Shown here: in pieces, positions 1 through 47,561 of the stretch
Layout of the letters: every line of letters starts with the position of its first letter
How positions within the stretch are numbered: position 1 is the first letter of the stretch
Sequence record: PZ324410.1
Source: a phage
Reading direction: 5' to 3' (one strand)
DNA length: 47,561 bases
Notes under the pieces: generated by a model
The model's input: only the letters and a program-made list of their open reading frames with translations
Told to the model about the DNA's origin: nothing
Databases searched by the model: none
Made by a program: the position numbers and the translations under genes

Positions 1-1425
1 ATGGCTCGTAAACGCCTTTCCGCACTGGCAATCGAAAAGCTTGAACAGGCTGTTGGAAACTCAACTGCAAAACCAGAGTCCGCTGTTTTCGGCCTTGTCG
101 ATAAGATATTGTCTGACGGTACACCAAATGTGGTTAAGTGCCTTAAAATGACAGCCACTGGAGTATCTGAAACTGATGAAGAACCAACAATATTAATTCC
201 TGAGCGGATGGAGCTTATCCTGTACCCACGGCGCTTTAAGGTGTTTTATGGTGGTAGGGGCAGCTCCAAGAGCCGAACGTGTATATCCTACCTTATCGAA
301 AAGGCAAGGTTCCGCAATAGTCGCGTTGGTTGTTTCCGTGAGATACAGAACTCAATCAAAGAATCAAGCTATGCCGAACTGGTTGATGAGATAAACAGAA
401 AAGGCCACGCTCAGGAATATCGTTGCGTTGATGGTGAGATAACCCACCACACAACGAAATCAAAGTTTGTTTTCCGTGGTCTGTGGAGAAATATAACCGC
501 CATCAAGGGTATGGCTGGACTTACAGATGTATTCTGTGAAGAATCTGAAAATATCAGCCAGATTTCATGGGATACGTTAATCCCAACGGTGCGAGCCTCT
601 GGTTCTGAAATTATTATTGTTTTTAACCCCAACAAAGAGACTGACCCGACGTGGACTAATTTTGTTGAGCCTTACATCGACAAGATGGTAGATGGCATAT
701 ATCAGGATGATGACATCGTTGTTGTTAATGTTAACTACGTCCACAACCCGTGGTTCACGGAAGAGCTTAAACAGCACATGAACCAGATGAAGGCTGTGGA
801 TTATGATCGCTATCTGTGGGTGTATGAAGGGTTATTCAACAAGCGTTCCGAAGAGGCCGTGCTTGGCGGGAAATGGCAAACGCTGGACTTCGAGCCATCT
901 CCCGAATGGGGAGGGCCTTACTACGGCATTGACTTTGGTTTTTCTCAGGATGCAACAGCAGCAACTGAATCATATGTAGAAGATTTGGGTGATGGACGCA
1001 GAAACCTGTATATCTATCGTGACTTTGCAAAGGTTGGCCTTGAGATAACTGACACGCCGGAAGCGATGAGATCAGCATTCCCAAATTCAGAGAAGTACAG
1101 ATGGTATGGGGATTGCGCTCGCCCTGAAACAATAAGCCACATACGCCGATCTGGATTCGATATTCATCCTTGTGCAAAATGGCCGGGGAGCATTGAGGAC
1201 GGTATTACGTGGCTTCGTGGGTGTGACAGGATTTACGTACACTCAAGATGTAAACACGTCATTGAAGAGATGACAATGTACAGCTACAAGGTGGATAAAT
1301 TAACAGGGAACATACTCCCTGACATAGTTGATAAGTACAATCACGCGATTGATAGCCTACGCTATGGCCTTGGAGACCACATCGTCCAGCGTGGTAGTGG
1401 AATGCTAATCCGGCGCAGGCGATAA
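1..1425 (+). CDS. terL: terminase large subunit
   Basis: 474-aa ORF starting at window position 1; terminase-like ATPase/nuclease translation read by eye; followed by portal gene; upstream partial ORF at window end would terminate at TAATG junction. Confidence 0.8.
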   Translation: MARKRLSALAIEKLEQAVGNSTAKPESAVFGLVDKILSDGTPNVVKCLKMTATGVSETDEEPTILIPERMELILYPRRFKVFYGGRGSSKSRTCISYLIEKARFRNSRVGCFREIQNSIKESSYAELVDEINRKGHAQEYRCVDGEITHHTTKSKFVFRGLWRNITAIKGMAGLTDVFCEESENISQISWDTLIPTVRASGSEIIIVFNPNKETDPTWTNFVEPYIDKMVDGIYQDDDIVVVNVNYVHNPWFTEELKQHMNQMKAVDYDRYLWVYEGLFNKRSEEAVLGGKWQTLDFEPSPEWGGPYYGIDFGFSQDATAATESYVEDLGDGRRNLYIYRDFAKVGLEITDTPEAMRSAFPNSEKYRWYGDCARPETISHIRRSGFDIHPCAKWPGSIEDGITWLRGCDRIYVHSRCKHVIEEMTMYSYKVDKLTGNILPDIVDKYNHAIDSLRYGLGDHIVQRGSGMLIRRRR

Positions 1426-1430
1426 AAATA

Positions 1431-1450
1431 AAGCCCTCATTCGAGGGCTT
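1431..1450. terminator. stem-loop between terL end and convergent minus-strand genes
   Basis: inverted repeat aagccctc/gagggctt with 4-nt loop; T-rich on minus-strand side. Confidence 0.5.
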
Positions 1451-1454
1451 ATGC

Positions 1455-1637
1455 TTATTCCGCTATTCCATAATCCGCAAGATTAACCCTTCCTTTGTAG
1501 TGTTTTGCGGTTTCTTTCATCTTCTCTACATCTATACCAACAATCACCTCGTGTGAGTGATTTCCATGGTGGCTTTTAAAGTGCTCTATTGCCTCTTCTC
1601 TTACTTTTTTGTTAACTCTTGGTCTTGTATGGCTCAT
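1455..1637 (-). CDS. hypothetical small protein
   Basis: 60-aa ORF; ATG overlaps stop of upstream minus ORF (ATGA coupling). Confidence 0.45.
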   Translation of the reverse strand: MSHTRPRVNKKVREEAIEHFKSHHGNHSHEVIVGIDVEKMKETAKHYKGRVNLADYGIAE

Positions 1638-1810
1638 GCTGGACACTCCGCTTCTTCCATAACTCCATTTCTGACATACATATCTATGTCGTCTTTTGTC
1701 ATTCTCGTTTCATCGGTGTTGTCTTTGCCACGACAAACAAAAACCAGACCATTTGCTGGCGCAAACAGGTATGTGCTGCCAGTTATTTTTGATTTGTATG
1801 CTTCAAACAT
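1634..1810 (-). CDS. hypothetical small protein
   Basis: 58-aa ORF translated by hand; GAGGTGATGAG RBS before ATG; below the ORF-track length cutoff. Confidence 0.4.
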   Translation of the reverse strand: MFEAYKSKITGSTYLFAPANGLVFVCRGKDNTDETRMTKDDIDMYVRNGVMEEAECPA

Positions 1811-1845
1811 CTCATCACCTCACATAAGAATTTCCGGTTTAGTTA

Positions 1846-1874
1846 AATCTACATCACCACCATTTCTACGTCAA
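1846..1874 (-). promoter_or_regulatory. sigma70-like promoter, TTGACG-N17-TAGATT on minus strand
   Basis: hexamers with 17-nt spacer read on reverse complement; lies upstream of minus small-gene pair; built from two copies of the atctac repeat. Confidence 0.4.
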
Positions 1875-1972
1875 TATTTATTATTAATGTTGATAAACCT
1901 GCATCACCACACTTGACCAATCTACACCGAGCGCATAGTATAATCTACATCAGGCTTATCGGAGATATCACT

Positions 1973-2179
1973 ATGCGTAGCTATGCAGGATTTACACAGG
2001 AGGAAAAAGAGCAGGTTTATTCACTGGCACGGGCTGGTGTGCCTGATGAGGTGATTTGCCGTCGATATGACATCGACGAGGATTTCCTGCTGCGCGTTCT
2101 GGATGATGTTTTCGTTAACCTGCAAGAGAAACGCGGTTACAAGGGTATCTGCTGCAAGAATGATTTTTTGAGAGGGTGA
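1973..2179 (+). CDS. hypothetical protein
   Basis: ORF-track ORF 1913..2179 trimmed to first ATG (MRSYAGF...); first gene of a coupled string of small ORFs. Confidence 0.5.
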   Translation: MRSYAGFTQEEKEQVYSLARAGVPDEVICRRYDIDEDFLLRVLDDVFVNLQEKRGYKGICCKNDFLRG

Positions 2180-2180
2180 T

Positions 2181-2345
2181 ATGATGATTATTGAAAAAAC
2201 AAATGAATGCCACAGTCTGTATATAAATACAGAACTAGTAATAAATTTAAGGCAATGCGACGACTGGGTTCAGCTTGACAAACACCAAGCCGTGCAGCTA
2301 ATCGAAGTTCTGCAACGCTGGGTTAATGGTGAGGAGATTGAGTGA
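2181..2345 (+). CDS. hypothetical small protein
   Basis: 54-aa ORF verified codon by codon; starts 2 nt after previous stop and its TGA overlaps next ATG. Confidence 0.4.
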   Translation: MMIIEKTNECHSLYINTELVINLRQCDDWVQLDKHQAVQLIEVLQRWVNGEEIE

Positions 2346-2551
2346 TGAGCGTTTATTTTTACTGTGGACACATAGAACGACAAGGCAGTACGGCTAGTGT
2401 TGGAAGTTTCTGTGGATTATCTATTGGCACTGATGCTGTTAGCGCATATGAGGATGCCATGAGAGCACAGGTGACAGAAATTCAGTCAATCACTGAAAGT
2501 GGTGCTTTTAATCTTTCTGTTATTTTTGATAGGTTCGAAAAGGTGGAGTGA
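2345..2551 (+). CDS. hypothetical protein
   Basis: 68-aa ORF; ATGA overlap with upstream ORF. Confidence 0.45.
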   Translation: MSVYFYCGHIERQGSTASVGSFCGLSIGTDAVSAYEDAMRAQVTEIQSITESGAFNLSVIFDRFEKVE

Positions 2552-2725
2552 TGGCACTATTCTGGTCGTTCTGGATTCCGTTTAACTTTATGTTCTAGTG
2601 GGCTATGGCTGCCAAGGTGAATAAACCAAGCAGGATACATTTCATGATTGCTTCATTTTTCGCTGTGGTGACTGGTGTTGTTCCATGCTTGTTGTATCAA
2701 TATTTCAAATAGAGGTGTGGCGGCT

Positions 2726-2965
2726 ATGATTTTTTTTCTTATCGTTATGGTGTTCATTGCTTATATGCTTGTCAGGAACAACGCGGTTGCTGACGCAAGC
2801 ATTGGGTTTATAAAGTTCTTCTATGAAGAAGACCCTGATGGATACGCAGCCGGAAAGCGATTTCATGAGGAACTACCAAGCTACGATGAGATGCTGTGGA
2901 AGTTCTGGGTGTGGCCTCTGTCAAAATTCTATCCGGCATACAGAAATAGAAATCGCAACAAGTGA
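2726..2965 (+). CDS. small membrane protein
   Basis: hydrophobic N-terminus IFFLIVMVFIAYML; AGAGGTG RBS 6 nt upstream of ATG. Confidence 0.5.
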   Translation: MIFFLIVMVFIAYMLVRNNAVADASIGFIKFFYEEDPDGYAAGKRFHEELPSYDEMLWKFWVWPLSKFYPAYRNRNRNK

Positions 2966-2975
2966 CCATGCTATA

Positions 2976-3001
2976 ATCCCTCCATCGTGAGGGATTTTTT
3001 A
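2976..3001 (+). terminator. rho-independent terminator
   Basis: atccctc...gagggat hairpin followed by TTTTTT. Confidence 0.55.
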
Positions 3002-3011
3002 TTGGTGACAT

Positions 3012-4424
3012 ATGTCAAAAATCGACGCTTTAAACGCCTACATACGCGATCGCGTGGCGAACAATAACCGGGCGCTTCAGCAACAACGGCTTTGTGCTGG
3101 TGGGAAGAATCTGGACCAGAAACGTGAGTTCATGTGGAAGGAGTTGGGCTACCCGCAGGAAATCACCGCCGAGATGTTCCGCTATGCCTACGAGCGACAT
3201 CCAGCTGCAGCCGCTGGCATTAACCGCATTATTAATAAATGCTGGCAGAAATACCCTGAAGTGGTAGAAGATGGCGAGGATGACAAGAGTTCAACGCCGT
3301 GGGAGCTGTCCATCAACGACATGATGAAGCGCGCCTATCCGTTCATCAAGGAGGCTGACAAGCGCAATGCTATTAACCGCTATTCCGCTGTTATCCTGCA
3401 AATCCGTGACGGCAAGCAGTGGAGCGAGCCTGTTGACATCACCAAAACCCGCCGCATTAAAGATAAATCCATTGTTCGCTTTATTCCAGTGTGGGAAGAG
3501 CAGCTCCGTGTCAGTGCGTGGAATAACGACGAAACCAGCGAAGACTACGGAATGCCTGAGATGTACGAATATCAGGAAAGCGCCGTAGAGGATTTCGACA
3601 GCGACGGCAAGCCTGAGCGTTCCGTGCAGATTCACCCTGACCGTATCATCATTCTGGCTGAGGGTAGTTTTGATGGTAGCATGTTCAGTGGCATCCCGAT
3701 GTTGCGTGCTGGTTACAATAGCCTTATCGACATGGCTAAGGTTTCCGGTAGTTCAGCAGAAGGCTTCCTGAAGAATGCCAGCCGTCAACTGGCGGTAAAC
3801 TACACGAAGGATAACGTAACGCCAGCAAGTCTTGCGCAGTCGATGGGTGTCGATATTGAAGAACTTACCGACATTATGAATGAGAACATTGAGGCGTTAA
3901 ACTCAGGCATCGACGCCGCTATGTTCACAATGGGTGCGGATGCAAAAGTTCTCGCTGTGACTCCAGCTGACCCGAAGCCAACATGGGAGGTAGCCGCCAA
4001 CCAGTTCGCCGCATCAATGGCGCTTCCGTTCACCGTCATATTTGGGCAGCAGACCGGGCGCCTTGCAAGCGACGAAGACAAGATGCAGGAGGCGATGACC
4101 GCCAAGCAACGTCGAGAAACGTGGGTTGACTATGTTATTTCAATGTTCGTTGAGCGCATGATTCAGTTCGGCATTGTCGATAAAGCCCCGGAAAATGGCT
4201 ACAAGGTTAAGTGGGATGACCTGCTTGCTCCTTCAGAACTAGATAAAGCTGAATTGCTGGCTAAACTCGCCACTGCGAACAAATCGTTCTTTGATGCTGG
4301 TCAATCTGCGTTGCTGAGCGTCGATGAAGCGCGCGGCATGGTTGGTATGGACCCGATTGAACTCGACGAAACCTACCGCGAAGACACGCCGCCGGAAGAC
4401 GAAAATGAAGATACTCCGGTTTAA
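3012..4424 (+). CDS. portal protein
   Basis: 470-aa ORF with acidic C-terminus downstream of terL; position and size typical of siphovirus portal. Confidence 0.75.
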
Positions 4425-5358
4425 TGCAAGGCTACCCCAACCGCGCATATCGCAGAGTCTGACCGACCCGTTAGGTGCTGCAACCCGACTGTCGAAGATG
4501 GATAAGGTGATAACGCGCAAATACAAACAACTCAGGACTAGTGCGCTTGAGTTGTTTCGCACCATTCCGCATACTCAGACTAACGCAGAATCAAGTGGCC
4601 TGTATTTCTACGATTTCAGTAGTGCGCGTGCTGCTACGTTCATGGATGAGCTACAAGCGCTGATTGACGAGATTCTGCTGGAAGGTGACGACTTCGGTCA
4701 CGGCAGGATGTGGGCTAATGTGTTCATTGGTGATGCATATCAGGCCGGAACGCAGAAGGCCAACTCAGAACTATCAAGTCTGTCTCCGGTTTACGCCGAA
4801 CAGAGGCCGATTGCCGCGATACTCTACAGTGAGCCATATCTGAATCGGCTGCGGCTTGCGTATACGGCTGGTTACTCGGACTGGCGTGGGTTGAGCGATT
4901 ATTCCCGTCAACAACTGGCATCTGTCATTATGGAAGGCATTGCCCGGGGTGCTAATCCTCGCGATGTTGAGGCTGACATCATTAAGCGTGTCGATGTGTC
5001 TCACAGCTACGCGAAACAGATAGCGCAGACTGAAATCACCGGAACGCTGCGACAGGCTAACAGGCGGGAAGTCATTGAGGCGCGCGAGGAATTGGGAATT
5101 GAAACGGTGATGCTGTGGCAATCGGCATTATTACCTGGTCGAACGAGATTTACTCACGCGGCACGGCACGGGCGGTTTTACACGCCAGAGGAGATTGATA
5201 CGTTCTATAGTGAAGTTGCTAATCGCAGGAATTGTCATTGCTCTCAGAGTCCAGCATTGCTAATGGACGGTAAGCCTGTAATTTTGGAATCAAGCCAAGA
5301 GCGTCTAGATAGGCAAAGGGAATCATGGGAAAAGGTAAACAAGAAGAAAGCTAAATGA
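4405..5358 (+). CDS. head morphogenesis protein (Mu F / SPP1 gp7-like minor head protein)
   Basis: ORF 4324..5358; start set to ATG at 4405 overlapping portal end; start uncertain (alternative ATG 4498). Confidence 0.6.
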
Positions 5359-5364
5359 TATAAT
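5356..5364 (+). promoter_or_regulatory. extended -10 promoter element TGaTATAAT
   Basis: exact TGnTATAAT upstream of HNH gene, followed by hairpin gcccgg...ccgggc. Confidence 0.35.
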
Positions 5365-5455
5365 TTACTTGCAGCAAAGGGTAGCTCCCTGCCCGGATTG
5401 GTCTCCGGGCTGCTGCATACAACCAACAGACCATCCTTATGACCGAGGAGTAAAA

Positions 5456-6007
5456 ATGAAATCAATAAATCGCAATAAAATGCCTTCATTGGCTCGCCTT
5501 TCACACCTATTCATCATTTCCGCCGATGGAACAATCAAGCGCAGAATGGCTGCTGGCAATAGGGCGGCAGGAAGTAACGCAGAAAGGAATTTATGTGGTA
5601 GTGACTATACATGCATAACTGTTGATGGTGTTAGGTATCTCACCCATAGGGTTATTTGGTATTTTTTTACTGGTGAGGAACCTGATTACCTTGATCACAT
5701 AAATAGAAACAAAAAGGACAACAGGCTATGCAACTTGAGACCAGTGTCCGCCACGGGAAACAGAAGCAACACTGATTTGATGAACAGCAATACAACTGGA
5801 TATATTGGCGTTTATTGGTATCACTACAAAGGAACTCCTAGGTGGAGAGCTGCTTGCAACGATAAACATCTTGGATATTACCGTTCGCTTGTATCAGCAG
5901 TAAAGGCATACAATCGTTATGTGATAAGTGTTTATGGGGATGAAGCATTAGCAAAGGTTGAGCATAATAAGAGGATGATCAAAGAGTCTTTTGGCATTGA
6001 ACTGTAG
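5456..6007 (+). CDS. HNH homing endonuclease (HNH + AP2-like domain)
   Basis: motifs HRVIW...LDHINRNKKDNRLCNLRPVS...GYIGVYWYHYKG; GAGGAG RBS before ATG 5456; paralogous to three other ORFs in the window. Confidence 0.7.
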   Translation: MKSINRNKMPSLARLSHLFIISADGTIKRRMAAGNRAAGSNAERNLCGSDYTCITVDGVRYLTHRVIWYFFTGEEPDYLDHINRNKKDNRLCNLRPVSATGNRSNTDLMNSNTTGYIGVYWYHYKGTPRWRAACNDKHLGYYRSLVSAVKAYNRYVISVYGDEALAKVEHNKRMIKESFGIEL

Positions 6008-6013
6008 CCAACA

Positions 6014-6042
6014 AAAAGCCCTCTAAGTGAGGGCTTTGATTT
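6014..6042. terminator. stem-loop terminator between convergent genes
   Basis: aaagccctc taagt gagggcttt hairpin with A/T runs on both sides. Confidence 0.55.
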
Positions 6043-6113
6043 ATCTTATCAGCATGCACAGAACAAATATTATTATCGCATAGCACAATATCTCTACGAC
6101 GCTGAATATTGTT

Positions 6114-6728
6114 TTAATCCTCCAGCTTCACGCCTGGAATTTTACCAATCTCAATCGCCTCAATGATTCTTTCAGCCAACCCAATGTATCCTTCTGCGCC
6201 TTTTGGGTTGCCATAATAATAAAAAATAGTCTCTACCATATCGTTAACCATGGCATCGCGCTTCTTGTCTGCTTCTGAGCGGAGTGGGCGGAATTCACAT
6301 AGCTTATCACTGAAGTAAACTGCATGCCGATCATAATTCCATCCGAATGCAAATCCATCGTGATTAGCAATGATGTCAACAGGAATAAAATAACCAACCG
6401 CATCTTGCATCTCACACTCACACCCAACCGGAGGCAGGCCTTCGCCATTCCATGTGGGTTTCTGCGATGCTGCGAGTGCGGATTCGTATTGGTCGCGGGT
6501 TACGATTGATTCTGCATTGTCACATGATAACCAATCGTCATCATCAAATAGAAAGTATCCAGATAAGCCTCTTCCGCTTATGTGTCCCCATCCAAATCCG
6601 TTGTATTTTGGGTCATCGTACTTCCAGCAACATAAATAACCGTCACTATTTTGCGTTACAGACACCCAGTTTTCACGCCATCCACCACGCTTGGGTAATT
6701 CACGCACTAACAAGTCGATAAGTTTCAT
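6114..6728 (-). CDS. hypothetical protein (204 aa, Trp/Gly/Cys-rich)
   Basis: long ORF with stop/start coupling to neighbours; no family recognised. Confidence 0.55.
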   Translation of the reverse strand: MKLIDLLVRELPKRGGWRENWVSVTQNSDGYLCCWKYDDPKYNGFGWGHISGRGLSGYFLFDDDDWLSCDNAESIVTRDQYESALAASQKPTWNGEGLPPVGCECEMQDAVGYFIPVDIIANHDGFAFGWNYDRHAVYFSDKLCEFRPLRSEADKKRDAMVNDMVETIFYYYGNPKGAEGYIGLAERIIEAIEIGKIPGVKLED

Positions 6729-6740
6729 TGGTTTTCTCCA

Positions 6741-6956
6741 TTAATAATTTGGCTTTACGTCTTTCATCGTTAGCGGCTTCCATCCGCTTGCTATCGCAAT
6801 TTCAATGCAATCCTCAAGCGTTTTGGCTTTTATTGGTTCGCCAACTTCACTATCATCAAATTTTCTCTGTATTTGATAGCCATCTACGACGTAAAGAATC
6901 TCCACAGAGCCATGCAGTGTATGCATCGACTCAAGCCATTGCAGGTGGTAGCTCAT
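6741..6956 (-). CDS. hypothetical protein
   Basis: 71-aa ORF in co-directional minus cluster. Confidence 0.45.
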   Translation of the reverse strand: MSYHLQWLESMHTLHGSVEILYVVDGYQIQRKFDDSEVGEPIKAKTLEDCIEIAIASGWKPLTMKDVKPNY

Positions 6957-7309
6957 TTTGCTTCTCCCAACGCCTTATTAACCGCCGCACGCGCATTATC
7001 AAGAGCGCGACGCTTGCTTGATGTTGTCCATACTTTGCCGGATTGGTCGTCGTAGATTTCCAGTAACTGCTGGAGTGCTGACAGCAGGTCTGGTGATGCA
7101 GCCATTAAATTAAAATCATGCTCTACACTACCGTCAAGCTCCCAGTGCATTCCGTTGTATTTAGCGCCCTTACTTGAGAAAATGATATTCCTGTCATCAT
7201 CCTCGTGACAACCAGGAGTGTCGTCACTGCGGCAAACTGGATAAATTGCTGCGCAGCCTCCGCGAATGTCTGCAACCCACGGGCCTTTCGTGCCTTTAAA
7301 CTCTTTCAT
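6953..7309 (-). CDS. hypothetical protein
   Basis: ORF 6953..7321 trimmed to ATG at 7309 (MKEFKGTKGPW...). Confidence 0.5.
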   Translation of the reverse strand: MKEFKGTKGPWVADIRGGCAAIYPVCRSDDTPGCHEDDDRNIIFSSKGAKYNGMHWELDGSVEHDFNLMAASPDLLSALQQLLEIYDDQSGKVWTTSSKRRALDNARAAVNKALGEAK

Positions 7310-7317
7310 TACCAACC

Positions 7318-7458
7318 TCACTTAACATACTCAACAATTTCACACTCACGCATCTGCACCAGACCAAATGGCGCGACCAGCTTTCCGCATTTCATAACTT
7401 TGATCTGAGACAAATCGAATGCGGCGGTTTGTCCGGTGGTGAATTTTATGATTGCCAT
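7318..7458 (-). CDS. hypothetical small protein
   Basis: 46-aa ORF hand-translated (MAIIKFTTGQ...); below ORF-track cutoff. Confidence 0.3.
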   Translation of the reverse strand: MAIIKFTTGQTAAFDLSQIKVMKCGKLVAPFGLVQMRECEIVEYVK

Positions 7459-7519
7459 TATTCTGCGCTCCATATTGACCACCCATCTTTTTGCCAGTCA
7501 TGGCCCTTGTACCAATCGG

Positions 7520-7645
7520 TCATGTTGTAGCCCATTTCACAACCATGACGCCATTATGCATTTCAAAAAACTCATCACTGGTAAATCCCTGCGCCTTAAC
7601 TCTTTTCCCAGACTTCATTGCCTCGACAGCTTCTTCGTAAGTCAT
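7520..7645 (-). CDS. hypothetical small protein
   Basis: 41-aa ORF (MTYEEAVEAMKSG...); GAGGG RBS; first gene downstream of minus promoter. Confidence 0.35.
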   Translation of the reverse strand: MTYEEAVEAMKSGKRVKAQGFTSDEFFEMHNGVMVVKWATT

Positions 7646-7676
7646 ACCAAAACCCTCACTCGTTATTGATGTAGAT

Positions 7677-7705
7677 ACTATGCGCGACAATCCAATCTAC
7701 GTCAA
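7677..7705 (-). promoter_or_regulatory. sigma70-like promoter TTGACG-N17-CATAGT on minus strand
   Basis: read on reverse complement; -35 inside atctacgtcaa repeat. Confidence 0.4.
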
Positions 7706-7713
7706 TAGCTATG

Positions 7714-7722
7714 TGATAAAAT
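7714..7722 (+). promoter_or_regulatory. extended -10-like element TGaTAAAAT upstream of lysis cassette
   Basis: TGnTAnnnT-type element about 25 nt before endolysin ATG. Confidence 0.3.
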
Positions 7723-7745
7723 AATCTACATCAGGAGGTGAATTC

Positions 7746-8180
7746 ATGAAACTATCGCAACGCGGCATCGATTTAATTAAACAATTCGAGGGTTGCAGCT
7801 CGAAGGCGTATCCAGACCCCGCAACCGGAGGTGCGCCGTGGACTATCGGCTATGGCACAACCAAAGGCGTTAAGCCAGGAATGACCATCACCGCTGAGCA
7901 GGCTGAAAAGATGCTGCGCGATGATGTGGCTAAGTTTGAATCTGGCGTTTCTGCATTACTAAAAGTTCCGACCACGCAGGGGCAATTCGACGCAATGGTC
8001 TCGCTGGCATACAACATTGGCCTTGGTAATTTTGGCAAGTCAACACTGCTACGCAAGCATAACGAGAAATGCTATAGCTGCGCCGCTGGTCAATTCCCCG
8101 TATGGAATCGCGCTGCTGGCAAGGTTATGAATGGCCTGACCCGGAGGCGTAACGCAGAGCGCGACGTTTACATGTCATGA
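7746..8180 (+). CDS. endolysin, GH24 (T4-type) lysozyme
   Basis: FEGCSSKAYPD...WTIGYGTT catalytic Glu/Asp/Thr pattern; no N-terminal SAR/TMD. Confidence 0.8.
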   Translation: MKLSQRGIDLIKQFEGCSSKAYPDPATGGAPWTIGYGTTKGVKPGMTITAEQAEKMLRDDVAKFESGVSALLKVPTTQGQFDAMVSLAYNIGLGNFGKSTLLRKHNEKCYSCAAGQFPVWNRAAGKVMNGLTRRRNAERDVYMS

Positions 8181-8416
8181 AACGCCTCAGCAACTGGCTG
8201 CTCGGCGGGTGGATTTCGGTCTGCTCGCTGCTGCAAATCTGGCCTGAGTCGATGCTTTACGTGTGGGGTATGATGCCGGATGACCTGAAATCGGCGCTGC
8301 CTCCATTCGCTGTAAAGACTATCAGCTACTCCATTCTGCTACTCTCCATGCTCGGCAAGATGCATGCGATGAACAAGGCGAATAAGAGGTTGCGCGATGA
8401 TAAACCTGATTCGTGA
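8177..8416 (+). CDS. holin-like small membrane protein
   Basis: 79 aa, two hydrophobic segments and charged C-terminus; overlaps endolysin stop and spanin start. Confidence 0.5.
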   Translation: MKRLSNWLLGGWISVCSLLQIWPESMLYVWGMMPDDLKSALPPFAVKTISYSILLLSMLGKMHAMNKANKRLRDDKPDS

Positions 8417-8888
8417 TTACTGGCGACCACTGGCAATTATTATAATTGTTGCGTTCTGCGCGCTATGGGTGCGTAGTGAAATCATTGACTACGGCGACCA
8501 GCGATATGATGCCGGATACGCCAAAGCCATTGCCGAACAAAAAGAGGCAGATAAACGAGAGGAGCAACGCCGTGACGCAGAGAAACAAAAGATTCAGGCC
8601 GATGCGCAGCAAAGGATTGATGTTGCGCGCCGCGATGCTGCTGATGCTGCCGCTCGTGCTGATGGGGTGCGCAGAGAAACGGACAGGATACGCCAGCTCG
8701 CAGAGCAATATACCGGAACTCAGTCCGCTAGCGTATCAACCAGAAAGGTCATCGGTATGCTTGCCGAACTGTACGAAGCGAGCGAACGAGATTACCTTGC
8801 AGCGTCAACAGAAGCTGACAGGTATTACAACGCTGGATTGAGTTGTCAGCTTCAGTACAATTCATTGCGCAATAAAAAAGCCCCATAA
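8397..8888 (+). CDS. i-spanin (Rz-like)
   Basis: N-terminal TMD LAIIIIVAFCALWV followed by charged coiled-coil region; follows endolysin. Confidence 0.7.
   Translation: MINLIRDYWRPLAIIIIVAFCALWVRSEIIDYGDQRYDAGYAKAIAEQKEADKREEQRRDAEKQKIQADAQQRIDVARRDAADAAARADGVRRETDRIRQLAEQYTGTQSASVSTRKVIGMLAELYEASERDYLAASTEADRYYNAGLSCQLQYNSLRNKKAP
8602..8841 (+). CDS. o-spanin (Rz1-like lipoprotein), embedded in +1 frame of i-spanin
   Basis: signal peptide with lipobox LVLMGC; entirely inside 8397..8888 in another frame; start chosen at Met 22 residues before Cys. Confidence 0.6.
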   Translation: MRSKGLMLRAAMLLMLPLVLMGCAEKRTGYASSQSNIPELSPLAYQPERSSVCLPNCTKRANEITLQRQQKLTGITTLD

Positions 8889-8902
8889 AGGGGCTTTGTT
8901 TT
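8876..8902. terminator. rho-independent terminator
   Basis: aaaagcccc ataa aggggcttt hairpin then TTTT. Confidence 0.6.
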
Positions 8903-9050
8903 AAAGGTCATCAAGCCTGTCGACAATCTTGCTTCCGGCGCTCTCAAGGTCTTTATCATCAAAGCCATCAGCCCACGCCTGCTTGATACACTCCATTACC
9001 TGATTAAGCTCACCCTCAGTGAACTCAACAACATACTTTTTCTCTTCCAT
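8901..9050 (-). CDS. hypothetical small acidic protein
   Basis: ORF 8901..9146 trimmed to Met with GAGAGAGAA RBS. Confidence 0.4.
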   Translation of the reverse strand: MEEKKYVVEFTEGELNQVMECIKQAWADGFDDKDLESAGSKIVDRLDDL

Positions 9051-9294
9051 TTCTCTCTCGCTCATACAGTGGTTTAATTTCATACCCAAACATCTGCGCA
9101 TTCTCATACTCAACACTGCCAGCAAATACCAGGTAACGCTTGCCACGATTGTCGGTGACGATGTAGGCTACTGGCTCGCGCGCAAATCGTTTGTGTACTG
9201 GCGACTCTGATGGTGTAGCAATCTCGCCAATAATAAATGTATTTATTGAATCAATCACGCCGCCAGTTTTAAATGTCACTTTGCGCCTCCACAA
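9025..9294 (-). CDS. hypothetical protein
   Basis: 89-aa ORF in minus cluster. Confidence 0.45.
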   Translation of the reverse strand: MWRRKVTFKTGGVIDSINTFIIGEIATPSESPVHKRFAREPVAYIVTDNRGKRYLVFAGSVEYENAQMFGYEIKPLYERERNGREKVCC

Positions 9295-9544
9295 TCCGCA
9301 CCAGTGAACACTCCAGCTTCGGTGCTACATAATTACCCGCGAGGAAATACGTGCTGCCAGTGCTGATAATCACAGGCTTTCCGGCATGCAGCGAAAGGTT
9401 CTGCACGATAAACTCTGCGGTAGCGGTGCTGATTTCTAACACTGCATCGCCGTCACGATTGAGTGATACCAGCTTTGCGGATGGGTCGGTTACATTTGTG
9501 TAATCGGAGTTGCGTTGTGCGATTGTAATGTCGGTGAATGCCAT
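9269..9544 (-). CDS. hypothetical protein
   Basis: 91-aa ORF; stop overlaps neighbour. Confidence 0.5.
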   Translation of the reverse strand: MAFTDITIAQRNSDYTNVTDPSAKLVSLNRDGDAVLEISTATAEFIVQNLSLHAGKPVIISTGSTYFLAGNYVAPKLECSLVRIVEAQSDI

Positions 9545-9759
9545 TAAAATTTCTCCATTCCGCCTTTACTGACGATTTTATTTACCTTGGTGATAAGTTC
9601 GATTGCTTGCTGAATTTCAGCTGGGGAAAACACCCCAGCAGAATATTCAACTTTAACGCCATCTCCAGCCATCTCGATTGAGATATGCTTTGTCGACATT
9701 TTGCACGCGAATCCGTTGCACTCAAAATGACCAGACAAATGTAATTTGCAATCTGCCAT
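9544..9759 (-). CDS. hypothetical protein
   Basis: 71-aa ORF; ATGA-type coupling with flanking genes. Confidence 0.5.
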   Translation of the reverse strand: MADCKLHLSGHFECNGFACKMSTKHISIEMAGDGVKVEYSAGVFSPAEIQQAIELITKVNKIVSKGGMEKF

Positions 9760-10301
9760 TATTTGATCTCTCCATTCAATTCATCTGCGATAAGTTTTGA
9801 GTAACCAGCGATATCCTTCCAGTTATCATCGTATGCCGGGTCGCCATTCAGGATGCGACCGATTTTGTGCTGAATCATGTCCAGCGCTTCGCGTTGGCTA
9901 TCAGTTAATCGTGACCATCCATCAGTATTGTGCATCACTCCTTTTAGTGAGCGCATGATTTTAGCGCCATCAGCGAATTTACCGTAACGATTGCCACGCT
10001 CATTGACCAGTGATTCGATATCAACTTTCGTCGGGTCGTATTTGACCACCTCGACATCTGCGGCGGTAACTGGTTCGCGTTGGGCGATAATCTCATAACG
10101 ATAACCTTCATTAAATGCAACGCCGTCACGGTTTTCGTCGCCAATATCGCAAACATGGATCCGTCTACCAACGACGCCGACAAATGAATGCTTGCTAGTC
10201 CATTCCCCTTTAATTCTCCTTGTTACCCAATCCGGCGCGCCTTCAAAATCCCTCTCACTGCCTTTCAGGTATTTCCATGCTTTCTTGCATTCACTCATCA
10301 C
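9759..10301 (-). CDS. hypothetical protein (180 aa)
   Basis: long ORF in coupled minus operon; family not recognised by eye. Confidence 0.55.
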   Translation of the reverse strand: MMSECKKAWKYLKGSERDFEGAPDWVTRRIKGEWTSKHSFVGVVGRRIHVCDIGDENRDGVAFNEGYRYEIIAQREPVTAADVEVVKYDPTKVDIESLVNERGNRYGKFADGAKIMRSLKGVMHNTDGWSRLTDSQREALDMIQHKIGRILNGDPAYDDNWKDIAGYSKLIADELNGEIK

Positions 10302-10498
10302 TCACCTCTTAATGTCACTTTATTGTTTTCGTCAACGTTAAAATTAGCCCTGATGTACTCATACATCTCTTCTTTGCTCATATCAGCAAGCTCGACATAG
10401 CATCGCGCAAAGTAACGCACATCACGCAGACTAAGAGGCTGTCTTTTCTTCACGATTGCTGTCACTACTTCACTCTTCTCTCGGCGCGGTCTTGGCAT
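10298..10498 (-). CDS. hypothetical protein
   Basis: 66-aa basic N-terminus; first gene of minus operon next to repeat-bearing intergenic region. Confidence 0.5.
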   Translation of the reverse strand: MPRPRREKSEVVTAIVKKRQPLSLRDVRYFARCYVELADMSKEEMYEYIRANFNVDENNKVTLRGE

Positions 10499-10595
10499 TT
10501 CTTACTCTCCTTTAGAAAACATCTTGACTTAATCTACGTCAATCGTCAATACTTGTTGATGTAGATTGTATCACAAAGAAAAGAGGTGATGTGGA

Positions 10596-10793
10596 ATGAC
10601 TCTTGAAGAGATGATTAATGAACGTCATGAGCAGGTTGAATCGCTCATTAAAAATAAATGCGATGGCGAGACTATGGAAACTGTGAAATGGATTGTCAAA
10701 TGGTCCATGAAACAAGCTCACTCGCAAGGTAAGGTAGATTATGCTCACGAAGATTTACCGGAGATTTTACGTAATCATCCCGGTCCATTTTGA
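10596..10793 (+). CDS. hypothetical protein
   Basis: AAGAGGTGATG RBS region before ATG; first plus-strand gene after divergent region. Confidence 0.5.
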   Translation: MTLEEMINERHEQVESLIKNKCDGETMETVKWIVKWSMKQAHSQGKVDYAHEDLPEILRNHPGPF

Positions 10794-10873
10794 AGAAGAT
10801 GGCTATGTGTGCGTTAAGCATGAAATCATCAAATATTACGGCAGAAATTACATTAAATTGATGGAGAGAAAAA

Positions 10874-11068
10874 ATGACAACTAACGAATGCTACGAACAA
10901 TCAATTATCGCACGACTAAACGAAGTAGACCGCACCCGCGACTGGCTTGAGTGTGAATTACGCGAAGTGCGCAACAGGATTCAGTGCAGTAATAGTCAGA
11001 AGAAAGACATTATCGACTGGTCTGGTGACAGGCCGAAGTTTAACAATATTGGGGAGTGGGTAGAATGA
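10874..11068 (+). CDS. hypothetical protein
   Basis: 64-aa ORF; GGAGAGAAAAA upstream of ATG. Confidence 0.5.
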   Translation: MTTNECYEQSIIARLNEVDRTRDWLECELREVRNRIQCSNSQKKDIIDWSGDRPKFNNIGEWVE

Positions 11069-11283
11069 GAAAGCAAAGCACTATAGCTGATTTGGTACTT
11101 GCTGATTTTAGAGAGCAGAGCGCAAGAAATAAACGGCACAAAAACCAGAATGACAACAGAACTTCCATGCAGTGGCTGAAAGATAACTTTGGCAAGAAAT
11201 CGCACAAATACAGAAGGGATAGAGTTTTGCTGATGCTCATTAATTTAAACATGAAGGCAACTATTGCGAGGTTGATGAAGTGA
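11065..11283 (+). CDS. hypothetical basic protein
   Basis: ORF 11056..11283 trimmed to ATG 11065 overlapping previous stop. Confidence 0.45.
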   Translation: MRKQSTIADLVLADFREQSARNKRHKNQNDNRTSMQWLKDNFGKKSHKYRRDRVLLMLINLNMKATIARLMK

Positions 11284-11522
11284 CAGCGCCACATATGCCG
11301 ATGATGAATGGCGAAGGGGTTTTAGAGTGCCCATTATGCCAAGCAACAATAGCTCATGCAGATACCATTGATGGCGAGTGGATTGTTGAATGCTATGAGT
11401 GTGGATGCAGAACTGGTGCTTACATGACCGATAAAGGAGCCATCGAGTCATGGAACACCCGCAACGGACACCTCTACACACCAGAAGACTTCAAACAGGC
11501 AGGTCAGGAGCGAGATTTATGA
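11280..11522 (+). CDS. Lar-family restriction alleviation protein
   Basis: two Cys pairs CPLC...CYECGC and C-terminal AIESWNTR motif typical of Lar family; start may be GTG 11280 or ATG 11295. Confidence 0.55.
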   Translation: MTAPHMPMMNGEGVLECPLCQATIAHADTIDGEWIVECYECGCRTGAYMTDKGAIESWNTRNGHLYTPEDFKQAGQERDL

Positions 11523-11821
11523 CTGGTCGCGAAATTGTTATTAATTACTTCAAGAATCACAAATCAGGAACCCTCCAGCAGATATGCGATTCGCATAGGT
11601 CGCCATTTGCGGTATATGCCAAAGTAAGTTGCGCGCTTCATGATATGCGAGTGCGCGAGGAAGTGAAACTTAGCGGTAAGGTTTACGAGATAGAAGAATC
11701 TATCGGCGTCGACAACATCAAGGTTAAACCATTAACTATCCGCTGTCATAGCTACGTGCCAAAGCAGCATTTCGGCGGCAATAATTACCTGACACAGCTG
11801 CTTCGTGCGGTGCGTGGATGA
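11519..11821 (+). CDS. hypothetical protein
   Basis: ORF trimmed to ATG overlapping previous stop (ATGA). Confidence 0.45.
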   Translation: MTGREIVINYFKNHKSGTLQQICDSHRSPFAVYAKVSCALHDMRVREEVKLSGKVYEIEESIGVDNIKVKPLTIRCHSYVPKQHFGGNNYLTQLLRAVRG

Positions 11822-12210
11822 GGTGGTTAGTGAAACACAAATCAGGCCGCGTTTTATTCGTCACCAGTGATAAGTTTATCGCGGAAAATCGCAGAAAGAT
11901 GGGCTGGATAGTGGAGAAAGTTAAGATGACGAGCAGAGAGCAGTTTGAAAAGTGGGTTAGCGAAAAGCTGTTCCCTGGTATTCATTTTGCATTCCTTGAT
12001 AATGGCGAATATGTGAATACCATCATTCAGCAGCGATGGGAAGCATGGCAGGAATCACGCGCAGCTATTGACATTGAGCAGCCAGAATTTATTGATTCTC
12101 GATCGGTTCTGGATAAAGGTTACATGGTTGATTACTCAAATGGATTTGGTGATGCGATGGATGCATTTGTACAAGCAATCGAACAAGCAGGATTAAAGGT
12201 GAAGAAATGA
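11818..12210 (+). CDS. hypothetical protein
   Basis: 130-aa ORF, coupled string. Confidence 0.5.
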   Translation: MRWLVKHKSGRVLFVTSDKFIAENRRKMGWIVEKVKMTSREQFEKWVSEKLFPGIHFAFLDNGEYVNTIIQQRWEAWQESRAAIDIEQPEFIDSRSVLDKGYMVDYSNGFGDAMDAFVQAIEQAGLKVKK

Positions 12211-12533
12211 TTATTCCACTGAATGAAATTATGACGGCAGATATCAATGAACTGGATGATATGGATATGCAGCTCGCATATGAAATTGAGTGCATTGAAC
12301 GTCAATTGCAGCATCCTGACAAGGACGCTAAAACATGGCGAGAGAGGGCAATGAAGGCGCGTAACCATATGAAACGTACTCGTGCACTGGTTCGTACTCG
12401 ACTGGATAAACTGTACTACGGTGAAGACCGCCTTCTGCATGGCGTTATCCTTGCTGAGGTGCGTAAAACAATGTCAGTTGGTCGATTCATGGAACTGGTC
12501 CATAAGGCTAAACGCAATGCGGGGTTGGTGTGA
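12207..12533 (+). CDS. hypothetical protein
   Basis: 108-aa ORF, basic C-terminal half. Confidence 0.5.
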   Translation: MIIPLNEIMTADINELDDMDMQLAYEIECIERQLQHPDKDAKTWRERAMKARNHMKRTRALVRTRLDKLYYGEDRLLHGVILAEVRKTMSVGRFMELVHKAKRNAGLV

Positions 12534-12715
12534 TGCGCAAGTATCAGTGCTACAGGTGCGGGGAGTCAAAGGATTGGTACAGATTTAATCCTGGTCAAAA
12601 ATATTGGATTAGAAAGTGTATTCGCTGCGAGCAATCGCCAGTGGGGTCAATGCCGGTTAGACAGGATTCATCTCACGTGTTTCATAGTCGCAAGATAATG
12701 AGGGTATGCAAATGA
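12533..12715 (+). CDS. small zinc-ribbon-like protein
   Basis: CYRCGE...CIRCEQ Cys pairs; GTGATG overlap with previous stop. Confidence 0.45.
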   Translation: MRKYQCYRCGESKDWYRFNPGQKYWIRKCIRCEQSPVGSMPVRQDSSHVFHSRKIMRVCK

Positions 12716-12858
12716 TTCCATTACTATGGATTACCGGAGCATACGCATTCTGTCGAGTGCTTAATGCCGATTCGCTTACTCACGTTGCTGCATATGGATT
12801 GCTTTTCTGCATGACTGGCGCGTTGCTTGCCTTCGCAGATGACGTTTTATCAGACTAA
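12712..12858 (+). CDS. small membrane peptide
   Basis: 48-aa hand-called ORF, hydrophobic; ATGA overlap. Confidence 0.3.
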   Translation: MIPLLWITGAYAFCRVLNADSLTHVAAYGLLFCMTGALLAFADDVLSD

Positions 12859-12912
12859 TCTATTACATACATTTAACGCATGGCTGCTACCATCAAATCT
12901 GGAGGTGCAGCC

Positions 12913-13035
12913 ATGTTCATAACTCAAATCATATTCTTCCTTTCACTTTCTGCCATCTATCCTTCCATTCTGTATCCTCTCGCCACGCTGTCGTGGTGCT
13001 TTATTGCTCTGTGGTATAATTCCGACACGAGCTAA
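12913..13035 (+). CDS. small membrane peptide
   Basis: 40-aa hand-called ORF with strong GGAGGTG RBS. Confidence 0.3.
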   Translation: MFITQIIFFLSLSAIYPSILYPLATLSWCFIALWYNSDTS

Positions 13036-13050
13036 CCGTGGAGCTATGCA

Positions 13051-14804
<1,754 letters not shown>

Positions 14805-14806
14805 TA

Positions 14807-15877
14807 ATGGAAAAGATTATTTTTACCAAAGACCTGGTAGCCAACTCCGCAGTGGTGGCTGACCAGTGGAAACATCTGACCATCGACCGCAAGGTGTTCT
14901 GCAATGCAGAAGCTGAACTGGCGAAAACATACGGTGTTAACGCCACCGCACTGGTAACGAAAGATTACTGGCGCGACGTGGATAACGTCACCACCCGCGT
15001 TTTCCGTAACGAAGCTGGTCAGGACATGATGGCTGACCTGATGGGTATCGCGGCAAACATCAATATCGGTAAGACTGTGGCAGTCAGCCGCATCGCTTCC
15101 GATGCCGGTAAGGTGGTCCGCACCCTGTCTGGTCAGGAGCCGGAAGATTTGGACAAAACTCGCTATGATTACACTGGCGATGTGATTCCAATCTTCAAGA
15201 CTGGCTACAGCCGTGAATGGCGTGAACTGCTGGGTATGCAGTCTGAAGGTTTTGACCCACTGCTGGACGATCAGGCTAACGTCACCTTTAACCTGCGTTC
15301 CGACATGGCGCAGTATCTGCTGACTGGCGACCAGACCCTGAACGTGAACGGCGTTTACACTGGCTACGGTATCACCAACCACCCGAACACTGTTCAGGTT
15401 AACCTGAGCACTTCCCCCGGCCTGAACATTGACCTGCAAACCGCAACGCCAGACGAAATCGTGAAATTCTTCAATCAGGATTTCCAGGCTATTCTGGATG
15501 CGCAGAACGTATTTGAGCAGGTGACTCTGTGGGTTTCCCCGGCAGTGCGTCGCAGCTTCATGCGCCCGTATTCTGATGCGGCTGGCTTCAAAGGTGGTAC
15601 TGTTGAGCAGTACATCACGCAGTTCGGCAATGGTCGCATCGGCAAGATTGGCACCAACTTCCTGCTGACAGGCAACCATTTCGTTGGCTATGTTCGCAAC
15701 GACATGTACATCCGTCCGCGTGTTGCTCAGCCTGTTTCCACCTATGCGGCTGCCCGCGCCAACCCGCACGATAACTTTAACTTCCTCGTGTGGTCAGCTT
15801 TTGGCCTGCAAATCCGTAAGGATTTCACTGGTAAGTCCAAAGTGTTCAACGGCTACGGTACGCAAACTCCGCTGTAA
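14807..15877 (+). CDS. major capsid protein
   Basis: 356-aa ORF in lambda E-like position; strong terminator follows. Confidence 0.75.
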   Translation: MEKIIFTKDLVANSAVVADQWKHLTIDRKVFCNAEAELAKTYGVNATALVTKDYWRDVDNVTTRVFRNEAGQDMMADLMGIAANINIGKTVAVSRIASDAGKVVRTLSGQEPEDLDKTRYDYTGDVIPIFKTGYSREWRELLGMQSEGFDPLLDDQANVTFNLRSDMAQYLLTGDQTLNVNGVYTGYGITNHPNTVQVNLSTSPGLNIDLQTATPDEIVKFFNQDFQAILDAQNVFEQVTLWVSPAVRRSFMRPYSDAAGFKGGTVEQYITQFGNGRIGKIGTNFLLTGNHFVGYVRNDMYIRPRVAQPVSTYAAARANPHDNFNFLVWSAFGLQIRKDFTGKSKVFNGYGTQTPL

Positions 15878-15883
15878 TAAAAA

Positions 15884-15905
15884 AGAGGGGCTTCGGCCCC
15901 TTTGT
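15884..15905 (+). terminator. rho-independent terminator
   Basis: ggggc ttcg gcccc hairpin followed by TTTG. Confidence 0.6.
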
Positions 15906-15921
15906 GAATTTGAGGTGAATA

Positions 15922-16119
15922 ATGGCTAAGTACGAAGTGATCGCACGCGGAATCTTTGTTAAAGAGAAAGGCAAGATTCGTGAATTGCAGCTCGGCGAGG
16001 TGATTACCGAACCAGCTGAGCATCTGCTACCAAAGCTGCGCGTCATGCCAGAGCTGGAAAGGTCTTTCGAAGTCGCAACACCACAAGAAAGGACGACAAA
16101 GAAAAAGAAAGCAGAGTAA
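15922..16119 (+). CDS. hypothetical protein
   Basis: 65-aa ORF between two terminators. Confidence 0.45.
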   Translation: MAKYEVIARGIFVKEKGKIRELQLGEVITEPAEHLLPKLRVMPELERSFEVATPQERTTKKKKAE

Positions 16120-16123
16120 ACAA

Positions 16124-16147
16124 AACCCGCATAATGCGGGTTTTTTA
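16124..16147. terminator. bidirectional rho-independent terminator
   Basis: aacccgc ataa tgcgggtt hairpin flanked by A-run and T-run. Confidence 0.65.
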
Positions 16148-16150
16148 TTG

Positions 16151-16690
16151 CTACAGACGCATCGGCATAACAACAATCTTCGCAGTCTCGCCAGATGGCG
16201 CACTAAGGCAGCAAACTGCTGCATTTGTATTTCCATTCAGTTCAAATTTGACACCACAGAATTTAGGATTAAACAGCTTCGCCACTTTCTCAATATCAAC
16301 AAGGTAGCCAGTATTGAATCCTATTTCCTCTGCTGCTTTCGTTTCCTTTGGTATCACGCGGTCAATATCGGGGAATCGACCATCAATCTCTTCGCAGATA
16401 CCAGCGCCAACCATCGCGCCAGCTTCATCATGATACGTTGCAATTTTCGACCCGGTATCAATGATGGCGTGCTCATAGCGCTTTGTTGGTGACTTGCCAA
16501 TCTTGATAATCACATTTTCCGTCAGCTTATTATCATGGACTCCGCCAATGAATGCACGATGGCCGTCAGTTGACGCAATGCGACCATCAGTCATAAAGCA
16601 GATGCCGTTCAGGTAGTATCGCACATCATTACGAGCCTGAAATATCAATGCTGACTCAAGTAATAGTTTGCTGATTTTTAGTTTCATCAC
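16151..16690 (-). CDS. truncated DNA polymerase III beta sliding-clamp homolog
   Basis: translation contains DVRYYLNG, TDGHR, DGRFPDxxRVxPK, EIGFN and C-terminal VVMPMRL, matching landmarks of the C-terminal two thirds of bacterial DnaN; about half normal length. Confidence 0.6.
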   Translation of the reverse strand: MMKLKISKLLLESALIFQARNDVRYYLNGICFMTDGRIASTDGHRAFIGGVHDNKLTENVIIKIGKSPTKRYEHAIIDTGSKIATYHDEAGAMVGAGICEEIDGRFPDIDRVIPKETKAAEEIGFNTGYLVDIEKVAKLFNPKFCGVKFELNGNTNAAVCCLSAPSGETAKIVVMPMRL

Positions 16691-16860
16691 TTCACCTTAA
16701 TCATGTGTTGTTTTGCAACCTTTAGGCATTCCTCAAAAATGCCACCCTTCTTAGTGCTCTGGTTTCGCTTGTAATACTGGATTGCCGCATCAATTGCCAT
16801 CTGGTCAATGTCAGGCAGCTTGTCACGAAGTTGTTTTTCGATGAATTGCTCAGCGTTCAT
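16687..16860 (-). CDS. hypothetical small protein
   Basis: ORF trimmed to ATG 16860 overlapping upstream stop. Confidence 0.4.
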   Translation of the reverse strand: MNAEQFIEKQLRDKLPDIDQMAIDAAIQYYKRNQSTKKGGIFEECLKVAKQHMIKVK

Positions 16861-17222
16861 AGGACCAACCACTTAGCTGGAATGATGTATCGAACTTCCG
16901 ATTCTGTTAAACCTAAGTCCATGCATATACTATCCACACTTTTCTGTGCAGGGTAATTTCGAGAGAAGTAGTTCCCCATCCACTCTCTAAGGCCTGTAAA
17001 GCATGGTATGTCATCGAAATCTGAGATGTCAGATGCAGCATTGAATGCCTTACTACATATCAAGCATTGTTTATAGGAAAACGCATCTCTTTCCGATGAT
17101 ACTCCTGATGAATACTTATATTTATCTCCTTTGTGTATTTCTCTTCCACACTCGCAGCATTTATGGCTCTTGATAGCTTTTCTTTCTATTTGTCTGAAAG
17201 CAAGTGGCTGTTCACCCATCAC
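16857..17222 (-). CDS. zinc-ribbon protein
   Basis: CCECG and CLIC Cys pairs in 121-aa ORF. Confidence 0.5.
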   Translation of the reverse strand: MMGEQPLAFRQIERKAIKSHKCCECGREIHKGDKYKYSSGVSSERDAFSYKQCLICSKAFNAASDISDFDDIPCFTGLREWMGNYFSRNYPAQKSVDSICMDLGLTESEVRYIIPAKWLVL

Positions 17223-18028
17223 ATCTTCTCCAGAATTGCCATGACCTCGTGAATATCAGCAACAGGAATCTGGATAAATTCCTCATCCTCTGCCACCACA
17301 TGACCAGCAGGGAGAATCACATGGTCAGCTGGCTTCAATAACTCAATCAGGCGGTCTACTGGCTTAATCTTTTTCGACTTCAGCACCTTTGCTGTGACTT
17401 TGTCCTTGCCTTGCGCCCTCGCTTCTTCTACCGCCTCGTCGATAACTTTTACTGCATCATCTCCATGTTCGCGCGTTACCGCTACGGCATTTGCATAGCT
17501 GATTTGTCCTGCACTGATGCGCGCTTTTACTTCCGCTGGAACATCACCCAGCGACAGATGCATTTGCACGTCAGATACTGAGCGGCCTACCTTTTTGGCA
17601 ATTTCTTCATTCGTCCAGCCAAAACCCTTCAGTCGCGTGTAAGCCTTTGCGCGTTCAAACGGGTCGAGTTGCTTGCCCTGACTGGATGACACCATGAAGG
17701 CGATTTTGTCAGCCTCGTCGCCAGTGAAATCCTTGCACTCAATGCGAACGATTGGTGCTCCGCGCTCAATGGCACGCAATGCGCCGAGATAGCGGTGCTG
17801 ACCATCAAGAATGCGGATTCCCTTCTCATCTGGAATAACTGTTAATGCTGGCAGTGGCTGTCCTGATTCCCAGCACTGCGCGAAATATTCAACGTGTTGC
17901 TCATCTGCTTCACGGATGTTATATCCAGGCTCCAGATAGATTTGCTCCACTGGCACGAGATAGGTTTTGTTCACAGCGATTCCGTTGCGCGTTTCTTTGT
18001 CTGAATAGATTTTGCTTAGTGTTTTCAT
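17219..18028 (-). CDS. ParB-like nuclease domain protein
   Basis: LDGQHRY-type ParB N-terminal motif plus predicted HTH segment (EEIAKKVGRSVSDV). Confidence 0.6.
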   Translation of the reverse strand: MKTLSKIYSDKETRNGIAVNKTYLVPVEQIYLEPGYNIREADEQHVEYFAQCWESGQPLPALTVIPDEKGIRILDGQHRYLGALRAIERGAPIVRIECKDFTGDEADKIAFMVSSSQGKQLDPFERAKAYTRLKGFGWTNEEIAKKVGRSVSDVQMHLSLGDVPAEVKARISAGQISYANAVAVTREHGDDAVKVIDEAVEEARAQGKDKVTAKVLKSKKIKPVDRLIELLKPADHVILPAGHVVAEDEEFIQIPVADIHEVMAILEKM

Positions 18029-18225
18029 TTAACTCTCGCCTCCATCATTCTTTCTGCGATAAGGTAAGCATGTTCAGCCTTCTCGCCATAACCCATATTT
18101 GGTGATGTAATTAATAGAGATTGCATTGCTTTTGCGGCAAAGTAATCACGTAGCGTTGCATCAGAAGCCATTTCTTGTCGCTTAACGTCATAATCAATAA
18201 ATTCATCTTTCATATCATTCACCAC
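18025..18225 (-). CDS. hypothetical protein
   Basis: 66-aa ORF, coupled. Confidence 0.45.
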   Translation of the reverse strand: MVNDMKDEFIDYDVKRQEMASDATLRDYFAAKAMQSLLITSPNMGYGEKAEHAYLIAERMMEARVK

Positions 18226-18406
18226 TTTCTTCTAACAATTGCTCGTAATATGCGACGTACTCATTGGCAAGATAGTACAGGCGCTCAGCAGACTTGCGTT
18301 CTGAATTACTTAAGTCATCAATAGACTCAATGTTGCCAATTGCATCAACACAATCATTGAAGTCTTGCTCCGTGTTACGAAATCGACAGTAGGACATGTT
18401 TGCCAT
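18215..18406 (-). CDS. hypothetical protein
   Basis: 63-aa acidic ORF. Confidence 0.45.
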   Translation of the reverse strand: MANMSYCRFRNTEQDFNDCVDAIGNIESIDDLSNSERKSAERLYYLANEYVAYYEQLLEESGE

Positions 18407-18408
18407 GA

Positions 18409-19032
18409 TTATTCCTCATCACCAGAATTAGCAATATCGTAAAACTGACCGTAGGTTATCTGCTTAAAGTTATCAGGTATCGTTACCTGTCCGTGACCTT
18501 CATCTTTTGTATTTGGCACGGCAAAAATCAGGCAATCATCCTTTTGCGGGTGTTTGCCGCCATAAGTAGACAGCATTGCAAAACCAAATCCGCGACCTGA
18601 TTGCTCGCCAATGCCTGTGCGTGCGATGCCGTAATGATTAACAATGTAGTCTTTCCATTCTGGCAATAACTTTAATTTCTCGTTTGCCTCGCGAATCACT
18701 GCGTCCAGCTTTTTGTTGTATTCTCGCCCGTCTTTTGTGTTACCCTTACCGCGAGCCACAATTACACGCTGACCTTCCCAAAAGTCTTCTCGCTTTATTG
18801 TCACTTGGCACGGAAATTCAAACTGCTTACTCCACACAAAACTCTCAAGCAAGCCACCACCAACAGCACCCCAACTGCGCGTTGTGGTAAATGCGATAGC
18901 ACCAACCTTTTTCATGGCATCGCCGAGAATTTCATTGCGGCGCTTTTGGATGTCGTCATATGCGTTAATAACTTTCTTAACATCAGCACCTTCAACCATG
19001 TAATAATCATAATGTTTTGCGTTACTGCTCAT
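18409..19032 (-). CDS. hypothetical protein (207 aa)
   Basis: ORF 18409..19050 trimmed to Met with GAGGTG RBS; first gene after promoter 19074..19102. Confidence 0.55.
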   Translation of the reverse strand: MSSNAKHYDYYMVEGADVKKVINAYDDIQKRRNEILGDAMKKVGAIAFTTTRSWGAVGGGLLESFVWSKQFEFPCQVTIKREDFWEGQRVIVARGKGNTKDGREYNKKLDAVIREANEKLKLLPEWKDYIVNHYGIARTGIGEQSGRGFGFAMLSTYGGKHPQKDDCLIFAVPNTKDEGHGQVTIPDNFKQITYGQFYDIANSGDEE

Positions 19033-19073
19033 CTTCATCACCTCTAACATTTATTGTTGTTTCTACGTCACTA

Positions 19074-19102
19074 ACTATAAACACCTCATCAATCTACGTC
19101 AA
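19074..19102 (-). promoter_or_regulatory. sigma70-like promoter TTGACG-N17-TATAGT on minus strand
   Basis: hexamers with 17-nt spacer on reverse complement; -35 lies in atctacgtcaa repeat. Confidence 0.45.
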
Positions 19103-19149
19103 CTGGAATATGCTAAAATTATGCTAATCAAACAACAGGAGATTTAAAC

Positions 19150-19269
19150 ATGGGTTCAACAAACGGTCCGTCTCGTTCACGCGCTACTGGCAACACCAAA
19201 ACTGGCGGCAAAACTGGCGCAGTGAAGCCAAACGGCTCCACCCGTTCACCATCGCGCGGTAAGAAATAA
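19150..19269 (+). CDS. small basic Ser/Thr/Gly-rich protein
   Basis: 39-aa hand-called ORF; AGGAG RBS; TAATG coupling to next gene. Confidence 0.35.
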   Translation: MGSTNGPSRSRATGNTKTGGKTGAVKPNGSTRSPSRGKK

Positions 19270-19709
19270 TGTTCGGCGCAGATGTTGCCATCATGATCAT
19301 GTATGTGCTGGGATTCGCCTGCACTGGCATGATTGCGTTTCTGGTGTTCATTCCGGCAATGGTGATGTCTGTGTATCTTGGATGGGTGCTTGTTGATTCA
19401 TTTCCCGCCGAATATCTGTATTACCTTGCGCAGTCTATGATCTGGTTGTTTCCGGCTATTGCGCTGCGCAAAAGCACAAAGATGGCGCTCTGCGTGCTAA
19501 CGATGAGCCTTTACGAATGGCTGGTTGCGATAGAGTCATTCGTATGGGAATTTGTCACGCCTGTAGAAACGCCGCTTCATGCGCAGTACGCATTTATTAT
19601 TATCGGCATCCATCTGTTCATCCTTTCCATCACTTTTAAATGGGGCGGCGAAATTGGACATTATTCTTGGCGTGGTCGCCATCGTTTTTTCGCTGATTCA
19701 AATCTATAA
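19269..19709 (+). CDS. membrane protein
   Basis: 146 aa with several hydrophobic segments. Confidence 0.45.
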   Translation: MFGADVAIMIMYVLGFACTGMIAFLVFIPAMVMSVYLGWVLVDSFPAEYLYYLAQSMIWLFPAIALRKSTKMALCVLTMSLYEWLVAIESFVWEFVTPVETPLHAQYAFIIIGIHLFILSITFKWGGEIGHYSWRGRHRFFADSNL

Positions 19710-19741
19710 GTGCTGGAAACATATCATCAGCGAGACACGCA

Positions 19742-20026
19742 ATGAACGGAGCACTAAGACAAGTCGCAGAGCAGATTATAAGCGGGACGACAGGACAGGT
19801 GATTGATAAGGCTGGATATGCTTCTATTGGAACCGGCATCGGCCTGAAAGTTGCAGAGCAAACACCTGTCACGCAATCTTATTTTGAGGCTATGATTCCA
19901 CACGGCCTGACAGAGTGGGCGGCAGTAGCGTCAATCCTCGGCGCTCTGTCTCTGGTAATAAAGAACCTGTTTGAAATGTGGTGGAAGGTACGGGAGTCGA
20001 AAAAAAATGGCAGCACCAACACCTGA
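19742..20026 (+). CDS. hypothetical protein with C-terminal hydrophobic segment
   Basis: 94-aa ORF; overlaps start of neck gene. Confidence 0.35.
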   Translation: MNGALRQVAEQIISGTTGQVIDKAGYASIGTGIGLKVAEQTPVTQSYFEAMIPHGLTEWAAVASILGALSLVIKNLFEMWWKVRESKKNGSTNT

Positions 20027-20399
20027 AGAATTAGTAAGCCAGATGGCATCCCGTGGAATGACTATCACCACAACGGATGCGTCAGGTATTCTGTGCCTTG
20101 TGGCATCAATCAGCGAATGCCTTGAGCTGAACTATCCCAATGATGAATGCCGACAAAATGCGATCATGCTGTGGGCCTCCATCCTGATTAGCGCGAATAC
20201 TGCAGGGCGCTACGTTACCAGTCAAAGTGCACCATCTGGTGCATCACAATCATTCGCGTATGGCAGTAAGCCGTGGGTGGCGCTGTACAATCAGATGAAA
20301 CTACTGGATACGGCAGGATGCACTGGCGATTTGGTTGAAGACCCTGACGGAAGCGGTAAACCGTGGTTTGCGGTTGTGCGCGGGAGTAAGTGCAAATGA
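20007..20399 (+). CDS. putative head-tail connector/adaptor protein
   Basis: ORF trimmed to ATG 20007; first of four coupled neck-sized genes between capsid and tail modules. Confidence 0.45.
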   Translation: MAAPTPEELVSQMASRGMTITTTDASGILCLVASISECLELNYPNDECRQNAIMLWASILISANTAGRYVTSQSAPSGASQSFAYGSKPWVALYNQMKLLDTAGCTGDLVEDPDGSGKPWFAVVRGSKCK

Positions 20400-20737
20400 C
20401 TTCGCTTGCTAACTGGAGCTACACGCAACCATGCACCATCTGGCACAAAAGCGGCACTGACAAGTACGGAAAGCCAACTTTTGATGCACCAGTAAGCATC
20501 ATGTGCGATTATGGCTTTAATGATGATGTATCGACAGATGCGAAAGGCAATGAGATTGTGCAGAAAAATACCTTCTGGACAGAATACACTGGCGCTAAGG
20601 TGGGTGATTACATCATGATTGGCACGGTGACAGAAGTTGACCCACTGGCAGCTGGTGCAAACCAGATTCTGAATGTGATTAATTATGGCTCAACTTTCAA
20701 CAGGGCAGAGCCGCCAGACTTTGCATTGGTGACATAA
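20396..20737 (+). CDS. putative head-tail joining protein
   Basis: ATGA overlap with previous gene; position in neck module. Confidence 0.45.
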   Translation: MTSLANWSYTQPCTIWHKSGTDKYGKPTFDAPVSIMCDYGFNDDVSTDAKGNEIVQKNTFWTEYTGAKVGDYIMIGTVTEVDPLAAGANQILNVINYGSTFNRAEPPDFALVT

Positions 20738-21135
20738 TGCCAGCGAAATTAAGAGGCGTCAGGCAGGCTGTGGAGAGAACTTCGCAAATTGTGGATGAGA
20801 TAATCGCCACGAAAGCTGTGCGTGCGATCAAGTCGGCGACATATATCATCCGCACCGAATCAGCCACGCTAACGCCAATTGATACATCGACTCTGATTAA
20901 CAGTCAGTTTGATACTGTGGAAGTTAGCGGAACGCGAATCACTGGCAAGGTTGGTTATTCTGCAAAATATGCCCTGTACGTCCACAATGCCAGCGGCAAA
21001 CTTACAGGGAAACCGCGCAGCAATGGTAATGGCACATATTGGAGTCCTGGTGGTGAACCACAATTCCTGACCAAAGCAGCGCAGCGCACAAAAGACCTTG
21101 TTGATGGCGTGATTAAGAAGGAGATGACACTCTAA
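20737..21135 (+). CDS. putative neck/tail component (HK97 gp10-like position)
   Basis: 132-aa ORF, coupled. Confidence 0.4.
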   Translation: MPAKLRGVRQAVERTSQIVDEIIATKAVRAIKSATYIIRTESATLTPIDTSTLINSQFDTVEVSGTRITGKVGYSAKYALYVHNASGKLTGKPRSNGNGTYWSPGGEPQFLTKAAQRTKDLVDGVIKKEMTL

Positions 21136-21509
21136 TGAATATGCTTGAACTGGTTGATGCATATCTTCAGGATGCAGGATTGTATGATGGCTGGACTTCT
21201 CAGTTGCAGTTCTGGAATGATACCGGAGATGGCAACGAGCAATTTATTGTCCTGCAATCCAATGGCGGCACACAGGTGATGGATGGCCTCGGCGGTGACT
21301 TCTATTTCTCATTGTATATTGTCGGCAAACATGGACAGTATAACGTGTCGGATGTTGATGCGAAGGCGCTGGAGATTATCGAATACATCAAAACCCATCC
21401 GATTGATTCATGCGTTAACTACATCCAGTTGCAGGCTCCTCTCGGACGACCAATGTTGACGGAAGAGAAGCGCCCTGTGCATGAGTTGCTTTTGCGGGTT
21501 GTGAAATAA
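21135..21509 (+). CDS. putative tail completion/terminator protein
   Basis: 124-aa ORF ending at strong terminator. Confidence 0.4.
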   Translation: MNMLELVDAYLQDAGLYDGWTSQLQFWNDTGDGNEQFIVLQSNGGTQVMDGLGGDFYFSLYIVGKHGQYNVSDVDAKALEIIEYIKTHPIDSCVNYIQLQAPLGRPMLTEEKRPVHELLLRVVK

Positions 21510-21513
21510 ATAA

Positions 21514-21536
21514 AGCCGCATAAAGCGGCTTTTAAT
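21514..21536 (+). terminator. rho-independent terminator
   Basis: agccgc ataa agcggct hairpin then TTTTAATTT. Confidence 0.6.
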
Positions 21537-21537
21537 T

Positions 21538-21614
21538 TGGTGGACACGGACGGATTTGAACCTTCAATCAGCCGATTATGAGTCGGTTGCTTTAACCAAT
21601 TAAGCTACGCGTCC
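21538..21614 (-). tRNA. tRNA with CAU anticodon (Met or Ile2), CCA encoded
   Basis: hand-folded on minus strand: 7-bp acceptor stem GGACGCG/CGTGTCC, D-arm GCTT-AATTGGTTA-AAGC, anticodon loop CUCAUAA, T-loop GGTTCAAATCC; one mismatch each in anticodon and T stems. Confidence 0.6.
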
Positions 21615-22021
21615 ATAAGTGCTGGTTTAAGCATTGCCAGCGTGCTTTCTTAACACCCAGCCCCGTAACCCATACATACCCCTACATATGATTGCGATAA
21701 TGCTGGATGTTAAGTGTTGTGGTGTCCGGTGCTATCCCGGACTGCATTCGTCGCCATGGTGAGCCTTTACCTCACCATCTAGCTCATTCACCTCAACGGA
21801 AAGAGCACTGGAACTTGGGCTGGGTATTACCGCATGTCTTTCAACTTCGAACCAAGGCTGACATTACCCAATGCTCTTACCTGTTGTGTGCCGGTTACGC
21901 GTCCGGCGTCTCTCGACCGCTAATTGTAATTGAAGGATTGGCTGTAATTAAATGAAATCAGGGAACCAATCGCTGTTAATTCCAAATCTACACCACAAAA
22001 TAATCACTGTCAACTATGATG
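21615..22021. other. about 400-bp non-coding region with several perfect hairpins
   Basis: gtccgg-N7-ccggac (21723..21741), atggtgag-N7-ctcaccat (21755..21777), gccgg-ttacgcgt-ccggc; only a weak plus ORF, none on minus. Confidence 0.35.
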
Positions 22022-22687
22022 TTAAATCAAGCCTTCGTCAGTTAGCTTGCCGATAATCCACATCTCTCCTTCAGCATAAAACATAGCTTGTGAGTGCCCT
22101 GTTTCTGTCTCGCGCATAATGCCGTATCCTTTGTCGATGAACCATTGCTGGAAGACTCGTCCACGCTTAACAGAGCGATTGTACACATCGAATTGCTCAA
22201 GCTGTCTGTTTAGCCATACTGCTGACTGTCCAAACTTCTGTGCAACCTGTGTTGCATTGTAAAGATTGTTTCGCTCAACGATGCGATCATAGACATCTGC
22301 TTTTGGTGCCATCTCCTTGTTTTCAAGCGCAAGCTTCTCTTTCTCTTTCTCTGAGGCAAGTAATGCCTCCAGTGCTTCAATATAGTTTTGCGGAAGATTT
22401 GGCTTGCTAACCTGCGATTCCAGTTCTTGCCATCGTCTAATGATGGCAGCGCGCATTTTGATGCTATATCCTGACACCAGAATTAATGTTTCCTCCTTAT
22501 CCAAAAGAAGCATTTGATACGTGCGCCCTCTGCTGTCTTTGTAATCTCCTAACTTTTCAGGAGATTGAATTTCAGCTAACATTTTTCGTATGTCAGCCAA
22601 AACATTGTCATGCCGTTTCCCTGTCAACTCCGAAATCTCACGGCTTGACATGGTTTGCACTTTACCAACATTCATTAATGCGTTCAT
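22022..22687 (-). CDS. Rha/ORF6N-type phage regulatory protein with KilA-C-like C-terminal domain (antirepressor-like)
   Basis: N-terminal SSREISELTGKRHDNVLADIRKM motif; coiled-coil linker; C-terminal KilAC-like segment. Confidence 0.55.
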   Translation of the reverse strand: MNALMNVGKVQTMSSREISELTGKRHDNVLADIRKMLAEIQSPEKLGDYKDSRGRTYQMLLLDKEETLILVSGYSIKMRAAIIRRWQELESQVSKPNLPQNYIEALEALLASEKEKEKLALENKEMAPKADVYDRIVERNNLYNATQVAQKFGQSAVWLNRQLEQFDVYNRSVKRGRVFQQWFIDKGYGIMRETETGHSQAMFYAEGEMWIIGKLTDEGLI

Positions 22688-22826
22688 GATTTCCTCCTTT
22701 GTTTAACTCCATTATCTACATCAACACAAACTCATCAAATCAATCTGCTTATCGTGACAAGCAAGGTTGCTTATACTGCTGTGATATAATCACCACGTTA
22801 GCAGCTAACACAATTCGGAGATCGAA

Positions 22827-23543
22827 ATGGCTATTTGTGCAAATGATAAAGGCGTTCTGGTCGGTCGCATGACCCGACTGTTCCTTGCTGAGGGGTGCGG
22901 TGACGCAGTTCCGGAAGCAGGAGACTGGAAGTATTTAGGCTCAACCACCAGTAAAGGCGTTGACTACTCTCCGCAGACCACCACGTCGGAAGCGGATACC
23001 GCTGGCGGCTTTGTTTCCACTCTCGTTACCAGCTCTGATATGACCATCAGTGCAGAGGTGGAAATCCGCAAGAATGACCCGAGCGATGAGTTTGGCTTCC
23101 ATCGTCTGGTTGAGATTTACGCCACCGAACTGAAAGCGCGTCGCCAGCCTTCCTTGTGGGTGCGTCAGGTGACTGGTGCAACTATCGTTACCGCGTACTG
23201 CAACATCACCAGTATCAGCTATGAAGGTGGCACGAACGACATCGTAACCGGAAGCCTTGAGTTTAAGGTTTACGATTCTGCCAGTGTTACCGTAGAAAGC
23301 CTTGAACCTCTGGCGTTCACTACCGACCTGCAATCAACTGGTACTGCTGGCAGCCCGTTAACTGTTGCTGTTGAAGGTGGCGTCTCTCCTTACACCTACG
23401 TGTGGCGTAAAGATGGCGCGGTAGTTAGTGGTGAATCTGGCGCATCTCTGGCAAGCCCTACCGCTGGCGTGTACACCGTAACGGTGACTGATTCGTCTAC
23501 TGACCCAGAGATTATTATCAGCACGGCTTGCACCGTATCCTGA
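22827..23543 (+). CDS. major tail protein with C-terminal Ig-like domain
   Basis: 238 aa preceding chaperone and tape measure; C-terminal Thr/Ser/Val-rich beta-rich region consistent with Ig-like fold. Confidence 0.65.
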   Translation: MAICANDKGVLVGRMTRLFLAEGCGDAVPEAGDWKYLGSTTSKGVDYSPQTTTSEADTAGGFVSTLVTSSDMTISAEVEIRKNDPSDEFGFHRLVEIYATELKARRQPSLWVRQVTGATIVTAYCNITSISYEGGTNDIVTGSLEFKVYDSASVTVESLEPLAFTTDLQSTGTAGSPLTVAVEGGVSPYTYVWRKDGAVVSGESGASLASPTAGVYTVTVTDSSTDPEIIISTACTVS

Positions 23544-23551
23544 TAAAGAAA

Positions 23552-23577
23552 AAGCCCCGAAAGGGGCTTTGTTTTAT
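23552..23577. terminator. bidirectional rho-independent terminator
   Basis: aaagcccc gaaa ggggcttt hairpin then TTTT. Confidence 0.6.
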
Positions 23578-23777
23578 TCTTGTGGTGGTTTTGGGAGTGG
23601 CATCCAGTGGGAAAACACTCCCATGCTGAGTTCCCCGTAGTCTGCCTGGAAATCGCACCAAGTCTCACCGTCCCACTCGTACACATTGTTCTGGACAGCA
23701 CAACCAATACTACTGACCACCAAAACTGGTTGGCCAGGATCAGGCATCCGCTCACTGCACTTAATCCACTGGCTCAT
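23574..23777 (-). CDS. DUF551-like protein
   Basis: C-terminal HWMPLPKPP motif characteristic of DUF551 phage proteins. Confidence 0.55.
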   Translation of the reverse strand: MSQWIKCSERMPDPGQPVLVVSSIGCAVQNNVYEWDGETWCDFQADYGELSMGVFSHWMPLPKPPQE

Positions 23778-23917
23778 ATCACCTTATCCTCATCAAAAAT
23801 CACACCAATCACACGAAGCAAGTCTTTCGCCATGCGCTCGGCTTCTTCGTAATCGTAACCTGCATCGACATACAAATCAGTGTAGAAAATCAGGTCTGCT
23901 TTTGTTTGTTCGTTCAC
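23774..23917 (-). CDS. hypothetical small protein
   Basis: hand-called 46-aa ORF with GTG start and GGTGAGGTGA RBS; TGA overlaps downstream ATG. Confidence 0.25.
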   Translation of the reverse strand: MNEQTKADLIFYTDLYVDAGYDYEEAERMAKDLLRVIGVIFDEDKVI

Positions 23918-23930
23918 AGTCTTTATCACC

Positions 23931-24203
23931 TCACCAGCACAATGCTATGAGCATAAAAACACAGAGTGCGTAAGGAACAATTGTGTTATTAGTTAGCGGT
24001 TGCTCGCCAAAGCATAGAATCCACCCCCCGACGCCAACCCCATCAATGGTCAAGCTATCAGGATGTGCTAGCTTTGGTAATTCCCCATCGAATCTGTATC
24101 CACATCCATATGCGTCAATCACAACGCCATTTCTGCTATCTACTACACACCCATCATTAAAGTGACCACAAATTTTCCAATTAATTTCTGTATCTGTCAT
24201 CAT
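23931..24203 (-). CDS. hypothetical protein
   Basis: 90-aa ORF downstream of repeat-bearing promoter region. Confidence 0.4.
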   Translation of the reverse strand: MMTDTEINWKICGHFNDGCVVDSRNGVVIDAYGCGYRFDGELPKLAHPDSLTIDGVGVGGWILCFGEQPLTNNTIVPYALCVFMLIALCW

Positions 24204-24274
24204 AAACGCCTCAATCTACATCAGCATAATGTTAATCTACACCACGGCGGCGCAACCTGTCAAATGATTGTGAG

Positions 24275-24757
24275 TTACTTTTTGCCGTGGTTTTCATGAA
24301 AGTTATAATAAATTTCTGCATTTTTTCTAGCTCTCCCTGCATCATTGATATCACTAAAAAAACCCAATGAAATCTCTTTCTTGTTAACTGATATTCTCGC
24401 CCTCCACTTCCCCATTCTTTTGGACCAGCTAACGCCAACAATACCACTTGTGTTATCTATCCTTTTTGAAAGATTTACACTGTTTTCTTGCCTGCTTACA
24501 ATCCTCAGGTTTTCAATTCTGTTATCCAGCCTGTCATGGTTAATGTGATCAATCTCCATACCGTCAGGTATTGGGCCGTTATGCATTTCCCATATAACTC
24601 TATGCACAAGCTGCGTTTTGCCAAACAAGCTAACCTGCAAATAACCATCTGGTCGAACAGTTCCTGCATTATGACCAGCCATGGCATTTGAAGACCTCCT
24701 TGCTTTCCATTTCAAGGCACCACAATCATATTCAAAAATATCATCCAAAATATTCAT
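24275..24757 (-). CDS. HNH homing endonuclease (HNH + AP2-like)
   Basis: LVHRVIWEMHNGPIPDGMEIDHINHDRLDNRIENLR and GIVGVSW motifs; paralog of 46263..46766. Confidence 0.7.
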   Translation of the reverse strand: MNILDDIFEYDCGALKWKARRSSNAMAGHNAGTVRPDGYLQVSLFGKTQLVHRVIWEMHNGPIPDGMEIDHINHDRLDNRIENLRIVSRQENSVNLSKRIDNTSGIVGVSWSKRMGKWRARISVNKKEISLGFFSDINDAGRARKNAEIYYNFHENHGKK

Positions 24758-24834
24758 CTTAAAACCACCAATCAAGACAATTAAGATACAAATCTACATC
24801 ATATCTACACCATCATCAATTGGTTTTCTCTCTA

Positions 24835-24843
24835 ATGATATAA
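24835..24843 (+). promoter_or_regulatory. extended -10 promoter TGaTATAAT
   Basis: exact TGnTATAAT about 28 nt upstream of tail chaperone ATG, preceded by two atctac repeats. Confidence 0.4.
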
Positions 24844-24870
24844 TGACTCATTGCAAGATAGAGGCTTGTT

Positions 24871-25575
24871 ATGAACAGAACACCATTGACAGATATTGGA
24901 GAAATGAGGATATCGCTTGCTGATACCTCATTTTTCTTTAAACCTTCATTTGGAGCAATGAACTCCATCGGCACACCAAAAGAAATCGTCGAGGTGTACG
25001 CTAAGCTCAATGGCATTGATTATGTTGCGCCATTGCAGCACGTCGAATACCTGCCATTTGGTGCGCAGATGCAGGTTATGAAGACTATCAGCAAGCCTGC
25101 GTATGGTCGCCATGTACTGAGTGCGGCCTACATCGTCATGCAGTCATGCTGTGAGGATGATGCTTCAGTGCTGATTGGTGGATGGAAGCCAACTCCGCGC
25201 GGCGTGCGATACGTACCGGGAATCATGCCAGTGAACGACATTATTATTATTGCTCGTAACCTGATGCAGCACGGCATCATCGGCAAGTCTCCACTCAAAG
25301 TTCCTGAACGTCTGGAAGAGCATGGCAAGAAAACTACAAACGAGTTTCATGCGTCTCAATACATCATATCAGCACGCACGCATTTCGACATGACGCGCGA
25401 TGAGGCCGAAAACCTGTCCATGACAGAGTTTCAGATGATGATTAAGAATAAATATCCAGAGCCGAAAGGATTAACGAAAGAAGAGCGCGCGGCAGAGTAC
25501 GATCAGGCTAAGGCAGACCGTGAGCGCATGAAGGCACTGGCTGAACGCAAAGCGAAAAAAGCGAGGAATACATAA
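24871..25575 (+). CDS. putative tail assembly chaperone
   Basis: ORF between major tail and tape measure genes; basic C-terminal tail; no convincing frameshift product found. Confidence 0.45.
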   Translation: MNRTPLTDIGEMRISLADTSFFFKPSFGAMNSIGTPKEIVEVYAKLNGIDYVAPLQHVEYLPFGAQMQVMKTISKPAYGRHVLSAAYIVMQSCCEDDASVLIGGWKPTPRGVRYVPGIMPVNDIIIIARNLMQHGIIGKSPLKVPERLEEHGKKTTNEFHASQYIISARTHFDMTRDEAENLSMTEFQMMIKNKYPEPKGLTKEERAAEYDQAKADRERMKALAERKAKKARNT

Positions 25576-27950
25576 TGGCTGAAGAAGTCGGCGGAATTGT
25601 CTACGAAGTCGGGATGGATGTTAAAGGCCTGAAAGCTGGCGCGACAACAGCCAATAAGACTTTAGATGACCTTGAATCATCAACCAACAAAACCACAAGC
25701 GCGCTTGGCAAGCTGGATAAAAACGCCAGAAATGCTGGCAGCGGAATGAAGAATGCTGGCGGCGCAGCTTCAGGGCTTAAAACCAGTATGTCTATGTTAG
25801 CTGGTGCCATCTCAGTGTCATTGATTATCGAATGGGGAAAAAGATTCCTTGAGGTTGCCGATAACATGACTCAGCTTCAGGCAAGGATTGCTCGCCTGTC
25901 AACTGACGCGAAAACCGCGAACGAAACATTCAGTTCACTGGCAAATATCGCCTCAACCACTGGCGCAAGCCTCAGTGAAACCACGAAGCTTTGGGAGACA
26001 TTAACATCATCACTGAAAGAGGCTGGCGCGACGAATGCGCAAGTTCTTAACCTTACCGATACCCTGCAAAAAATAGGTCGAATTGGCGGGTCATCAACCG
26101 AAGAAATGGCGAACGCCCTGCGCCAGTTCGGCCAGTCAATAGCATCTGGCACAATCCGCGCGGAAGAGTTCAACTCCATCCTTGAGCAGATGCCTGAACT
26201 TGCACGCCAGATAGCCGCTGGCCTTGGTATTTCAATGGGTGAACTTCGCGCTAGAATGCTTGACGGAAAACTGACGGCAGAAGATGCATTGAACGCCATT
26301 CAGGACAGAACAAGCGTCGTCAACGCTGAGTTTGAAAAACTTCCTCGCACAATGGATCAGGCCGTTGGTTCTCTGGAAGTTTCATTCTCCAAACTTGTGG
26401 TTGCTGTTAACGATGCTACTGGCGCGTCAAAAACAGCAGTGGAGATTATCGACCAGCTGGCAAAATACATTGATTTCCTCGGCGACAAATCAACCAGCAC
26501 GAGTGATAAAATTCTGTCTCTCGCCACTGTTATTTCCAAGTTAAATCCCGGCGCGTGGGCGCAAATGGGAGTTGATGCGCTTTTTGGTGATGACGACATT
26601 GAGAAGCAGAAGAAATATAACGATCAGGTCGAGCGATTCGTTAAGGCATCGGCGGAAGGTTACGAACAGACAAAAAAACAGGCTGAAGCAACAAAACACC
26701 TGAAGATTGCGCAGGCACCAACCAAAGACAAAAAAGGCAAAGGAAAGGGCAAAAGCGCCGAAGAGCGACAAGCTGAATCAGTGGCTGAAAAGCTGGAGAA
26801 ATTACGCCAGCAAACCATGCTCAATGCCACATCTACCAGCGAACTCTCCCGCGAGCAAGCCATCCTCAATGCGCAACAATCGCTTGGCAAAGCCGCCACA
26901 CAGGAGCAGATAAAACTGGCTGGCGAGTATGCTGCGAAGATTTGGGACCAGAAGAATGCGCTGAAGGAACAGGCGGAAGCGGAGAAGGAAAGGCAGCGCG
27001 TAGAAAAATCATATCAGGGATTACGTGCCATTGCGTCACCAACGACTGGCATTGACAGTGAATACCAGCAACGCATGGCTGACCTTGATGCCTACGCCGC
27101 AGCATATCCGCAGAAAATCACGGAGATTGAGCAGACTCGCGCAGCAATTGAAGCACAATACCGCCAACAGCGAATGGATGCGATGTGGGCTGAATGGCAG
27201 CAACAAAGCCTCGGAGCGCAACTGTTCGGTACGGCGCTTGATTCGGCAATGAGCACGGCATCAAACAGCATAACCGGATTGCTGACAGGCACAATGAGTG
27301 TGCAGGATGCGATGCGCAGTCTAGGCTCTACGGTCCTTAACTCTCTGGTAAATAGTTTCGTCGAAATGGGCGTGCAGTGGGTTAAATCTGCGGTTATGGG
27401 GCAGGCGGCACAGGTTGCGGCAACGGCAACAACAACGGCTGCGCAAACGGCAGGACTGGCAACCACAACAGCAGCATCCACTGCGGCGGCAGCAACCACT
27501 ACGGCGGCATGGACTCCTGCGGCAATCGTAGCATCAATCGGCTCATTCGGTGGGGCGGCTGCAATTGGGGTTGGTGCCGTTCTCGGCGCACTGGCGATGG
27601 GCGTAGCTGGCAAGCGTAAGAATGGCGGCCCTGTTAGCGCAGGAAGCATGTACGAAGTAGGCGAGAATGGCTTGCCTGAGATATTCCAGGCGTCCAACGG
27701 TCGCCAGTACATGATTCCAGGCAACGATGGCTCAGTTATCAGCAACAAAGACCTGACAGGAGGCAGCAGTGGCGTTGTGGTTTATAATAACGTCATCAAT
27801 AACAGCTCTGCTCAGGTTAGCAGCAGAGCCAGAGATAACGGTGATGGCAGCGTGACAATTGAGACTATCGTTAGTGACATCGAAAACAACGGCCCCATAG
27901 GGCAAAGCATTAGCCGCAACTACTCAGCAAACCGGAGAGCAACCGAATAA
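25575..27950 (+). CDS. tail tape measure protein
   Basis: 791 aa, long helical/coiled-coil regions and Ala/Thr/Gly-rich segment with hydrophobic stretch. Confidence 0.8.
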   Translation: MAEEVGGIVYEVGMDVKGLKAGATTANKTLDDLESSTNKTTSALGKLDKNARNAGSGMKNAGGAASGLKTSMSMLAGAISVSLIIEWGKRFLEVADNMTQLQARIARLSTDAKTANETFSSLANIASTTGASLSETTKLWETLTSSLKEAGATNAQVLNLTDTLQKIGRIGGSSTEEMANALRQFGQSIASGTIRAEEFNSILEQMPELARQIAAGLGISMGELRARMLDGKLTAEDALNAIQDRTSVVNAEFEKLPRTMDQAVGSLEVSFSKLVVAVNDATGASKTAVEIIDQLAKYIDFLGDKSTSTSDKILSLATVISKLNPGAWAQMGVDALFGDDDIEKQKKYNDQVERFVKASAEGYEQTKKQAEATKHLKIAQAPTKDKKGKGKGKSAEERQAESVAEKLEKLRQQTMLNATSTSELSREQAILNAQQSLGKAATQEQIKLAGEYAAKIWDQKNALKEQAEAEKERQRVEKSYQGLRAIASPTTGIDSEYQQRMADLDAYAAAYPQKITEIEQTRAAIEAQYRQQRMDAMWAEWQQQSLGAQLFGTALDSAMSTASNSITGLLTGTMSVQDAMRSLGSTVLNSLVNSFVEMGVQWVKSAVMGQAAQVAATATTTAAQTAGLATTTAASTAAAATTTAAWTPAAIVASIGSFGGAAAIGVGAVLGALAMGVAGKRKNGGPVSAGSMYEVGENGLPEIFQASNGRQYMIPGNDGSVISNKDLTGGSSGVVVYNNVINNSSAQVSSRARDNGDGSVTIETIVSDIENNGPIGQSISRNYSANRRATE

Positions 27951-28422
27951 TGGCTATCATCAAATACCCTGACTGGCTGCCACTCGCACAGCGCGCCAGC
28001 AAAAACCTTACTTTTCAAACCCCTTTCAGGAAGGATACCCCAGCCGTTGGGGCGCCGATATTTCAAAAATTAACGACTGACGTCGCAGTCACATGGAGCA
28101 TTACGTGGGTCTTTACACTGGAACAAGAGCGGGCTTTTATGCAGTGGTTAAGGAGTTCAAAATACCTCAACCACTGCAACAACTGGTTCACCATGATGAT
28201 TGACCTCGGCGGTAGTGGATTGCAGGAGCAGACGCTGCACTTTACCGATTACCCGGTGCAGACAAGCATTGATGGCGGCGTGGTTACGTGGACTGGCAAT
28301 GTCATCGCTAAAAAGCTCAATAACACGATGGATGAGTTTGATGATGTTCTGGTTGAGCTTGATTACAGATGGTATAGCTTCCTTGATGAAACTGTAAGCA
28401 GAGAACTGCCAGAACACAGCAA

Positions 28423-28426
<4 letters not shown>
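27950..28426 (+). CDS. minor tail protein (lambda M-like position)
   Basis: 158-aa ORF immediately after tape measure. Confidence 0.55.
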
Positions 28427-32548
<4,122 letters not shown>

Positions 32549-32587
32549 TACAATATACATCAAATTCACAAAGGAGCATTTATTATA

Positions 32588-34480
32588 ATGGCTACCACAC
32601 CAACCAATTTACCAATCCCGTCAGAAGACCCGCGCGATCTAAAATTTAACGCTGGTAAGTTTGATGAAGTCATGACGTCTGATGCGCATTACTACGTGGA
32701 CAGATTTGGCGTAAAACGCTGGACGATTGCAGGGTTTCAATTTACCGCAGAAGAGGCTATCCGTAACTATGGATACATCACAATGGATAGCTTCGAAGAT
32801 GGCGCGACGTTGACACTACCAAACCAAGTCCTGCGCTATGAAGCAACCGGAGAATATTACCGCTGGGACGGTGCATTTCCTAAAACTGTCGCTGCTGGTT
32901 CAACCCCAGCAACAACTGGCGGCGTTGGTTTAGGTGCATGGGTTAGCGTTGGTGATGCTTCTCTGCGGTCAAATTTAGCAGCATCTAATGGATATACTTT
33001 AGTTGGTGGCCTTGCTGAGCATTATAGCCTCCCTGTTAAGTTCGTTGTTGTTGATAACGCACCTTACAATGGCGATTTAAAAGCAGCACTAACAGCAGCA
33101 ACACCTGGTAGTGTTTTCTGGTTGGGCAAGAAAACGCATAACATTACTGGGCTATATGGTGTCAATAAAAATACCGTTGAGAATATTACTATCGTTGGGG
33201 CCGGAATGCCGCAACTATCATCTGATAAACGATATCTTATAGATGGGACTGGCACCATTATTCAAGGCACAATTAAAAATCAGGCAAGAGGCTTCAAGAT
33301 ATTTAATTGTGGTATAGACGTTGGTGATTATGTTTCTCAAAACGTTTATCCGACAGTTACTTATGAAGATGGCCTGCAGCATTACGGTGTTGGTGCAAAT
33401 GCAAACATTGAAATACATAACGTGAAAATTCTTAACACCGTGACAGACCCATCAAAACCAGGTACTCACAGCATTCTGCTTGAGCAATTATCCGGTGTAA
33501 CTTTGGGTTACGTTGAGTGCATTGGAGGATTTCACGGCCTGGCAATAAAATGCCAAAATCTGCAAGGTGGTCGTGCTCACTGCTATGGTCAGTACGGTGA
33601 TGCATTCATCATTAAATCAGATTCTGGTGGTGCATGTGCTGACATTCACATGGAAAGAATCACAGTTGGCCTTTATGACAACACCGGCTGGCCTGATGTC
33701 ACTATGGGCGGAATTTATGACGCTCATGATAACGTTACAATCGACAAAATTGGCATTGGTGAGTTAATTGTGCAAAACGCGTCATGGGGATTTATACCAT
33801 CTTATGCCAATACCGGTTTCATAACAAACGTCAGCATTGGTAGATACTCTGCATTCAATGTCTATGGGAACTATTATTCATTAACCATTGATAATAAATG
33901 TGTTGGTTGGACTATTGGTGAGCACAGAATTAGCAATGCATCTGGCGGCATTCGTGTTCACCCGGACTCTGCTGAGATAAATATAGGAACAGGATCGTCA
34001 AAAGGAAACACAAAAAGTGGTTATGCGCTAGGTGGTAACAGCCTCAGTCATGGGGTTCTGTTTGCTAACGAAAACGGTGAAGCGGGTGTGGAATATCTCG
34101 GTGGGTTAGGTTTTGATGCATCGCTTGTCCGTGGTTACGTGAACGGAACCGTTCTTGTATCAGGAATGCCGAGTGTGAAAGATGGTACACCCGTTAATGG
34201 ATGGGCTGATACTGGTGCATTTGATATGACTTTAACTGGTAAAACAGTGCGTATAACAGGTTCGTTAACCAGAGGTACAGCCGCTGTTGCATATAATACT
34301 ATCTCCGCATGTAGACCTTTAAAAAGAGTACCAGTACCAGCATGGGGTGTTAATGCATCAAGTACAATGGTTCCAGTAGAATGTTATATTGAAACCAACG
34401 GGCAGCTAAACATTTCAGGTTTTGCATCGATCCCAACAGGCGGGACAATTTATTTTAGCGGTGAATATTTAACTAAGTAA
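32588..34480 (+). CDS. tail fibre protein with conserved N-terminal anchor and AT-richer C-terminal region
   Basis: 630 aa; N-terminus MATTPTNLPIPSEDPRDLKFNAGKFDE typical of enterobacterial phage fibres; C-terminal two thirds of lower GC. Confidence 0.65.
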   Translation: MATTPTNLPIPSEDPRDLKFNAGKFDEVMTSDAHYYVDRFGVKRWTIAGFQFTAEEAIRNYGYITMDSFEDGATLTLPNQVLRYEATGEYYRWDGAFPKTVAAGSTPATTGGVGLGAWVSVGDASLRSNLAASNGYTLVGGLAEHYSLPVKFVVVDNAPYNGDLKAALTAATPGSVFWLGKKTHNITGLYGVNKNTVENITIVGAGMPQLSSDKRYLIDGTGTIIQGTIKNQARGFKIFNCGIDVGDYVSQNVYPTVTYEDGLQHYGVGANANIEIHNVKILNTVTDPSKPGTHSILLEQLSGVTLGYVECIGGFHGLAIKCQNLQGGRAHCYGQYGDAFIIKSDSGGACADIHMERITVGLYDNTGWPDVTMGGIYDAHDNVTIDKIGIGELIVQNASWGFIPSYANTGFITNVSIGRYSAFNVYGNYYSLTIDNKCVGWTIGEHRISNASGGIRVHPDSAEINIGTGSSKGNTKSGYALGGNSLSHGVLFANENGEAGVEYLGGLGFDASLVRGYVNGTVLVSGMPSVKDGTPVNGWADTGAFDMTLTGKTVRITGSLTRGTAAVAYNTISACRPLKRVPVPAWGVNASSTMVPVECYIETNGQLNISGFASIPTGGTIYFSGEYLTK

Positions 34481-34484
34481 CAAA

Positions 34485-34510
34485 AACCCCGCTTCGGCGG
34501 GGTTAGTTTT
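34485..34510. terminator. bidirectional rho-independent terminator
   Basis: aaccccgc ttcg gcggggtt hairpin then TTTTT. Confidence 0.65.
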
Positions 34511-34542
34511 TAGAAGTGGCTGATTGTAATCGGTGATGATGG

Positions 34543-34968
34543 CTAATTTTGTTTTGGATAATTCTTCGATCTCCAGTCGTTAAAAGCCATCATTGCTGCT
34601 TCCCATCCTAGCGCTACACACACTGTGCATCCGGCATTTAAAGATGCGGAAAGGTAATCAATCTGGCCTTCCTCCCAATCGCTAAGAGTGTGGTCTTTCC
34701 TCTTCATCTCAATAACAAGAGATGGATTTCCAGGGATTATTATATCTGACGCACCTTTATTTAAAGCGCCTTTCTTTTTTAGGTTGCTGACCTCATGTGC
34801 TTTTCTCTTTCCTTCGTTTGGAATGTGAAGCACCAGCCGACCAAAACTATCAGGATACATTTTCCTCAATTGATTTATAAAAGTTACAAGCTCAGCGTCT
34901 TCAACATGACACTTCTTGTCTCTGTATGTTTTATCTCCATATACCTTTAGCCATTCAGGAAAAATCAT
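34543..34968 (-). CDS. VRR-NUC domain nuclease
   Basis: PD-(D/E)xK-like core DIIIPG...VIEMKRK in 141-aa ORF trimmed to ATG 34968. Confidence 0.5.
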   Translation of the reverse strand: MIFPEWLKVYGDKTYRDKKCHVEDAELVTFINQLRKMYPDSFGRLVLHIPNEGKRKAHEVSNLKKKGALNKGASDIIIPGNPSLVIEMKRKDHTLSDWEEGQIDYLSASLNAGCTVCVALGWEAAMMAFNDWRSKNYPKQN

Positions 34969-36830
34969 AATACCCCCCAATACATGCCTTTAACGTTGAA
35001 ATATTTACTACCCTTATCTCTTCTGAACATAATCACTGATGGCGAGACAGCCTCATCTCTTTTAGATATTGCATCATCAATTGACATGTTATGTTCACCA
35101 AAGCACTTCTCACAAAATTCTTCCCACTCCTTCTTCATCCATTCCTTCTCAGAGTTTGGATTGTAGAACTTGCTAACAAAAAATGGTTTCTGTTCAATAG
35201 CAAATTTTACGTGCACCAAATCTTCACCGCTTGAAACGTAATGCTTCATGATGTTCATCATGGTTACACTTGATTGCTTGGTTGCATAAGGAGAAGAATC
35301 AAGCCTGTCAGCTTCTTCCTTTAGTTTTTGGTTGGGGTCAATAATTTCAGCTCCGCATGATGTGCAATTTCTTGCTGCTATATCATTTTCAAACCCACAA
35401 TCTGGACACTCCTTTACCGACCATTTATAAGTACACCTATGCATTTCCCTTAGTGGTCCATGCATAACGTAGTTTTTACACCGCCTACCAAAATGAGCAG
35501 GCATGGGCTTGCTTCCAATCTTTTCACCTGACTTATCAAAAATATCAATCATTACTCTGTCACCCGCCAAATCCAGCCAGTAACCTTCCTTGTCAACTTC
35601 AAGATTTTCAGGATTTGGGCGCACACCAAATTCATTAATAAAGCCACAAAGAGGGCATTTGACATCCATTGGCACGGATGGTTTTTTCCTTGTTGCTTTT
35701 ATTTCTGGAGTGAACAAGTCCCCGGTCTCAGAAAAGTGACGTTGAATATTGCCTGCGTAATCGCTGACAAGAAAGTCTTCCTTGCCTTCATAAAGACGCG
35801 TCCCCCTGCCAATTATTTGCTGGTATAGTCTTGGTGATTCTGTGGCTCTCATTACTGCTATGTGATCACAATGAGGAACATCCACCCCTACAGTAAGGAT
35901 ATTCTGATTGACGATGTATTTAACTTTTTGCGCCTTGAAGTCTGATATTGCCTTATTGCGTTCAGCTGTCGGCATATCACCAAAAACATAACTATAAGAA
36001 CCGGGAGGCAGTGACTCCATTATCTCCATAGCGTGTTTCTTTGTGCTGGCAAAAATCATCGTTCCGAGACGATTAACGGAGCGACGGATAATATCTTCAA
36101 CAATACGTGATGTCTTCCTTCCCTTGCCAACCATCGCCTTTTCAACTGAAGATGTTGTGTACCGACCCAACTTATCCTTTTCAAGACAAGACGTATCATA
36201 CTCGTCAAAAACAGGCTCTGTAACTGGCGGCGTAAGGTATCCGTTTTCAATGAGGAATTTCGCCTCAAGCTCATAAACGACTTTGTCGTAATATGGGTCT
36301 ATGGCTGTTTCTTCATCTGTAGGACCGTCGAGGTAATGCTCTTTGTAGATGTATCCAGTTCCAAGGCGATAAGGCGTAGCGGTCATTCCAATAACACGCA
36401 GTTTTGGATTGCGACGCTTCATTTCATTAATAATAAATTTAATGGTTGGTGTTATTCCATCGCACTCATCAATAATGACAGCACCATACTTATCACCAAA
36501 CATCTCTATTGAGTTCTTGATTGTAACTGGTGAACCAAACACCACCGGATGACGCAGGTTTTTTGGGCCAGCCTTTGCACTGAACATGCTGGCTGGTTCT
36601 CCGGTGAGAAGATATTTAGCGCGATTTTGTGTGACGAGTTCCGCCGTGGGAGCAATGCACAAAACTCGCTTTTTGCTCATGCCATAAATACGAGATGCAA
36701 GTTCTGCTACAACCATAGATTTTCCTGCACCTGTAGGTAGGATGATAACGCATGATGAGATTGTGCTGCGAATGTGTGCCATAGCTGAATCAACAGCTTC
36801 CTGTTGGTATGGCCTTAGTGTGTATTTCAT
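34965..36830 (-). CDS. SF2 DEAD/DEAH-box DNA helicase with C-terminal zinc fingers
   Basis: Walker A PTGAGKS, DECD box, MTATP motif, QIIGRGTR motif VI; Cys pairs near C-terminus. Confidence 0.8.
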   Translation of the reverse strand: MKYTLRPYQQEAVDSAMAHIRSTISSCVIILPTGAGKSMVVAELASRIYGMSKKRVLCIAPTAELVTQNRAKYLLTGEPASMFSAKAGPKNLRHPVVFGSPVTIKNSIEMFGDKYGAVIIDECDGITPTIKFIINEMKRRNPKLRVIGMTATPYRLGTGYIYKEHYLDGPTDEETAIDPYYDKVVYELEAKFLIENGYLTPPVTEPVFDEYDTSCLEKDKLGRYTTSSVEKAMVGKGRKTSRIVEDIIRRSVNRLGTMIFASTKKHAMEIMESLPPGSYSYVFGDMPTAERNKAISDFKAQKVKYIVNQNILTVGVDVPHCDHIAVMRATESPRLYQQIIGRGTRLYEGKEDFLVSDYAGNIQRHFSETGDLFTPEIKATRKKPSVPMDVKCPLCGFINEFGVRPNPENLEVDKEGYWLDLAGDRVMIDIFDKSGEKIGSKPMPAHFGRRCKNYVMHGPLREMHRCTYKWSVKECPDCGFENDIAARNCTSCGAEIIDPNQKLKEEADRLDSSPYATKQSSVTMMNIMKHYVSSGEDLVHVKFAIEQKPFFVSKFYNPNSEKEWMKKEWEEFCEKCFGEHNMSIDDAISKRDEAVSPSVIMFRRDKGSKYFNVKGMYWGVL

Positions 36831-37204
36831 AAGTCAAACTCCTTGCACCACTCGACAACATGCTCGCACTGCTTAACATCAAACATTCCTATGTGACACT
36901 TCTCTTTTCTTATTCCCATCGAACTAGCTAATGCAGAATAAGCAGAGCCTCTTGACATTTTTCCTGATTTCCATAAGGGATCAAATGCAGCATGGGCTTT
37001 GCTTTTTGCCTTTCTTAATTCTTCATTTGCCACACGCCCAAGAGGTCTTTTCCCATCACCATTTTTGTGGCAACCAACATAAGCACCACAAGAATCACAT
37101 AGATAAAAATTAAGAGACGAAAGGTCTGGTCTGTGTGGGTAAATTTCACTCCCTTTAGCTAGTCTTGTCGCAATATTGCAGTAATCACAGATAACTTCGT
37201 ACAT
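36827..37204 (-). CDS. zinc-finger protein
   Basis: CDYC and CDSC Cys pairs; ORF trimmed to ATG 37204 with GGGGG RBS. Confidence 0.5.
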   Translation of the reverse strand: MYEVICDYCNIATRLAKGSEIYPHRPDLSSLNFYLCDSCGAYVGCHKNGDGKRPLGRVANEELRKAKSKAHAAFDPLWKSGKMSRGSAYSALASSMGIRKEKCHIGMFDVKQCEHVVEWCKEFDL

Positions 37205-37261
37205 ATAAACCCCCAATTAAAAGCCCCTTAGCGGGGCTTTATTTAAATAAACATCAAGTCA

Positions 37262-37783
37262 TTAAAACGGCACGTCAGAGTCAAAGTCCATCGGAGGCTC
37301 GTTAGATGGCGCTGATTGCTTAGGAGCAGGCGCTGATTTTGTTTGTTGACGACTGAAAACACCAGCCACATAGTTACCAGTTTTTTGCTTATCCTCAGAT
37401 TCCCAAACGCGCAGAAGAAGGATCATCGGGCGATTAGCAAGCGCACTAGCAATAGCAAAATCAGTCGGCTCTTTCCCTGACGCCATCAGCTTGCCACCAG
37501 CGTTTGCGTCAATTGCTGCAAGCATAGTGATAGCATTGTCGCGCTGCTTTTCTTTTGAGCTAAATACTTTCAGCTTCTGGAAGATGATGCGATTTTTATA
37601 CTCACCATCAAGGATTCTCCACTTAAGATTGAAGAATCGCTCACCTTCCCACTGATCGTCTTTACACTCTTCAACGGCAGCAAGAACACGGCTGCCATCA
37701 GGAATTACTTCGAAACCACCACCCAGCTCAAATTCAGATTTAGATTCAACAGCTTTACCGTCAGAAAGATTCCAGAAACCCAT
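37262..37783 (-). CDS. putative ssDNA-binding protein with SSB-like acidic C-terminal tip
   Basis: C-terminus MDFDSDVPF resembles bacterial SSB tip DFDDDIPF; sits beside Gp157 and AAA_24 genes. Confidence 0.5.
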   Translation of the reverse strand: MGFWNLSDGKAVESKSEFELGGGFEVIPDGSRVLAAVEECKDDQWEGERFFNLKWRILDGEYKNRIIFQKLKVFSSKEKQRDNAITMLAAIDANAGGKLMASGKEPTDFAIASALANRPMILLLRVWESEDKQKTGNYVAGVFSRQQTKSAPAPKQSAPSNEPPMDFDSDVPF

Positions 37784-37800
37784 TTTTGTGTCCTCTCGAT

Positions 37801-38280
37801 TTATTTGATGATCAGTTTTGGCTTGCCATCTGTAATGGCACAACCCTTAATCTCAATCCCGGCTTTTATCGCATTTTTAATTGCTGCGTTATCTGCCGAC
37901 ACTTTCACAACGCGGTACTGCTCAGGAAGCTGTTCAACAGGGACAAACACATCAAGAACTGGTGATGGTTTTCCAAGCGTGATACTGAACAACTTACCTT
38001 TGATGTTTGTCTTTCCTGACGCCATCATGTTTTGACGAAGATAATCTTTAAGGTTATCAATCTTCGCAACTAAAACACGCTTACGCTCAGAAAGACGGTC
38101 AATCTCTGATTTAAGTCCAGCTTCATCAGCTTCAAGCTCACGAATGTAAGCAGCAACCATTTCAGCCTTTCCTTCAAACTCCTCTTCAATAAGATTGATG
38201 GTATCTTCAATCTGCTCCCGTGGAATATCCTCCATCGCCAGTAGTTCATTAAGCTGTTTGGTTATCTCGTAGAGATGCAT
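37801..38280 (-). CDS. Sipho_Gp157 family protein
   Basis: N-terminal MHLYEITKQLNEL and coiled-coil typical of Gp157; start uncertain. Confidence 0.55.
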   Translation of the reverse strand: MHLYEITKQLNELLAMEDIPREQIEDTINLIEEEFEGKAEMVAAYIRELEADEAGLKSEIDRLSERKRVLVAKIDNLKDYLRQNMMASGKTNIKGKLFSITLGKPSPVLDVFVPVEQLPEQYRVVKVSADNAAIKNAIKAGIEIKGCAITDGKPKLIIK

Positions 38281-39091
38281 AATATTTAATCTCACTCAAA
38301 AGTGGGTTCTCACCTTTTTCAAAAGGAATTTCAGGTTCAAGGTTGTATCTGTTTTTAGCATTAACATACCCAATACGACCATCACCAGAGGTGATAAGAA
38401 CTCGCTGACCAGTCTGAACAACCTTTCCAAACTTGGTGACTTGCCCTTTCTTATCAGTCTCAGTTCCTTTCACAAACTCTTCATTTCTGATGTAAATAAC
38501 AGCATCACTAAGATTCACATAACCAGAAACTGAAGCATCATGCATGTCAAGTGTGTAAACGGTGTATTCATCAGCATCAGGTCGATTCTTCATCTTTTTA
38601 ACACCTGCGTGTGCAAGATAAATAATGCTCATCCCTTTTTCTTTGCGAAGATACTTGCATGCATTTATTATTTCAGCGTGCATTTCAGAAACAACAATAT
38701 ATCCTTTGTTGTAACCACCAGCCGCAGAACCTACGTTGTCAACACCGTAATTTTCACAAACCTCATGCTCAAACATTGAATGCAGGCTTGTGATTGAGTC
38801 AATTACAAGCGTTTTGTAATTATGTTCCTCAGTAATTAATGCGCGTAGCTGTGACAGCAAATCATCCTTTGTGCTTGTTTTGCGTTTAGCGTCAGCGCGA
38901 TTCAGAACAGGAAATGAATCAGGTTTCTTTTCATCATCCCAGTCATCAAAAACACCAGTGATCTCTTCAGCCTGAATAAACACTGGGTTTGGGAATAGCG
39001 CCGCAAGAGTTGTCTTGCCTACACCTGGAGTACCAACCAATGTTATGATTGGTGCTGCTGGTTTTGGTTTTTGAATCATTGATAAGCTCAT
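38249..39091 (-). CDS. AAA_24 family ATPase (Sak4-like)
   Basis: Walker A GTPGVGKTT and Walker B-like VIDSITSL; GAGAGGACA RBS. Confidence 0.7.
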   Translation of the reverse strand: MSLSMIQKPKPAAPIITLVGTPGVGKTTLAALFPNPVFIQAEEITGVFDDWDDEKKPDSFPVLNRADAKRKTSTKDDLLSQLRALITEEHNYKTLVIDSITSLHSMFEHEVCENYGVDNVGSAAGGYNKGYIVVSEMHAEIINACKYLRKEKGMSIIYLAHAGVKKMKNRPDADEYTVYTLDMHDASVSGYVNLSDAVIYIRNEEFVKGTETDKKGQVTKFGKVVQTGQRVLITSGDGRIGYVNAKNRYNLEPEIPFEKGENPLLSEIKYYASLRDNQTA

Positions 39092-39225
39092 AGTGTCCTC
39101 TCGATTTAACTCAGCATATCGCTGGTGTGACTTAAAGATACGTCAACATGATGGTAAACGCAATAGCTTGACGCAAATTTTTTTTGAGTTCATTATTGCT
39201 GCATACAGATAGCAGAGGTAAACAC

Positions 39226-39468
39226 ATGAAAAGCATCGCAGAACAGATAAGAGAAATGGAACAGACGAAGTTGTCGGAGCTGATTGATTATGTTGGAGGG
39301 CAATCACAACTGGCAAGATTTCTTGGTGTGTCAAAACAGGCTGTCAATCAGTGGGTGTCAAGAGGAAGAATTAGTGCTACAGCAGCAATTGATGCCGAGG
39401 CGCTTACTGGTGGAGTTTTCAGAAAGGAAGATTTAAGGCCAGCTGTTACAAAATGGATTGTTAAATAA
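39226..39468 (+). CDS. Cro/YdaS-like HTH DNA-binding protein
   Basis: helix-turn-helix QSQLARFLGVSKQAVNQW; divergent from recombination operon; ORF trimmed to ATG 39226. Confidence 0.6.
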   Translation: MKSIAEQIREMEQTKLSELIDYVGGQSQLARFLGVSKQAVNQWVSRGRISATAAIDAEALTGGVFRKEDLRPAVTKWIVK

Positions 39469-39470
39469 TA

Positions 39471-39497
39471 AAGCCCGCGTTTGCGGGCTTTTTTTAA
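39471..39497. terminator. bidirectional rho-independent terminator
   Basis: aagcccgc gttt gcgggctt hairpin then TTTTTTT. Confidence 0.7.
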
Positions 39498-39889
39498 ACT
39501 CCTTTTGAGCTTAAGCTATCTTTATCACGCCTTCCGCTATACTCTTTGCTTACATCCTCGTACAAAACACCAAACGCCTTACAGAAATTAAATAGTGCGT
39601 CACCCGCAAACACTTCGCTTGGATGCCAGTTTCCGGATTTTCTTGCAACATCCCTGTACGATGCTGTCACTATACCTACATTGTTTTCATATTGTATTCG
39701 ACAAAACAGTACGTCATCATCAATGCAGATACCCATATTGCAGCGGAATACGGGCATTTTCCAGTAGTAAACCTCCATCAGGTGTTTCCCTGTCATCATG
39801 GATATTGCGTTATCATGTGCGCGCTCAGGATTTTCTGACTCAAAATAGTCATACAAACCCCTCATCACCAGATACTTGTAATTGATCAT
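39494..39889 (-). CDS. hypothetical protein
   Basis: 131-aa ORF, overlap-coupled to primase gene. Confidence 0.5.
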   Translation of the reverse strand: MINYKYLVMRGLYDYFESENPERAHDNAISMMTGKHLMEVYYWKMPVFRCNMGICIDDDVLFCRIQYENNVGIVTASYRDVARKSGNWHPSEVFAGDALFNFCKAFGVLYEDVSKEYSGRRDKDSLSSKGV

Positions 39890-42219
39890 ATCTCAACCTC
39901 ATCATTTGTTAATTTATAAATTATTACGTTGTGAGATGTTCTTTTTGCATTTTCATCAATGCAAATAATACCATCTGATAACAACTTCTCTACGCACCTC
40001 TCGACATCAGCACGTTTATACCCACCTTCTTTTGCCACCCCTCTAACCATTGCTGTTTTGGTCATTCCACGCTTCACATATTCTTTAACCATGGAGAAAA
40101 TACCTTCAATTCTTTCTTCCATAGCTTTAGACTTCGCTCCGGCGATACTGTCAGCACGCATCATCAGATCGCTTGTTGATTTAATTGTTAATGCTACCGC
40201 ATATCTCAAGTGCTCCATGGTTATGACACCAGTATCGCACGCAAGAATGCCAGCAATCTTTGCCACTTTTACAGCGCATCTGTTTATCAATGGATGATAA
40301 CCAGTACCGTTTTCTACATGCTTTCTTGCAACGGTTTTAATCCATGAGAAGAACTCCTTAGCGAGCTGAGAAACTTCAGGAGTAGCTTTTATAATCCGTC
40401 TTTCTTTTTGACTGATTATTGAGTCTGTCCAGTTTTTGTGCCCAGCGGTTCCGCCATTTATTATTGTTTTTATGGTCAGTTGCATATCCATTGGCAGATC
40501 GCAGTAGTTGACGTTTTCGTTTTCGTCAGCAATCTCCTGCAACTCCTGCATAATCATTGCGCGCCCCATAAGACCTGACTTAATGTTTTCTTCAGTAATA
40601 AGGCGCTTAAACTGATCATCAGTAGACACGCCAAAGATTGAAAAAAATGGATTCCTTATAGCTCCATCAATTCTGTTTATCACATCATCAAACTGACACT
40701 TAATGTCAACAGGGTCTGCCTGTATCTCATTTTCCTCAATAGCCATCAACAGCATAGCCTTTCTCTTTTCGAAAGACTTAATGAAATCCTCAGTAACCCG
40801 CTGGTCACAATAAAGAACTTCTGACGTGTAAGCCTCCATGATCGCACCAGCGGTTGCCATGTTGTACTCGCTTACTTTCTGACCAACAACACTACCAAGT
40901 TTTATCCCAATCTCATCCATGATGATATTAAACATCTGGTTAGCACAAAGACCTTCATATATCGCACGCTCTGAACGTATCTTACCGGCGACAGTCTTAC
41001 TCAATCCTGAGCAATCAATTATCTTTTGTAGCGCAGCAAGAACATCACCCTTACCTGAACCTGAACCAGCGATACCAACAGCAAAAAGGTTTGGCAAAGC
41101 CTTCCTGTTTGTAAGGTAAATATCAGATGACGCTCCGCAAATCATGGATGCGGCATGCAATGCGGCAAGTGCTGCAATGTTCTCTCGCTTCTCTGCACAG
41201 TTCTTATTAATCCACGCCGTAAGGCGACCAACAAATCCAGGCGGATAACGGACATCAACACTTTTGTACTCTACAGGGCATTCACCAACACCCATTGCCA
41301 TCTCTCGCTCGAAAGACTCAAGTTTCTCAATTTCCTCTGGAGTAGCCTCAAAAGTTACTTGCCTTACCCACCCTCCCTCTTGCGCGAGATAAACCAGCGT
41401 TGCTTCGGTTATCTTTTCGCTAACACCGTCCTTTCCAAAGGAATGCCATTTTGCGTCCATCTCTTCAGCTCTGTACTTGCTGAACTGCGATGACCACCTA
41501 TCCCAAAGCTCAAAACCATTGCCTTCTGTAGCTTCGTGGATAGCCATACCTACATGAAGCCATGGGTCATACTCATCACCATCTTTGATGTATTTGAGCA
41601 TATCCTCCATTTCGGAAATGCTGTAATTTTTACTATCAAGCGTGAAAACCTCGTCTTCCGTTCTCTCAGGACGCAACAAAAGCTCAATAAGTTCAGATGG
41701 ACATTCAGTTATCTCTGAAGGGGATCCATGCTCGGCCTCATAAAAGTTTCCAGTTTTATGAAAAGAACCACATCCAACAACAAAACCAGAGGATTTAAAG
41801 TCAATACCCTTAAACCTTCTGTCATGAGAGCGCAGCTTTATTCCTTCAGGAAGTTTGTAATAGATGTGGCGACCACCACCACCAGTCTTAACCGTAAAAC
41901 CAGCTTCGTCAGCAAGCTCTACGTCTAAGGCATCACAAAGCGATTCATATCCATCATTACCTCCGTTGCGTGGATCAATATCAACGACCAGATAACCATT
42001 CACAAGGACACCGAATGACTGCAGTTGACCATATTCAGCCATATTTTCAATCTGGTCATCAGCCCATATAACTCCAAGCTGCCAGTTACTCATAACCGGA
42101 TGCTTACCGGCAGCATTGCAATCTGGATCACCGCATGTGCAATTGCGGTCGATATCCATTGCATGGATTCCAATAATAGGGAAGCCACATTTGCGGTAAT
42201 CTTCATAACCAATCATCAT
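39886..42219 (-). CDS. DNA primase/helicase (Prim-Pol N-terminal domain plus P-loop NTPase)
   Basis: N-terminal Prim-Pol-like region with acidic DIDPRNGG motif; Walker A GIAGSGSGKG in central region. Confidence 0.7.
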   Translation of the reverse strand: MMIGYEDYRKCGFPIIGIHAMDIDRNCTCGDPDCNAAGKHPVMSNWQLGVIWADDQIENMAEYGQLQSFGVLVNGYLVVDIDPRNGGNDGYESLCDALDVELADEAGFTVKTGGGGRHIYYKLPEGIKLRSHDRRFKGIDFKSSGFVVGCGSFHKTGNFYEAEHGSPSEITECPSELIELLLRPERTEDEVFTLDSKNYSISEMEDMLKYIKDGDEYDPWLHVGMAIHEATEGNGFELWDRWSSQFSKYRAEEMDAKWHSFGKDGVSEKITEATLVYLAQEGGWVRQVTFEATPEEIEKLESFEREMAMGVGECPVEYKSVDVRYPPGFVGRLTAWINKNCAEKRENIAALAALHAASMICGASSDIYLTNRKALPNLFAVGIAGSGSGKGDVLAALQKIIDCSGLSKTVAGKIRSERAIYEGLCANQMFNIIMDEIGIKLGSVVGQKVSEYNMATAGAIMEAYTSEVLYCDQRVTEDFIKSFEKRKAMLLMAIEENEIQADPVDIKCQFDDVINRIDGAIRNPFFSIFGVSTDDQFKRLITEENIKSGLMGRAMIMQELQEIADENENVNYCDLPMDMQLTIKTIINGGTAGHKNWTDSIISQKERRIIKATPEVSQLAKEFFSWIKTVARKHVENGTGYHPLINRCAVKVAKIAGILACDTGVITMEHLRYAVALTIKSTSDLMMRADSIAGAKSKAMEERIEGIFSMVKEYVKRGMTKTAMVRGVAKEGGYKRADVERCVEKLLSDGIICIDENAKRTSHNVIIYKLTNDEVEI

Positions 42220-42653
42220 TTAACCCTCACCACATAAGCGGTATTACGTGCAACCATCTTGACACTGAATTTTTTTTGCAGCTTCTTACCAACCACGGAA
42301 AGCGCACTTCTCAACTGCTCAATACTCCTTATCAACGCAAAATCATCAAACACAAAATGCTTTCCCTTACCCAAACCAAGTCGGTAGACGAAGTTGCGAG
42401 CCTCTCCCTCCATTGTCGGTTTTTGCTCCCACACAGACGCGGCCCGTTTTTTTACCCTTTGCTCCTTGCATTTTATTTCACACGGGAGATGCGGCTTCCG
42501 CCACGCCATATACCTCTCAGCCTCCTCTATTGTTTTGAAAAACTTTGCATAGGTAAAATCATGCAGAAAACCACATCTACCGCTGGCATATACCTTTTTA
42601 CCATCAGCCCCAATTGCCTCAATGTAGTACCTTTTCATATCCCAACACCTCAC
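42216..42653 (-). CDS. hypothetical protein
   Basis: 145-aa basic ORF, coupled. Confidence 0.5.
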   Translation of the reverse strand: MRCWDMKRYYIEAIGADGKKVYASGRCGFLHDFTYAKFFKTIEEAERYMAWRKPHLPCEIKCKEQRVKKRAASVWEQKPTMEGEARNFVYRLGLGKGKHFVFDDFALIRSIEQLRSALSVVGKKLQKKFSVKMVARNTAYVVRVK

Positions 42654-42877
42654 TTAATCCGCTTAACCCACAAACCACCCTCCTTAGCTCGTGTTTTAAA
42701 CATCCATCCGTTCCGCACTGCAACCTTATGAAGGTTCACTCTGAATCCCCTTAATCCTTCATTAGCGGTAAACTCATCAAAGTTAAACTCCTTACGATCA
42801 CCAACCAACATATCACGCACGAAATCCCAGACCTCACCAATCGCACTGCCAAATCGGTATTCTTTACTCATCGTCAT
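42650..42877 (-). CDS. hypothetical protein
   Basis: 75-aa ORF, first gene after repeat-rich region. Confidence 0.5.
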   Translation of the reverse strand: MTMSKEYRFGSAIGEVWDFVRDMLVGDRKEFNFDEFTANEGLRGFRVNLHKVAVRNGWMFKTRAKEGGLWVKRIK

Positions 42878-43039
42878 TTATCCCCTTTTTGTTTGGTAAA
42901 AAAAGAATAAAGGTAAAAAGTAAGTTAGTCAAACACATTCACACGGGAATGATTTTTGCTCCGTGTGGGTGGTTGACAGCACACCACAACAGGAGTATAA
43001 CGCTTTCCAGAGGGGCGATTTTTCTTTTATTTTCAATAA

Positions 43040-43275
43040 CTTCGCTTCCAATGGTTAAGATTAGCTCGGGAAGCGGAAATACAGAAAAATCAATGGTTTA
43101 AGTTGTCGCTTCCCAACTTCCCGCTCCCAAGTAAGATTTTCGAAAAAAATTGAGAGTTTTAAAATTCAAAAATTATTTTTCTGGGAAGCGGGAGGCGACA
43201 CAAAAAACACTCAGAAGCGACTGAAAACAAAGAAAAAAATGCTTCCAGGAAATTCAAGGAAGCGCGGGAAGCCAA
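43040..43275. repeat. cluster of GGAAGCG / CGCTTCC iteron-like repeats
   Basis: copies at 43043, 43069, 43109, 43185, 43258 plus variants gcgggaa/gaagcga, both orientations, interleaved with A-tracts. Confidence 0.7.
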
Positions 43276-43304
43276 AAAAAAACTAAAAACCACTAAAAAA
43301 TAAC

Positions 43305-43440
43305 CAGCTAAATTGCTGGTTTTCGTGTTTCTGTAGCTTAAGGTATTAATATCTATAATAAATATAAAGAAGATCTCAATATACTTTATATAGTTAATAA
43401 ACAAAGTTTACTATTAGTAATGTATGTAACTATATATGTT
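43305..43440. other. hairpin plus about 110-bp strongly AT-rich tract (possible DNA unwinding element)
   Basis: ccagc taaatt gctgg hairpin then region dominated by ta/at repeats (tatataaat, tatatag). Confidence 0.4.
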
Positions 43441-43487
43441 AGCTAGCGTACACTAACATTTGGTCGTGTTTTTTCTTTCTCTGTATA

Positions 43488-43516
43488 TTGACGTAGAATC
43501 ACAACTGATATAGATT
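43488..43516 (+). promoter_or_regulatory. sigma70-like promoter TTGACG-N17-TAGATT
   Basis: hexamers with 17-nt spacer about 30 nt upstream of first plus-strand gene. Confidence 0.5.
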
Positions 43517-43546
43517 GAAATCATCGAAACAAGCGAGGGTGAAGAG

Positions 43547-43693
43547 ATGAAAATCAAAGACCGTGAAGAATTTGAAGATGCGCAGGCTATGGCACGCATT
43601 GCAGTTGAGCGCACAAACAACAGCATTCCTGCCGAAGTATTCTGGAACGCTGAAATGCAGGCCTTAATCTCTGCGTATGGGTTAAGCAAATGA
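43547..43693 (+). CDS. hypothetical small protein
   Basis: 48-aa hand-called ORF; GAGGGTGAAGAG RBS. Confidence 0.4.
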   Translation: MKIKDREEFEDAQAMARIAVERTNNSIPAEVFWNAEMQALISAYGLSK

Positions 43694-43785
43694 CAGGCGC
43701 AACACTCGAACTTATCGCCAGCCTGGTTATCGTGGCGTTCATCATCATCGCAGTGGCAGTTTCTAAATCAGGGTATAGGGAGTAA
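43690..43785 (+). CDS. small membrane peptide
   Basis: 31-aa hydrophobic ORF; ATGA overlap. Confidence 0.25.
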   Translation: MTGATLELIASLVIVAFIIIAVAVSKSGYRE

Positions 43786-43873
43786 CAAAATGAGCAACTG
43801 GCATAACGAACACATCATGCAGTGGTATCGCCGTCGCATTAAGGCAATCATTAACTCTTATGAGGTTTAACAA

Positions 43874-44074
43874 ATGGCAAAGACTATCTATCTTCGCGAA
43901 AAACTGGAACAGGAGCTTGGACACGTTGGCGCGCAGAACTTTATGAGCAGGCAGGTGGAGCGAGCAGTGAAGTCTGCACGATGCTCGAAGGTGTGCCGTG
44001 TATGGCACAAAGATGGTGATAAACGCGTGCTGGACGAGGTAATTATATCTGGACAGGCAAACCATCAGCTTTGA
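43874..44074 (+). CDS. hypothetical protein
   Basis: 66-aa ORF from ORF track. Confidence 0.45.
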   Translation: MAKTIYLREKLEQELGHVGAQNFMSRQVERAVKSARCSKVCRVWHKDGDKRVLDEVIISGQANHQL

Positions 44075-44122
44075 TGTGTTTTATTGAACTGCAAACGATT
44101 CAGCTATGTACATGGTGATGAT

Positions 44123-44326
44123 ATGAGTGAGTTGGTTATCAAGAGTTGCCCGTTTTGTGGTGGCGAGCCAAAGGTTAAACCATGGCGTTCATATGACCAT
44201 GAGAAACCATACTTCCTGATTCGATGCTCATGCGGGGCTAGAATGACAAACTTCAGGGAGTCTGCAGAGCAGGCAATTGCCGACTGGAATCGCAGGGTTA
44301 ATGTTGATTTATATGGCAAAAGTTAA
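44123..44326 (+). CDS. Lar-family restriction alleviation protein
   Basis: KSCPFCGG...CSCGAR...AEQAIADWNRR, the canonical Lar family pattern; ORF trimmed to ATG 44123. Confidence 0.7.
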   Translation: MSELVIKSCPFCGGEPKVKPWRSYDHEKPYFLIRCSCGARMTNFRESAEQAIADWNRRVNVDLYGKS

Positions 44327-44546
44327 AACATACGAGTTCTGGTTTGTGCGGAACGCAATGTATGCGTGCAAGACAATCAAGCGAGCGCGCTGGTGGAATA
44401 AGTGGTTAATCCTGTCTGGCTGCATTGTGCTGGCAAAGTGCAAATTCAAAGCGATTGACATCACAGATGAGGATGCGCTCAAAATCGCAAAGATTGAGTT
44501 TGAAGAAGATGGTTATTACGAAGAAATTATGGGGGTTAGGGTATGA
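44301..44546 (+). CDS. hypothetical protein
   Basis: ORF 44277..44546 trimmed to first ATG; start uncertain. Confidence 0.4.
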   Translation: MLIYMAKVKTYEFWFVRNAMYACKTIKRARWWNKWLILSGCIVLAKCKFKAIDITDEDALKIAKIEFEEDGYYEEIMGVRV

Positions 44547-45025
44547 GTGAAGTTAAGCGTTATGACCTTGTTGGCGATATGGATGGAAATTGCAACCTTA
44601 ACGAAGCCAGAATGGAACTGTCGGATGATGGTGTTTACGTAAAGCACAATGACTACGCGGCACTCGAAGCCAAATGCACGGCGCTGGCGGCGGAGAATTC
44701 TGGGCTGAAGTCTGGTGCAATCAAGGCCATAGAGGATATTCAATGCTTCTACGATTCGGAAGCCTGGCACGTATCCGAAGATGGGGAAAGCGAGACGGCC
44801 GTTGTTGCACTGGATGATGCAAAAGGTAGTGTTGAGCACTTCGTGCTGAATGTCAAAACCCCGGCTACCTACGCTTCCCTGGCTGAAATTGAACGCAAGG
44901 CAATCCGCAAGTTCATTAACAGCATTGAGCACATCCTGCGTGACAAGTTGTCACCGTATGACACCGAAGAGGTGCTTGAGGCCATGCGTATTTTTCTGGA
45001 AGAACAGGGAGGTGAGCAAAAATGA
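44543..45025 (+). CDS. hypothetical acidic protein
   Basis: 160 aa, about 20 percent Asp/Glu; GGGGGTTAGGG RBS. Confidence 0.5.
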   Translation: MSEVKRYDLVGDMDGNCNLNEARMELSDDGVYVKHNDYAALEAKCTALAAENSGLKSGAIKAIEDIQCFYDSEAWHVSEDGESETAVVALDDAKGSVEHFVLNVKTPATYASLAEIERKAIRKFINSIEHILRDKLSPYDTEEVLEAMRIFLEEQGGEQK

Positions 45026-45318
45026 CAATCACAAAACAACAGGTAGAAGAACAACGCGGAACAGTAAAGGCAAAAACATATTCAGTTCCAAGAATTGCAA
45101 TTCCTCATCCTCCTGATGGTGATGGATATTATGTCAATGTTGTTGAGCTTACTGACTACATGGCATGCCTCAACAGAATTACAGAAATGAGCATTGAGAA
45201 TTATCATATGAAAAATCGAATTGCAGAACTGGAGTCCGCATTGAATCGCCATTATGAGCTCCCTGACGTTTATGATATGGCGATAAAGCAATTCGAAAGC
45301 CTGGCTAAAAGTGAATAG
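45022..45318 (+). CDS. hypothetical protein
   Basis: 98-aa ORF; GGGAGGTGAGC RBS. Confidence 0.5.
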   Translation: MTITKQQVEEQRGTVKAKTYSVPRIAIPHPPDGDGYYVNVVELTDYMACLNRITEMSIENYHMKNRIAELESALNRHYELPDVYDMAIKQFESLAKSE

Positions 45319-45381
45319 CTACCAGTTCATGTTAATTATCAGTGCGCTCTGTGTGGCGCACGCTTTGTGGGAGGAATACAT

Positions 45382-45489
45382 ATGACCAGACACCAACGAC
45401 GCCGCTACACCACTGGCGCTAAAATCTTTCTTGCCGTGTATGTGCTGGCACTGGTGGCAGCTATTGCTGGAGTGGTGCATTATGTTTAA
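45382..45489 (+). CDS. small membrane peptide
   Basis: 35-aa hand-called ORF; GGGAGGAATACAT RBS. Confidence 0.3.
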   Translation: MTRHQRRRYTTGAKIFLAVYVLALVAAIAGVVHYV

Positions 45490-45802
45490 TCAATTATCTG
45501 AGTTTTATAAGGCATATTCCGACTGGATTGATGCTGGAGCACCAGAAAGTGAACCATTCAGTAGAATGGTTGGTCTTTGTGGGTGTGTGTGTTTATATCT
45601 CAGGAGCAAAGACTGCAACTCCCATGTAAGGGAATCGGTGCTCTTGTTAATGCGAAAACAATTCATTAAGGCCGGTCTTGATCTCGATTACCCATTTAAC
45701 AACCAAGATAACTCATACTATGTGGAATCCATCGATGGATTGATTCACACCAACAAGTCTCGCATAGCATGGGTTAAAAAGGAGTGGCAACATTATGTTT
45801 AA
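45482..45802 (+). CDS. hypothetical protein
   Basis: ORF 45431..45802 trimmed to ATG 45482. Confidence 0.45.
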   Translation: MFNQLSEFYKAYSDWIDAGAPESEPFSRMVGLCGCVCLYLRSKDCNSHVRESVLLLMRKQFIKAGLDLDYPFNNQDNSYYVESIDGLIHTNKSRIAWVKKEWQHYV

Positions 45803-45974
45803 CGACATTAGCGACGCAATGCAAAACATGTGGGAACGCTACTGGGACAGCATGAAGACATGCCACTACATGATGGTGCAGATAGGTAATTACATTGAGG
45901 TTGTTCCTGACAATGGTGTTCACGATATTAAGTGCATGTGCTCTACGAGGGCTTTTGCAAATGCAAACAACTAA
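45795..45974 (+). CDS. hypothetical small Cys-containing protein
   Basis: 59-aa hand-called ORF overlapping neighbours. Confidence 0.3.
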   Translation: MFNDISDAMQNMWERYWDSMKTCHYMMVQIGNYIEVVPDNGVHDIKCMCSTRAFANANN

Positions 45975-46162
45975 ACAGAAAGTTTGGGAGGCAGCAAAAA
46001 ACGAGGGGGTGGATAGGTTTATATCAATGATTGCGAAGCACTTCCCCGGCGCAATAGATGTTGTCCATATTAAATCACCACACCGCGACGTATGGTGCAA
46101 AGCAAAATAAACTATTTACATGATACCGTATAAAGGGTATCATAATTCAACGAGGTGCAAAA

Positions 46163-46297
46163 ATGATTTGTCAAACATGTGGTAAGGAACTTCTTCCTGG
46201 ATGCCGTAAGGATAAGAAGTATTGCTCTCCTTATTGCAAGTTAAAAGCCACGAGGAGGAGAAATGCTGACAGAAAACAGAGAGTTCAAGTGGGATGA
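46163..46297 (+). CDS. small zinc-ribbon-like protein
   Basis: 44-aa hand-called ORF with CQTCG and CSPYC; overlaps HNH start by 35 nt. Confidence 0.25.
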   Translation: MICQTCGKELLPGCRKDKKYCSPYCKLKATRRRNADRKQRVQVG

Positions 46298-46766
46298 TGT
46301 ATTTGATTATAGCGATGGGGTGCTGTCGTGGAAAATTAAGCCTTGCAAGAACATGAAAAAATCATCTCCAGCTGGAACAATGAGAAACGATGGTTACTTG
46401 CAAGTAAGATTCATGAACAAGATACATTTGATTCATAGGATTGTATGGGAAATGTTTAACGGCGAGATACCTGATGGTATGCAGATAGACCACATCAACC
46501 ACGACAGGAGTGACAACAGAATTCAAAACTTAAGGATGGTTACTAAAATATCAAACGGTAGAAATTTGACCAAGAAAACAAATAACACTAGTGGTGTTAC
46601 TGGCGTCTCATGGTACAAAAGCCGGGGGAAGTGGAGGGTGCAAATAATGGTTGACAGAAAAAGTATACACATTGGGTATTTTAGTGATTTTGAATCAGCT
46701 GTTGCCGCAAGGATTTCTGCTAATGAAAGGTATGGGTTCCACAAAAATCACGGAGTGAATTGTTGA
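46263..46766 (+). CDS. HNH homing endonuclease (HNH + AP2-like)
   Basis: LIHRIVWEMFNGEIPDGMQIDHINHDRSDNRIQNLR and GVTGVSWYK motifs; AGGAGGAG RBS. Confidence 0.7.
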   Translation: MLTENREFKWDDVFDYSDGVLSWKIKPCKNMKKSSPAGTMRNDGYLQVRFMNKIHLIHRIVWEMFNGEIPDGMQIDHINHDRSDNRIQNLRMVTKISNGRNLTKKTNNTSGVTGVSWYKSRGKWRVQIMVDRKSIHIGYFSDFESAVAARISANERYGFHKNHGVNC

Positions 46767-46908
46767 ATTAATCCCCTGATGCGCTTGAAATCGTTCATGT
46801 GCAGACGAGAACAGAAAACGCATGGTGCTATGCTGGCAAGCGTGATAACGATGGTGTACAATAAACGTATAACCACCTTGCTTTCACTCACATCATCACC
46901 CAACACTT

Positions 46909-46936
46909 AACCCGCCTTGTGCGGGTTCTTTTTTTG
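46909..46936 (+). terminator. rho-independent terminator
   Basis: aacccgc cttgt gcgggtt hairpin then TTTTTTT. Confidence 0.65.
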
Positions 46937-46939
46937 CCA

Positions 46940-46969
46940 TTAACGCCATGGTGTAGAATCTGTTACAAT
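46940..46969 (+). promoter_or_regulatory. sigma70-like promoter TTAACG-N18-TACAAT upstream of terS
   Basis: hexamers read directly; contains gtagaatc variant of the recurring motif. Confidence 0.35.
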
Positions 46970-47006
46970 ATCGAATAACGAAAAAAAAGCGGAATATTGA
47001 TAGGTT

Positions 47007-47432
47007 TTGTCTATGGCTAAAAAGCTATTCAGTAAAGAAAATCAACCACAAAACAAACGCGGGAAAGACAAGCGCAAGTTGCTCGTTGAAGCCCTTGAGA
47101 GAAAGGGGTTTAGTGAGGAAAAACTCTATGACACCATCGTTGAGATGGCGATGATTGAACGTGACACGGCGATGATGAAGGAACTTATCGTTCGATTCAG
47201 CCCGCTACCTAAACCAGTTGCCCCGGTGTTTGAGGTGGACTTCCCTGATGACGGAACTCCGGTACAGAAGATTGATGCCGTTATTCGTGGCATAGCTGCT
47301 GGTGTTATACCTGTGGACATTGGAAAGACATTTGCCGAGGTTATCAGGACAGGACTGGATATTGCCGAAGTTACCGAACTCGCCGCACGCCTTGAGCGAC
47401 TGGAGAAATTACTGGAGCAGCAGAATGCGTGA
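47007..47432 (+). CDS. terS: terminase small subunit (putative)
   Basis: 141 aa, basic N-terminus, coiled-coil C-terminus, directly upstream of terL across the circular junction. Confidence 0.5.
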   Translation: MSMAKKLFSKENQPQNKRGKDKRKLLVEALERKGFSEEKLYDTIVEMAMIERDTAMMKELIVRFSPLPKPVAPVFEVDFPDDGTPVQKIDAVIRGIAAGVIPVDIGKTFAEVIRTGLDIAEVTELAARLERLEKLLEQQNA

Positions 47433-47561
47433 TTTCATTTACTTTGTCTGCGGGTGCTTATGGATGCCAGCCTATGCAAATGCCGACACATTAATTAAAC
47501 AGGCTGCCTGCTGGCTTGTGGTTTTGGTTCTTGCTATTTATTCAGTATTCAGGGGTCGTTA
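47425..47561 (+). CDS. small hydrophobic protein, 3' end runs off the window
   Basis: ORF MRDFIYFVCGCLWMP... continues to last base; final ta plus window base 1 (a) would form TAA overlapping terL ATG. Confidence 0.35.
   Translation, partial: MRDFIYFVCGCLWMPAYANADTLIKQAACWLVVLVLAIYSVFRGR

Follow-up and report, generated by a model that had tools for sequence, protein, structure and literature searches.

At a probability of about 0.55, our preferred reading is that the minus strand between two tail genes of this phage encodes one untranslated RNA unit, which is the tag-less allele of a modular locus of Skate-like phages, belongs to a larger phage RNA family and yields processed RNAs together with a tRNA-Ile2. 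The features lie in the window (the whole stretch of DNA analyzed, 47,561 nucleotides of record PZ324410.1) and are listed in Table 1. The gene to the left is a tail terminator (PF23842, 3.2e-40), and relatives' annotations name the gene to the right as encoding the major tail, or tail tube, protein; the initial annotation had placed the locus between a tail-completion-type gene and the major tail gene.

Table 1. Positions of the RNA unit, its modules and the adjoining cassette in the window
Feature	Position	Strand	Evidence
Intrinsic terminator, AAAGCCGC-TTTAT-GCGGCTTT then T-rich tail (predicted)	21512..21532	-	Terminator scan
tRNA, anticodon CAU, encoded CCA	21538..21614	-	ARAGORN and Rfam tRNA
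3' block Z	21615..21715	-	MFE fold; conservation
tRNA-like cloverleaf domain (domain 2)	21716..21797	-	Family covariation
Long helix, ~20 bp, 58-nt interior	21792..21888	-	Conserved arms, covariation
5' module A	21889..21977	-	Side-by-side comparison with swi2 and ZCEC08
Sigma-70 promoter of the RNA unit, TTGACA-17 nt-TAGATT (predicted)	21985..22013	-	Promoter scan, 10/12 match
Inserted Rha cassette: ORF, Shine-Dalgarno, weak promoter-like site	22015..22778	-	Five-relative comparison, Pfam, PHROG
Rha (N-terminal) and KilAC/ANT (C-terminal) ORF	22022-22687	-	Pfam, PHROG 63

The tRNA, the non-coding segment and an antirepressor-type gene had been described as one antisense insert. Comparison with relatives, a check suggested at the time, upholds this for the Rha cassette and not for the other two elements. 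Relative to Skate, seszw, LPST49, ZCEC08 and swi2 the cassette is a clean 764-bp insertion, position 22014 falling no more than 2 nt from 22779 in these five phages. By contrast, the tRNA and the non-coding RNA occupy the same position across the Skate-like group, although the tRNA content of the locus varies among relatives (Met/Ile, Ser+Arg, or none). Both elements are ancestral to Skate-like phages. Distinct from them is the Rha/KilAC gene, an accessory gene (moron) of recent acquisition that lies directly upstream of the RNA unit; divergent promoters, one for the RNA unit and one for the major tail gene, flank the cassette, and transcription from the Rha gene may read into the RNA unit.

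Assignment of the inserted ORF to the Rha/KilAC families is confirmed by scores above the gathering cut-offs for both Pfam domains (Phage_pRha, 1.7e-17, 64.2 bits against 29.9; ANT/KilAC, 1.9e-10, 41.4 bits against 25.3) and by a match to PHROG 63, 'anti-repressor Ant' (8.9e-57), so that it shares the architecture of Rha, Ant (KilAC) and Roi regulators. The suggestion that the gene has its own promoter was the weakest point of the initial annotation: a strong Shine-Dalgarno sequence (AAGGAGG, 22699-22693) accompanies a weak promoter-like site that matches the consensus at 9/12 positions (TTGATG-16-GATAAT, 22738-22711). As had been noted, the window holds no partner repressor; nor does it hold a lysogeny module. 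An antirepressor had seemed unexpected in a virulent phage, but the gene is ordinary in this setting because its closest homologues (75-83% at the amino acid level) are Roi/Ant-like DNA-binding proteins of strictly virulent Jerseyviruses, and a homologue is present in 1012 phage records. Given these relatives, the name 'antirepressor' probably misdescribes its role here. For this phage, the gene represents an ordinary horizontally acquired accessory gene.

The roughly 400 bp between the cassette and the tRNA (21615-22021) had been said to contain no convincing ORF, and its plus strand indeed offers only ORFs of 42, 82 and 34 amino acids, none with a PHROG match. Its structured nature is also borne out, on one strand: the minus strand folds better than shuffled sequences (z = -3.06; 0 of 100 shuffles as stable), whereas the plus strand does not (z = -1.41). 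A role for the plus strand in encoding small proteins, as annotated in Skate with three hypothetical ORFs (CPT_Skate_053-055), could appeal to the window's own short frames. We regard this as scarcely credible, since the number, length and frame of the ORFs vary between close relatives because modules are swapped, no PHROG family matches them, most relatives' annotators left the region empty, and conservation tracks RNA helices, not codons. The earlier suggestion of a possible small RNA from this segment was right in spirit but understated, the product being a multi-domain, self-promoted RNA of a large family.

Comparison of relatives establishes that conserved promoter and terminator motifs bound the unit. 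The promoter, which would place the transcription start near 21977, is 97-100% conserved in relatives; a promoter of this type also precedes the homologous units of RCIP0103 and further Klebsiella phage contigs, and the homologous unit of Felix O1 is headed by TTGACA-17-TATAGT. The terminator hairpin, kept in relatives, comes directly after the tail-terminator gene and could act on the plus strand as well. Within these limits, module A contains the hairpins GAUUGGU...GCCAAUC (21971-21936) and a small GCCGG-ACGCGUAA-CCGGC (21907-21890). Block Z comprises a 13-bp helix (CUUAACAUCCAGC/GCUGGGUGUUAAG) enclosing an interior rich in G-tracts, and then a hairpin GCUGG...CCAGC; Skate-like relatives whose upstream sequence diverges still conserve the block at 95-98%, and a similar motif is found in St11Ph5. 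Genome-reduced seszw mutants all keep the RNA unit, an observation of little informative value because intergenic DNA had not been targeted.

Several other identities for the stretch were tried and rejected. Searching 5,426 E. coli genomes gave no real match except a 40-nt piece in six, which argues against a host origin. Across 21000-23000 the tRNA alone reaches an Rfam gathering score; the sole remaining low-E match, Plastid-ycf2 (41.3 bits; gathering score, 65.7), arises where the tRNA locus is read in the opposite orientation. Nor did Rfam return a match at E<=10 for known ribozymes, riboswitches, GOLLD/ROOL/HEARO, Y RNA/YrlA or C4/IsrK-type phage RNAs. Inspection by eye lent no support to a G-quadruplex in block Z, to CRISPR-repeat mimicry (an RNA anti-CRISPR) or to ToxI mimicry.

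The tRNA is real, with the CAU anticodon and encoded CCA first ascribed to it. Both scans that had been proposed accept the fold: ARAGORN calls tRNA-Met(cat), and the Rfam tRNA model (RF00005) gives it 63.4 bits (gathering score, 29). The single mismatch noticed in each of two stems corresponds to the non-canonical pairs A27.C43 and A51.G63. That the tRNA might be decaying is contradicted by its copies in relatives, which are 100% identical save for anticodon base 34 (C or A), the A34 variant giving AAU, an Ile anticodon. Initiator features are missing, as G1-C72 is paired and the anticodon stem has no run of three G-C pairs. The molecule bears A73, C4-G69, U12-A23, C29-G41, A37 and A38, which we take to be E. 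coli tRNA-Ile identity elements, and in the long ORFs of the window AUA accounts for 18% of all isoleucine codons. These features suggest that it is probably tRNA-Ile2 (with lysidine, reading AUA) rather than tRNA-Met, and for this phage it probably provides AUA decoding.

Upstream of the tRNA, the most conspicuous element is the long helix, whose 5' arm (21888-21869) and 3' arm (21810-21792) pair with a bulged A and a U.U mismatch. The window's arms are the canonical GGTAAGAGCA...TGCTCTTTCC pair, identical to those of lambda and of over 120 viral contigs. In a covariation test the helix was 94.8% paired, with double-sided changes at 7 pairs, a result matched by 0 of 500 shuffles. Anchoring the search without reference to the arms recovered 17-20-bp helices of unrelated sequence, with a median duplex energy of -21.2 kcal/mol compared with -13.9 for shuffled arms. 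The canonical 3' arm contains UGCUCUUU, presumably the core of rrn boxA; a boxA, or NusB-NusE antitermination site, was rejected as a general feature because the arms recovered by the arm-blind anchor are completely different in sequence. Both a circularly permuted tRNA and a simple pseudo-tRNA were rejected as identities of the helix interior, since the arms misfit by eye and neither ARAGORN nor Rfam made a call.

Interiors of the helix are exchanged freely. More than 40 different interiors occur between identical arms, and the same interior is also found with different flanks; that of the window is 97% identical in SopranoGao and St11Ph5, with related copies in LASTA and JD001. Genuine tRNAs begin right after the helix at three loci (L019, L064 and L126), at a distance of 4 nt in some. 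A length of about 20 bp, or two turns of mostly regular helix, is a feature of RNase III substrates that the window's helix shares, which makes it a candidate substrate of that enzyme.

The second structured domain is a tRNA-like cloverleaf. Its closing stem pairs GUUGAGGUG (21797-21789) with CACCACAAC (21724-21716), 8 of 9 pairs forming in the window, and encloses an internal hairpin (21778-21756) and a T-arm-like hairpin 2 (GUCCGG-GAUAGCA-CCGGAC, 21742-21724) that directly precedes CACCACAAC. Across the family, 94.5% of cells are paired, compared with 26-50% in slid controls; double-sided changes occur at 9 pairs, and none of 500 shuffles reaches the observed score. Complementarity of the closing stem, with its 7-bp core, tracks 42 different stem sequences, and some members have textbook D- and T-arms. 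A putative loop-loop pairing has the family consensus GCUGA:UCAGC, in an alignment whose search anchor fixed hairpin 1, and reads GUCGA:UCGAC in one lineage. In the window, where hairpin 1 is replaced, GCUA (21784-21781) is a candidate partner for UAGC of the hairpin-2 loop. In the family, the 5' side of the closing stem consists of the 3'-arm base plus GUG. The long helix, at its base, shares 4-6 nt with this stem, and the two pairings are in competition.

Family consensus at position 3-70 is U3-A70, so that the alanine identity pair is absent in most members, and the window's domain has neither G.U at 3-70 nor CCA after the stem. The window copy carries an A.A mismatch in both the closing stem and the long helix, and its hairpin 1 departs from the consensus. 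Together with the missing tag module described below, these traits suggest that it could be a weakened allele.

Both domains are established by covariation across more than 200 viral contigs, and the family as a whole was found in more than 240. It occurs in lambda, HK620, ep3, RCIP0103, St11Ph5, SopranoGao, N4-like phages and Felix O1. In lambda the copy lies in the late leader just after tR' (~44788-44862). Family loci have the antiterminator Q or the CI repressor upstream and holin, lysozyme or N downstream. Conservation of arms and loops stands at 95-100% even when unrelated phages are compared, well beyond the similarity of their genes. The arm sequences do not occur in the literature text searched, and the family, widespread in phages, is apparently undescribed so far.

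Besides the better folding of the minus strand, two observations fix the strand. Wherever a tRNA lies within 1 kb it is on the same strand as the element (29/29 instances), and the frequent G.U pairs of both domains fit only this strand, becoming A.C mismatches on the other. These observations bear on the view that the inverted arms are a DNA-level element, either a site of recombination or cassette exchange (attC-like or MITE-like) or a protein-bound site, with RNA structure incidental. The arms do resemble imperfect terminal inverted repeats, the exchange of interiors and flanks is as such a site would produce, and the element is present in unrelated phages. Given how strictly the strand is biased, and given the G.U pairs, we keep this as a weak rival and rate it very improbable; no recombinase is associated with the element, and the long-range stem and putative loop complementarity need a single strand of fixed polarity. 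Sequence comparison does document that modules are exchanged between phages, and this mosaic exchange could partly reflect recombination at the conserved arms, not selection on each module.

Mosaic content could equally mark the wreck of an old tRNA array, with pseudo-tRNAs and recombination scars hitch-hiking beside a useful tRNA between essential tail genes. T-arm-like hairpins and tRNA 3' halves in some interiors and neighbouring units, the different tRNAs at the site among relatives, and the mismatches in the window's stems all fit such a history. We consider it improbable, however: compensatory changes keep the helices across hundreds of contigs from many phage families, arms and loops are nearly invariant between unrelated phages, the promoter is conserved, and decaying pseudogenes are unlikely to retain a 10-codon tag frame in ten variants.

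This tag frame belongs to sister alleles of the window's locus. swi2 and ZCEC08 have the promoter, helix, hairpin 2, block Z and tRNA in common with the window and carry an SsrA-like tag module in place of module A, encoding the 10-codon peptides ANDDVVLMAA* and ANEEMYLAVA*. Another tag is ANDNVFLAVA, and Felix O1 and HK620 are likewise tag-bearing. We found ten such 10-codon variants and none in shuffled sequences. The stop codon lies in the loop of a covarying hairpin, followed by a further covarying hairpin and a pseudoknot. Among 249 sequences (the window and 248 loci), 32 have the module, which also occurs in 647 phage records and 350 E. coli genomes, is never annotated as RNA and is distinct from the host ssrA. 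These results show that sister alleles carry a tag module of SsrA type. The window's allele is tag-less: a search of the whole window with an nhmmer profile of the module gave no match at E<=10, motif matches were at chance level, and Rfam found no tmRNA match in the window at E<=10.

The best Rfam match of the tag module is tmRNA_permuted, at 31 bits and aligned at AUAAAUGCAAACGAU; relatives score 11-31 bits against the tmRNA gathering score of 47. ARAGORN made no valid tmRNA call on tag-bearing RNAs, its one 'tmRNA' in swi2 (tag AKAVRLRKCSFRCGECAG*) being judged spurious. Felix O1 is the only member in which the downstream tRNA-like domain has both G3.U70 and an ACCA end. The tag peptides do not appear in the literature text searched, and literature pairing tmRNA with these phage groups merely cites ARAGORN. 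A 2014 tmRNA census reports no enterobacterial phage ssrA (PMC4131195).

Another account of the structured stretch is that it is a processing leader only, which supplies RNase III and RNase P signals and protection from Rho or exonucleases for expression of the tRNA and is inert after cleavage. Co-orientation with every tRNA within 1 kb, tRNAs starting 4 nt past the helix at some loci, a helix length suited to RNase III and freely exchangeable interiors are what such a leader would have. We nevertheless hold it to be unlikely, if the strongest of the rival accounts. LPST49 keeps the RNA (80% identity over ~400 nt) and has no tRNA, which shows that the RNA is not merely a tRNA leader, and lambda likewise retains it where no tRNA is present. 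In addition, the conserved loops and covarying long-range stem exceed the needs of a leader, sister alleles conserve a tag frame, and one tRNA would require neither so strong a promoter nor so long a unit.

In the favoured reading of a single RNA unit, host RNA polymerase would transcribe approximately 21977-21512 of the minus strand from the near-consensus sigma-70 promoter to the intrinsic terminator. The precursor would contain, in order, the 5' hairpin module, the long helix with its exchangeable interior, the tRNA-like domain, the 3' block and tRNA(CAU). This locus would sit between the tail-terminator and major-tail genes in all Skate-like phages, the window holding the tag-less allele, and the wider family would extend to tRNA clusters of virulent phages and to untranslated leaders of antiterminated lambdoid operons. 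Helix length and tRNA-like shape point to probable processing by RNase III and RNase P, respectively: the long helix would be cut by the first, and trimming of the tRNA and the tRNA-like domain would fall to RNase P together with RNase E and 3' exonucleases. Two kinds of product would be released, namely tRNA-Ile2, serving the phage's AUA-rich genes, and one or more stable tRNA-like RNAs, probably acting on host translation or its ribosome-rescue machinery. Tag-bearing alleles would serve as tmRNA-like rescuers, and tag-less alleles may serve as modulators or decoys consisting of the tRNA-like domain only.

More tentatively, and with less confidence than we place in the RNA unit itself, we propose that the family is a hitherto overlooked class of phage-encoded tmRNA-like RNAs with a rearranged topology, the tag-coding module being placed on the 5' side of an intact tRNA-like domain. 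Tag-less alleles might then modulate or block SmpB/tmRNA rescue or act as decoys for tRNA-targeting defences, with exchange of the long-helix cassette retuning them. Phages that would host such RNAs number in the hundreds among Enterobacteria phages and include Felix O1, ViI-like, N4-like, HK620 and Skate-like phages. If true, a conserved RNA gene family tied to tRNAs and ribosome rescue, covering lambda's classic late leader and the Felix O1 tRNA cluster, would occupy a stretch that hundreds of phage annotations leave blank. It would represent a third tmRNA-like gene topology, offer a testable reason for the dependence of phages on tmRNA or their manipulation of it, and explain why lambdoid late operons have long untranslated leaders. 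A new model would be required in Rfam and in programs that detect tRNA and tmRNA, and annotations of therapeutic phages would have to be updated. For this phage the implications would be modest, its non-coding RNA being, as far as the sequence indicates, a tag-less allele.

Parts of the element resemble known systems. In 1988, Daniels et al. reportedly located RNase III sites within the late leader of lambda. RNase III leader hairpins (lambda N leader, sib, T7 R1.1, and the lambda late leader, for which PMC7547250 cites Daniels et al. 1988) likewise have about 20 bp with a mismatch or bulge, and the family helix likewise lies in untranslated lambdoid pR'/pL leaders and in polycistronic phage RNA. 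Unlike the family element, classical RNase III sites have no downstream tRNA-like domain. A conserved long stem, variable interior, horizontal spread and excision by RNase III characterize the intervening sequences of enterobacterial 23S rRNA. Those lie inside rRNA helices, whereas the family element, linked to a tRNA-like domain, occurs in leader or tRNA transcripts of phages. Stable small RNAs of the T4 tRNA cluster (species 1 and 2, rnaC/rnaD) are structured and are co-transcribed and co-processed with tRNAs, and the window's RNA is likewise structured and lies alongside a phage tRNA. We detected no sequence or Rfam relationship between the family and species 1 or 2, and we know of no layout of long helix and cloverleaf in them.

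The closest parallels are with tmRNA (SsrA). Tags of the sister alleles start with the alanine resume codon GCA, end in (L/M)x(A/V)A-stop and span 10 codons, the length of E. coli ANDENYALAA. Tag-bearing members also share a stop codon in a hairpin loop (compare helix 5), a hairpin and an H-type pseudoknot, with a tRNA-like domain in the same transcript, and their best Rfam matches are tmRNA models (one-piece and permuted two-piece RNAs were compared). Family members differ in that G3.U70 is absent save in Felix O1, their Rfam scores stay at or below 31 bits against the gathering score of 47, and the tag is located on the 5' side of a tRNA-like domain that is whole and closed, rather than separating the halves of an acceptor stem. 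To our knowledge, this topology occurs in no tmRNA.

For the tag-less alleles, the nearest counterpart is the ssrA of mycobacteriophage DS6A, which consists of the tRNA-like domain only and derives from that of a canonical tmRNA. Engineered RNAs of this kind inhibit tmRNA by titrating SmpB (both as cited in PMC4131195). The RNAs of the window and of lambda are likewise tRNA-like domains without a tag frame. The window's domain is distinguished from DS6A ssrA by having neither G3.U70 nor an encoded CCA, and by a hairpin pair of its own with candidate loop-loop complementarity.

The window, 100% identical to Escherichia phage ECO95 1-6-1, is in essence that phage's genome and is related to Salmonella phage Skate (genus Skatevirus); a tRNA and a non-coding stretch occupy the same position across the whole Skate-like group. 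The interval of about 400 bp between the tRNA and the Rha gene contains only short, unconserved ORFs, none of which matched in a PHROG search, and the proposal that the stretch encodes small proteins is hardly credible. Its minus strand folds better than shuffled sequence (z = -3.1) whereas its plus strand does not (z = -1.4), and it belongs to a strand-specific transcription unit with a conserved promoter and a terminator (see table). The initial annotation had described a structured segment without a convincing ORF that might encode a small RNA; the structure and the lack of an ORF are upheld, and the small-RNA idea was close to the mark, though it understated a multi-domain minus-strand RNA with its own conserved promoter. 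We put at roughly 55% the probability that this unit is a functional, processed RNA of a phage family that combines a long helix with a tRNA-like domain. The N4-like phage St11Ph5 carries a motif, UAGGGGUAUGUAGGGGCUACG (fetched locus L003, ~1772-1796), similar to the G-tract run of the unit's 3' block.

Features of the RNA unit and the neighbouring Rha cassette
Feature	Coordinates	Strand	Remarks
Sigma-70 promoter	22013-21985	-	near-consensus TTGACA-17-TAGATT; 97-100% conserved in relatives
tRNA-like domain	21797-21716	-	8/9 closing pairs; hairpin 2 = GUCCGG-GAUAGCA-CCGGAC
3' block with G-tract run	21615-21715	-	GGGG-N7-GGG-N4-GGGG-N2-GGG, within 13-bp helix
tRNA anticodon	21575-21577	-	CAU
Intrinsic terminator	21532-21512	-	ends RNA unit
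Rha ORF	22022-22687	-	Phage_pRha and ANT/KilAC above Pfam cut-offs; PHROG 63 'anti-repressor Ant'
Rha cassette, 764 bp	22015-22778	-	Rha ORF, Shine-Dalgarno and weak promoter-like site

The tRNA, the non-coding stretch and the antirepressor-type gene had been read as a single insert, but only the last was inserted. Because window positions 22014 and 22779 lie within 2 nt of each other in five of five relatives (Skate, seszw, LPST49, ZCEC08 and swi2), the Rha cassette is, judged from this comparison, an insertion specific to the window phage and S.Kent 1-2-1; the tRNA and non-coding stretch are there group-wide. The insertion point is directly upstream of the -35 hexamer of the RNA-unit promoter. 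Pfam and PHROG 63 bear out the proposed Rha/KilAC similarity, and the gene's supposed own promoter amounts to a weak promoter-like site within the insertion. The nearest homologues of the protein (75-83% amino acid identity) are 'Roi/Ant' DNA-binding proteins of the strictly virulent Jerseyviruses, and homologues occur in 1012 phage records; such a gene in a virulent phage, at first thought unexpected, is therefore ordinary. The major tail gene is preceded by an extended -10 element, TGATATAAT (22782-22790, plus strand), that diverges from the RNA-unit promoter, and the cassette sits exactly between this element and that promoter. Elsewhere in the window, the ORF at 24275-24775 (minus strand) probably encodes a homing endonuclease, since it contains an HNH-type motif, DHINHDRLDNRIENL; in seszw and swi2 the gp10-like and tail-terminator genes are separated by the insertion of a different HNH gene.

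ARAGORN found a sole tRNA in the window (21538-21614, minus strand), which scored 63.4 bits with the Rfam tRNA model (gathering score 29). As the initial annotation held, it has anticodon CAU, an encoded CCA and stem mismatches (two non-canonical pairs). It is 100% identical to its counterparts in Skate, seszw, swi2 and ZCEC08 save at anticodon base 34, where C and A both occur. The anticodon is CAU in the window and swi2 and AAU in Skate, seszw and ZCEC08 (compared with fetched loci L001, L004, L008 and L009); to our knowledge, bacteria do not normally use AAU. The restriction of variation to base 34, the presence of what we take to be tRNA-Ile identity elements, and the use of AUA for 18% of Ile codons in the window together favour a lysidine-type tRNA-Ile2, and the unit would supply an AUA-decoding tRNA. 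At the unit's 3' end, relatives carry Met/Ile-type tRNAs (CAU or AAU), Ser(GCU) plus Arg(UCU), or none. Genome-reduced seszw mutants of down to 36.5 kb (MZ375295-MZ375357, OL9647xx) kept the RNA and tRNA unit in all those matched by BLAST, in a reduction that was aimed at genes and left intergenic DNA untargeted.

Conservation of the non-coding stretch, compared by BLAST, is modular. A core of about 100 nt (21892-21782) is 95-97% identical in the unrelated Klebsiella phages SopranoGao, LASTA and JD001 and in the N4-like E. coli phage St11Ph5, and in many other phages its two ends are kept while the interior is replaced. These ends pair in a helix of about 20 bp, the arms of which are identical in phage lambda, directly after tR'; the HK620 late leader has two copies. 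An arm-pattern scan of viral contigs gave at least 120 matches, and among the matches listed, 73 different cores enclosed dozens of unrelated interior sequences. In 77 distinct arm-plus-flank constructs the helix was 94.8% paired, compared to 37-64% in slid controls, with seven pairs showing double-sided changes and a covariation score reached by none of 500 shuffles. Because the scan fixed the central arm sequence, the helix test was rerun from an independent anchor placed downstream: arms found in this way were highly variable in sequence, yet still formed helices of 17-20 bp with a median duplex energy of -21.2 kcal/mol (-13.9 for shuffled arms). Structure is therefore what the long helix conserves. 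A boxA site in the 3' arm was rejected, the independently anchored arms varying yet staying paired. Modules have been exchanged between phages, and tRNAs within 1 kb of the helix lie on its strand in 29 of 29 instances, some beginning 4 nt past it; that the locus is a DNA-level cassette site is very unlikely.

Downstream of the long helix lies a conserved hairpin 1 (consensus GCGCA-GGCUGA-UGCGC) and, 40-100 nt further on, hairpin 2 (GCCGG-AGAUCAGCA-CCGGC), directly followed in every case by the complement of the last 3'-arm bases plus GUG. In an unbiased test of this closing stem, hairpin 2 was found by its own loop and the following bases were taken as the partner strand; the structure was 94.5% paired, compared to 26-50% in slid controls, with double-sided changes at nine pairs. 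The stem has a well-paired core of 7 bp with hairpin 2 abutting its 3' strand, which is the geometry of an acceptor stem and T-arm, and the pair of hairpins forms textbook D- and T-arms in some family members. Their loops contain complementary stretches that may pair (mostly GCUGA:UCAGC, but GUCGA:UCGAC in a single lineage; the window has GCUA:UAGC). The helix base competes with the closing stem for a shared 4-6 nt; covariation supports both structures. Decayed tRNA arrays, an explanation to be weighed against these double-sided changes, are unlikely. In the window's domain, no CCA follows the stem.

The unit is complete in lambda, both domains included, and its closing stem there shows a compensatory G-C/C-G change. 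The lambda copy spans 1146-1330 of the lambda locus L010 (~44788-44970 in standard coordinates; GUUGUGCUG...CAGCACAAC) in the late leader directly after tR', and is annotated neither in lambda nor at any matched place in 306 E. coli genomes. Daniels et al. reportedly mapped RNase III sites in this leader in 1988. The nearest upstream genes on the family's strand mostly encode antiterminators of Q families and, in some cases, CI-type repressors; downstream genes encode holins, lysozymes and N peptides; the N4 gp49 neighbourhood is another context. These neighbours place the family within antiterminated operons, in their long untranslated leaders, and in tRNA/non-coding RNA units of virulent phages. 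The main rival explanation, that the structure serves as a processing leader only, is somewhat unlikely; LPST49 retains the RNA though its unit has no tRNA. If the RNA is functional, RNase III would process the precursor at its long helix, and the tRNA and tRNA-like domain would be substrates of RNase P, RNase E and exonucleases; the tRNA-like RNA might act on translation or ribosome rescue.

Some sister alleles carry an SsrA-like tag module. Better-conserved members gave sub-threshold tmRNA matches in Rfam (tmRNA_permuted, 31 and 26 bits; gathering score 47), centred on AUAAAUGCAAACGAU. Read from GCA, the frame encodes ANEEMYLAVA-stop in HK620, RCIP0103 and swi2 and ANDDVVLMAA-stop in St11Ph5 and ZCEC08. 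All ten variants (eight among fetched contigs, ANDNVFLAVA with a double stop in Felix O1 and ANDNTFLAVA-stop in PhiSH19) are 10 codons long, and shuffled sequence yielded none. A covarying hairpin holds the stop codon in its loop; next come a second hairpin, which shows four compensatory pair types, and then an H-type pseudoknot. The frame is constrained in these alleles. In Felix O1 the module lies within a tRNA cluster behind a TTGACA-17-TATAGT promoter, followed by a long helix and a tRNA-like domain that has G3.U70 and ends in ACCA. That unit (L247 1330-1775; record 25587-26032), whose tRNA-like domain was not called, has old hypothetical ORFs annotated nearby, and ORF100 starts inside it.

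The module occurs in 647 phage records from very different families and in 350 out of 5,426 E. coli genomes, where prophages and plasmids of about 100 kb carry it, with no RNA annotation in those phage records or at the matched E. coli places; comparison of E. coli genomes ruled out host ssrA. The plasmids, possibly phage-plasmids, account for 219 of 360 E. coli places (hits H292-H304: 95-115 kb). ARAGORN did not call the tag-module RNAs, and the tag peptides were not found in the literature searched. At L008 1424-1798 and L228 3200-3574 ARAGORN reported a 'tmRNA' whose tag, AKAVRLRKCSFRCGECAG-stop, is implausible. Read off the call coordinates, GGGCACA just before the long helix pairs there with the terminal tRNA 3' half, giving a G3.U70 pair; the call may reflect either a chance match or an alternative fold.

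The tag module of swi2 and ZCEC08 lies directly 3' of a promoter common to the window, with which they also share the helix arms, hairpin 2, the 3' block and the tRNA. An unrelated hairpin module takes its position in the window, Skate, LPST49 and NX263. IME207 (L007, minus strand), ~60-150 nt past the promoter, has a strong Shine-Dalgarno and a 6-codon mini-ORF, MNEISI-stop, by its sequence a third kind of 5' module. A tag-module profile search of the entire window (E<=10) gave no match, and the window allele is therefore tag-less, like lambda's. A stronger reading, less likely than not, makes the family a new class of phage tmRNA-like RNAs, including tRNA-like-domain-only variants. In a 2014 tmRNA census, the only phages listed with ssrA are mycobacteriophages, Bacillus phage G and DS6A (PMC4131195). 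The window allele lacks a tag, G3.U70 and CCA, and so falls outside canonical tmRNA. In the tag-bearing relatives the tag lies on the 5' side of a tRNA-like domain that is itself closed; in this topology, and also in acceptor identity, they differ from every known tmRNA.

Follow-up and report, generated by a model that had tools for sequence, protein, structure and literature searches.

A phage tailspike gene that joins a lineage-typical tail anchor to a beta-helix module common to several phage lineages

The window analysed here, a stretch of 47,561 nucleotides of phage DNA (PZ324410.1), carries on its plus strand a tailspike gene at 32588..34480, a single open reading frame of 630 codons plus stop that encodes a protein of 630 amino acids. 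The gene lies directly 3' of the gene for a J-like tail-tip (baseplate hub) protein, and the tail module is collinear in the phages Sa179lw, LPST10 and gmqsjt-1. It is 100% identical to an unannotated contig, OR845258, and 90.6% identical to a CF-SP1 gene annotated as "tail spike protein". A preliminary description of this DNA had spoken of a tail-fibre gene; with a predicted beta-helix and a Tail_spike_N anchor, the product is a tailspike instead. The sequence of the window was assembled from short reads of a mixed sample in which an Emek-like allele is also present. Identical contigs come from an S. Kentucky sample, and the GenBank twin of the window is a SPAdes contig labelled as an E. coli O157:H7 phage and flagged UNVERIFIED_ORG. 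The window also contains a 127-nt duplication with the appearance of an artefact.

The N-terminal anchor or adaptor domain (amino acids 1-127; 32588..32968, plus strand) is delimited by Pfam, PDB and protein matches. The Pfam family PF18668 (Tail_spike_N) matches residues 63-123 with 72.8 bits against a gathering cut-off of 25, and chain G of PDB entry 9OCC, which is gp13 of phage Sf11, matches residues 1-134 with E = 1e-68. The protein identity of the anchor amounts to 96% with CF-SP1, 94% with LPST10 and 86% with Sa179lw, while Emek has no match; these relatives (86-96%) are tailspikes of Buchanan-, Skate- and Swiduovirus siphophages. On these matches, the first ~120 codons do encode a conserved anchor, as had been proposed. 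In Sf11 gp13, residues 4-59 pack with the distal tail protein's adaptor helix into a helical bundle in which Arg16 and Lys19 are engaged in salt bridges (PMC12724387). Both R16 and K19 are present in the tailspike studied here, and by homology to Sf11 gp13 we predict tail-docking helices at amino acids 4-59 (32597..32764, plus strand). The N-terminal helices of the anchor would likewise pack with an adaptor helix of the phage's own distal tail protein and so place six tailspike trimers at the tip of a Buchananvirus-like siphophage tail. The likeness to Sf11 (PDB 9OCC; J Virol 2025, PMC12724387) extends beyond the homologous anchor with its two basic residues: the Sf11 gene also follows the tail-tip gene in a Buchananvirus-type siphophage backbone, and its siphophage tail bears podovirus-like enzymatic tailspikes through an adaptor. 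In contrast, the C-terminal module of Sf11 gp13 is Sf6-like and directed to the Shigella flexneri O-antigen, and has no sequence match to the present protein past amino acid 134.

The C-terminal receptor-binding module (amino acids 128-630; 32969..34477, plus strand) is predicted to comprise a right-handed parallel beta-helix followed by a C-terminal beta domain (AlphaFold monomer, pLDDT 94), with no close solved relative. A sequence search of the PDB matched the anchor only and returned no match beyond amino acid ~177 at E <= 0.01. Among 51 homologues, residues D244, H294, E299, H316, K321, K343 and D345 are retained in 90% or more; they form a candidate active site. PHROG 8875 matches amino acids 123-630 with E = 3e-280. 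Identity over amino acids 128-630 is 94% with CF-SP1, 86% with SP069 (Nonanavirus) and 85% with Emek (P22-like), and the module is 85-90% identical, over 100% of its extent, to the tailspikes of SP069, Emek and hundreds of Salmonella prophages, where it stands behind different N-terminal adaptors. The alignment with SP069/Emek-type tailspikes is collinear, with zero indels over 503 residues. Adaptors found in front of the module elsewhere are the P22 head-binding domain PF09008 (proteins of 618 aa), PF18668 (631 aa) and a 717-aa type with no Pfam match, and more distant relatives have PF03906 T7-tail N-termini. The module is C-terminal in every one of 170 cluster representatives, and at 52-57% identity it also occurs in 70-kb, 159-kb, 40-kb and 44-kb phages. 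SP-062/SP-069, Emek and P22-like prophages of O:8 serovars (PHROG 8875) thus carry the same C-terminal module, joined at the motif ...GY.L(V/I)GGLAEH..., but SP069 has its own divergent Tail_spike_N adaptor (47% identity over 60 aa), Emek has the P22 head-binding domain as its own, and both have other virion morphotypes and genome backbones.

Anchor and module meet in a left junction zone at codons 124-135 (...DASLRSNLAASNG...; 32958..32990, plus strand), which is bracketed by the homology boundaries of four relatives: homology ends at 32958 for LPST10 and at 32970 for Sa179lw, and starts at 32978 for SP069 and at 32990 for Emek. Separate similarity searches with the two halves, the check that the preliminary description had named, returned different relatives for amino acids 1-127 (LPST10, Sa179lw) and 128-630 (SP069, Emek), the latter segment having no match to LPST10 or Sa179lw. 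Sa179lw, the nearest relative of the backbone, aligns collinearly on either side at about 87-91% identity but has no homology at 32971-34536, returning at 34537. The C-terminal part of LPST10 is a Det7/P22 endorhamnosidase module on the same anchor (P22 and Det7 matches, E <= 1e-224). The idea of a horizontally exchanged receptor-binding region is therefore substantiated, as the module is common to unrelated phages and the nearest backbone relative lacks it. An end-to-end match to a single relative had been named as the outcome that would speak against exchange. CF-SP1 and gmqsjt-1 do match the whole protein, but both carry the same chimera, and we dropped the CF-SP1 match as a refutation because this phage has that chimera on a backbone only ~76% identical. 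The excess of 90.6% for its tailspike gene over that backbone value is further evidence of transfer. We consider it very probable that the protein is a two-module tailspike, a lineage anchor fused to a beta-helix module that moves as a cassette, would be drawn from a pool common to several phage lineages and probably binds the O:8 antigen.

Receptor-binding regions evolve fast, and the C-terminal part could have descended vertically, with rapid divergence under host selection taking the place of horizontal transfer. The proteins of SP-062 and SP-069 differ by only three residues, yet their host ranges differ (PMC3728262). However, the C-terminal part has no detectable similarity to those of Sa179lw or LPST10 and is 77-82% identical at the nucleotide level to genes in Nonanavirus and Lederbergvirus genomes; in the compared stretches of these genomes only the tailspike module aligns (in SP069 together with the terminator described below), and exact runs of 169-425 nt are held in common with other genomes. 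Breakpoints, domain-wise searches and exact runs refute vertical descent in practice, and we regard it as extremely improbable.

On its right side, the horizontally exchanged cassette is bounded by a bidirectional intrinsic terminator (AAAAACCCCGCTTCGGCGGGGTTAGTTTTT; 34481..34510, unstranded, with its stem at 34485-34504), which was matched in a scan of both strands. The same sequence lies 3-6 nt past the tailspike stop codon in CF-SP1, gmqsjt-1, SP069 and Sa179lw and about 290 nt further downstream in LPST10, so that this 30-nt element is common to Buchanan-, Skate-, Swiduo- and Nonanavirus and the unclassified gmqsjt-1. SP069 homology stops at 34510; the conserved terminator was not found downstream of the module in Emek. 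We infer a recombination mechanism in which the conserved end of the anchor (...VGDASLRS.L...) would serve as left boundary and the terminator as right boundary. Homologous recombination in these flanks would move whole modules between genomes, and recombination within the module between co-resident alleles, those of P22-like prophages included, would move sub-module tracts. Pas et al (2023; PMC10408124) describe receptor-binding-domain cassettes in tailspikes of E. coli phages that are flanked by conserved recombination motifs. The present case is like those cassettes in that homology runs to the end of the anchor and then stops and in that a cross-genus terminator lies downstream; unlike them, it concerns Buchanan-, Skate-, Swiduo- and Nonanavirus, a host that is probably Salmonella O:8, and exchange with alleles of P22-like prophages inside the module.

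Identity within the module is a patchwork. A tract of 169 nt (33804..33972, plus strand) is identical to the tailspike gene of P22-like Emek within an alignment of 75.8% identity, for which the chance expectation is about 1e-17; in our reading it stems from recombination or gene conversion. Two further exact runs on the plus strand are held in common with gmqsjt-1, one of 246 nt (33138..33383), near which the block 33491-33580 is only 69% identical to that phage, and one of 425 nt at the 3' end of the gene (34056..34480). The exact run with CF-SP1 amounts to 219 nt. All these runs stand in backgrounds of 70-80% identity, with no indels over 1530 nt.

Given the mixed sample, we weighed whether this mosaic could be an assembly artefact, with short reads of the siphophage tailspike and of an Emek-like prophage tailspike joined into one gene. 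The record is an UNVERIFIED_ORG SPAdes contig with the artefact-like duplication noted above, the gene is split over contigs in the S.Kent assembly, and the Emek-like contig of the sample (99.95% identical to Emek) begins with a 77-nt stretch that the window matches exactly (33896-33972). Coverage, however, is about 4028x for the phage contig versus 3.5x for the Emek-like contig, and on either side of the exact tract identity to Emek falls to 72-86%, so that the flanks do not derive from the Emek-like allele. Moreover, CF-SP1 (Malaysia) and gmqsjt-1 (China), which are independent isolates, have the same anchor-module architecture and the same length of 1893 nt, and together with coverage and flanks this makes assembly chimerism, in our judgement, very unlikely.

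If the mosaic is genuine, as we hold, one conceivable source is ongoing gene conversion between the module of this virulent siphophage and a homologous tailspike from a P22-like prophage that its own host carries, a reading that we entertain with some doubt. O:8 Salmonella prophages would then be a reservoir of alleles from which lytic phages sample tracts of 100-400 nt. Two observations point in that direction: the exact 169-nt match to Emek, and the Emek-like contig that the sample also yielded.

The latest exchange may also have been larger than the module, with a Skate-/Swiduovirus-like allele replacing the entire tailspike gene along with some of the upstream tail-tip gene, with the fusion of anchor and module being much older. 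The fall in identity to Sa179lw, from 92.7% to 72-80%, coincides with the gene start (~32577) and not with the domain junction, and the anchor is nearer to CF-SP1 (96% of amino acids) and LPST10 (94%) than to Sa179lw (86%). In the same direction, the CF-SP1 backbone is ~76% identical, yet identity rises to 85% at 31371-34528 and to 98.7% at 32877-33101, across the junction. However, gmqsjt-1 has long exact tracts in the module but an anchor that is only 76-83% identical, with a crossover near 33040, and therefore domain-level and sub-domain exchanges are also recent. We rate a whole-gene transfer as the latest event as quite conceivable, if slightly short of an even prospect; it and the domain swap are layers of one history and not exclusive. 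Exchange at this locus is layered, comprising whole-gene, domain-level and sub-domain tracts.

The preliminary description had based its case on base composition, seeing a shift to AT-richness after ~120 codons (from 32950) that made the rest of the gene more AT-rich than its surroundings. The GC profile is indeed not flat, although the drop is weak: GC falls from 0.489 (32588-32949) to 0.423 (32950-34480) in a window with a mean of 0.455, and GC3 from 0.425 to 0.311. The anchor as mapped here (32588..32968) has a GC of 0.493 and a GC3 of 0.417. The best all-nucleotide change point in the gene by maximum likelihood is 32971, which is inside the homology junction (32958-32990) and within about 20 nt of 32950. 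Statistically, the shift is weak. Permutation within the gene yields p = 0.25 when all bases are counted and p = 0.043 for GC3, whose best break is codon 94, not ~120; among random placements, 6.9% (one-sided) or 14% (two-sided) equal or exceed the difference between N- and C-terminal parts; and the total GC of the C-terminal part is at the 16th percentile of same-size windows in the genome. With a GC3 of 0.312, the C-terminal part ranks at the 2nd percentile among 62 putative genes (z = -1.9), well below the upstream tail genes (0.45-0.57). The AT-richness does not extend evenly to the end of the gene, where 200-nt windows vary from 0.37 to 0.475, and the 3' neighbourhood (34700-35300; GC 0.36-0.40) is more AT-rich than the C-terminal part of the tailspike.

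The shift might be something that receptor-binding modules at this locus have in common, owing to amino-acid content, weak codon selection or the module pool, and we consider the case for and against this to be evenly balanced. GC also drops after the anchor in LPST10 (0.486 to 0.425) and Sa179lw (0.475 to 0.436), and because both have unrelated C-terminal modules the dip is not specific to the module described here. The GC-richness of the anchor is found chiefly at codon positions 1 and 2 (0.55 and 0.50), a reflection of amino-acid content; the dip as a whole falls inside normal genome heterogeneity by the percentile and random placements given above, and 90-nt blocks within the module vary from 0.34 to 0.50. 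GC3, in turn, is largely free of amino-acid effects and nonetheless at the 2nd percentile of genes, the all-nucleotide change point falls on the homology junction, and in each of the three siphophage carriers module GC lies under that of the genome, in keeping with a pool that has a composition of its own, itself a form of foreignness. Should the dip be a property of the locus, the earlier proposal was right for a reason that does not discriminate.

Composition was likewise of little use for the direction of transfer. Module GC is 0.402 in SP069, 0.421 here, 0.418 in CF-SP1 and 0.457 in Emek and tracks the carrier only loosely; its proximity to a Nonanavirus genome of 42.8% GC is not discriminating and was dropped as evidence of direction. 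Total GC was rejected as a test of foreignness, being not significant against genome heterogeneity, and is retained as descriptive support only. The lower GC of the module, and especially its GC3, goes with a history of swapping but does not prove it. Because the signal is weak and common to unrelated modules at the locus, composition gives no independent support for a foreign origin, and the compositional argument alone could not have carried the conclusion of a module swap. A GC dip at a tailspike domain boundary is a poor test by itself, given that unrelated modules share it; what decides the matter is the mapping of breakpoints against relatives.

The named hosts of prophages that bear the module are Newport, Kentucky, Muenchen, Hadar, Blockley, Bovismorbificans, Emek, Albany and Brunei, all of which we take to be O:8 serovars. 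The recorded hosts of phages Emek and BP12B are Haardt and Hadar. By this host association, the module most likely binds the O-antigen of Salmonella serogroup O:8 (C2-C3), and it probably also cleaves it; in binding or cleaving this antigen, it would set host range. Phages SP-062 and SP-069 lyse Newport and Kentucky (PMC3728262), and the S. Kentucky origin of the identical contigs points the same way. Two records run counter to O:8: CF-SP1, whose module is 94% identical, is recorded with the host Paratyphi A (O:2), and the GenBank twin of the window is the E. coli O157:H7-labelled entry mentioned above. Our literature search found no biochemical study of Emek/SP069-type module members, of the Emek tailspike or of an O:8-specific tailspike.

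The arrangement has a known parallel in P22, Det7 and 9NA, a podovirus, a myovirus and a siphovirus in which one beta-helix receptor-binding module stands on lineage-specific N-termini. Their module belongs to the same overall fold class as the present one, and in LPST10 a P22/Det7-type module sits on the very anchor found here. Unlike in that family, the present module has no detectable sequence homology to the P22 tailspike, whose receptor-binding domain comprises gp9 residues ~110-666 (structural alignments reach only 7-12% identity), and P22 recognises O:2, O:4 and O:9 (PMC9965104) as opposed to the probable O:8 here. Host-range module swapping at this locus is a clear but ordinary case, which leaves current understanding in place while adding a new module and new genera to a known pattern. 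Tailspike modules are parts for retargeting phages and for phage-derived diagnostics, and this beta-helix module, uncharacterised and probably O:8-specific (Newport, Kentucky, Hadar, Muenchen), is already in use in nature with four or more types of adaptor. Both the join point and the downstream boundary are located to within a few codons and provide a template for chimeras with Sf11-, 9NA-, P22- or T7-type anchors.

The tailspike gene is one single ORF of 630 aa on the plus strand (32588–34480), flanked upstream by a tail-tip (J-like) gene and downstream, on the opposite strand, by a VRR-NUC-like gene and a helicase gene, a gene order identical in Sa179lw and gmqsjt-1. The window comprises a complete phage genome. 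Among annotated backbones, the closest are those of Buchananvirus Sa179lw and of Shigella phage Sf11 (~87–91% nucleotide identity, collinear), with Skatevirus phages next. The window is rotated so as to begin with the ATG of a 474-aa ORF (1–1425), equal in length to the gene annotated as terminase large subunit in gmqsjt-1. The N-terminal part of the tailspike (aa 1–127), preliminarily described as a conserved anchor, is indeed one: Pfam Tail_spike_N matches residues 63–123 with 72.8 bits (cut-off 25), the solved Sf11 tailspike gp13 (PDB 9OCC) matches residues 1–134 (E = 1e-68), and the anchor shares 96% of its residues with CF-SP1 (Swiduovirus), 94% with LPST10 (Skatevirus) and 86% with Sa179lw. 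In Sf11, residues 4–59 of gp13 form a helical bundle with an adaptor helix that belongs to the distal tail protein, Arg16 and Lys19 make the salt bridges, and the tail tip carries six trimers (PMC12724387); R16 and K19 are both present in the tailspike studied here.

Separate searches with the N- and C-terminal parts returned different relatives, bearing out the proposal of a swapped distal domain. Homology to Sa179lw ends at 32970 and restarts at 34537; that to LPST10 ends at 32958, after which only a 33-nt terminator (34478–34510, 97%) aligns. Homology to Nonanavirus SP069 extends from 32978 to 34510 (82% nt) and to the P22-like podophage Emek from 32990 to the stop codon (77% nt). In a nucleotide alignment, the junction falls in codons 124–135 (...DASLRSNLAASNG, then the shared GY.L(V/I)GGLAEH...). 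For the C-terminal module (aa 128–630), identity is 94% with CF-SP1, 86% with SP069 and 85% with Emek, and neither LPST10 nor Sa179lw gives a match. LPST10 carries a Det7/P22 endorhamnosidase module instead, and one anchor at this locus therefore takes different cassettes. The tailspike stop codon is directly followed by AAAAACCCCGCTTCGGCGGGGTTAGTTTTT, a predicted intrinsic terminator on either strand. This sequence also comes after the tailspike stop in CF-SP1, gmqsjt-1, SP069 and Sa179lw; in LPST10 it lies ~290 nt farther downstream, and Emek lacks it. For lytic E. coli phage genera, the same combination, a conserved stretch ending the anchor and a conserved terminator behind the gene, has been put forward as recombination hotspots at which receptor-binding domains are exchanged (PMC10408124). 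The ~290 extra bases between tailspike stop and terminator in LPST10 (about 6030–6320 of its sequence; compare 34481–34510 in the window) contain a terminator-like hairpin of their own (AAAGGCCCCTAAAGGGGCCTTCTTT) and may have come along with the P22-type cassette.

The module is widespread. Within the phage collection it occurs at 85–94% identity in Swiduovirus, Nonanavirus and Lederbergvirus and at 52–57% identity in TR2 (70.8 kb), SKML-39 (159 kb), a ~39.8-kb group and a ~44-kb group including BP12B (host S. Hadar). The large protein collection adds hundreds of Salmonella chromosomal (prophage) tailspikes at 86–90% identity, in which the module follows the P22 head-binding domain PF09008 (618 aa), an N-terminus without Pfam match (717 aa) or PF18668 (631 aa); more distant relatives have T7-tail-fibre N-termini (PF03906). 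It is C-terminal in all 170 cluster representatives, behind N-terminal extensions of ~0 to 880 residues. The serovars in source names are Newport, Kentucky, Muenchen, Hadar, Blockley, Bovismorbificans, Emek, Albany and Brunei, all of which we take to be O:8 (C2–C3). Newport was the isolation host of SP-062 and SP-069, and SP-062 lyses Kentucky as well (PMC3728262); an S. Kentucky sample yields contigs identical to the window. Serovar names, phage hosts and Kentucky contigs together give good support to the inference that the module is specific for O:8.

From an alignment of 51 sequences, AlphaFold2 modelled aa 128–630 with confidence (pLDDT 94, pTM 0.89), nearly entirely as beta strand. Foldseek hits agree with the model in fold class at low TM-scores, and the module has no sequence relative among solved structures. 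Seven residues that at least 90% of the 51 homologues share (D244, H294, E299, H316, K321, K343 and D345) cluster in the helix and are predicted candidates for an active site.

The alignment of the five alleles (window, CF-SP1, gmqsjt-1, SP069 and Emek) spans 1530 nt and contains no indel, but identity along it is patchy. Emek, 75.8% identical to the window overall, shares an exact 169-nt run at 33804–33972 (chance expectation ~1e-17). The gmqsjt-1 allele (92.4% overall) is exact at 34056–34480 and 33138–33383 but only 69% identical at 33491–33580 and 76–83% in the anchor. CF-SP1 (91.3% overall) reaches 98.7% over the junction (32877–33101), compared with a backbone average of ~76%. Vertical descent of the C-terminal part with fast divergence is excluded, as it is contradicted by both the distribution of the module and these exact tracts. 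Identity to Sa179lw falls at the gene start (~32577) and not at the domain boundary, which together with the patchy identity indicates a layered history: an older joining of the module to a gp13-type anchor would have been followed by whole-gene transfers between Buchanan-, Skate- and Swiduovirus-like phages and, last, by conversion over short tracts, with a P22-like allele involved in one or more of them. A second mosaic patch, in the J-like tail-tip gene (31527–31900), is 89–95% identical to Swiduovirus CF-SP1 but only 65–73% to Sa179lw, LPST10 and gmqsjt-1, elsewhere the closer backbones.

That the tailspike mosaic is an assembly chimera had to be considered because the source sample is mixed: the same "E. 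coli" sample contains a 3.5x contig 99.95% identical to the Emek tailspike end plus integrase, which starts with 77 nt identical in the window, as expected of a branch in a k=77 graph. This explanation is nevertheless very improbable, given that the phage contig has ~4028x coverage, that the sequence flanking the 169-nt tract is only 72–86% identical to Emek, and that independent isolates from Malaysia and China have the same architecture.

A more serious caveat than chimerism concerns base composition, and it touches the logic by which exchange was first proposed, not the conclusion. The preliminary description had relied on a shift towards AT from about codon 120. Such a shift exists: GC falls from 0.489 (32588–32949) to 0.423 (32950–34480; window mean 0.455), GC3 from 0.425 to 0.311, and the single maximum-likelihood change point for all bases within the gene is 32971, almost exactly at the proposed boundary. 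The effect is small, however, and within the usual variation of the genome, the C-terminal part lying at the 16th percentile of total GC among same-length windows and the difference between the parts being equalled at 6.9% of random placements (14% two-sided; within-gene permutation p = 0.25). GC3 gives the stronger picture (permutation p = 0.043, best break at codon 94), with the C-terminal part (0.312) at the 2nd percentile of 62 putative genes (z = −1.9) and other tail genes well above it (0.45–0.57). Only one gene of at least 150 aa has a GC3 (0.306) below that of the tailspike, a "recA-like NTPase" by synteny with Sa179lw and gmqsjt-1 (38249–39091, minus strand). GC-rich blocks (0.52–0.54) occur at 3000–5000, 14000–16000 and 26500–28000 against the genome average of 0.455, and 1-kb-scale compositional heterogeneity is therefore normal for this genome. 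Neither did the AT-richness prove uniform to the gene end (GC of 200-nt windows 0.37 to 0.475) or higher than in the 3′ surroundings, where the DNA directly after the gene is even more AT-rich. Nor is the shift module-specific: in LPST10 and Sa179lw, where the same anchor bears unrelated C-terminal modules, GC drops in the same way, and the dip may be a general property of receptor-binding modules at the tailspike locus.

In P22, Det7 and 9NA, one beta-helix receptor-binding module sits on adaptors that differ from lineage to lineage; this is the classic case of a known pattern, and the tailspike described here is a further example. The pattern has been analysed systematically in E. coli phages (PMC10408124) and was recently shown structurally for Sf11, the closest relative of this phage's tail (PMC12724387). 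Specific here are the module itself, of which we found no biochemically characterised or solved member in the literature, its placement on a gp13-type anchor in backbones resembling those of Buchanan-, Skate- and Swiduovirus, and the fine-scale evidence that sequence has been exchanged with P22-like alleles.

The host label is in doubt for the window, OR845258 and OR845519 because of the O:8-type Salmonella module, the S. Kentucky contigs and the Emek-like contig in an "E. coli" sample, a conflict that suggests carry-over between samples or growth on Salmonella. OR845258 (47,511 nt; "UNVERIFIED_ORG: Escherichia phage ECO95 1-6-1", a SPAdes contig from wastewater, Turkey) is the same sequence, rotated and reverse-complemented, and is listed as an E. 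coli O157:H7 phage. It lacks an exact 127-nt tandem duplication of the window (31098–31224 = 31225–31351) and is otherwise identical. The duplication causes a frameshift that splits the J-like tail-tip gene into ORFs 29935..31383 and 31244..32548, and resembles an overlap (k=127) left untrimmed at circularisation more than a biological feature. The SPAdes contig has a terminal overlap of 77 nt, which is trimmed in the window (11142–11218).

Follow-up and report, generated by a model that had tools for sequence, protein, structure and literature searches.

On the minus strand of a 47,561-nt stretch of phage DNA (the window), a 173-residue open reading frame ends in ...KQSAPSNEPPMDFDSDVPF, with MDFDSDVPF as its final residues, which raises the question of whether the phage has here a gene for a protein that binds single-stranded DNA (an SSB) and, if so, of what type and for which partners. 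An earlier note had taken this ending for an SSB-like tip on a protein whose N-terminal region is not obviously a standard SSB OB-fold. Our reading, to which we give a probability of about 0.8, is that the open reading frame encodes the phage's only SSB, which would serve replication and recombination with an OB-fold core, a linker, and a host-like tail that docks Sak4 and host proteins. The gene and its surroundings comprise the following features.

34543-34980, minus strand: small nuclease-like gene, the last of the block, start uncertain
34965-36830, minus strand: SF2 helicase gene (ResIII and Helicase_C, C-terminal zinc ribbons), from Pfam
36827-37216, minus strand: DUF3268 zinc-finger gene, probable ATG at 37204 (PF11672, 4.6e-38)
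37220-37242, minus strand: hairpin AAAGCCCC-GCTAA-GGGGCTTT followed by TAATT, 20 nt past the ssb stop, from the sequence and RNA folding
37262-37783, minus strand: ssb open reading frame, 173 aa, from the ORF call and translation
37791-37797, minus strand: Shine-Dalgarno sequence GAGAGGA, 7 nt 5' of the ssb ATG, read from the sequence
37801-38295, minus strand: Sipho_Gp157 gene (PF05565, 3.1e-38; PHROG 253, 'Mu Gam-like end protection', 3.5e-43)
38249-39091, minus strand: Sak4-like RecA-core ATPase gene, AAA_24 (PF13479, 1.9e-27; PHROG 124, 'Sak4-like ssDNA annealing protein', 6.3e-46)
39184-39468, plus strand: Cro/YdaS-like HTH gene, divergent from the Sak4-Gp157-SSB block
39287-39316, minus strand: candidate sigma-70 promoter TTGCCA-18-CATAAT upstream of the Sak4 gene, from a consensus scan only
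39886-42219, minus strand: gene for a Prim-Pol/PriCT-2/DUF3987 (D5-type) replication protein, upstream of the module, from Pfam

The ssb gene runs from an ATG at 37783-37781 to a TAA stop at 37264-37262 on the minus strand. A longer version with a TTG start, extending to 37843, was rejected because every homologue begins at MGFWN or MSFWN. Escherichia phage ECO95 1-6-1, whose host is E. coli O157:H7, shares the region at 100% identity, as does one Salmonella phage contig. Three phages of the genus Cedarrivervirus match it at 92-96% identity: Shigella phage Sf11, Klebsiella phage YX3973 and Escherichia phage Sa179lw. In the RefSeq versions of these Cedarrivervirus genomes the Sak4-like gene bears the name "Sak4-like ssDNA annealing protein", the Gp157 gene "Mu Gam-like end protection" and the ssb gene "single strand DNA binding protein", and the SSB orthologue in Sf11, gp09, which is 97.7% identical, is annotated as an SSB.

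Profile searches placed the protein in a described family. Its score with Pfam DUF669 (PF05037) was 26.5 bits (cut-off 21; E 7.7e-6), residues 23-141 aligning to positions 10-127 of the 138-position profile; orthologues from Proteus and Alcaligenes phages also score above this cut-off, and the Vibrio orthologue falls just under it. The match to PHROG 9002 (single strand DNA binding protein) was full-length, with residues 1-173 spanning all 192 positions of the profile (E 1.7e-69, 234.7 bits). An exhaustive search of 1.84 billion cluster representatives returned 606 relatives at E <= 1e-3, and annotated phages with family members include Vibrio, Brucella, Klebsiella, Proteus, Pantoea and Alcaligenes phages. 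A proposal of 2016 interpreted DUF669 as a strongly diverged OB-fold SSB, and pointed to its acidic C-terminal tails and to the lack of other SSBs in viruses with DUF669 (PMC4889955). The earlier note had placed the protein in no family; it is not an orphan, since DUF669 was described in 2016 and sister phages already annotate the gene as an SSB, and its family, predicted function, acidic tails and Sak4 partnership are likewise already published.

The canonical bacterial SSB domain was absent. A Pfam scan of the protein gave no match to PF00436, the bacterial SSB core, and the enterobacterial SSB model PRK09010 of NCBIfam scored 26 bits against a cut-off of 260, aligning with residues 138-173 alone, so that the view of the N-terminal region as something other than a standard SSB holds at the sequence level. 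Searches for a PDB relative of the core, by phmmer with the protein and by hmmsearch with two family profiles, returned the E. coli SSB tail or noise.

Structure prediction, which the earlier note had proposed as the way to look for an OB fold, gave one in both of two AlphaFold2 models. With 54 homologues the pLDDT was 71.4, and with 141 representatives it rose to 85.1, residues 31-140 exceeding 90. Both models have three strands, a three-helix insert (78-115) and two further strands, which is OB topology, and the resulting five-stranded b1-b2-b3-(helix)-b4-b5 barrel resembles solved OB folds. The protein can be divided into four parts.

37697-37783, minus strand: N-terminal segment MGFWNLSDG...FELGGGFEVIP, codons 1-29, conserved and poorly modelled
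37349-37696, minus strand: predicted OB-fold core, codons 30-145 (b1 31-45, b2 48-57/59, b3 66-71, helical insert 78-115, b4 120-128, b5 135-143)
37313-37348, minus strand: linker QQTKSAPAPKQS, codons 146-157, low-complexity and fast-evolving
37265-37312, minus strand: host-type SSB tail APSNEPPMDFDSDVPF, codons 158-173, from comparison with E. coli SSB

The strands of the core carry aromatic and basic residues, and a Foldseek search against predicted viral structures returned many "DUF669 domain-containing" proteins among its matches. The models thus give a confident prediction of a divergent DUF669-type OB fold for the SSB core, residues ~30-145. The linker has a pLDDT below 50 in model 1. 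The N-terminal segment (codons 1-29), with pLDDT of 51-73 in both models, follows the conserved pattern MSFWN.SDG...FE.GGG..EPIP, in which 90% or more of the homologues keep F3, F18, G21, I27 and P28. Conservation across the family is highest in the motif A-x2-M-L-A-A-I-D-A-N-A-G-G-K-L, which occupies codons 84-100 (37484-37534, minus strand), and thus sits in the helical insert, off the strands expected to touch DNA; it may serve oligomerisation or partner binding.

The solved structure closest to the predicted core, and its only solved relative, is PrgE of Enterococcus plasmid pCF10 (PDB 8S4S), at just 12-15% identity and with no profile-level sequence match to the SSB. PrgE coats ssDNA as monomers "like beads on a string", also binds dsDNA, and touches the next monomer with its N-terminal tail (PMC11137577); the conserved N-terminal segment of the phage protein may link adjacent SSB monomers in a similar way. 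PrgE is encoded in a conjugation operon, binds dsDNA and ssDNA equally and has no SSB-type tip, so specificity of the phage SSB for ssDNA is not guaranteed, and the protein could instead be a scaffold of the PrgE kind, forming filaments on dsDNA and ssDNA that organise or protect intermediates of replication and recombination, and not a classical ssDNA-specific SSB. We consider this unlikely, given that PrgE lacks the acidic tip whereas about 86% of the phage family has an aromatic residue at the C-terminus, that the phage must have some SSB and no other candidate was found, and that the DUF669-linked proteins of N4 and HK620 are experimentally proven SSBs (PMC4889955, PMC5928155).

In the tail, the resemblance claimed by the earlier note proved stronger than it had stated. 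The tail APSNEPPMDFDSDVPF matches the E. coli SSB tail APSNEPPMDFDDDIPF at 14/16 residues and 41/48 nucleotides, and the Sf11 tail is the exact E. coli SSB sequence (16/16 residues, 44/48 nt). When the protein was compared with PDB sequences by phmmer, E. coli SSB was the sole match, made through the tail (E 1.7e-4). With the last 99 nt as a blastn query, the ssb 3' end was matched in 5424/5426 E. coli genomes, the best match covering 44/51 nt (E 9e-7 in 28 Gb). An acidic tip of the D-[DE]-D-[IVL]-P-F type (...EPPMDFDSDVPF) follows a disordered linker. The ends of 143 full-length family representatives comprise 99 of the form [IVLM]-P-F, 8 of the form x-G-F and 16 others in F, which makes the SSB-type tip a trait of the family; the extended EPPMDF form is found in Enterobacterales phages, including a Proteus phage orthologue at just 43% identity. 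The phmmer and blastn matches, the PRK09010 match to the tail and the tips seen across the family exclude a chance resemblance.

Some relatives have other ends. Three metagenome homologues (P0063, P0066 and P0068; 194-195 aa, 81-84% identical to the SSB) carry about 15 extra residues (AP[VF]GLQYANHAIYVL) after a ...DFDDDIPF tip, an extension that would hide the carboxylate of the terminal Phe, to which partners of SSB normally bind; a lost stop codon, a gene fusion or a regulated variant are possible causes. The orthologue in Vibrio phage pYD21-A (L005:3001-3513, 44% identical) ends in ...APQTGGGLGF with no acidic residues, and is an exception to the acidic-tip rule of the family.

Variation among close relatives is concentrated in the same part of the protein. 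In 60 sequences at least 94% identical, 22/28 columns vary across codons 146-173 compared with 18/145 elsewhere, so that the C-terminal 28 residues hold 22/40 of all variable columns, and F167, D170, P172 and F173 are nevertheless invariant. Invariant tip residues amid a variable linker are the pattern that alignments would be expected to give for a disordered linker with a constrained docking peptide. Positions 168, 169 and 171 vary (D/S/E/N, V/I), giving tips such as DSDV, SDDV, DDDI, EEDV and NEDI on SSB cores that are 94-99% identical, and this variation could be neutral drift or a tuning of partner choice.

Such tuning, together with the near-identity of the tail to that of the host, would also be compatible with a decoy, in which the protein, instead of chiefly coating phage ssDNA, presents many copies of the host tail and titrates ExoI, RecQ, RecO, PriA and chi, drawing these partners off the host chromosome or off anti-phage nucleases, with host replication or repair shut down. 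We think this very unlikely, since the OB core is conserved and its strands carry aromatic and basic residues, which argues for DNA binding, the family as a whole is linked to Sak4, helicase and primase genes, no other SSB was found in the phage, and the HK620 SSB is a bona fide ssDNA binder.

The genomic setting is consistent with an SSB. The order of genes is primase-helicase, a Cro-like gene on the opposite strand, Sak4-like ATPase, Gp157, SSB, DUF3268, SF2 helicase and the nuclease-like gene, and the minus-strand genes of this module are tightly packed or overlapping. The Gp157 and AAA_24 or Sak4-like neighbours named in the earlier note are both there on the ssb strand, and only the Gp157 gene separates the Sak4-like gene from ssb. 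A 17-nt gap lies between the 3' end of the Gp157 gene and the ssb ATG, and the Gp157 gene, if counted from its probable ATG at 38280, shares 32 nt with the 3' end of the AAA_24 gene, the listed ORF of Gp157 starting at a GTG at 38295; the Sf11 annotation likewise gives Gp157 159 aa and a 32-nt overlap onto the upstream gene.

Published surveys describe similar arrangements. Genes for Sak4 associate with DUF669 SSB genes, orf157-like or Gam-like genes, and ResIII/Helicase_C helicases (PMC8093625, PMC5928155), and are commonly upstream of DUF669 and helicase genes, near orf157-like genes (PMC8093625); about 80% of sak4 genes adjoin an ssb gene (PMC5928155). Among relatives at 37-46% protein identity, in Brucella, Proteus, Vibrio and Alcaligenes phages, we found the order Sak4, an optional gene, SSB, a small gene and helicase to be kept, with Sak4 and SSB genes directly adjacent in the Proteus, Vibrio and Alcaligenes phages. 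In these four groups of relatives Gp157 is absent between Sak4 and SSB, suggesting that Gp157 is an accessory and not a fixed member of the module. The recombination trio named in the earlier note stands as a documented association of sak4, DUF669 and orf157-like genes; Gp157 is not conserved in it, and the module is equally one of replication.

This last point follows from the genes that are present and those that are not. A phmmer search with E. coli SSB against all 412 stop-to-stop ORFs of the window found this tail alone and no second SSB, and when every ORF of 170 aa or longer was scanned with Pfam, a Prim-Pol domain was all that turned up, with no replicative polymerase; the annotation of Sf11 likewise lists no other SSB or replicative DNA polymerase. 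The module contains a primase-helicase as well as an SF2 helicase, the phage lacks a polymerase, and the module is thus as much for replication as for recombination. The phage would have to use the host polymerase, which provides a rationale for a tail that can be read by the host chi subunit, primase and restart proteins. In E. coli, the proteins that interact with the SSB C-terminus include the chi subunit, primase and restart proteins.

We propose that the DUF669-type OB core coats phage ssDNA at forks and resected ends, and that the tail on the coated ssDNA would serve as a docking site. By analogy with HK620, the adjacent Sak4-like ATPase would dock on the tail, and the tail would load this ATPase and stimulate its annealing of complementary strands. 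The tail may also dock the host proteins that read SSB tips (Pol III chi, DnaG, PriA, RecO, RecQ and ExoI), as its sequence identity to the host tail and the lack of a replicative DNA polymerase in the phage suggest; recruitment of host factors is thus plausible from the sequence. Gp157, which is Gam-like by PHROG, may protect ends, and Sak4, Gp157, SSB, the zinc-finger protein, the SF2 helicase and the nuclease-like protein together would make up a replication and recombination module.

Other elements of the block point to its regulation and boundaries. The candidate sigma-70 promoter falls in the divergent region, opposite the Cro/YdaS-like HTH gene, and promoter-like sites in the region were not enriched over shuffled sequences. 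A terminator-like hairpin (39470-39491, minus strand) lies beside the HTH gene, and this locus is probably an early regulatory switch region. The hairpin past ssb is possibly a weak terminator or attenuator; an intrinsic terminator at this place was rejected, the scan making no call because the T-run is too short and the fold z-score being only -1.0. The SF2 helicase has a counterpart in Alcaligenes phage CASP1 that is named radD-like. The small nuclease-like gene had no Pfam or NCBIfam match, its counterparts in relatives carry the name 'DNA nuclease' or 'type III restriction endonuclease', and a D...E-M-K motif was recognised in it by eye only. Between this gene and a convergent tailspike gene on the plus strand, a GC-rich hairpin (AACCCCGC-TTCG-GCGGGGTT, 34485-34504, both strands) with T-runs on either side is likely a bidirectional terminator that closes the replication and recombination block.

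Where the tail came from is a separate question. The mimicry of the host SSB tail is solid at the protein level. One could picture the protein as a chimera of a PrgE/DUF669-type core and a tail that was taken from, or repeatedly homogenised with, the ssb of a host lineage, with tails swapped to track the host; we put this forward tentatively and regard it as doubtful. If true, the chimera would connect a phage ssDNA coat with the interactome of the host's SSB (Pol III chi, DnaG, PriA, RecO) and still serve Sak4. The APSN that precedes EPPMDF is the Enterobacteriaceae ssb form, and the ssb genes of Vibrio, Aeromonas, Yersinia, Serratia and Pantoea differ there. Codons are the same as in E. coli ssb at 10/13 synonymous-capable positions, compared with 4.85 expected from the phage's own codon usage (P about 0.003), and this signal, specific to E. 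coli and seen on 13 sites, makes it possible that the tail was captured from host ssb DNA. A species-level scan, with one genome per bacterial species, gave 120 ssb-type tails, of which 22 share the APSN-EPPMDFDDDIPF peptide, and against these 22 species the median was 6/13 identical codons with 5.1 expected, which is chance level. Family-level mean codon identity did not single out the Enterobacteriaceae. Recent capture at the DNA level is therefore no more than a possibility, the 22-species median weighing against the P value obtained with E. coli.

A second tail was compared in the same way. The orthologue in Proteus phage RS51pmB, with a core 43% identical, has a tail end (L004:3490-3528) that matches Morganella ssb at 38/39 nt, the comparison being with the ssb 3' end of Morganella psychrotolerans (L115; Morganellaceae). 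As evidence of host tracking this was not decisive, codon identity to other AT-leaning lineages being similarly high, and shared codon bias accounts about equally well for the match.

The ssb stop codon is also the exact site of a mosaic breakpoint, where megablast similarity to Sf11, YX3973 and Sa179lw begins, a position that would fit a tail of host origin. Relative to these three phages, the DUF3268 gene and the hairpin (36827-37242) are an insertion; in Sf11 the helicase gene starts 11 nt after ssb. The mosaic junction thus abuts the tail-coding end of ssb.

These results confirm the annotation of Cedarrivervirus phages as having a single non-canonical SSB, within a Sak4-Gp157-SSB-helicase module, and add a confident OB-fold model for this DUF669 branch, tied structurally to PrgE. 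A structural link of the DUF669 branch to PrgE was not found in the DUF669, Sak4 and PrgE literature cited here, and neither was a 16-residue near-identity to the host SSB tail in a phage that has no polymerase. An unrelated core that carries nearly the SSB tail of the host is a clean natural system in which to ask how much of the SSB hub is due to the tail alone. Phage SSBs are known triggers of the defence systems Retron-Eco8, DARNA, Hna and AbpAB, so knowing the type of SSB in each phage would be useful for predicting sensitivity, and the set of Sak4 and SSB, with or without Gp157, is a possible recombineering cassette for Enterobacteriaceae.

Compared with known systems, the phage SSB shares with E. 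coli SSB the layout of an OB domain, a disordered linker and an acidic tip. Homology between the two cores is undetectable, and the likeness is confined to the last 16 residues; the predicted phage core has a long helical insert and no sign of the tetramer architecture of E. coli SSB.

T7 gp2.5 and the family of Enterobacter phage Enc34 ORF6 are likewise phage OB-fold SSBs with an acidic, aromatic-ended tail that recruits replication proteins. The T7 and Enc34 structures were not among the top structural matches, and neither a profile match nor closest structural similarity to gp2.5 or Enc34 ORF6 placed the protein in the gp2.5-like family DUF2815 (PF10991). T7 gp2.5 both binds and anneals ssDNA, and its acidic tail ends in Phe as does the tail described here, which leads to the idea that the SSB is itself a strand-annealing recombinase, with the Sak4-like ATPase doing something else. 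The homologue in Yersinia phage vB_YenS_P400, 61% identical, was named 'ssDNA annealing protein' by its depositors, which would agree with this idea; we nonetheless hold it to be extremely improbable, and each of the three alternatives (decoy, scaffold and annealing protein) is less likely than an SSB.

Phage HK620 provides the functional analogue of the proposed SSB. Its SSB is an ssDNA binder whose last 6 residues are required for loading Sak4 and for stimulating it; Sak4 depends on the same six residues both for its binding to SSB-coated ssDNA and for annealing. The Sak4 of the phage itself is thus the one partner that experiment has shown for a tail of this kind (PMC5928155). As in HK620 (HkaK/Abc1), we see a non-canonical phage SSB beside a Sak4-type ATPase and an acidic tip ending in P-F, and NCBI names homologues of the HK620 SSB DUF669. 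The HK620 SSB itself had no match to the Pfam DUF669 model or to any other Pfam model, and belongs to PHROG 743 where the protein here belongs to PHROG 9002. Its tail is NDYPPF, in contrast to the host-type EPPMDFDxDxPF, and it is part of a temperate lambdoid recombination module with Abc2, whereas the SSB here stands in a replication module with primase and helicase. The two were not linked as homologues by hhalign, in which profile-sequence and profile-profile comparisons gave probabilities below 1% (0.5%, E 0.11, for the 141-sequence profile against a 37-sequence HK620-family profile), and HK620 SSB was on this account dropped as a demonstrated homologue and kept as an analogue. The Sak4-like ATPase here likewise had no direct BLASTP similarity to HK620 Sak4. 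With different tails, and no homology shown for SSB or Sak4, docking of Sak4 would be transferred from HK620 by analogy of module and architecture.

Among the closest known systems are the DUF669/PHROG 9002 phage SSBs such as gp09 of Sf11, which lies in the same neighbourhood and likewise has an acidic, aromatic tail. The tip reads DSDVPF here and DDDIPF in gp09, and a DUF3268 gene is inserted directly downstream here; in all essentials the two proteins agree.

Follow-up and report, generated by a model that had tools for sequence, protein, structure and literature searches.

A conserved translation-initiation motif shared by the Sak4-like and SSB genes of a phage recombination operon

Two partner genes of a phage recombination operon, one encoding a Sak4-like ssDNA-annealing ATPase and the other a DUF669 phage SSB-like protein, are preceded by an identical 16-nt sequence, TAAATCGAGAGGACAC. 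The two copies lie at 39108-39093 and 37803-37788 on the minus strand of the 47,561-nt phage sequence PZ324410.1 (hereafter the window, meaning the whole stretch analyzed), which holds no further copy. There is good ground for treating the repeat as an initiation signal that the partner genes share and that is under selection. As to how it acts, we assign a probability of about 0.45, somewhat short of even odds, to the reading that a single portable cassette for translation initiation is used by all cistrons lacking translational coupling. A preliminary description of the region had reported a 13-nt context common to the two genes. That context is real and extends to the full 16 nt, and the 13-mer (GTGTCCTCTCGAT) occurs exactly twice on the plus strand, at 37788-37800 and 39093-39105, the second having been placed one position too high (39094-39106). 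Both occurrences are at gene starts, so the 13-mer is not frequent in non-initiation contexts, and a search with the 11-nt core of the repeat, TCGAGAGGACA, allowing up to one mismatch, returned no extra copy on either strand of the window. The operon runs on the minus strand in the order promoter region, Sak4 gene, Gp157 gene, 17-nt gap, SSB gene, hairpin, DUF3268 gene, and helicase gene, with the following features:

39226..39468, plus strand: divergent gene for a Cro/YdaS-like HTH regulator (Pfam YdaS_toxin E=4.3e-17, P22_Cro E=1.6e-10)
39168-39196, plus strand: promoter-like site from a consensus scan
39135..39163, minus strand: putative Sak4-operon promoter, with -35 TTGCGT (39163-39158), a 17-nt spacer, and -10 TATCTT (39140-39135)
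39093..39108, minus strand: copy 1 of the repeat, TAAATCGAGAGGACAC, with the core TCGAGAGGACA at 39094-39104, preceding the Sak4/AAA_24 ATG
38249..39091, minus strand: gene for the Sak4-like ssDNA-annealing ATPase (AAA_24, 280 aa; Pfam AAA_24 E=1.9e-27, PHROG 124 Sak4-like)
37801..38280, minus strand: Siphovirus Gp157 / Mu Gam-like gene (159 aa; Pfam Sipho_Gp157 E=2.7e-38, PHROG 253)
37788..37803, minus strand: copy 2 of the repeat, TAAATCGAGAGGACAC, with the core at 37789-37799, preceding the DUF669 SSB ATG
37262..37783, minus strand: DUF669 phage SSB-like gene (173 aa; Pfam DUF669 E=7.7e-6, PHROG 9002 SSB E=1.7e-69)
37219..37246, minus strand: terminator-like GC hairpin with a short T-run, directly 3' of the SSB gene
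36827..37204, minus strand: gene for a DUF3268 zinc-finger protein (Pfam DUF3268 E=4.6e-38)
34965..36830, minus strand: DNA helicase gene (621 aa; PHROG 16 DNA helicase E=4e-87)

Both copies are positioned as ribosome-binding sites. The operon opens with the Sak4 gene, whose start codon is the first ATG (39091-39089), directly behind copy 1; the Shine-Dalgarno (SD) sequence of that copy, GAGG (39100-39097), lies 5 nt ahead of this ATG. The gap from core to ATG is 2 nt (CT), and the 16-mer ends 1 nt short of the ATG. In copy 2, the GAGG (37795-37792) lies 8 nt ahead of the SSB ATG (37783-37781), the gap is 5 nt (CAAAA), and the 16-mer ends 4 nt short, while the TAA with which it opens (37803-37801) is the stop codon of the preceding Gp157 gene. 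These SD spacings match the approximately 5-9 nt expected for the initiation regions of real same-strand genes. The core is purine-rich with 55% G+C and ends 2-5 nt ahead of the AUG. Upstream of copy 1, conservation in an alignment of the intergenic region suggests the Sak4-operon promoter listed above, with TTGACC as the -35 element in Klebsiella-clade relatives, and thus a leader of about 37 nt ending in copy 1; a consensus promoter scan of the window did not call this site. The A/T-rich bases 5' of the copies were also considered as -10 elements and rejected, as the conserved A2 is missing and the resulting transcripts would lose the SD.

The remaining genes lack the repeat and overlap their upstream neighbors. 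The Gp157 gene starts 32 nt inside the 3' end of the Sak4 gene, with neither the motif nor a clear SD, and is probably translationally coupled to Sak4, judging from this arrangement. The window helicase gene, likewise without the motif, overlaps the DUF3268 gene by ATGA and is coupled to it. The SSB protein ends in the tail DFDSDVPF, which matches the tails of E. coli SSB chains 1eqq/7f2n. DUF669 proteins have been described as distant SSBs adjoining sak4, and Sak4 needs its cognate DUF669-type SSB to be co-expressed (PMC5928155), which gives matched expression of the two genes a reason. Because the two proteins are known functional partners (PMC5928155), coordinated translation of Sak4 and SSB is a reasonable reading.

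The repeat is significant by position, not by length. Among 200 dinucleotide-preserving shuffles of the window, 24.5% contained at least one exact direct 16-mer pair, and the window itself holds unrelated exact repeats of 14-18 nt; the length of 16 nt alone is therefore not significant. When the -30 to -1 regions of 90 predicted starts were compared in all 4005 pairs, however, this repeat was the longest string common to any pair, at 16 nt, followed by strings of 12, 11, 11, and 11 nt. The same was found in Shigella phage Sf11 (80 annotated genes, 3160 pairs), where the motif was again top with 16 nt and the next strings were of 13, 13, and 12 nt.

Conservation among relatives indicates which part of the repeat matters. 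Escherichia phage ECO95 1-6-1 matches the region at 100% identity; Shigella phage Sf11 (Cedarrivervirus), Klebsiella phage YX3973, and Escherichia phage Sa179lw (Buchananvirus) match it at 93-96%, and Klebsiella phages VLCpiS13c, 6991, and RSU-F4K5 at approximately 80%. We assembled 26 loci from 23 distinct sources, comprising GenBank phages and IMG/VR contigs found with the SSB protein. Across this set the core TCGAGAGGACA precedes both the Sak4 and the SSB gene, and only two copies deviate, one before Sak4 in L023 (TAGAGAGGACA) and one before SSB in L024 (TCGAGAGGAAT). Its flanks vary by site and clade, with AAA, GAT, TAA, TAT, or CAT on the 5' side and C or T, then T or AAAA, on the 3' side, so the 16-nt identity in the window represents a conserved core of 11-12 nt plus a clade-specific extension. 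In the intergenic alignment the core is invariant across clades, compared with approximately 65% identity between clades for the 400 nt upstream of copy 1 and 76-83% for the coding blocks. Between Sf11 and VLCpiS13c, the -20 to -1 regions of 29 ortholog pairs share a mean of 9.1 of 20 positions, and often the SD core alone survives; at the three motif sites, 15, 17, and 19 of 20 are identical, and these sites are among the best conserved initiation regions of the set. This pattern indicates purifying selection on all 11 core positions. The argument from conservation is tempered by the fact that no part of these genomes is conserved better than the replication module.

The motif has a bounded range, both within and among genomes. 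Whole-genome searches returned two copies in the window, three in Sf11, and three in VLCpiS13c, all at coding-strand starts in this one operon. It is absent from the distant Sak4-bearing phages Enterobacter ST22, Pseudoalteromonas H103, and a Proteus phage and from contigs L027 and L083, in which the Sak4 and SSB genes also share no alternative extended motif.

Twelve of the 23 sources carry a third copy, which immediately follows the terminator hairpin of the SSB gene (GGGCCATTCGTGGCCCTTTTTAT) and stands 2 nt short of the next ATG. Behind it comes either the helicase gene, in one of two diverged alleles (MKVQLR... or MKYTLR...), or, in Sa179lw, a 71-aa ORF; since the third copy precedes different genes, the motif goes with the slot and not with any one gene. 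Among relatives, the slot behind the third copy has at least five different contents. In the other 11 sources, including the window, there is no third copy, and the slot is filled by an insert that brings its own, different RBS and encodes a DUF3268 protein (with its own GGGGG in the window) or, in L025, a 273-aa ORF, to which the helicase gene is then translationally coupled. Because the motif is lost and the helicase coupled once a gene with its own RBS has been inserted, control of the helicase by the motif is dispensable.

The third copy also coincides with a sharp mosaic joint. Relatives L018 and L017 are 100% identical for 1.9 kb up to the ATG, then 63%, and then 52%, while L018 and YX3973 are 77-85% identical before the helicase-slot ATG and 100% identical after it. 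The first ~150 nt of the helicase gene were exchanged as a separate patch, as seen between L023 and L017, which are 62.7% identical there, 96.7% just upstream, and 89% just downstream. With a breakpoint lying exactly at the third copy, the cassette travels as a module boundary.

Pairing with the ribosome accounts for a small part of the motif. GAGG pairs with CCUC of the 16S rRNA 3' tail (GAUCACCUCCUUA) over 4 bp at -5.8 kcal/mol, which ranks 56th among the 81 predicted genes of the window and is weaker than their median of -7.2 kcal/mol. Because this SD pairing is weak, 16S pairing does not explain the conservation of all 11 bases. A search of E. coli 16S rRNA beyond the anti-SD likewise gave no unusual pairing: the top duplexes (-10.3 and -11.0 kcal/mol) were no better than those of shuffled motifs, and the longest perfect complement of the motif in that rRNA is 5 nt.

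Under the reading that we favor, the cassette would consist of (A/T)TCGAGAGGACAY, then 1-4 nt, then the ATG, and would be placed before each early recombination or replication cistron that needs to recruit ribosomes on its own. In the window its users would be Sak4, which comes first behind the promoter, and the DUF669 SSB beyond the 17-nt intercistronic gap, the only real one in the operon; in many relatives a third cassette would serve whichever gene, in most cases the helicase, comes first past the SSB terminator. All other genes, namely Gp157 and the helicase behind DUF3268, would depend on translational coupling through their overlap with the upstream neighbor. The cassette would offer a modest SD (GAGG/AGGA) at 5-8 nt from the ATG, and because Sak4 and SSB would start from the same sequence, their initiation rates would be linked and similar. 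Duplication of one working initiation region in the course of modular recombination is the probable origin of the copies, and purifying selection would have kept them since.

Several observations agree with this cassette reading. Each copy in the window, Sf11, and VLCpiS13c lies 2-5 nt before a coding-strand ATG, the genes without the motif are those that overlap their upstream neighbor, and the SD spacings of 5 and 8 nt are inside the working range. We infer an action in cis only, as a ribosome-loading site that equalizes translation, and favor it because the motif is tied to a slot, is lost when an insert brings its own RBS, and coincides with a recombination joint in relatives. The sites resemble ordinary SD initiation regions in having a purine-rich GAGG/AGGA 5-8 nt upstream of the ATG of a conserved gene, on the coding strand, in an intercistronic gap or leader. 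They differ from such regions, however, in being identical over 11-16 nt between paralogous sites and invariant across clades, although only 4 nt pair with the anti-SD, whereas other initiation regions of the same phages keep the SD core only. The TC..A upstream and the ACA downstream of GAGG never change, for which ribosome pairing gives no reason, and the strict identity of three copies over evolutionary time is left unexplained by a cassette acting only in cis. That three paralogous copies remain identical to one another, with flanks at approximately 65% between clades, is easier to account for if one sequence-specific reader recognizes them all than if three RBSs were each selected independently.

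The best alternative, which we regard as possible but doubtful, is that a trans-acting post-transcriptional factor reads the motif sequence-specifically as its RNA operator, this factor being a phage or host repressor, an endoribonuclease that cuts at the SD, or a small RNA. It is conceivable, again with some doubt, that such a reader would turn recombination and replication cistrons on and off together, as in the T4 RegA or RegB regulons. The excess conservation points in this direction: all 11 positions are kept at two to three paralogous sites in both the Escherichia and the Klebsiella clade while the immediate flanks vary, the weak SD implies conservation beyond the needs of 16S pairing, the sites stand among the best conserved of the 29 ortholog pairs, and the motif is confined to one operon of DNA-metabolism genes. 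There is also a precedent in the T4 RegB/S1 sites, GGAGRAYARAA, an 11-nt SD-containing motif common to several genes and read by a factor (PMC3014915). A tentative form of this proposal would make TCGAGAGGACA the operator of a previously unrecognized post-transcriptional regulon in Cedarrivervirus/Buchananvirus-like siphophages, coordinately switching the translation of recombinase, SSB, and helicase. Its reader might, with equal reservation, be a phage protein of unknown family, the SSB/Sak4 pair, an endoribonuclease, or a host small RNA, and would be an analog of T4 RegA/RegB unrelated in sequence.

Against such a reader, no candidate emerged from the window. A Pfam scan of 40 small window ORFs gave no match to RegA, RegB, CsrA, or any other RNA-binding domain, a weak negative given that most of these ORFs match nothing; for RegA, there was no match among the 45 window ORFs scanned, with most of the small ORFs again matching nothing, and no RegB homolog was detected in the scan of small ORFs. 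The ASCH 'RNA-binding' protein gp5 of Sf11 was considered as the factor and rejected, its gene being missing from the window and from most motif-bearing relatives. The window contains no antisense copy of the motif, its only near match (31422-31434) having two mismatches, which is the chance level. At the motif sites there was no match to an Rfam family, the only hits being sub-threshold ones at the 39442-39506 terminator. No common RNA structure was detected around the copies, the leaders scoring z = +0.64 and -0.66 against shuffles with a folding tool that is blind to pseudoknots; the sole folding signal was the terminator adjoining the third copy in Sf11. The 11 of 23 relatives in which the helicase lacks the motif and the 3-nt difference in motif-to-ATG distance between the two copies also weigh against a trans-acting reader.

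As with T4 RegA, one short element at or near the start codons of several DNA-metabolism mRNAs would permit coordinate control. However, RegA-type sites are A+U-rich and include the AUG, with a 5' poly(A) tract (PMC3014915), whereas the phage motif is G/purine-rich and strictly conserved, stops short of the AUG at a variable distance, and is accompanied by no RegA-like protein among the Pfam-scanned window ORFs. The RegB/S1 sites (GG*AGRAYARAA) are closer in form, being likewise an unusually long conserved motif of 11 nt that holds the SD of several early genes, but their invariant GGAG core is missing from the phage motif, which reads GAGGACA, and an A-run follows the SSB copy only.

An explanation at the level of DNA is unlikely. 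Mosaic phages carry conserved linker or boundary sequences between exchangeable modules, as held by the modular-evolution model, and the repeat could be such a linker, its copies being footprints of cassette swaps and insertions by homologous or annealing-based recombination and not regulatory signals. The third copy fits this idea, since identity switches sharply right at the copy and its ATG (L018 against L017 and YX3973) and the slot behind it, with its five or more contents, is an insertion hot spot. The phage moreover encodes an SSAP, a class known to recombine short, diverged homologies (PMC5499656, PMC8093625). Nonetheless, neither window copy shows a breakpoint, the largest identity jump across copy 2 being approximately 7%. 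Large apparent jumps at copy 1 were an artefact of the truncated contig L011. No relative has the Sak4-Gp157 segment between the repeats deleted or replaced, and the fixed short distance of every copy to a coding-strand ATG is left unaccounted for, as phasing to start codons would be unneeded in a pure DNA linker. The linker reading is thus supported only for the third copy.

The preliminary description had proposed coordinated translational control, possibly through autoregulation by the SSB as in other phages. Of this, the shared initiation context stands, as it is position-specific, conserved in the clade, and found before a third replication gene in relatives, while the autoregulatory part is unsupported and in our judgment improbable. 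In such a scheme, the DUF669 SSB would bind the motif on its own and the Sak4 mRNA and repress translation when free SSB is in excess, as the T4 gp32 and M13 gene V proteins do. The motif does precede the SSB gene itself together with partner genes, in a replication and recombination context and within a distinctive conserved initiation region, a likeness to the T4/RB69 gp32 operator and to M13 gene V protein acting on gene II mRNA. Translational repression of this kind is documented for T4/RB69 gp32 on its own mRNA and M13 gp5 on gene 2 mRNA (PMC535899).

However, the T4 gp32 operator combines a 5' pseudoknot of ~28 nt with an unstructured stretch exceeding 40 nt, in which several UUAAA/UAAA repeats span the RBS (PMC535899), and these features were either not seen or are not conserved here. 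No stable 5' structure was predicted (the z-scores above come from a tool that cannot predict pseudoknots), and the leaders are short, that of Sak4 being the putative ~37 nt. UUAAA occurs once before Sak4 and UAAA once before SSB, overlapping the stop codon, in the Escherichia clade only; the Klebsiella clade has GUGAU and AAUAA, so repeated elements of the gp32 type are not conserved across the clade. The phage motif is, in addition, a short 11-nt sequence that is G/purine-rich instead of A+U-rich, and it precedes other genes as well. SSBs are not known to recognize a specific 11-mer unless a structural nucleation site is present. In distant phages (ST22, H103, and a Proteus phage), the same Sak4 and DUF669 pair shares no such extended sequence, and the helicase has lost the motif in 11 of 23 relatives, including the window. 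Finally, a chance likeness of two ordinary ribosome-binding sites, for which the exact 16-mer pairs in 24.5% of shuffles and the further 13-nt matches between Sf11 upstream regions might be cited, is hardly credible, being effectively refuted by a core kept in 23 genomes spanning approximately 20% nucleotide divergence and by the third copy in relatives; the repeat is also the top match among 4005 upstream-region pairs, with a runner-up of 12 nt.

The motif is a previously undescribed conserved initiation-region motif of a familiar class, and it may double as a translational operator. With its help, annotated start codons can be corrected in GenBank relatives, namely for Sak4 in Sf11 and YX3973 and for the helicase in Sf11 and VLCpiS13c. 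If it is only a ribosome-loading cassette, it is a tidy example of a phage operon that mixes independent initiation sites with translational coupling, and one in which working initiation regions are seen travelling with module boundaries. Interest in it is modest unless a trans-acting reader is found. If it is read by a specific factor, it would represent a RegA/RegB-like translational regulon outside the T4 group and a means of control over a Sak4-SSB recombination system, which would be of interest for recombineering.

In the related phages and contigs, the slot that separates the helicase gene from the SSB terminator is a hot spot for insertion and exchange, marked by sharp recombination breakpoints:

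~37205-37260 in the window, equivalent to around position 4092 in the related loci L018, L017, L015 and L023: slot between SSB terminator and helicase

Among relatives, the terminator is followed by the helicase directly (in two alleles, one of which is a 968-aa long form), by a 71-aa ORF, by the zinc-finger gene DUF3268 (in two versions) or by a 273-aa ORF. Klebsiella-clade relatives carry TTATTCTAAAGGAAT ahead of DUF3268 (L026 4070-4092; L020 and L021 4070-4091); this sequence retains 5/9 core bases and resembles a decayed copy of TTATTCGAGAGGACA, the context of the motif found before the Sak4 and SSB start codons.

The GenBank start codons of the following CDSs look misplaced:

6221-8131 and 4392-5222, L009 (Shigella phage Sf11, NC_054636.1): CDSs with suspect starts
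25700-27589, L092 (Klebsiella phage VLCpiS13c): CDS with suspect start

The annotated helicase starts in Sf11 and VLCpiS13c fall within the terminator hairpin, 42 nt and 27 nt, respectively, ahead of the ATG behind the motif. Sak4 in Sf11 and Klebsiella phage YX3973 is annotated from the second ATG, although it is the first that the motif precedes. The second-longest upstream string shared between genes in Sf11, the 13-nt TGGAGAAGATGTG, directly abuts the ATG of two adjacent small genes (CDSs at 24541 and 24744). In the window, only a single copy of this string can be seen, 5' of 17219.

Promoter-like elements are also reiterated in the window, and putative back-to-back promoters occupy the gap between the Cro-like gene and Sak4:

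1935-1954 and 7716-7735: ATA(G/A)(T/A)ATAATCTACATCAGG, promoter-like, just 5' of ORFs that begin at 1973 and 7746
7694-7706, 10531-10543 and 19091-19103: AATCTACGTCAAT, promoter-like, three copies
39135-39163 (-) and 39168-39196 (+): putative divergent promoters

The reverse complement of AATCTACGTCAAT, ATTGACGTAGATT, contains the -35-like hexamer TTGACG. On the Sak4 side, the -10 element TATCTT and the adjoining downstream GTCACACCAGC are kept across clades, and the TTGCGTCAA/TTGACG repeats could be operators.

Elsewhere, a 127-nt unit is duplicated in tandem within the tail-gene region (31088-31341), the two copies being 97% identical. Three endonuclease genes are present in the window:

5456-6007 (+): HNH_3 endonuclease
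24275-24682 (-): HNH_3 endonuclease
46263-46766 (+): HNH_3 endonuclease

Two of the three encode an AP2 domain; all three are homing-endonuclease-like and may contribute to the mosaicism.

Follow-up and report, generated by a model that had tools for sequence, protein, structure and literature searches.

Iteron-type replication origins, such as those of the plasmids pSC101 and R6K (gamma origin) and of phage lambda, combine iterons with A-tract bends, an IHF site and an AT-rich unwinding element. A different arrangement occurs in the satellite P4, whose alpha protein associates in a single polypeptide a primase, a helicase and a C-terminal winged-helix origin-binding domain, and binds octamer repeats in both orientations. 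The primase of P4 alpha differs from the one considered here, its helicase belongs to SF3, and P4 needs a second repeat cluster, crr, located 4.5 kb away. With respect to the enterobacterial siphophages of the genera Cedarrivervirus and Buchananvirus and of the proposed Skate-like family, we know of no origin that has been defined. The origins of the SaPI satellites consist of 6-12 short iterons next to the rep gene, distributed in equal halves to the left and right of an AT-rich centre, and a minimum of two per side run in opposite directions (PMC9371898). They are recognized by SaPI Rep, a self-loading helicase, fused to a primase in SaPI5, whose C-terminal winged helix binds iterons of 5-6 nt, and both the sequence and the specificity of the iterons differ between related elements (PMC9371898).

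The present work deals with a non-coding region in a stretch of phage DNA of 47,561 nucleotides (sequence record PZ324410.1), the whole of which is hereafter called the window. Between positions 42880 and 43560, the window is 100% identical to the unannotated Escherichia phage ECO95 1-6-1 (OR845258). The features of this region, read together with those of related phages, make it somewhat probable that the segment 42973-43437 is an iteron-type replication origin recognized by the winged helix of the phage primase, in a manner resembling that of SaPI Rep or P4 alpha.

As in SaPI, short iterons are clustered by a primase or rep gene and oppose each other around an AT-rich centre. The SaPI initiator is a helicase with an iteron-reading C-terminal winged helix, and a winged helix is likewise predicted in the ECO95 primase-helicase; the sequence of the repeats also varies between the related phages. 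Several points distinguish ECO95 from SaPI. The helicase belongs to the DUF3987 family, whose members reportedly unwind DNA 5'-3' and possess a small C-terminal domain (PMC11724360), whereas SaPI Rep is an AAA+ helicase of 3'-5' polarity. A Prim-Pol domain accompanied by PriCT-2 occurs in ECO95, and the array is placed upstream of the gene and diverges from it, whereas in SaPI it directly follows the gene. With 8-9 bp, the ECO95 repeats exceed the SaPI iterons in length; the module also includes a host IHF site, is bracketed by a promoter-like site and a terminator, and is carried by a virulent enterobacterial siphophage. Compared with P4, no second cluster of the GGGAAGCG motif was seen elsewhere in the ECO95 window, the protein has no sequence similarity to P4 alpha, and Pfam recognized DUF3987 but no SF3 or Rep domain in the primase-helicase. 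Iterons, A-tract bends, an IHF consensus and an adjoining AT-rich element are shared with the iteron plasmids and the lambda origin. In contrast to pSC101, R6K and lambda, no match to the DnaA box TTWTNCACA occurs in 42878-43546, and the proposed initiator is a helicase-primase and not a DnaB-recruiting Rep or O; the repeats are, moreover, mainly inverted about a centre and do not form the one-way tandem array of the iteron plasmids. Owing to the different helicase family, the lack of a DnaA box and the upstream divergent array, the resemblance to SaPI and P4 is taken as a functional analogy and not as family membership.

Organization of the intergenic region

Part of the segment 42880-43560 displays 83-91% identity with the relatives of ECO95, namely Shigella phage Sf11, Salmonella phage gmqsjt-1, Escherichia phages ECO111 5-P and Sa179lw, and Klebsiella phage YX3973. 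ECO95 and its relatives are siphophages of about 46-47 kb belonging to the genera Cedarrivervirus and Buchananvirus. When the region is used as a DNA query, the similarity in relatives starts at a hairpin and runs rightwards, and the repeat part finds zero matches among relatives. A metagenome scan with a conserved 22-mer of the AT-rich tract yielded one further true relative, L038, of the same type as ECO95, together with seven other matches devoid of the conserved hairpin upstream.

The repeats reside in a non-coding gap of 669 bp (42878-43546), plausibly the largest of the window as stated in the initial annotation, the comparison being made with one other inspected gap of about 510 bp that contains a tRNA-Met. 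The same annotation correctly located the gap between the primase operon and the promoter at 43488 but considered it to follow the end of that operon. Since the operon runs leftwards from 42877, being encoded by the minus strand, the repeat region lies at its 5' end and diverges from it. The cumulative GC skew reaches its minimum at 42-43 kb, which agrees with an origin, although this position is confounded with the switch of coding strand and transcription direction. The features of the region and its surroundings are as follows:

39886-42219, minus strand: primase-helicase gene (777 aa), proposed initiator; Pfam PF09250, PF08707 and PF13148, phrog_3022 (DNA primase)
39910-40122, minus strand: coding region of the predicted winged helix (about residues 700-770), proposed iteron-recognition element
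Left of the gap, minus strand: leftward operon consisting of a 75-aa gene (42650-42877), a 145-aa gene and the 777-aa primase
42904-42932, minus strand: putative promoter-like site TTGACT-17-TATTCT of the leftward primase operon, from a consensus scan
42939-42967: palindrome CACACGG-N14-CCGTGTG between the back-to-back promoter-like sites, read from the sequence
42973-43001, plus strand: promoter-like site TTGACA-17-TATAAC pointing into the array, not called by the scan tool
43043-43050, minus strand: outer repeat copy TGGAAGCG, found in ECO95, UViG_007579 and L038 but not in Sf11
43068-43075, plus strand: core repeat S1, GGGAAGCG, kept in all A-type modules according to alignments
43088-43100, plus strand: IHF consensus site AATCAATGGTTTA (WATCARNNNNTTR), a perfect match between S1 and S2
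43107-43114, minus strand: core repeat S2, GGGAAGCG, kept in all A-type modules according to alignments
43117-43128, minus strand: composite variant copy GGGAGCGGGAAG, limited to the ECO95 subtype
43130-43180: AT-rich core at the centre (16% GC), with the nearest copies on its two sides in opposite orientation
43183-43197, plus strand: core repeats S3a (GGGAAGCG) and S3b (GGGAGGCG), which share one base, kept in all A-type modules
43213-43219, plus strand: variant copy AGAAGCG, read from the sequence (direct-repeat families D2 and D3)
43241-43246, minus strand: half copy GCTTCC (S4), kept in A-type modules according to alignments
43257-43273, plus strand: two outer copies, AGGAAGCG and GGGAAGCC, not found in Sf11
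43273-43300: A-tracts spaced by about 10-11 bp, read from the sequence
43302-43331, both strands: hairpin AACCAGC-loop-GCTGGTT with T-runs, closing the module
43337-43437: AT-rich tract (17% GC) with internal inverted repeats
43362-43391: inverted repeat I14, within the AT-rich tract
43488-43516, plus strand: early promoter-like site TTGACG-17-TAGATT of the rightward small-gene operon, found by the scan and conserved in relatives
Right of the gap, plus strand: small early genes, the first of which starts at 43547

The array is situated 170-400 bp away from the start of the primase operon. Exact matches to GGAAGCG amount to 13 in the window (4.4 in shuffled sequences, with a maximum of 10), five of which are gathered within 43043-43264, at 43043(-), 43069(+), 43107(-), 43184(+) and 43258(+). 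This agrees with the at least five clustered copies in both orientations reported in the initial annotation, and the close variants and interleaved A-tracts it mentioned are also readily seen in the sequence, the variants at 43117-43128(-), 43213-43219(+) and 43241-43246(-). When one mismatch at most is allowed, GGGAAGCG has 41 matches genome-wide (24.8 expected), and eight of these fall in 43001-43273, where about 0.14 would be expected per 273 bp. At least two repeats on each side face one another across the central core, 43107(-) and 43117-43128(-) on the left and 43183(+) and 43190(+) on the right, and the 60-bp window of this core ranks as the sixth least stable of the genome. To the right of the repeats, the spacing of the A-tracts at 43273-43300 predicts an intrinsically bent DNA.

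Both borders of the module are marked by conserved elements. A site of the form TTGAC(A/G)-17-TA... occurs at the left edge in all ECO95-group phages, with a comparable site in the Klebsiella 6991 group and in Yersinia phage P400; in most ECO95-group phages, the -10 element of the 42973-43001 site lacks the usual final T. The neighbouring palindrome at 42939-42967, a possible operator, is kept in UViG_007579 and L038 and does not occur in the other module types. On the right, the predicted hairpin was recovered at 43302-43321 with a 7-bp stem including 4 G-C pairs; the T-run beside the stem on both strands gives it a terminator-like character in both directions, and it is present in all ECO95-group phages examined. 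Beyond it, the AT-rich tract pointed out in the initial annotation corresponds to the 100-bp duplex of lowest stability in the window (z = 5.2, the second-ranking segment having 3.1) and might serve as a DNA unwinding element, as a control region upstream of the early promoter, or as both. This promoter was also picked up by a consensus scan where it had been placed, at 43488. Whereas the adjacent module cannot be aligned, relatives retain the hairpin, the AT-rich tract and the early promoter with 86-90% identity.

Repeat modules in related phages

In each relative the same gap contains a repeat cluster at the same position, built on a motif of its own, and at least six repeat types have been recognized at this position. 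The promoter-like site on the left is conserved throughout, and the right border of the ECO95 group is formed by the conserved hairpin, AT-rich tract and early promoter. The motifs are distributed as follows:

ECO95, Sf11 and three metagenomic relatives: GGGAAGC(C/G)
gmqsjt-1 and ECO111 5-P: GGGAAATAG
Sa179lw: GGCAAATAG
L032: GGCAAATAG
YX3973: GGCATTTAG, also written GGCATTTA(G/A)
Klebsiella 6991 / VLCpiS13c group: GACTTTAGA
RSU-F4K5 type: GACTTTCA
Yersinia P400: TTTAGAGACG and TTAGGATT

A module of 330 bp contains its motif 3-5 times, whereas the other 46 kb of the genome contain it 0-10 times, which corresponds to an enrichment of about 100-fold. Besides the promoter-like site reading inwards from the left edge, the modules share a layout in which the copies are mostly on the minus strand to the left and on the plus strand to the right of a centre of 48-68 bp, with A-tracts or tandem copies of 11-bp period on the right. 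Depending on the phage, the centre often holds runs of G or C, and it is AT-rich in ECO95. The conservation of the repeats in related genomes, suggested as a check in the initial annotation, was thus found for the cluster and not for its sequence: GGAAGCG repeats are absent from most relatives, each of which possesses a different repeat family. Because that other family occupies the same place, the absence of GGAAGCG does not refute an origin.

Even modules of the same GGGAAGC type diverge appreciably, those of ECO95 and Sf11 being only about 65% alike, with four core sites in common (43068, 43107, 43183-43197 and 43241) and variable outer copies. The modules of Sa179lw and YX3973 can be aligned, and AAATAG has given way to ATTTAG throughout, including the copies of both orientations and those of the tandem run. 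Since all copies have changed together, the repeats appear to be selected, or to evolve, as a set, and this pattern in the sequences suggests that the motif is recognized and has not been repeated by chance. At the position of the ECO95 A-tracts (43273-43300), Sa179lw and YX3973 have tandem repeat copies of 11-bp period. The modules reassort freely with respect to the types of the flanking gp1 gene, which is awkward if a cognate protein is needed.

An additional element common to the modules of the ECO95 group is the IHF consensus. The window contains only four matches on both strands, one of them between S1 and S2, and every ECO95-group genome has one match in its module (two in YX3973) for 4-9 per complete genome. 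The distance from the module match to the hairpin that follows is 181-222 bp; two types have the match on the plus strand, the other two have it on the minus strand, and the chance of finding it in three mutually unalignable module families is about 0.05 cubed. No IHF consensus was found in the modules of the Klebsiella 6991 group and P400. Judging from the consensus, IHF would presumably bind at 43088-43100.

The primase-helicase and other candidate binders

The primase-helicase consists of Prim-Pol, PriCT-2 and DUF3987 helicase domains followed by a small C-terminal domain. The phage group replicates with this Prim-Pol/DUF3987 enzyme and has no DNA polymerase gene of its own. In related primases, C-terminal winged helices have been suggested to read origins (PMC5862659). 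An AlphaFold2 model of the last 137 residues (mean pLDDT 84.7) shows helices followed by a winged helix (H1-b1-H2-H3-b2-wing-b3), and the 50 top Foldseek matches in the PDB are almost all winged-helix DNA-binding proteins, with a probability of 0.9-1.0 and weak E values of 0.01-0.1. Sequence searches against solved structures gave no match for the whole primase and insignificant matches only for its C-terminus, and word-indexed and exhaustive protein searches with the C-terminal region retrieved very few relatives.

The variability of this C-terminus is about sixfold that of the almost invariant helicase core, and 20 of the 93 variable columns of the primase fall in the winged helix, mostly in H3, the recognition helix, and in the wing. 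The variants of the winged helix form five groups, ECO95/Sf11, gmqsjt-1/ECO111, Sa179lw/YX3973/L032, the 6991 group and P400, and these types, A, B, C/D, E and F, correspond broadly to the repeat families, with a sharp island of divergence between B and C/D; the association relies on few independent events. Between gmqsjt-1 (GGGAAATAG) and YX3973 or L032 (GGCAWWTAG), the DNA of the primase and the next gene is 94-100% identical, except at nucleotides 2071-2340 of the primase, the winged-helix part, where the identity drops to 84/69/86%. Conversely, Sa179lw, otherwise 80-91% identical to L032, reaches 92-99% exactly in the winged-helix part, where its similarity to YX3973 also peaks. The grouping of the domain thus follows the repeat type and departs from the history of the remainder of the gene. 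A covariation of the whole primase was discarded, the N-terminal and PriCT-2 parts not tracking the repeat type, which the C-terminal domain alone does. In this respect, it is the winged-helix domain that would bind the repeats.

The correspondence is incomplete. L032 (GGCAAATAG) and YX3973 (GGCATTTAG) have identical winged helices despite different repeats, and the RSU-F4K5-type phages (GACTTTCA) and those with GACTTTAGA (E' versus E) share a winged-helix domain and differ in their repeats. Primase residues were rejected as the cause of type C versus type D, as none of the nine differences between L032 and YX3973 tracks the repeat. Both mismatch cases keep the five or six 5' bases of the repeat (TGGCA, GACTTT), and by analogy with SaPI Rep and its 5-6-nt iterons the winged helix may read only this 5' core. 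The concerted change of the remaining repeat bases finds no explanation in the primase sequence.

Other binders were sought by comparing every ORF of the window with five complete relatives. The ParB-like protein (17219-18028), put forward in the initial annotation, has to be abandoned, since ECO111 5-P and Sa179lw, two phages with different repeats (GGGAAATAG in the former), encode it with 100% and 98% identity, respectively. The Cro-like regulator, 91-98% identical everywhere, does not track the repeat type either. The variants of gp1 (75 aa) pair ECO95 with gmqsjt-1 and not with Sf11, and those of gp3 (131 aa) do not follow the repeat type. Among all ORFs and the five relatives, no separate gene was consistently exclusive to each repeat-type pair; an ORF of 96 aa at 2675-2965 (phrog_25285, function unknown) is common to ECO95 and Sf11 alone and has no counterpart in the other pairs.

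Functional readings and their meaning

The proposal of the initial annotation that iterons beside an unwinding element constitute an origin is the one best supported by the comparison of relatives, its ParB and partition parts having failed. It is favoured by the strong clustering of the repeats, the set-wise switching of motifs at one position, the conserved IHF consensus, the opposed inner copies, the divergence of the winged helix by repeat type, the failure of the other binders, the location of the least stable AT-rich tract and, with the reservation made above, the GC-skew minimum; against it count the imperfect match between winged helix and repeat, the few independent events behind it, the free reassortment of the modules, the lack of a DnaA box, the weak Foldseek E values and the possibility that the AT-rich tract is plain promoter-upstream DNA. 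We infer that replication starts within 42973-43437, with the following loading mechanism. The primase-helicase would bind, via its C-terminal winged helix (about residues 700-770), to iterons of 8-9 bp with the core GGGAAGC(G), the innermost copies of which are opposed around the 50-bp AT-rich core 43130-43180. IHF at 43088-43100 and the phased A-tracts would bend the DNA of the left arm, helicase rings would load on either side of 43130-43180 and melt the centre, and the Prim-Pol domain would then prime synthesis. The AT-rich tract 43337-43437 would offer an additional or alternative unwinding region and may double as a control region of the early promoter.

An extension of this origin reading, offered tentatively, is that the repeat module and the winged-helix patch of about 70 residues form a two-part, exchangeable replication-specificity system. 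It is possible, and no stronger wording is intended, that near-identical co-circulating virulent phages carry at least six specificities in this way, swapped by short-patch recombination, the driver being perhaps competition among co-infecting relatives or escape from elements that hijack or target origins. A second determinant, either a protein or DNA shape, might conceivably account for the AAAT-to-ATTT and AGA-to-CAA switches that occur without a change in the primase, a suggestion to be received with some doubt.

That the region serves transcriptional control only appears rather unlikely. In this case the repeats would act as operators of some phage regulator, which may be the primase winged helix in the role of an autorepressor, and would balance the divergent primase operon, the 42973 site and the 43488 promoter, IHF shaping a repression loop, while replication would have another start site or none that is fixed. 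Operator arrays assisted by IHF are familiar, e.g., the operators of phage Mu, and the region does lie between divergent promoter-like sites, one of which is overlapped by a repeat copy in ECO95 (43001-43008) and in Sf11, where the copy sits inside the spacer; the inverted repeats of the AT-rich tract are also typical of operators. However, the Cro-like and ParB/KorB-like regulators do not track the repeat type, no type-specific regulator gene is common to all repeat-type pairs, and the opposed repeats, the AT-rich centre and the covarying winged helix of the nearby primase suit an origin better, it being understood that control and origin functions are compatible with each other.

A minor rival, regarded as improbable, assumes a non-coding RNA of about 320 nt, or an R-loop primer transcript, running from the 42973 promoter-like site to the 43302 terminator hairpin, the inverted repeats being RNA stems; in one variant, the transcript would help to open or prime the origin. 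As only stem complementarity would matter, the sequence could drift freely without a cognate protein, and the free reassortment of the module relative to the phage genes would be accommodated. Promoter-like site and terminator-like hairpin indeed bracket the module in all ECO95-group phages, but the -10 element is poor in most of them. The plus-strand fold is far stabler than those of shuffled sequences (z = -6.2), a value expected from any set of inverted repeats, and complementarity is kept between the flanks of S2 and S3b, which differ between Sf11 and ECO95 (GAAC/GTTC versus GACA/TGTC). Over five A-type modules, however, RNAalifold returned a covariation term of +1.24, which gives no support, most pairs being invariant, and an Rfam scan of the region found no match at E <= 1. 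The G-runs of several relatives could stabilize an RNA-DNA hybrid, yet they lie on different strands in different groups and none occurs in ECO95. In addition, the same 8-9-mer in every putative stem of one phage would lead to misfolding, copy number and partners differ between ECO95 and Sf11, and tandem copies of 11-bp period and phased A-tracts are features of duplex DNA.

A packaging site of the pac or cosB type, bound by the small terminase together with IHF, would recall the R3-I1-R2 arrangement of lambda cosB, in which inverted sites flank an IHF site. The GenBank record of Sf11 ends inside this region with a 335-bp duplication; it was rejected as a real terminal repeat, being probably an assembly overlap. 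With gmqsjt-1 and YX3973, whose repeats differ, ECO95 shares 97-99% identity in the putative small terminase (47007-47432), but only 43% with Sf11, whose repeats are the same, so that this protein does not follow the repeat type, which largely refutes a packaging site; the region also lies 3.6 kb from the terminase genes, and one relative is reported to be terminally redundant and permuted, without fixed termini (PMC11769527), all of which makes this reading very improbable. Still less credible is the partition-type centromere of the initial annotation, for, although the ParB-like protein has ParB and KorB helix-turn-helix domains and repeat clusters are common in centromeres, its gene has no ParA-like partner beside it, the adjoining genes giving neither a ParA-type nor any other Pfam match, the protein hardly differs in ECO111 5-P and Sa179lw despite their other repeats, and the phages, described as lytic, are not known to pass through a plasmid-prophage stage.

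Should the region be a control region only, the finding would be an ordinary one. If it is an origin, it provides a concrete site and a candidate initiator domain for this group of phages, and the self-loading helicase model, based on a winged helix and iterons, would apply, beyond satellites such as SaPI and P4, to virulent phages and another helicase family. The kind of origin is itself familiar, and the most interesting aspect resides in the cassette-like diversity of the repeats together with a primase patch that matches them, if only roughly. In this respect, an origin would mean that phages differing little in other respects rapidly exchange their origin specificity as a cassette, and such an exchange would bear on co-infection, recombination and the design of phage cocktails.

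The start of the primase operon and its divergent promoter-like sites

The leftward operon of the primase-helicase opens with two small reading frames, upstream of which lie two symmetrical elements associated with the promoter-like sites:
42216-42877, minus strand: 75-aa first gene of the operon and 145-aa ORF, matches to phrog_28700
42939-42967: palindrome CACACGG-N14-CCGTGTG, between back-to-back promoter-like sites
43001-43017, plus strand: small hairpin rich in G+C, with a T-run after it

Because phrog_28700 matches both the 75-aa first gene and the C-terminal half of the 145-aa ORF which comes next, the two are, judging from their sequences, paralogues. The related phages Sf11 and Sa179lw are devoid of the 145-aa gene. 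The palindrome, which outside ECO95 is shared by its closest relatives alone, may serve as an operator. The hairpin, which harbours a variant copy of the repeat, overlaps the -10 and the start region of the promoter-like site at 42973.

Variation of the repeat module among relatives

With respect to the repeat array of the candidate origin, three modules were compared:
Sa179lw (L013), 30266-30638
YX3973 (L015), 21789-22161
L032, another relative, upstream of the primase gene

Compared with either Sa179lw or L032, YX3973 displays one identical change, AAAT/ATTT, in all copies of the repeat. Despite this switch, the primases of L032 and YX3973 share 99% identity and do not differ at all in the C-terminal domain. 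No protein tracking the AAAT/ATTT switch was found.

In several relatives, namely Sf11, gmqsjt-1, ECO111 5-P, the Klebsiella 6991 group and Yersinia P400, the centre of the module contains homopolymer runs of G or C, 7-11 nt long and flanked by A-tracts. Such runs occur in the DNA of relatives at the following positions:
L001, 360-375
L004, 4853-4910
L009, 6898-6950
L007, 7196-7245
L010, 6930-6990

The run sequence of the Klebsiella 6991 group, GTACCCCCCC, is present twice, and in Yersinia P400 the G-runs are followed by GGTACC, with GGGTACC occurring three times. Run length varies even among near-identical phages, and the ECO95 module is devoid of central G/C homopolymer runs.

Klebsiella phages of the RSU-F4K5 type (L008, and also L022, L023 and L026) possess an additional gene of 186 aa on the opposite strand, located between the gp3-like gene and a variant repeat module, as in L008:
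L008, 6739-7299, minus strand: additional 186-aa gene
L008, 7470-7660: variant repeat module

Other genes of the window and the ends of the records

Elsewhere in the window, four features were recognized:
16151-16690, minus strand: short protein weakly similar to the beta clamp of DNA polymerase III
21538-21614, minus strand: tRNA-Met gene, in the second-largest gap among those examined
44084-44326, plus strand: one of the early genes, a Lar-like restriction-alleviation ORF
46263-46766, plus strand: AP2-domain HNH endonuclease, its gene lying ~240 bp upstream of that for the putative small terminase

At the position corresponding to the tRNA-Met gene, Sf11 carries tRNA-Ser and tRNA-Arg.

The two ends of the Sf11 GenBank record (L012, MF158038) are identical over 335 bp (1-335 and 46120-46454), one edge of this duplication lying within gp1, with which the primase operon begins, and the other in the middle of the repeat module. 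Since permutation has been reported for the genome of a related phage (PMC11769527), the duplication probably corresponds to an assembly overlap rather than to a true terminal repeat. The window (1-47561) shows no terminal self-overlap, and its 47,561 nt exceed by 50 nt the 47,511 nt of the matching GenBank record. A 13.5-kb record, OR850880, bears the name Salmonella phage S.Kent 1-2-1 and gives Salmonella Kentucky as host; across 42880-43560 and the primase gene it matches ECO95 1-6-1 with 100% identity, which points either to one phage growing on two hosts or to mixed samples.

Follow-up and report, generated by a model that had tools for sequence, protein, structure and literature searches.

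An acidic accessory protein of a Buchananvirus-like siphophage as a mosaic EaE/Oad2-family member and putative anti-defence factor

The window analyzed here, a 47,561-nucleotide stretch of phage DNA (sequence record PZ324410.1), carries on its plus strand at 44543..45025 a gene for a strongly acidic protein of 160 amino acids, located in the same region as a Lar-family restriction-alleviation gene. The original prediction was that this protein might be a DNA mimic or some other anti-defence protein, and the locus thus raises the question of what the charge of the protein, its neighbours and its relatives each say about its function. The answer that emerged from the comparisons described below came from the relatives. 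Homology to Oad2 of Escherichia phage HK446 makes an anti-defence role plausible, DNA mimicry is unsupported, and a protein-binding anti-defence factor seems more likely than a DNA mimic.

The ORF at 44543..45025 (160 codons plus stop) is a genuine gene, with 1,579 homologues at E<=1e-3. An antisense ORF of 138 aa (44516..44932) was treated as spurious, given the more than 1,500 homologues of the plus frame. An ATGA at 44543-44546 overlaps the start of the gene with the stop of a 69-aa ORF of unassigned function (44337..44546, plus strand; phrog_10786, E 3.7e-41), and a second ATGA, at 45022-45025, overlaps it with a downstream ORF of 98 aa (45022..45318, plus strand) that has no match in PHROG, Pfam or NCBIfam. 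The Lar-family gene is located at 44123..44326 on the plus strand (PF14354, E 4.4e-11; TIGR03655, E 2e-11). The gene had been described as lying immediately after Lar, but the conserved 69-aa ORF intervenes, and the two genes are non-adjacent members of one accessory cluster. The strong RBS that had been noted is a reasonable one, with a GGGGG run 8 nt upstream, though not canonical, and an AGGG run is too near the ATG; translational coupling through the upstream ATGA overlap would be the clearer signal, and the second overlap would couple the 98-aa ORF in turn.

The cluster of small genes to which this gene belongs starts after a divergent intergenic region, is closed by a terminator-like hairpin at 46909-46927 and, with that control region on one side, has the terminase genes downstream of it. 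Its designation as early presumes an expression class from gene layout, the sole basis for it; a scan for promoters in the window returned 11 sequences, which is the chance level (10.9 expected from shuffled sequence). The phage itself is a Buchananvirus-like, non-lambdoid siphophage of 47.5 kb. Its replication and recombination module includes, on the minus strand at 37801..38295, a Mu Gam-like gene of the DNA-end-protection type (phrog_253, E 3.5e-43), with genes for SSB and a Sak4-like annealase on either side.

Searches with the 160-aa protein gave no matches in Pfam, NCBIfam or PADLOC. In PHROGs it matched families without assigned function and, weakly, one "Lar-like" family (E 1.9e-5); we would attribute the latter match to a common N-terminal module rather than to homology with Lar. 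A sequence search against PDB chains returned chance matches to palladin only (E about 1), none of them related to Ea22. By blastp, however, the protein matched EaE of phage P22 (NP_059592, E 6e-6) and, far more strongly, HK446 Oad2 (E 3e-20, 39% identity over 124 aa, residues 41-159 of the query and 60-175 of Oad2). We know of no published function for P22 EaE itself. On the evidence of its zipper, its TPAT motif and its similarity to both Oad2 and EaE, the protein is assigned to a mosaic EaE/Oad2 family. As read from the alignments, the layout of this family is a variable N-terminal module, a conserved zipper, a hypervariable middle module, the motif TPATDAFLAE and a variable C-terminal module.

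Each of these parts is recognizable in the 160-aa protein. The N-terminal module, aa 1-37 (MSEVKRYDLVGDMDGNC...; 44543..44653, plus strand), was delimited by alignment and by the AF2 model, in which it forms a small beta hairpin of low confidence (pLDDT 57-68). It has about 90% nucleotide identity to the corresponding segment in phages Sa179lw and ST65, is missing in Bas80, KFS-SE2 and a Stx2c phage, and occurs alone in "Eae" proteins of large myophages. The leucine-zipper core, aa 38-56 (YAALEAKCTALAAENSGLK; 44654..44710, plus strand), was defined by alignment, heptad register and a pLDDT of about 90, with L41, L48 and L55 at the d positions and Y38, C45 and N52 at the a positions. In the alignment E51 never varies, and K44, L48, A49 and N52 hardly do; the sequence ALEAKCTALAAENSGLK conforms to the zipper motif LEAKCxxLxxEN, for which the conserved family form is LEAKCxALAAEN. 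The middle module, aa 57-104 (44711..44854, plus strand; pLDDT 61-78), has a net charge of -9 and thus holds the bulk of the excess negative charge of the protein. When middle modules were told apart by their first ten residues, at least 50 distinct types were present in 102 parsed homologues. The TPAT motif and the C-terminal helical hairpin occupy aa 105-160 (44855..45022, plus strand), with helices at 107-135 and 138-157 (pLDDT 86-88); the motif reads TPATYASLAE, two substitutions away from the family consensus, and T106, T109 and E115 are conserved columns of this segment. Apart from the N-terminal hairpin, the prediction is almost entirely helical. The AF2 models were of monomers, with confidences of 75.5 (moderate) and 65.5 (low), and fold searches found no match to known protein families, DNA mimics included.

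The family member that bears most directly on function is Oad2 (OLD anti-defence 2, gp27 of HK446, YP_007111980), which is known from a single preprint of July 2026 (bioRxiv 10.64898/2026.07.10.737580). According to that source, which gives PDB 23RJ for the P2 OLD tetramer, Oad2 inhibits this abortive-infection tRNase by binding it: it rescues OLD toxicity and abolishes OLD defence, OLD co-elutes with it and is pulled down by it, and tRNA cleavage by the OLD tetramer is inhibited by it while cleavage by dimeric mutants is not, Oad2 blocking activation of the tetramer. OLD is reportedly triggered by RecBCD antagonists, and is stated in the preprint to bind aberrant DNA and ssDNA hairpins. The preprint describes the specificity of Oad2 as narrow: a 54%-identical homologue from phage HK75 is reported to be inactive against OLD. 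A tRNA-Met(CAT) of the phage under study was considered separately as an OLD countermeasure and rejected; it is a non-initiator tRNA, as its G1:C72 pair and the absence of a GGG/CCC anticodon stem show.

The 160-aa protein and Oad2 are homologous in the zipper, at the FVL-V-TPAT junction and in the helical hairpin of the C-terminus. The zippers are 81% identical, and the C-terminal module past TPAT is 37% identical and significant when searched alone (E 8e-8). The predicted structures match in layout, helices H121-149 and H152-172 of the Oad2 model corresponding to those of the 160-aa protein; in both AF2 models TPAT is directly followed by two helices, the first of 29 and the second of some 20 residues, with a break of 2 residues between them. 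We reproduced the 54% identity of Oad2 to HK75 gp28 and found it to be concentrated in the N-terminal module (96%). The two differ in their middle and C-terminal modules, and gp28 has no hairpin of the Oad2 type, matching only the last 11 aa of Oad2 in that region. This distribution argues that the specificity of Oad2 must lie C-terminal of the zipper, and it makes the C-terminal hairpin, which the 160-aa protein has in common with Oad2, the first candidate for an OLD-binding determinant.

The gene also shows recent exchange of modules. Compared with close relatives, breakpoints fall within the gene, and its C-terminal module recurs, at 90-95% nucleotide identity, in the prophages of 90 E. coli genomes out of 5,426. 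The prophage homologues occupy the oad2 slot, in the order Erf/Rad52-Abc2-DUF2737-[gene]-Ead_Ea22-(Lar). The 160-aa gene is not in this lambdoid slot downstream of recombination genes, abc2 and DUF2737, the slot being a matter of context and not of sequence. A search of the window for homologues of HK446 gp33, Abc2, gp31 and Erf came up empty; gp33 and Abc2 are the reported OLD triggers. The Mu Gam-like gene may, as we infer, be what makes an inhibitor of OLD-type sensors useful to this phage; the main text of the Oad2 preprint makes no mention of Mu Gam-like proteins. Among the syntenic relatives that keep the 160-aa gene, three of four lack Lar: Sa179lw, ST65 and Bas80 retain the gene together with the 69-aa ORF (81-91% identity, position kept) and have no Lar, and KFS-SE2 has Lar. 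The argument of guilt by association with Lar, on which the original prediction had drawn, is weakened because of these absences. The BASEL and OLD papers contain no data on relatives such as Bas80.

We hold with moderate confidence that the 160-aa protein, a member of the EaE/Oad2 family, acts, most likely, as a stoichiometric, protein-binding inhibitor of an immune effector of the host or of a prophage, the best candidate for its target being a nuclease of the OLD class. The family is mosaic, and its members would be non-essential early phage proteins. A short parallel zipper (aa 38-56) with a buried Asn52 would, to judge from sequence only, allow oligomerisation and display exchangeable parts: the N-terminal module, the acidic middle and the C-terminal helical hairpin. 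Function is proposed by analogy with HK446 Oad2, the only biochemically characterised relative; the candidate target, an ABC-ATPase/TOPRIM abortive-infection nuclease of the OLD class, may be held in an inactive oligomeric state, and shuffling of modules may reflect an arms race over target specificity. It should be noted that the parts shared with Oad2 are 37-39% identical and that the HK75 homologue is inactive at 54%. A further elaboration, which strikes us as rather improbable, makes the family a plug-and-play platform against immunity. Its zipper core, constant throughout, would oligomerise, and freely recombining N-terminal, middle and C-terminal cassettes, drawn from one pool common to virulent siphophages and lambdoid prophages, would each recognise a different immune effector. 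In the present protein this would combine the idea of mimicry with Oad2-type binding, the C-terminal hairpin docking on the OLD-class ABC-ATPase/TOPRIM nuclease and the acidic middle cassette serving as a nucleic-acid decoy at its DNA or tRNA site.

Mimicry on its own we judge distinctly unlikely. On that reading the acidic surface would stand in for the DNA backbone, sequester type I restriction enzymes or other defence proteins that bind DNA, and complement Lar. The composition that suggested mimicry was confirmed: 33 of 160 residues are acidic (20 E and 13 D, 20.6%, or about one fifth) against 17 K+R, for a net charge of -16 and a pI of 4.55. Among 47 greedily chosen, non-overlapping ORFs of at least 100 aa in the window (median acidic fraction 0.117), this one ranks top both in acidic fraction and in negative charge density. 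Members of the family are acidic on average (mean net charge -12), Lar is encoded in the same cluster, and the reported binding of OLD to aberrant DNA and hairpins, as worded in the preprint, could in principle offer an acidic inhibitor a nucleic-acid site to occupy. The net charge per residue, however, is -0.10, compared with -0.24 for T7 Ocr (29% acidic residues) and -0.15 for T7 gp5.9, and is thus less than half that of Ocr. By module the charge is -5 (N-terminal), -9 (middle) and -2 (C-terminal), so that it is concentrated in variable modules with pLDDT 57-78, while the conserved and confidently predicted C-terminal hairpin has the smallest share, and about 23% of the 102 parsed homologues have neutral or positive middle modules. 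The absence of any Pfam or NCBIfam match means that there is none to the Ocr or ArdA families, provided that the libraries include these, and the characterised relative targets an abortive-infection tRNase rather than a restriction enzyme. The anti-defence half of the original prediction is thus supported, through Oad2 and not through charge or the Lar neighbour, and its DNA-mimic half is not.

Three other explanations were considered. The protein may be an anti-defence factor built on the same scaffold and directed, by its swapped middle and C-terminal modules, at something else than OLD, for instance a different abortive-infection or nuclease system. We consider this a minority possibility: the extreme diversity of middle modules, the lack of relationship between the middle module here and that of Oad2, and the narrow specificity reported in the preprint all speak for it, but OLD is the only target that a family member is known to inhibit, and the C-terminal hairpin is common to this protein and Oad2. 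A modulator of host physiology or development in the manner of Ea22, that is, a coiled-coil oligomer that, as has been proposed for lambda Ea22, adjusts replication, survival or the cell cycle through a host partner and has no role against defence, seems unlikely. Some close homologues do pass the Ead_Ea22 threshold (PF13935, cut-off 27 bits) through their zipper-TPAT segment, namely P0017 (28.1 bits), P0030 (27.1) and P0108 (48.6), the last being a natural fusion of an EaD/Ea22 N-terminus to the zipper, middle and C-terminal modules of the 160-aa protein; lambda Ea22 and P22 EaD score 100.9 and 73.1 bits. The 160-aa protein itself has no PF13935 match at E<=0.1, and its blastp similarity to lambda Ea22 (E 0.93) and to P22 EaD (E 0.011 over 30 aa) is not significant, so that Ea22 was rejected as the closest relative; the nearest characterised one is Oad2. 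A pro-lysogenic role would moreover serve no evident purpose in this phage; among the ORFs that were scanned, neither an integrase nor a repressor was seen. That the protein is an HNH endonuclease or a homing-associated protein, as database names would have it, is very improbable. "HNH endonuclease" is the NCBI name of P0005, P0104, P0110, P0117 and other close homologues, and of RefSeq E. coli genes that lie under the C-terminal module; fusions of Oad2-like proteins to an HNH homing nuclease occur at times, according to the preprint, and a true HNH gene is found 1.2 kb downstream (46263-46766; Pfam E 7e-22). Pfam nevertheless detects no HNH domain in the 160-aa protein, P0110 or P0005, and the nearly all-helical AF2 prediction has no zinc or HNH motif. 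At the domain level this identity is refuted, and the name has most likely spread from the fusion proteins.

If the favored reading holds and OLD or a related abortive-infection nuclease is inhibited, counter-defence of the Oad2 type would reach beyond temperate lambdoid phages to widespread siphophages of Escherichia and Salmonella (Buchananvirus, Skatevirus and Macdonaldcampvirus), which are considered for biocontrol. Oad2 (active), HK75 gp28 (inactive) and the 160-aa protein differ by whole cassettes, which would make the OLD-binding determinant mappable. The naming of proteins without a detected HNH domain as HNH endonucleases is likely a systematic misannotation. Should the protein have no anti-defence activity, it would be another member of a large accessory family without assigned function.

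Among known systems, T7 Ocr and gp5.9 resemble the 160-aa protein in being small, acidic and, as presumed for the latter, expressed early, but no relationship to it in sequence or fold was found. The zipper of P22 EaE is 63% identical to that of the 160-aa protein over 19 aa, and EaE likewise has a motif of the TPATDAFLAE type; it differs in its N-terminal, middle and C-terminal modules, its C-terminal region being longer, at 88 aa, and ending in AAQLRKG. Homologues by position, in Macdonaldcampvirus and related phages, bear the annotation "Eae protein". Lambda Ea22 and P22 EaD are likewise acidic, coiled-coil, mosaic early proteins, encoded in the ea or exo-xis accessory region. The phenotype of Ea22, a coiled-coil tetramer with a proposed host partner, is pro-lysogenic, and the fold of its solved C-terminal domain is mixed alpha-beta (PMC10834534), different from the helical hairpin predicted here. 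Oad1 of the vibriophage ICP1, described in the title of its report as a direct phage inhibitor of a class 1 OLD-family nuclease (bioRxiv 10.1101/2025.01.06.631583), would on the strength of that title be a functional analogue of the proposed role in another phage and host. The closest parallel is Oad2. Like the 160-aa protein it is an acidic early accessory protein, and its gene also overlaps a small upstream gene in an ATGA. The N-terminal modules of the two are unrelated (56 aa in Oad2, 37 aa here), as are the middle modules, and the genes differ in setting: oad2 lies downstream of abc2 and DUF2737 in the lambdoid recombination locus, and the 160-aa gene in a pre-terminase accessory cluster. 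Prophage chimeras nevertheless bridge the two, for in P0005, P0007, P0065 and P0082 an N-terminal module of the Oad2 type is joined to the middle module of the 160-aa protein.

The predicted gene at 44543..45025, on the plus strand, encodes a protein of 160 residues (17.8 kDa, pI 4.55) with 20 Glu, 13 Asp and 17 Lys plus Arg residues and a net charge of -16. Searches of Pfam and NCBIfam returned no match for this protein, and nearly all of its PHROG matches were to families of unknown function. A search of a large protein collection yielded 1,579 homologues at E<=1e-3, and on sequence grounds the protein is almost certainly a member of the EaE/Oad2 family, which is named here after EaE of phage P22 and Oad2, gp27 of Escherichia phage HK446. 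An alignment of the homologues shows a mosaic organization: a variable N-terminal module is followed by a conserved segment, a hypervariable middle module, the motif TPATDAFLAE and alternative C-terminal modules. In the conserved segment, ALEAKCAALAAENAGLK, E51 is invariant and K44, L48, A49 and N52 are nearly so; leucines occupy the successive heptad d positions 41, 48 and 55, and Asn52 falls at an a position. In GCN4-type zippers, a buried Asn at an a position favours parallel, in-register pairing, and we infer that the protein oligomerises through this zipper. The AlphaFold2 model has a mean pLDDT of 75.5; confidence is high in the zipper helix (about 90) and in a helical hairpin at the C terminus (residues 107-135 and 138-157; 86-88) and low in the N-terminal and middle modules (57-78).

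The gene is located in a cluster of small genes (43547-46766) that lies downstream of a divergent intergenic region and is closed by a terminator-like hairpin (46909-46927). The original prediction described it as an early gene with a strong ribosome binding site, immediately following the gene for Lar (restriction alleviation). Early expression is presumed only from the layout; a promoter scan performed no better than on shuffled sequence. The Shine-Dalgarno-like run of G residues 8 nt 5' to the start codon is acceptable rather than canonical. The Lar gene itself (44123..44326, plus strand; PF14354, E 4.4e-11; TIGR03655, E 2e-11) is not the direct neighbour. Between the two is a conserved plus-strand gene for 69 aa (44337..44546), which belongs to a family of unknown function (phrog_10786, E 3.7e-41) and whose stop codon overlaps the start of the acidic gene in the sequence ATGA. 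A second ATGA overlap, at 45022-45025, joins the acidic gene to a plus-strand ORF of 98 aa (45022..45318), and these overlaps couple the translation of all three genes. The 98-aa ORF matched no PHROG or NCBIfam entry, its best Pfam hit was a sub-threshold coiled-coil match (Cnn_1N, E 0.028), and tblastn at E<=1e-3 detected no similarity in any of the related phages or prophage loci used for comparison.

The annotated relatives of the phage are siphophages of the genera Buchananvirus (Sa179lw), Macdonaldcampvirus (ST65) and Skatevirus (KFS-SE2), together with the BASEL phage Bas80. In Sa179lw, ST65 and Bas80, the EaE-like gene is likewise preceded by the 69-aa gene, a conserved partner; KFS-SE2 seems to have lost most of it, with about 33 of 69 residues still matching. 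When window positions 44123-44326 were compared with four related loci (L001, L002, L017 and L018), Lar proved to be a presence/absence polymorphism of the accessory cluster, found in our phage and KFS-SE2 and missing from Sa179lw, ST65 and Bas80. Since the latter three keep the acidic gene without Lar, adjacency to Lar carries little weight. The same three phages have a shorter, diverged version of the DUF7540 gene beside the Lar position.

Nucleotide comparison with relatives revealed recombination breakpoints inside the gene, and cassettes are still being exchanged. ST65 matches across the N-terminal module and zipper, after which similarity is lost; Bas80 and KFS-SE2 have only the flanks and the C-terminal module in common with our phage; and an Stx2c prophage matches in a stretch of the zipper region (44666-44721, 87.5%) and in the C-terminal module (about 94%). 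Of 5,426 complete E. coli genomes, 90 carry this last module (nucleotides 314-483) in prophages, at 90-95% nucleotide identity, and the whole gene is absent from every one of these. Given the intragenic breakpoints and the presence of the C-terminal module alone in these prophages, the gene is a recent chimera from a cassette pool that our phage shares with temperate phages. Large myophages (hits H69-H74: Escherichia phages of about 140 kb, including W70, A73 and LTH01) carry the N-terminal module by itself (aa 1-38, 74% identity) in genes annotated "Eae protein", so that the pool extends well beyond siphophages and lambdoid prophages. The gene region is identical in Escherichia phage ECO95 1-6-1 (47,511 bp, unannotated) and in a Salmonella phage fragment. 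The Salmonella Kentucky record OR850880.1 (phage S.Kent 1-2-1, 13.5 kb) and the E. coli O157:H7 record ECO95 1-6-1 contain the gene with 100% identity, suggesting that one phage, or a pair of nearly identical ones, was isolated from hosts of two genera.

The protein matches P22 EaE through the zipper and TPAT motif (E 6e-6), matches P22 EaD only marginally and does not match lambda Ea22 (E 0.93). In related siphophages, homologues at the corresponding position carry the annotation "Eae protein". Some close homologues whose middle modules are of other types barely exceed the Pfam Ead_Ea22 threshold, and one, P0108, naturally joins an EaD/Ea22 N terminus to zipper, middle and C-terminal modules of our type; the EaE-type and Ead_Ea22 families are thus linked by recombination. 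Membership of our protein in PF13935 was rejected, this link notwithstanding. The name "HNH endonuclease" is attached to EaE/Oad2-like homologues P0005, P0104, P0106, P0110, P0111, P0117 and P0119 and RefSeq hits H76, H84, H92, H95 and H96. No HNH domain was detectable in P0110 or P0005, the two checked, and these names look like misannotation, probably carried over from the rare family members that are fused to HNH.

The protein had been proposed to be a DNA mimic or anti-defence protein on account of its acidity and its position beside Lar. It does rank first in both acidic fraction (median 0.117) and negative charge density among the 47 greedy, non-overlapping ORFs of at least 100 aa in the window, so the claim about composition holds. 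Its net charge per residue, computed from sequence records, is -0.10, compared with -0.24 for T7 Ocr, -0.15 for T7 gp5.9 and -0.05 for Oad2. The excess charge is carried by the N-terminal (-5) and middle (-9) modules; the conserved, confidently folded C-terminal module contributes only -2. Across 102 parsable homologues, middle-module charge averages -5 and 23% of these modules, the commonest type included, are neutral or positive, so strong acidity does not characterise the family as a whole. These results thus lend no support to mimicry of restriction-enzyme substrates. A decoy role at the nucleic-acid site of OLD, the P2 abortive-infection tRNase, is conceivable.

An anti-defence role of some kind is somewhat favoured. 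The zipper would assemble the protein, and the C-terminal hairpin, perhaps with the acidic middle cassette, may bind and inactivate an immune effector of the host or of a prophage; the best guess for this effector would be an OLD-class ABC-ATPase/TOPRIM nuclease, although OLD specifically is a doubtful target. A minus-strand module adjoining the cluster encodes, between helicase and primase genes, a recombination module (37265-39091) of SSB (37265-37843), a Mu Gam-like end-protection protein (37801-38295) that may antagonise RecBCD, and a Sak4-like annealase (38252-39091). As OLD reportedly fires when RecBCD is antagonised (bioRxiv 10.64898/2026.07.10.737580), these genes give a weak rationale for an OLD-type target. 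The triggers reported for OLD, gp33 and Abc2, have no homologue in the window, and the main text of the preprint does not mention Mu Gam-like proteins. Chiefly, the specificity of Oad2 is reported to be narrow, and OLD should not be assumed to be the target. Phage tRNAs are reported to be able to rescue phages from OLD (bioRxiv 10.64898/2026.07.10.737580). The only tRNA of this phage, tRNA-Met(CAT) (21538-21614, minus strand), has a G1:C72 pair and lacks the GGG/CCC anticodon stem, features by which it is classed as elongator-Met or Ile2 type and not initiator. The other ORFs scanned, a part of those in the window, included no integrase or repressor. They gave minus-strand ParB-like (17222-18028, phrog_1033) and Ant-like anti-repressor (22025-22687, phrog_63) genes inside an otherwise structural region, and homing-type HNH endonucleases (phrog_99) at 24278-24775 and 28426-29037 (minus strand) and 46263-46766 (plus strand). 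These three are paralogues spread across the genome; the last, 1.2 kb downstream of the acidic gene in its cluster, also has a weak, sub-threshold AP2 match.

The family has long been known from P22 EaE; only recently was a function assigned to one of its members for the first time (preprint, July 2026). Oad2 abolishes OLD defence, relieves the toxicity of OLD in recB-deficient cells and binds OLD in a stable complex; it keeps the OLD tetramer from being activated, blocking its tRNA cleavage but not that of constitutively active dimeric mutants. A homologue from HK75 (gp28), 54% identical, is inactive (bioRxiv 10.64898/2026.07.10.737580). Our recomputed identity for this pair, 53.9%, equals the published value and is unevenly distributed: identity reaches 96% in the N-terminal modules, the zippers resemble each other, the middle modules show no relationship, and the C-terminal regions agree only in the TPAT motif and in the final 11 residues. 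From this distribution, the determinant of activity must lie after the zipper. Residues 41-159 of our protein align with 60-175 of Oad2 (39% identity over 124 residues, E 3e-20), a far better match than that to P22 EaE. This homology includes the helical hairpin after TPAT (37% identity and E 8e-8 for that module alone), of which HK75 gp28 has no counterpart, and the comparison of cassettes thus nominates the hairpin as a candidate specificity determinant. In the Oad2 model, which has low confidence (65.5), TPAT is directly followed by a helix of 29 residues, a break of 2 and a second helix of 21, matching the model of our protein. The middle modules of the two proteins are unrelated. In HK446, oad2 occupies the fixed slot of the lambdoid prophage homologues P0110 and P0065, CIII-Kil-Erf or Rad52-(SSB)-Abc2-DUF2737-[EaE/Oad2 family]-x-Ead_Ea22/DUF551-(Lar)-int, where the latter two genes have a 4-nt overlap with an upstream small gene. 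The slot in our phage differs from this one, yet is conserved among its own relatives. Oad2-like genes extend to siphophages that are not lambdoid.
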